Shown here piece after piece: positions 1 through 12,506 of a stretch of DNA of 12,506 bases. A program made the translations under genes and the position numbers. The notes beneath the pieces are model-generated. The model saw only the letters and a program-made list of their open reading frames with translations. It made no database searches and had not been told where the DNA came from. Every line of letters begins with the position of its first letter. The stretch's first letter is position 1. Source of the DNA: Candidatus Helarchaeota archaeon (GTDB lineage: Archaea > Asgardarchaeota > Lokiarchaeia > Helarchaeales > RDOG01); the NCBI GenBank assembly GCA_029838215.1, contig JALGVI010000084.1, forward strand, positions 1 to 12,506, given 5' to 3'.

Positions 1-455
1 GAAAAATCCTTGTCCCTGATGACTTCGATTAATCTCATCAAGTGATAGAACGTGTTGACAATTGCCGCAAGAATCATGGTTCCGGCAAAAATGGATATAC
101 CGAGAAGCACCTCAAAGCCCGAGCCTGCAAGATAATAATAATCCGTCAACCCGATCATTCCAAAGCCGCCAAAGACATAAAATAAAAAAACACCGGAATA
201 AATGGCGGCAAAAATGCTGAGCAAGTTATAGATCTTGGTTTTTTTTGGAAAGGCGTTTTTTATGAATGCGATTAATGATTGAAAGCTACCAAAAATGAGC
301 AACGTGATGATGAATGCAGGATTGAGATTTATCAGAAAAACGGTTTGAAGCATGTAAAAAGCGGTTATCGGCAGGATGATGAAAAAAATTACGTTTATAC
401 TTCCAAAAATTAGGCAACTCCAAACCTGAAAACCTTTAGATTCCCGTTTGCTCAT
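1..455 (-). CDS. Hypothetical integral membrane protein (about 4 TM helices), 3'-truncated by the window edge; absent from ORF track
   Basis: Manual translation from ATG at 455: MSKRESKGFQVWSCLIFGSINVIFFIILPITAFYMLQTVFLINLNPAFIITLLIFGSFQSLIAFIKNAFPKKTKIYNLLSIFAAIYSGVFLFYVFGGFGMIGLTDYYYLAGSGFEVLLGISIFAGTMILAAIVNTFYHLMRLIEVIRDKDF. 151 codons with no stop and several long hydrophobic stretches. Confidence 0.85.
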   Translation of the reverse strand, partial: MSKRESKGFQVWSCLIFGSINVIFFIILPITAFYMLQTVFLINLNPAFIITLLIFGSFQSLIAFIKNAFPKKTKIYNLLSIFAAIYSGVFLFYVFGGFGMIGLTDYYYLAGSGFEVLLGISIFAGTMILAAIVNTFYHLMRLIEVIRDKDF

Positions 456-584
456 TATCTAGTAATGAACAATCTGAGATATTAATGCTTTTTCGTTCAA
501 GTCAATAAATCTTGCATGATTCATCAGACTAATGATTAATATCTGATGATGATTATTAAAATGCAGAAAAAATTGAGTGATTGA

Positions 585-1121
585 ATGACCACGAATTATG
601 ATCTATACCGCATTCTTGAGGTCAATCCTTCGGCTTCACAAGAGGAAATCAAAAAAGCATATCGGATTCTAGCAAAAAAATACCATCCCGATTTAAATCC
701 GGGTAAACATCATGAAGAGCGTCTTAAATTAATCAATGTTGCCTATGATATTTTAGGTGACAAGGCAAAGCGTGAGAAATACGATTTCATGCGTCGATAT
801 GGAGCTTTTGACCAAAATGTATATGCGTCAAATTTTAACACGCAATACGTGTCCTTTGATGAATATTTATCGCGCATGATGAAAGAAATGGAGAACATGA
901 GTTCGGAAGAGCTCCAAGCATATTTGAATGCTCAACTCAACATTTTATATAATCAATTTATTGCTGCAATCCAGCAAGGATTCAGGCAATTTGGTGAAAA
1001 TATTCAGCGAACAGTTTCATTTGGTCGAGAGCGATTGCGGACTCTGACGCATTTATTCTTTCCGAGAATATCCAAGATATTTTTTTCAGCCAACAAAAAG
1101 AATAAGAAAGATAATAAGTGA
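585..1121 (+). CDS. J-domain (DnaJ-like, class C) co-chaperone
   Basis: N-terminal J domain ([35 protein letters not shown]...[21 protein letters not shown]) with intact HPD motif. No G/F-rich region or CxxCxGxG repeats. Confidence 0.9.
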
Positions 1122-1182
1122 GACGACGAATAAACCAAATATTTTAATGCAATATGGTGAATTATTTGAAATATCATATCAT

Positions 1183-1200
1183 GCATTTAATTCTAAATGC
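1183..1200. promoter_or_regulatory. 7-4-7 inverted repeat upstream of the OsmC pair, candidate operator
   Basis: GCATTTA-ATTC-TAAATGC, ending 27 nt before ATG 1228. Operator role is inference only. Confidence 0.25.
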
Positions 1201-1227
1201 GTTTTGATCTATTTACGAGGATGACCA

Positions 1228-1680
1228 ATGCCAGCTCGAGCCTTCGCAAGATGGGTAGACCGATTAGGATTTCGAATTAAAATCAAGGAATTCCCTGAGA
1301 TCTTTTCGGACGAGCCCCCTGAATTTCATGGCGATGATCGTGGTCCTTCGAGCGTAGAAATGCTCCTTGCAGCTGTTGCTGCTTGTCAAGGCACGTCATT
1401 TGCATATGCAATTGAGAAGTACGAGGCCCAGATCAAGGACATGACCATTTGTGTCACGGGAAGAATGACACACATTCAAGAAAAGCGGGGGAAATTGCTA
1501 CGAGTCGTACATGTTGATGTAGATTTTAAAATCGAACCGGAAGATACCTCTGAAGATAACCTTGAAAATATTGAATTGGCATTCCGTGCGTTTAAAAAAC
1601 ATTGCGTGGTAACGGAAAGCATCATTCGTGGAATTACGGCTGACATTAATTATGAAATTGGAAAGATAAATGGAAATTAA
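1228..1680 (+). CDS. OsmC/Ohr-family (YhfA-like) protein, paralogue 1
   Basis: DEPP-x2-GDDRGPSSVEMLL motif and two conserved Cys (AAC, KHCVV); 150 aa; SD GAGG at 1217-1220. Confidence 0.9.
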   Translation: MPARAFARWVDRLGFRIKIKEFPEIFSDEPPEFHGDDRGPSSVEMLLAAVAACQGTSFAYAIEKYEAQIKDMTICVTGRMTHIQEKRGKLLRVVHVDVDFKIEPEDTSEDNLENIELAFRAFKKHCVVTESIIRGITADINYEIGKINGN

Positions 1681-1703
1681 CGTGAGAAAAGAAATCCGTT
1701 GGG

Positions 1704-2165
1704 GTGAGTGATATTCCTATTAAAGCAAGATTAAAGTGGCTCAGCAATTTAGGTTTTGAAGCTAAAATCAAAGAATTTCCACCAATCATCTTAGATGAAC
1801 CCCCCGATTTTAAGGGTGATGACCGCGGTCCTTCCGCCGTAGAAATGTTATTAGTTGGGATCGGAGGTTGCATTGGCACGTCATTTGTTTATTGTCTCAA
1901 GCGTTTTGGCGTTAAGTTCAAAGCTCTTGATTTGGATGTCTCAGGAGAAATTCATCACGTGCCACCAGACCTGTTGCTCCGAATCACGCGGACGCACATC
2001 GTGCTAAAAATAACGCCTTTAACAGATTCTCAAGAGGATCGAGAACAGATAGAAAGTTGTTTTGATTACTTTGCAAAATATTGCATTGTTAGCAAGAGCG
2101 TGGAGAAAGGGATTCCTTTTGATCTCGATTTAAATTTTGCGGAACCTGCTGGAACATCTGGATGA
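1704..2165 (+). CDS. OsmC/Ohr-family (YhfA-like) protein, paralogue 2 (start uncertain: GTG 1704 or ATT 1713)
   Basis: DEPPDFKGDDRGPSAVEMLL motif and two conserved Cys (GGC, YCIVS); clearly paralogous to the upstream gene. Confidence 0.9.
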   Translation: MSDIPIKARLKWLSNLGFEAKIKEFPPIILDEPPDFKGDDRGPSAVEMLLVGIGGCIGTSFVYCLKRFGVKFKALDLDVSGEIHHVPPDLLLRITRTHIVLKITPLTDSQEDREQIESCFDYFAKYCIVSKSVEKGIPFDLDLNFAEPAGTSG

Positions 2166-2240
2166 ATTTCAAATTTTGATTTTATTTTACATTTGGAATC
2201 ACGAAATGGTATTTCCATTTAAAATATCGATTTTAAGGGA

Positions 2241-3311
2241 GTGAAAGTAACGGACCTGTCATTACTGCGGAAACTTGTTGAAACAGATGCTGCTCCGGGA
2301 TTTGAACATCCATTAAAAACAGTAATAAAACAAGAACTTGAATCGAGTTCGGTCGAATTTCGAGATGACGTTCTAGGAAATCTTTTTTGTTTGAAAGAAG
2401 GAAAATCAGATGGTCCTGCGATCATGATCGTGGCTCACATGGATGAGATCGGGATGATCGTCAGGTATATTGATAAAAATGGTTACTTGCGATTTGGCTA
2501 TTTAGGAGGATTTTTAGATCAGGTGGTCCTCTCGCAGCGGGTGACCGTGTGGACTAAAAATGGCCCAATTCCAGGAATAATTGGAGCAAAAGCTCCACAT
2601 TCGACGAAAGAAGATGAACGAAAAAAAATCGTCGATAAGGACCAAATGTTCATCGATATCGGGACGAGATCAAAAAATGAAACAATTAAAGCAGGAGTGA
2701 AAATAGGCGATCCGATCATATGGCAGGGATCTCTGATAGAGTTACAAGGACAGACGATTTGCGGGAAAGCTTTTGATAATCGATTATTGGTTTACGTTTT
2801 AGTTGAGGTTCTCAAACAAATTACGGATTTTGCAGGCAAAATAATTGGAGTTTTTTCCGTGATGGAGGAGATTGGACTGCGAGGTGCGAAAACCGCGGCC
2901 TTTCAAGTTGATCCTGACCTGGCACTCTCATTGGACATTGCACTCGCCGGAGATTATCCGCTCATCAAGGAGCAAGAATCACCCATCAAACTTGATGGCG
3001 GTCCTACGATCATGATGGCTTGTGGTTCTCGGCGAAGCCTACAAGGTGGATTGGTGACGCATCCTAAAATCAAGGAATTTTTAATTCAAACCGCAGAGAA
3101 ACACCACATTCCATATCAACTTGAAATAATGTTGGGTGGAGCAGTAGATGGTAGTGTCATTGCCCTTTCAAAGTCTGGCATTCCAACGGGAAATATAGGA
3201 ATTCCGACAAGATATGTCCATTCCCCTGCAGAAGTTGCATCCATGACCGACGTCGAACTCGGAATAAAATTACTTTTAGCCGTCATTCAAGACATGAAAG
3301 AATTCTTTTAA
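2241..3311 (+). CDS. M42-family (TET-type) metallo-aminopeptidase
   Basis: Metal-binding and catalytic motifs AHMDEIG, FDNR, MEEIGLRGA, D of LDIA and YVHSPAE; 356 aa. Confidence 0.92.
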   Translation: MKVTDLSLLRKLVETDAAPGFEHPLKTVIKQELESSSVEFRDDVLGNLFCLKEGKSDGPAIMIVAHMDEIGMIVRYIDKNGYLRFGYLGGFLDQVVLSQRVTVWTKNGPIPGIIGAKAPHSTKEDERKKIVDKDQMFIDIGTRSKNETIKAGVKIGDPIIWQGSLIELQGQTICGKAFDNRLLVYVLVEVLKQITDFAGKIIGVFSVMEEIGLRGAKTAAFQVDPDLALSLDIALAGDYPLIKEQESPIKLDGGPTIMMACGSRRSLQGGLVTHPKIKEFLIQTAEKHHIPYQLEIMLGGAVDGSVIALSKSGIPTGNIGIPTRYVHSPAEVASMTDVELGIKLLLAVIQDMKEFF

Positions 3312-3326
3312 TGGTGATAAACAACC

Positions 3327-4109
3327 TTGATCCTTACGAGATTAATCGAGCGGGCAAAAAAGAATAATGCAACAGTTGGGATTGGATTGGGACTCAATCC
3401 AGAAACCATTAGGAAAATAGAAGCTGCTAAAAAAAAGGTAGAAGCCAGAAAATTAGCAGTAGTCGTCCCAATGAGAAAGGAATCGGAAATCATCTCTGGA
3501 TTGTTTAATGGAAAAATAGATGCTGCCGTGCGAGGAGGACTCGGGTCCCATACATTTATAAAATCTTTGAAAAATTCCCTGAATAAATCTAAATTCTACC
3601 GGCTGGCACTCTTAGAGACATCTGATGGGCATCAATTTTTTTATGCGCCAGTTGGCATCGATGAGGGAAGGACGCTTGAAGATAAAAAGGAGTTCATCCT
3701 GAAGGGATGCGACCTTCTTAGAATGCTTAAAATAACGCCAAAAGTTGCCATTTTATCAGGCGGTCGAGCGGATGATAAAGGGCGAGATCCGCTAGTTGAT
3801 AATACAATTGAGATCGCAAACCAGTTACTCAAGCACGTGAAGAAACAATTAAATCACGACATTCAAAATTACAATATACTAATTGAGGACGCAATACGAG
3901 AAAAATGCAATTTGATATTGGCTCCCGAAGGGATGAGCGGCAACTTGATCTATCGAACTTTGGTTCATCTAGGTAAGGGAAAATCCCATGGAGCCCTCTA
4001 TTTAGGGGAGGATAAAATCATCATCGATACGTCAAGAGTAGCACCCGAAAATGAATACAAGAGTGCTTTAATCTTTGCCAGTGGAATGAAAACAAGTTAT
4101 GAGACGTGA
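3327..4109 (+). CDS. mtxX: MtxX / methanogenesis marker protein 4 (phosphate acyltransferase-like fold)
   Basis: Family motifs recognised: DAAVRGGL, RLALLET, FFYAPVGIDEG, VAILSGGRADDKGRD, ILIEDA, APEGMSGNLIYRTLVHLG, IDTSR. TTG start with GGTGAT upstream. Confidence 0.8.
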   Translation: MILTRLIERAKKNNATVGIGLGLNPETIRKIEAAKKKVEARKLAVVVPMRKESEIISGLFNGKIDAAVRGGLGSHTFIKSLKNSLNKSKFYRLALLETSDGHQFFYAPVGIDEGRTLEDKKEFILKGCDLLRMLKITPKVAILSGGRADDKGRDPLVDNTIEIANQLLKHVKKQLNHDIQNYNILIEDAIREKCNLILAPEGMSGNLIYRTLVHLGKGKSHGALYLGEDKIIIDTSRVAPENEYKSALIFASGMKTSYET

Positions 4110-4191
4110 TAATATAATTAATTACAAGAAAAAACTTACTTCATTGAAAAGAAGCTATCGAAAGCTAATTAAATTAAGATTATCATTAAAT

Positions 4192-4210
4192 ATTGAATGA
4201 CCAATTCAAT
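4192..4210. promoter_or_regulatory. 7-5-7 inverted repeat upstream of thioredoxin, candidate operator
   Basis: ATTGAAT-GACCA-ATTCAAT, ending 27 nt before ATG 4238. Operator role is inference only. Confidence 0.25.
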
Positions 4211-4237
4211 GATCATGACGTTGTTTGAGGTAAGAAA

Positions 4238-4603
4238 ATGAGCGAAAAGAAACTCACAATTGACTTGTTAGAGGAAGTACTTAACAAAAAATTCAAGGGG
4301 AAACCAACTCTCGTGGATTTATGGGCTGAATGGTGCGGACCGTGCAGATTCATAGGAAAAACCGTTCACGAATTAGAAGAGAAACATAAAGATAACTTGA
4401 ATGTTGTTCAAGTAGATACCGAAACTCCAGAAGGAAATAGAATTTTTATGGAATATGCAATGAAAGCATATGGAATCAATGCAATCCCTTTTCTAATAGT
4501 TTTTGATGAAGATGGAAAGGAATACGATCATCTATTGGGAGCATCTCCCCCTAAATTAGTAAACATGGTCGAAGGAGCCGTAAATTCCTACACGGGCAAG
4601 TAA
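4238..4603 (+). CDS. trxA: Thioredoxin
   Basis: DLWAEWCGPC active site and cis-Pro motif (NAIPF); 121 aa; SD GAGGT at 4227-4231. Confidence 0.93.
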   Translation: MSEKKLTIDLLEEVLNKKFKGKPTLVDLWAEWCGPCRFIGKTVHELEEKHKDNLNVVQVDTETPEGNRIFMEYAMKAYGINAIPFLIVFDEDGKEYDHLLGASPPKLVNMVEGAVNSYTGK

Positions 4604-4626
4604 AAATCTTTAAAAAACATCATCTG

Positions 4627-4642
4627 TTTTTTATTTTAATTT
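4627..4642 (+). terminator. U-rich tract after thioredoxin, possible archaeal intrinsic terminator
   Basis: TTTTTTATTTTAATTT about 25 nt after the stop codon, in the gap between convergent genes. Confidence 0.4.
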
Positions 4643-4673
4643 GATAAGTTCCTGAAGAGAACAATCACGAACG

Positions 4674-4680
4674 AAAAAAA
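4674..4680 (-). terminator. U7 tract after aIF1, possible archaeal intrinsic terminator
   Basis: A7 on the + strand (T7 on -), about 23 nt after the aIF1 stop. Confidence 0.35.
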
Positions 4681-4702
4681 TTCGTAAGTGAATTAAGATA
4701 GA

Positions 4703-5002
4703 TCATTGTATGACGATGTTAGATTCAGAAATGCCGATATCTTTTAAAAATTGACGGACCACGTTCCTATGATCTCCTTGCAATTCTATGTGATCCTTCT
4801 TTTTGGTACCGCCACAGGCACATTTTGCTTTTAATTGATTGACAAAACTTTTCATATCGGACTTTTCGATGCCTTCAATAAGCGTTACCGTGCGGCCGTA
4901 TTTTCGTCGTTCCACCTTGACCTTTATCACGTTCTCTTCCTTATCGATTTCTTCGCACATGCATAAATCTTTTGGAAGTGAGCATTTAGGGCAAATCTCT
5001 AT
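4703..5002 (-). CDS. sui1: Translation initiation factor aIF1 (SUI1/eIF1 family); true start probably the near-cognate codon ATA at 5002, not ATG 4960
   Basis: SUI1 motifs KVERRKYGRTVTLIEG, LKAKCACGGT and IELQGDHR. The in-frame extension upstream of ATG 4960 encodes (V)IEICPKCSLPKDLC, the typical archaeal aIF1 N-terminal Cys segment, and is bounded by in-frame TAA at 5008-5006. Gene identity is very secure; the start position is inferred. Confidence 0.92.
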   Translation of the reverse strand: MEICPKCSLPKDLCMCEEIDKEENVIKVKVERRKYGRTVTLIEGIEKSDMKSFVNQLKAKCACGGTKKKDHIELQGDHRNVVRQFLKDIGISESNIVIQ

Positions 5003-5011
5003 AACTTATCT

Positions 5012-5016
5012 CTCCT
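5012..5016 (-). promoter_or_regulatory. Shine-Dalgarno site of aIF1 (AGGAG)
   Basis: The minus strand reads AAGGAGAGATAAGTT-ATA. There are 9 nt from the last G of GGAG to ATA, matching the 8-9 nt spacing at ATG starts 1228, 4238, 5171 and 9364. Confidence 0.7.
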
Positions 5017-5086
5017 TTATCCGTAATACATCAGCTAGATCGAGTGTTCTATTATAACTACTGAAATATTCTAAACGTTTCTCTTT

Positions 5087-5100
5087 TATATAAATTTCTC
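5087..5100 (-). promoter_or_regulatory. Archaeal BRE-TATA promoter for aIF1
   Basis: The minus strand reads GAGAAA-TTTATATA (purine-rich BRE plus TATA box). Predicted transcription start is around 5060-5065, giving a leadered mRNA that includes the SD. Confidence 0.6.
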
Positions 5101-5170
5101 TCTTTAAAATTACGGAAAATTATTGACTTTCGCAAATTCCATTTCTCTGATTCGTCTGGAGTTAAAAAAC

Positions 5171-6760
5171 ATGGATTTTTTGATTGTTGATGCGCTGAGT
5201 GCAGGAAAAGGGCACCGTCGGTTCACGCGGGATGTAATTGGTTGTGGACCGCGGTTGATTGCAGGGTTAATTGAAAATAAATTCGGGCATCACGTCAAAA
5301 TATCATTTAGCGAACACGTTAACCTCGATTTGTTAAATAAATTTGATGTGTTGTTTATTAGTGCAATGAGCATGGATTTAGTTGTAACAAAAAGAATTGC
5401 TCAAAAATGGCGGCGAAATAAAAAGGATGCTCTTATTGTAATAGGCGGACCAATCACAAACGATCCTTGCCAAGTTCTTTCAAGAATTCAAGCAGATATT
5501 GCAATTATAGGGGAAGCGGAACACACAATCTTAGAACTCTTTGCAAAAGACGTGTTTGATTCACCGAACAAACTAGAAATGGAATCACTGGGAGAGATCT
5601 CAGGAATTGCTTTTAAGACCGAACGAGAAATCATCATCAATCCTTCTCGAAAAGCACTTACAAAAGCAGAATTTAATTTATTTCGACCTTCCATCGAACG
5701 TATTCAAGATTATCCGAATCATGCAACGGGTCGCGTTTATGTTGAGTGCGTCAGGGGATGCTCGAATTTTCTGCGTACCAAGGTTTTTCTTCCTGATGGA
5801 AAAAAATGCCAAGATTGCAACCGATGCAAGGGCTCGCTTACGGAGCGGCTCACGTGTCCCGAATCAATACCTCCCGGATGTGGTTTTTGTTCAGTTCCTG
5901 CAACTTTTGGACCACCAAAAAGCCGAAGTTTTGAGAACATAACGTGGGAAATCTCTGAACTAACGAAGCTTGGTGTTAAAAGAATTGTTTTAAGTGCTCC
6001 TGATTTTTTGGATTATCAAAGAGAAGCACAGGTTTATCCCGAACCTTTAACAAACCCAAGTTACCCTCCGGCAAATATATCTAAATTAGAAGAACTTTTA
6101 GATGGGCTTCAATCCTTGCCATGCATTAAGTCGGGAAAAGCACGTGTTTTCATTGAAAATGTCAAGGCTTGCCTAATGACCGAAGAAATAGTCTCTTTAA
6201 TTGCGCGATATCTTCCGGGTACAGTCCTCTCCATGGGATGTGAAAGTGGATCAGAAGTCCAACTTCGAGTGCTTGGAAAGCCTTCATTTCCTTCCGATTT
6301 CTTAAGGGTTGCACGATTGTTGAAAAAACACGGGTTAGGACTTAATGCATACTTCATTCATGGACTACCTGGTGAAGACAAACAGGTTATTAAACAGACT
6401 AAGGAACTAATTGGTAAATTGTCAAAAATTGGTCTTGATAAAATCACTTATTATAAATTCAGCCCATTGCCAGGGACAGCGTTCCAAGATTTTGTGCCGA
6501 AATCATCTCGTGAATCAAAAATGCTTTCAAATTACGTCATTAAAATAAATCGTGAATTAAAAAAGAAGTACATTGGAAAAATCCTTGAAGTCATGATAAT
6601 GGAAACACACGATAAGAATCCAACGATAGGGATGGGGCGCATTTTAACGGGTGGGCCAACAGTCCTCGTTCCCAGTGCGGGCAATTTAATCGGTAAGGTC
6701 ATACAAGTCCGAATAACTGCCATTTTATCAGATCGGTTAATAAAGGGGAAAATTCTTTAA
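5171..6760 (+). CDS. Radical SAM protein with B12-binding-like N-terminal domain and C-terminal TRAM domain; CxxxCxxC motif split by a Cys-rich insertion
   Basis: N-terminus has LFISAMS...IVIGGPI...DIAIIGEAE; radical SAM core is VRGC-x39-CGFC with SMGCESGS and YFIHGLPGE; C-terminus has TRAM-like IGKVIQVRITAI. ATG 5171 has SD GGAG 9 nt upstream, so it is preferred over the track's TTG 5123. Confidence 0.85.
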   Translation: MDFLIVDALSAGKGHRRFTRDVIGCGPRLIAGLIENKFGHHVKISFSEHVNLDLLNKFDVLFISAMSMDLVVTKRIAQKWRRNKKDALIVIGGPITNDPCQVLSRIQADIAIIGEAEHTILELFAKDVFDSPNKLEMESLGEISGIAFKTEREIIINPSRKALTKAEFNLFRPSIERIQDYPNHATGRVYVECVRGCSNFLRTKVFLPDGKKCQDCNRCKGSLTERLTCPESIPPGCGFCSVPATFGPPKSRSFENITWEISELTKLGVKRIVLSAPDFLDYQREAQVYPEPLTNPSYPPANISKLEELLDGLQSLPCIKSGKARVFIENVKACLMTEEIVSLIARYLPGTVLSMGCESGSEVQLRVLGKPSFPSDFLRVARLLKKHGLGLNAYFIHGLPGEDKQVIKQTKELIGKLSKIGLDKITYYKFSPLPGTAFQDFVPKSSRESKMLSNYVIKINRELKKKYIGKILEVMIMETHDKNPTIGMGRILTGGPTVLVPSAGNLIGKVIQVRITAILSDRLIKGKIL

Positions 6761-6802
6761 TTTTCTCTAAAAAAATGAAATGATATCAAGATTTGCTAAT
6801 AG

Positions 6803-7279
6803 GTGAAATCCTTGACTTATAGAATCTACGTGGATGATCCCAAATTGAATTTTAGCTCTGCACACTTCCTAGCCCAGCATCCCACGTGCGGAGCCATCCA
6901 CGGACATAATTATTCGGTCAAAATAAGCGTGTCATCGGCTTCGGGATTAAATGATTCTCACATGGTTATTGATTTTTATGACATTAAGAAGTTGATGACT
7001 GAAATCATCAAACCAATGGATCACAAGTTGATCTTGCCCGCAAAATCATCCCGTCTCAAAATTGACGAAGAAGGACCAAATTTAAGAATAAAAGTTATTG
7101 GTTCGGGTAAGGCCTATTCAATTCCACGAGAAGATACGTGTCTCCTGCCGATTCCAGAAACCACGGCAGAATGCATCGCCAAATTCATTCATGAATCGCT
7201 GAGGAAAAAATTGTCTAATTTTCAAATTCGAGTGATAATTAACGAAAACATCGGATCTCATGCGGTCTATAGTGATTAA
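6803..7279 (+). CDS. queD: 6-carboxy-5,6,7,8-tetrahydropterin synthase (QueD/PTPS family)
   Basis: FSSAH, CGAIHGHNY, DF-x2-IK, DHK, TTAE and terminal E motifs. True start may be TTG 6812, because AGGTGA at 6801-6806 looks like its SD. Confidence 0.88.
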   Translation: MKSLTYRIYVDDPKLNFSSAHFLAQHPTCGAIHGHNYSVKISVSSASGLNDSHMVIDFYDIKKLMTEIIKPMDHKLILPAKSSRLKIDEEGPNLRIKVIGSGKAYSIPREDTCLLPIPETTAECIAKFIHESLRKKLSNFQIRVIINENIGSHAVYSD

Positions 7280-7380
7280 ACAAGTCCATCAACAAATATT
7301 TTGAATGAACGATAAAATTTAAATCGTCTCATGGAATATATAAAATCAACATACAAAAAAAAATACAAAGTGAATGGAAC

Positions 7381-7527
7381 ATGTCATATATTTGTGGAAA
7401 ATGTGCCAGAGAGGTAGATGCGAAAGGTCTGGAATCGTTGCCGGGTGTTAAATGTCCACATTGCGGATATCGCATTCTAAAAAAAGTTAGACCTCCTGTC
7501 GTGAATAAAATCTCGGCTCGATATTAA
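7381..7527 (+). CDS. rpo12: DNA-directed RNA polymerase subunit Rpo12 (RpoP, Rpb12 homologue); absent from ORF track
   Basis: Manual translation MSYICGKCAREVDAKGLESLPGVKCPHCGYRILKKVRPPVVNKISARY (48 aa): Zn ribbon CxxC...CPxCGYRIL-x-K-x-RPP signature. Confidence 0.92.
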   Translation: MSYICGKCAREVDAKGLESLPGVKCPHCGYRILKKVRPPVVNKISARY

Positions 7528-7541
7528 TTTGAATACGATAA

Positions 7542-8078
7542 TTAATGATTTGAACCCATTTCAACAAGCATCTTTGCCAATTTTTTAAATGCTTCTTCTA
7601 CATTCATTGAGGTTTTTGCTGAGGTTTCAATAAAAGTCATGCTTAATTCTTCAGCCAATTTTTTCCCTTCTTCAGAAGTTACAATTGGATCTAAATCGTT
7701 CTTATTTGCAACGAGCAATTGCTTGAATTCCGTATCAATTGAAGACACAATTTCATCTCTCCATTTCCGGATTGCCTCAAAGCTATCACGCCTTGTGACG
7801 TCATAGACGTACACCACACCACTTGCAGTTCCGTAGAATTGCCGTCTTGTTCGCTCGAACAAGTCTTGTCCCGCAATATCCCAAATTATCAAATTAATTT
7901 CAGTGCCACTTTCTTCCGTATACGCCTTCCTTAATACGTTGGCACCCAGCGTTGCTTTATAATCATGTTCAAATGAATTTTTTACGAAACGAGTAATTAG
8001 ACTCGTTTTTCCGACAGCATATTCGCCTACAACGCAGACTTTGAATTTGTACTTCCCTTGCATGTTTACCGAATCCAA
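7542..8078 (-). CDS. Rab-like small GTPase (Ras superfamily); start may be ATG 8063
   Basis: G1 GEYAVGKT, G2 T, G3 WDIAGQ, G4 NKND, G5 TSAK. No C-terminal Cys prenylation motif. Confidence 0.93.
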   Translation of the reverse strand: MDSVNMQGKYKFKVCVVGEYAVGKTSLITRFVKNSFEHDYKATLGANVLRKAYTEESGTEINLIIWDIAGQDLFERTRRQFYGTASGVVYVYDVTRRDSFEAIRKWRDEIVSSIDTEFKQLLVANKNDLDPIVTSEEGKKLAEELSMTFIETSAKTSMNVEEAFKKLAKMLVEMGSNH

Positions 8079-8170
8079 TCATTAACTAAATCTGACTAAC
8101 TTCATCAAATTAATAAACGATTCGGAAAAATGTTTGTTCCTTAAAAGTGGAATTTTTTATGACGAAGTAA

Positions 8171-9364
8171 TTATCTGCCAATATCTTTCGGGGTCAGGAT
8201 GTTCCCACAAGCAGGGCATTCGGGTTCAAAACCCTTTATTAATAACTTAATTTCACGTTCTTCAATAATTTTTTTGCAAATGGGACAATGTGGTTTTAGG
8301 TCATACATGATTTGATGTTCATCAATTTCTTCGTAGTAAGTCGGCGTTTCAACTGCAAGATCTTCCTTATGGGGAATGATGTAAGTATTCCAACGTTCAA
8401 CAGAAATCTCGGGAAAAACATATCGGATCTGAAAATTCTTTTTAGTTACAAGCAGTAATTCATTTTCCTTTAGCCATTCAAGAACCTGATACATGGCACC
8501 TGCACTGAGTCCGGTAACTTCTATTACTTGTTCTTCCGTTAAATCTCGTTTCTTTAGTTCTTCAACCAATATTCTTGCGTTTTCTAGGGTTATTTCATCG
8601 GGAAGTGAGATTTCCTTCAGATATTCGGCAGGAAGATAAAGATATTCTTCTTCTTCGAAGAATTCTTGAATTCCCGAGCCAGAAATGTCGACATCTCGTT
8701 GAGGGTCGCCCGCCATTTCAACCGTTGGTTGATCCATTTCTTTATGTGGTTCTACGGGAACTGGTGAGGGTTCTTGAGATTGAATTGCAGACGGCACCAC
8801 GCTGAGTTTTTCCCTTTTTTCGGGAGAAATCATTGATTGTTCACCTGTCGCAGCCTTTTCGAGCTTCAAAACGAGATCGATTCCACTCGGTTCAGTTTTC
8901 TTAGCGGGTTTTTTCGGCATATCTTGTTTTACAATGAAAGTTGGCTTCACTTCTGCTACGGGTAGTTGGCTTTTTGTTGCCTCTAGCTCGGTGACTAATG
9001 TTGCGACATCAGATTTCTGCACGGTTCCAGTGGTACCTGTAGGGGCGTTCTCCTTTATATTTTCTAATGCAGAACTCATATTGATTGCGGCGTGCGTTTC
9101 TTCTATCGGTTTTGCTACTTCAATCTTCATTCGACTAACTCTTGGAGGAGCTACTTTTTTAGAGGGGATCGCTCGAGGCTCTTGCTGAGCTACAGGTTTC
9201 ACCCCAATGCCTTGTTTAATTGCAACATATTCAGGATCTAAGATTATGTCACGCATGAATTTTAATTTTGGACCTTTTACGTCACGTTGTTCTTCAGGTA
9301 ATGTTTGAATGATTTGTTTCATTTGATTTATCATTTTTACTAACGGTTCATTGATGTTATTCAT
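8171..9364 (-). CDS. Hypothetical protein: N-terminal helical part, long low-complexity linker, winged helix-turn-helix and C-terminal Zn ribbon
   Basis: Strong SD AGGAGG at 9377-9372. P/E/K/A/T/V-rich middle; wHTH-like ARILVEELKKRDLTEEQVIEVTGLSAGAMYQVLEWLKENELL; CPIC-x19-CPAC at the C-terminus. Confidence 0.8.
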   Translation of the reverse strand: MNNINEPLVKMINQMKQIIQTLPEEQRDVKGPKLKFMRDIILDPEYVAIKQGIGVKPVAQQEPRAIPSKKVAPPRVSRMKIEVAKPIEETHAAINMSSALENIKENAPTGTTGTVQKSDVATLVTELEATKSQLPVAEVKPTFIVKQDMPKKPAKKTEPSGIDLVLKLEKAATGEQSMISPEKREKLSVVPSAIQSQEPSPVPVEPHKEMDQPTVEMAGDPQRDVDISGSGIQEFFEEEEYLYLPAEYLKEISLPDEITLENARILVEELKKRDLTEEQVIEVTGLSAGAMYQVLEWLKENELLLVTKKNFQIRYVFPEISVERWNTYIIPHKEDLAVETPTYYEEIDEHQIMYDLKPHCPICKKIIEEREIKLLIKGFEPECPACGNILTPKDIGR

Positions 9365-9512
9365 TTGCGATCCTCCTATTAAATTCTAAAAATTAGTCAA
9401 GCATCTTAGTGCCGAATTAGTTTAGCATGACTTGTGAAATAAAGATAAATACGAAAATAAAAAATTAATTCAGGCTTTAACTCAGATAAGCACGATTTTA
9501 AAAATATCATAC

Positions 9513-9722
9513 TTGATGCAGGAAAATTCAATGAGAAAATTAAGTGCGTCTAGAAAAAATCTCATCCGATGTCCAAAATGCGGCTATTCCTTTAACATAA
9601 TGTACGCACGCATGACGGCTTGTGGTGATTGTCCTTCTGTCGCTCTAGGAAATTGCGGCATGATAAAATGTCCTTTCTGTAAGGAAGAATTTCCGATAGA
9701 AAAACGTCTTTATACAGTTTAA
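9513..9722 (+). CDS. Small 7-cysteine metal-binding protein at the head of the lipoate operon (start may be ATG 9516 or 9531)
   Basis: CPKC...YAR..ACGDCP...NCG..KCPFC; the stop codon lies 4 nt before the first possible lipS2 start. Confidence 0.75.
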   Translation: MMQENSMRKLSASRKNLIRCPKCGYSFNIMYARMTACGDCPSVALGNCGMIKCPFCKEEFPIEKRLYTV

Positions 9723-9726
9723 TTCA

Positions 9727-10734
9727 TTGCAAAACGTGGGTCCCGTGTCCATGATCAGATTATCGATGGGTACCGCTGCGGTATTAAACTTTTTCCCGTT
9801 AAAGATGGATGCAATTCCTACAACGGGATATTTCATGATACATGATGAAAGAAAGTGTATTGCAAATTGTCAATTCTGTCCACAAGCACGTGAGAGTAAA
9901 ACAAGTTCGGACATGCTTTCACGAATAAGGTGGCCTGCTTTTCCACTTTCAGAAGTTGTAGAACGCTTGAAACAGCAAGGTGAAAAATTACCTTTAAAAA
10001 GAATTTGCATTCAGACCATTAACGTTCCAGGATTGTTTCCCAAGCTTCTTTCCATCATTAAAATGATAAAATTAAATGTAGACATTCCAATCTCGGTTGC
10101 ATGTCATCCATTAGACGAGAAAGAAATGCAGGAATTACACGATGCAGGTGTAGACCGATTGGGCATTCCTTTAGATGCATCGACACCACATTTGTTTAAT
10201 GAAATAAAAGGAAGACATGCAAAGAGTCCATATGATTGGGATAAGCATGTAAGAGCGATAGAGCAAGCACAGAATATCTTTGGGAAAAATAGTATTTCAA
10301 CACATCTAATCGTAGGATTAGGCGAGACCGAGCGTGAAGCAATTGCTTTCATACAAAAAATGATAGAACTAAATGTCCTTACAGGGCTTTTTGCCTTTAC
10401 ACCAATAAAAGGGACGAAGTTAGAAACGAGGCAACAACCAGCACTCACGTCATATCGCAAGATTCAATTAGCGCGGTATCTCATGATTCACAACTTAACT
10501 TCGTTGAAGAGAATGCGCTTTAATGATAAGGGTGAATTGATTCAATTTGGCGTTGATAAAACAACCTTGAAAAGAATCATTTCAGGGGGTGTGCCTTTCC
10601 AGACCAGTGGATGTCCGAATTGTAACCGACCATATTACAATGAACGTCCGGGCGATAATTTATTTAATTATCCTAAACCATTAAAAGAAAACGAATTGAA
10701 TTTGGTTAAAGATAGTCTAAAGGAGTTTCTATGA
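9727..10734 (+). CDS. lipS2: Archaeal-type lipoyl synthase subunit LipS2 (radical SAM); start probably ATG 9751
   Basis: IRLSMGTA N-terminus, CIANCQFC radical SAM motif, and C-terminal TSGCPNCNRP matching the LipS2 signature TXGCPXC(N/D)RP described for the Thermococcus kodakarensis enzyme. Confidence 0.88.
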   Translation: MQNVGPVSMIRLSMGTAAVLNFFPLKMDAIPTTGYFMIHDERKCIANCQFCPQARESKTSSDMLSRIRWPAFPLSEVVERLKQQGEKLPLKRICIQTINVPGLFPKLLSIIKMIKLNVDIPISVACHPLDEKEMQELHDAGVDRLGIPLDASTPHLFNEIKGRHAKSPYDWDKHVRAIEQAQNIFGKNSISTHLIVGLGETEREAIAFIQKMIELNVLTGLFAFTPIKGTKLETRQQPALTSYRKIQLARYLMIHNLTSLKRMRFNDKGELIQFGVDKTTLKRIISGGVPFQTSGCPNCNRPYYNERPGDNLFNYPKPLKENELNLVKDSLKEFL

Positions 10735-10737
10735 AGC

Positions 10738-11514
10738 ATGAACAAATGGCGCTTAATAGACCTAAGCACGCACGATGCTTTTACAAATATGGCTATTGAT
10801 GAAGTCATCTTTAATGCTCGAATTCAAGATGAAGTCCCGAATACCATTAGATTTTATCGATGGAAGCCATCCGCTGTTTCAATAGGAAGAAATCAAAGCG
10901 TTGCTGTTGAAGTTGATGTAGATGCCTGTAAATCTTTGGGAATTGACATTGTTCGTCGCATTACGGGAGGAGGAGCCGTCTATCACGACTATGAGGGCGA
11001 GATCACGTACAGCATTATTGCACGAGAAGGTGAAGGAATCCCGAAAGACATCGATGAATCCTTCCGAAAACTCTGTAGGGGAATCATATTGGCACTTCGG
11101 AAGTTAGGACTGGAAGCAGAACACGGTGTTTTTCACTGTCCTTCGATTTTCGTCAAAAATCGGAAAATTTCGGGGAATGCACAGGTTCGAAAAAAAGGAG
11201 TCATTCTCCAACATGGTACCATTTTATTTGATTATGACCCATCTTTAATGTATTCTGTTTTAAAAGTCCGCGATGGTGTTAAAAAAGAAAAAGTCGTGAG
11301 ATCAGTTTATCAAAAAGTAACGACTATTAAACAAGAAATTTCGGATAAAAGTAAGATCAAAATGGATTTAGTGAAAAAATATCTAGTTGATGGCTTTCAA
11401 GAGGCGTTTAATGTTAGTTTTGAGGTTGGAAACCTCGAAGTATTTGAGAAAAATCGCTTGCATCAAAGTATTGAAAAATTCTCCTCAAAAAAATGGCTTT
11501 ATAGGATAGAATGA
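10738..11514 (+). CDS. Lipoate-protein ligase catalytic domain / LipM-like octanoyltransferase (no fused LplB domain)
   Basis: NMAIDE, RFYRW, SIGRNQ, RRITGGGAVYHD, RKISGNAQ and QHGTIL motifs; 258 aa. Confidence 0.9.
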   Translation: MNKWRLIDLSTHDAFTNMAIDEVIFNARIQDEVPNTIRFYRWKPSAVSIGRNQSVAVEVDVDACKSLGIDIVRRITGGGAVYHDYEGEITYSIIAREGEGIPKDIDESFRKLCRGIILALRKLGLEAEHGVFHCPSIFVKNRKISGNAQVRKKGVILQHGTILFDYDPSLMYSVLKVRDGVKKEKVVRSVYQKVTTIKQEISDKSKIKMDLVKKYLVDGFQEAFNVSFEVGNLEVFEKNRLHQSIEKFSSKKWLYRIE

Positions 11515-12506
11515 CTACCATGAAAAATCTTAGCACGTTTTTAGACGATTTAAAGAAAAAACCTTTTGATTTCGAGTGGAGCACGCAGATCTTGAATGCT
11601 TCAAAACAAGATCTTGACGAGATTTTAAAAGTCACTCGTGAAAAGACAGATCAACAATTTGGAAAAATCCTAAAAGGATTCGTTCCGGGTCGAACCTTTC
11701 CTGCCATTTCCATCACTGGCAAGCAATGCTCCTTAAACTGTGCACATTGCAACCACCATTATTTATCCAACATGCTTAATGGAAATACTCCTGAAAATCT
11801 TTGGAAAATTGCTGAAAAATTAGTCGAGAGAAAAGCCATTGGTTGTCTTTTAAGCGGTGGGTATGATAAGACAGCCCAAGTTCCATTTGCAAGGTTCTTG
11901 CCAACCATAAAACGCATCAAAGAAGAAACCTCTTTAATCCTAAATGTTCACGTGGGCATCATCCAAGAAGAAATGATTAGAAATCTTGAAGAAGTCGGTA
12001 TCGACATCGTTTCTTTTGACGTTGTTGGAAGCGATGAAACTATCAAAAAAGTATATGGTCTGGAGAGGTATTCTAAGGATTATCTTCGTTCATTGGAACT
12101 CCTAATGGCATCTAAAATTCCATTCGTCGTTCCACACGTGTGTGTTGGCTTGGATTTTGGTCAAATCGTGGGTGAAATTGAAGCATTAAAAAACTTGCAG
12201 GAATTAAAACCGAGTCTTCTCGTTTTTCTAGGACTCATTCCCACAAAAGGTACTCCAATGGAAGCAGTTAAAATCGACCCGCTCGATGTCGTGAAAGTCA
12301 TTGCCATTGCCAGATTGGCTTTCCCGCACGCTGAAATTGGTGTTGGATGCATGAGACCAGGTGGGAACATACGCCAAGAGATTGATGAGCTTAGTTTTAG
12401 AGCAGGCATAAATCGATTAGTACTTCCATCAAAACGTTTCCTAACAAGCATTAATTCTTTGGGTTATGAATACATCCAATACGATACATGTTGTGCTCTT
12501 CCTTCA
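11511..12506 (+). CDS. lipS1: Archaeal-type lipoyl synthase subunit LipS1 (radical SAM), 3'-truncated by the window edge; absent from ORF track
   Basis: ATG 11511 overlaps the upstream TGA (ATGA). 332 open codons containing FPAISITG, CSLNCAHC, LLSGG, VPHVCVG, GCMRP and terminal DTCCALPS, which match the LipS1 GC(M/A)R and CC signatures. Confidence 0.88.
   Translation, partial: MTTMKNLSTFLDDLKKKPFDFEWSTQILNASKQDLDEILKVTREKTDQQFGKILKGFVPGRTFPAISITGKQCSLNCAHCNHHYLSNMLNGNTPENLWKIAEKLVERKAIGCLLSGGYDKTAQVPFARFLPTIKRIKEETSLILNVHVGIIQEEMIRNLEEVGIDIVSFDVVGSDETIKKVYGLERYSKDYLRSLELLMASKIPFVVPHVCVGLDFGQIVGEIEALKNLQELKPSLLVFLGLIPTKGTPMEAVKIDPLDVVKVIAIARLAFPHAEIGVGCMRPGGNIRQEIDELSFRAGINRLVLPSKRFLTSINSLGYEYIQYDTCCALPS

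Follow-up and report, generated by a model that had tools for sequence, protein, structure and literature searches.

The gene for the initiation factor aIF1 (SUI1) in the window, by which the whole analysed stretch of 12,506 nt is meant, very probably begins at a near-cognate codon, most likely the ATA at 5002, as judged from the comparison of homologous loci. Such a start, placed behind a conserved Shine-Dalgarno (SD) sequence, had been proposed in a first reading of the window from its letters alone (below, the sequence-only reading), and the comparison of relatives lends this proposal strong support. The case goes beyond a short stretch that happens to be open, since a conserved coding sequence with four invariant cysteines precedes the canonical starts and the ATA itself is conserved. 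Autoregulation of a fidelity factor through the poor start of its own gene is textbook knowledge for bacteria (IF3) and eukaryotes (eIF1).

The aIF1 gene and its start region

The gene lies on the minus strand, and its start region has the following features (window positions).

4703 to 5002, minus strand: aIF1 (SUI1) coding sequence as proposed, from ATA 5002-5000 to TGA 4705-4703, 99 codons
4955 to 4993, minus strand: zinc-knuckle segment C4-P-K-C7...C14-M-C16, in which ATG 4960-4958 codes for the residue between Cys14 and Cys16
5000 to 5002, minus strand: proposed near-cognate start ATA (AUA), invariant in all six f1-type sequences
5006 to 5008, minus strand: in-frame TAA, which closes the frame two codons upstream of ATA
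5010 to 5016, minus strand: SD sequence AGGAGAG, 7 nt upstream of ATA and complementary to the 16S 3' end of the genome, GGATCACCTCCT
5017 to 5031, minus strand: upstream ORF (uORF) of four codons, ATG TAT TAC GGA TAA, which stops 1 nt before the SD
5084 to 5094, minus strand: TATA-like box TTTATATAAAA, pointing to a leadered mRNA whose 5' UTR would measure roughly 55-60 nt

Read along this strand, AGGAGAG (5016-5010) is followed by ATAAGTT, ATA (5002-5000), GAG and ATT (4996-4994), and then by the codons TGC CCT AAA TGC TCA CTT CCA AAA GAT TTA TGC, after which come ATG (4960-4958) and TGC GAA GAA. In frame, no ATG, GTG or TTG is present between the TAA at 5008-5006 and ATG 4960. The sequence-only reading had described this TAA, the lack of a canonical start up to ATG 4960 and an AGGAG at 5016-5012, and all three were recovered from the minus strand. 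The only form of the ORF listed mechanically for the gene is the one of 85 aa that starts at ATG 4960. This ATG had been said to be without an SD, and no GGAG-like motif was found before it. Over the whole genome, the distance between a 5-mer SD and an ATG start peaks at 6-9 nt. The SD spacing of aIF1 had also been likened to that of other genes in the window, at 8-9 nt; the likeness stood roughly, with GAGGA, GAGGT or AGGAGG at 6-7 nt before ATG.

With ATA as the first codon, the product would have 99 residues, which, as had been claimed, fits an archaeal aIF1 (typical length 102 aa) with a complete zinc knuckle. It matches the Pfam family PF01253 (SUI1) with 71.5 bits against a cut-off of 25.5 over residues 23-91, and the NCBIfam profile NF002096 with 127.5 bits against a cut-off of 98, its residues 2-98 corresponding to profile positions 3-101 of 102. 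Aligned with the aIF1 of Methanocaldococcus jannaschii (4MO0, also present in the 30S complexes 5JB3 and 5JBH), it gives an E value of 2.4e-28 over residues 3-99, against positions 3-101 of the chain; E values of the matches with eIF1 structures in the PDB are about 1e-7 to 1e-8. The product thus has the SUI1 alpha/beta domain and full-length similarity to a structurally characterised aIF1, and only a start upstream of ATG 4960 gives it the archaeal length (about 100 aa) together with the N-terminal zinc knuckle (CxxC...CxC). It is taken here to be a start-codon fidelity factor, for which binding at the 30S P site and rejection of non-AUG codons are assumed by homology. One SUI1 copy is present in the genome of this Helarchaeales-type Asgard archaeon (3.6 Mb, 94.3 % complete, 6.2 % contamination). 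The profiles NF002096 and TIGR01158 give archaeal aIF1 (4706-5002, minus strand) the name "stress response translation initiation inhibitor YciH", a bacterial name that is a misleading artefact.

The neighbours of aIF1 are a convergent thioredoxin gene and a divergent gene for a B12-binding radical SAM enzyme (plus strand, from 5123), and this arrangement is common to the relatives. The public proteins closest to the aIF1 product are labelled Helarchaeales or Helarchaeota. Elsewhere in the window, a Ras-family small GTPase (Pfam Ras, 162.8 bits; 7545-8078, minus strand), a eukaryote-like protein typical of Asgard archaea, adjoins an ORF of 397 aa for which no Pfam match was obtained (8174-9364, minus strand). 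Two OsmC-like genes form a tandem pair on the plus strand (1228-2165), downstream of a gene with a DnaJ domain (585-1121).

The aIF1 mRNA is probably leadered, because a TATA-like GAAATTTATATAAAA is kept some 80-95 nt upstream of ATA in the window, in L092 and in L093a; the transcription start site was placed by the usual archaeal TATA spacing. The initiation region is unstructured, folding worse than 197 of 200 shuffled sequences (z = +1.87), and no Rfam family was matched in the window. A structured leader or a riboswitch was rejected on these grounds, and no other device is evident in the leader. Frameshifting or readthrough from an upstream ORF was also discarded: the upstream gene is divergent, and the sole upstream ATG opens the uORF of four codons.

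Conservation of the ATA codon in close relatives

Six sequences of the f1 type, 55-92 % identical, were compared: those of the window, L092 (92 % identical to it), L093a, L093b, L003 and L094. L092 and L094 are from MAGs in NCBI, L093a and L093b are tandem copies on a Logan contig, and L003 is from genome G001 of the same family. ATA is found in every one of them, 6-9 nt behind GGAG[AT]G, and this motif is the only one that they share in the 42 nt upstream of aIF1. Over these 42 nt, ungapped identity with the window is at most about 50 % (6 to 21 of 42 positions). In codons 2-15, by comparison of the window with the other five sequences, 34 codon differences are synonymous only and 6 are nonsynonymous. 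As judged from these differences, the codons upstream of ATG 4960 must be under purifying selection at the protein level, and so be translated. An in-frame TAG or TAA closes the frame upstream of aIF1 in the relatives as well, at a similar or more distant position.

Across an alignment of 15 diverse aIF1 proteins, no change is seen in the four cysteines of the knuckle (C5, C8, C15 and C17 in alignment numbering; C4, C7, C14 and C16 when counted from ATA). The residue coded by ATG 4960 is Val, Ile or Arg in the other aligned aIF1 proteins, and Gln is also found among the relatives. In the sequence-only reading, an ATG at the position of ATA 5002-5000 in all close orthologues was to count against the proposal, and a near-cognate codon kept by relatives, above all with switching among such codons, in its favour. 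The close orthologues lack the ATG, and relatives keep a near-cognate codon, with switching among ATA, ATT, ATC and CTG.

A near-cognate start of aIF1 is already implicit in the database annotation of a few MAGs. NCBI starts the gene of L092 and the G001-type protein P0005 at ATA, and that of L094 at ATT, the Ile codon of I-C-P (L094:1495-1503). The latter start is probably two codons short, as an ATA is located 9 nt behind AGGAGAG in L094, at the position homologous to the ATA of the window. Other gene callers give forms of 72-90 aa that are cut at the N terminus (for example P0003, P0006 and P0035). On the Logan contig of SRR31155650, the two tandem SUI1 genes (L093:1459-1758 and 1816-2115) have ATA behind GGAGAG or GGAGTGA and were shortened by the gene caller to 85 and 72 aa.

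Other candidates for the start

Among the alternatives to initiation at ATA 5002, a start two codons downstream, at ATT 4996-4994, is the one that survives best, and it is still improbable. It had been named as an alternative in the sequence-only reading; the codon is indeed near-cognate, but it is poorly spaced, lying 13 nt after AGGAGAG and outside the 6-9 nt peak of the genome. Nearly every locus surveyed has an Ile codon (ATT, ATA or ATC) at I-C-P, and it is the start that NCBI chose for L094. This conservation does not call for a role in initiation, however, since aIF1 proteins that start at ATG also keep the Ile as an amino acid. Moreover, a codon upstream of it, ATA here and ATT, ATC or CTG elsewhere, is conserved at the proper distance from an SD in every lineage, and the NCBIfam profile expects residues ahead of the Ile. 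The second alternative of the sequence-only reading, GTT 5005, was rejected: with two mismatches to AUG it is not near-cognate, and relatives have GTC, AAA, AAT, GAT or ACA at this position.

Initiation at AUA might also follow from termination and reinitiation after the uORF at 5031-5017, instead of being guided directly by the SD. L092 and L003 also have short ATG uORFs, and in all three sequences, the window included, the uORF stops at the SD or overlaps ATA. Their length, frame and stop position vary among the relatives, however, and L093a, L093b and L094 have no ATG uORF at all. The uORF ATG is not preceded by an SD, and about one ATG is expected by chance in an AT-rich leader of 60 nt. 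The uORF is thus probably fortuitous, and reinitiation is very unlikely.

A start at ATG 4960, with a protein of 85 aa and the upstream 14 codons as untranslated leader, would use the sole canonical start and agree with the choice of the gene callers, both here and in relatives (P0003, P0006, P0035). It is nevertheless highly implausible: the protein would lose three of its four invariant zinc-binding cysteines, relatives have V, I or Q in place of the Met, the ATG lacks an SD, and the codons before it bear the mark of selection on protein sequence described above. An assembly or sequencing error that turned ATG into ATA would take only one base in a MAG of 94.3 % completeness and 6.2 % contamination, but it can practically be dismissed: five further sequences, drawn from four other independent assemblies, have the same ATA, and dozens more assemblies have near-cognate codons at aIF1. 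Initiation at ATA 5002 is thus the preferred reading in what follows.

aIF1 starts in Asgard and other archaea

A total of 90 Asgard aIF1 loci was surveyed, consisting of 30 relatives and, from across the phylum, one or two loci for each genus. An ATG, GTG or TTG was scored as a canonical start if it lay in frame after the upstream stop and before the first Cys. Such a start is lacking in 40 of the 90 loci, where the codons are ATT, ATC, ATA or CTG. The GTDB class of the window accounts for 28 of these (out of 38 loci), and 12 more are located outside it.

Within this class, families f1 and f2 have ATA, family f3 has TTG and family f5 has ATA or TTG. Among the primary copies of the large family f4, the 22 that do not belong to genus g9 all have ATT, or ATC in g13, at six to seven codons from the Cys. 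Genus g9 of the same family has ATA seven codons before the Cys and was scored as "canonical possible" because of an in-frame GTG 11 codons before it. Three paralogous second copies in the class have a perfect GAGGTGA(T), followed after 7-8 nt by ATT or ATA. The GTG within the conserved GGTTGTGA was considered as a start for f4 and rejected, as it is out of frame; the block is read as an SD because the corresponding block of the paralogues is a perfect GAGGTGA.

The 12 loci outside the class belong to several other lineages. In six genera of the Thor-type family f10, CAGGAG is followed after 10 nt by CTG, exactly at the position where sister genera have GTG. Toggling between GTG and CTG at one aligned aIF1 codon is thus observed in this family (L038-L052), one genus of which (L048) appears to use ATT. 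Family f7 has CTG, and families f12 and f18 have ATA 9 nt after AGGAGG. In one f17 genome, the ATG of the sisters is lost and an ATA two codons downstream is retained. The other Asgard families start aIF1 at ATG or GTG. In the Jordarchaeia, L161 has ATA where its sister L127 has an ATG start; an in-frame ATG GTG is present farther upstream in L161, inside an apparent equivalent of the SD block.

A scan across GTDB, its sample skewed by the search pattern and by the many Bathyarchaeia, gave a canonical start at most 8 codons from the Cys in all of 80 further loci (73 ATG, 6 GTG and 1 TTG). Besides Bathyarchaeia, which make up most of it, the sample has Thermoplasmata, Methanofastidiosa, Methanomethylicia, Thermoprotei and a few Asgard loci. 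A near-cognate aIF1 start is therefore not general to archaea.

AUH starts on other genes of this genome

Genes for other initiation factors were compared in the same set. In 30 of the 30 relatives, aIF2beta has its ATG at the conserved M-D-L-x-D-Y. For aIF1A, a canonical start is available in 30 of 30, and 25 of 29 relatives have ATG at M-[AP]-K-K.

At the place where relatives show ATG or TTG and then [AP]-K-K-K, the aIF1A gene of this genome (G000:C160:48018-48446, minus strand; L175/L275) reads ATA ATA CCA AAA AAG behind GGAAGTG. Its start is ambiguous, because an ATG lies in frame nine codons upstream. Possibly, and in this genome only, aIF1A is thus another initiation factor started at AUH.

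The extent of the Pfam domain calls for an AUH start in at least four genes of this genome besides aIF1.

G000 C47, 11850 to 13028, plus strand: AcnX, ATT; Pfam profile position 2 aligns to residue 2 after ATT
G000 C117, 109 to 978, plus strand: MoaA-like radical SAM enzyme, ATA; the first canonical start falls inside the domain
G000 C106, 12545 to 13033, plus strand: PadR regulator, ATC; the Pfam domain begins upstream of the first canonical start
G000 C87, 27790 to 28074, minus strand: eL33/L35Ae, ATC; the Pfam domain begins upstream of the first canonical start

In each of the four, a strong SD is located 4-6 nt ahead of the AUH codon. The ATT of AcnX is kept in three close orthologues, and the ATC of eL33 is found in this genome only, the start being canonical in 29 of 29 relatives. 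For a PRTase, an HMGL-like gene and an Aconitase_C gene, Pfam did not decide whether an AUH start is needed.

A genome-wide count of AUH codons behind a 6-mer SD, limited to those that precede the first canonical start and have none close by, gave 23 where about 14 are expected (odds ratio 1.65, p 0.04). Cruder counts of AUH behind an SD are confounded by codons in the spacers of real ATG starts, and the refined excess is small. AUH starts are thus not unique to aIF1 in this genome, but they are rare. Set against aIF2beta, aIF1A and eL33, the conserved weak start is specific to the gene of the fidelity factor, while a few unrelated genes also have AUH. In a search with aragorn for a dedicated initiator tRNA that reads AUH, neither a tRNA-Met nor a tRNA with the anticodon UAU was detected in the MAG, which yielded only 18-21 tRNAs.

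A possible feedback of aIF1 on its own synthesis

On the leadered aIF1 mRNA, the strong SD AGGAGAG would place the 30S subunit 7 nt upstream of AUA, where the initiator Met-tRNA would start despite the mismatch at the third base, giving the protein of 99 residues with its complete N-terminal zinc knuckle. aIF1 would in turn destabilise initiation complexes on non-AUG codons. Since its own start would be one of these, an excess of free aIF1 would lower the synthesis of aIF1 and a shortage would raise it, a homeostatic negative feedback. The same setting of stringency would also tune the few other genes of the genome that start at AUH. By analogy with known systems and in view of published aIF1 biochemistry, we consider it probable, without great confidence, that aIF1 represses initiation at its own AUA; SD-guided initiation at AUA and homeostatic feedback, taken together as one mechanism, are favoured only slightly.

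The aIF1 of Sulfolobus solfataricus allows the 30S-aIF2-Met-tRNAi complex to bind an AUG but not an AUU mRNA in vitro (PMC4705826, PMC6237735), and this rejection of AUU complexes speaks in favour of the feedback. So do the specificity of the weak start to aIF1, as compared with aIF2beta and aIF1A in the same genomes, and the recurrence of weak aIF1 starts in several Asgard lineages. As in loops of the infC/eIF1 type, a suboptimal start is evolutionarily conserved on the gene of a fidelity factor. The case is weakened by the other genes that start at AUH here and by the use of ATG in most aIF1 genes outside the Asgard archaea. In addition, the aIF1 proteins of Pyrococcus abyssi and S. solfataricus also stimulate mRNA binding and translation (PMC6237735), which makes the sign and size of a feedback uncertain.

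It is also possible, though we are inclined to doubt it, that the AUA start is real but sets only a low constitutive rate, AUH codons being an ordinary class of weak start with no meaningful feedback. AUH behind a strong SD may indeed be an accepted class of start, because at least four other genes need it and AcnX keeps its ATT across orthologues; and elsewhere in archaea aIF1 itself has ATG (73 of the 80 GTDB-wide loci). Against this, AUH is rare in the genome, with an excess of only about 10 genes, and aIF1 keeps a near-cognate or weak start over a whole class and gains CTG or ATA in several other lineages, whereas aIF2beta and aIF1A are without such starts and the AUH start of eL33 is evolutionarily labile. 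The feedback would, moreover, be automatic if aIF1 discriminates against AUH at all, as that of S. solfataricus does.

Negative feedback at the AUA of aIF1 could be part of something larger. A tentative extension would be an Asgard circuit of start-codon stringency, in which aIF1 limits itself through its AUH or CUG start and its level sets the expression of a small regulon of genes started at AUH. Here, this putative regulon would consist of AcnX, the MoaA-like enzyme, the PadR regulator, eL33 and possibly aIF1A. We regard such a circuit as speculative.

Relation to known systems

That autoregulation of aIF1 through its start codon is undescribed for archaea had been suggested in the sequence-only reading, and no description was encountered. 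In the searchable literature, which includes the main aIF1 papers and reviews (among them Monestier 2018, Schmitt 2019 and 2020, Asano 2014 and a 2026 Asgard review) and from which subscription journals are mostly absent, so that silence is no proof, nothing was found on autoregulation of aIF1 or on archaeal aIF1 genes that start at a codon other than AUG. If the feedback is real, autoregulation of a fidelity factor at its own start site would extend to all three domains, and homeostatic control of stringency of the eIF1 type would predate scanning and be present in the archaeal relatives of eukaryotes. Standard gene callers shorten such aIF1 proteins or miss their starts, and the same holds for other genes that start at AUH; as it is, public databases hold aIF1 forms of 85-90 aa without the zinc knuckle.

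The AUH starts of AcnX, the MoaA-like enzyme, the PadR regulator and eL33, taken as non-regulatory, resemble that of aIF1 in having a strong SD followed after 5-9 nt by ATA, ATT or ATC. Alternative starts are also listed in NCBI table 11, and pcnB of E. coli starts at AUU. Unlike these genes, aIF1 encodes a fidelity factor, and its weak start spans a class and other lineages, while that of eL33 is confined to one genome.

The closest parallel in bacteria is infC, the gene of IF3, for which an AUU start with translational autocontrol has been described (Butler et al. 1987, as cited in PMC4705826). Each of the two genes encodes a fidelity factor and has, behind an SD, a near-cognate start of the AUH type that is kept over a large clade, and a low level of the factor lowers stringency and hence gives more factor, as is predicted here for aIF1. 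IF3 and aIF1 are unrelated proteins with different folds, however. The feedback at infC has been shown genetically, whereas that at aIF1 is one that we infer, and the aIF1 feature is patchy in archaea, being found in Asgard lineages and not in most other archaea sampled.

In eukaryotes, the gene of eIF1 (SUI1) has an AUG in a poor Kozak context and is autoregulated negatively (Ivanov et al. 2010; Martin-Marcos et al. 2011, as cited in PMC4705826 and PMC6237735). aIF1 is a homologue of eIF1, and its gene likewise has a suboptimal start against which the encoded factor is expected to discriminate. Unlike that of eIF1, which is a cognate AUG in a weak context reached by scanning, the start codon proposed for aIF1 is itself non-cognate and would be positioned by the SD.
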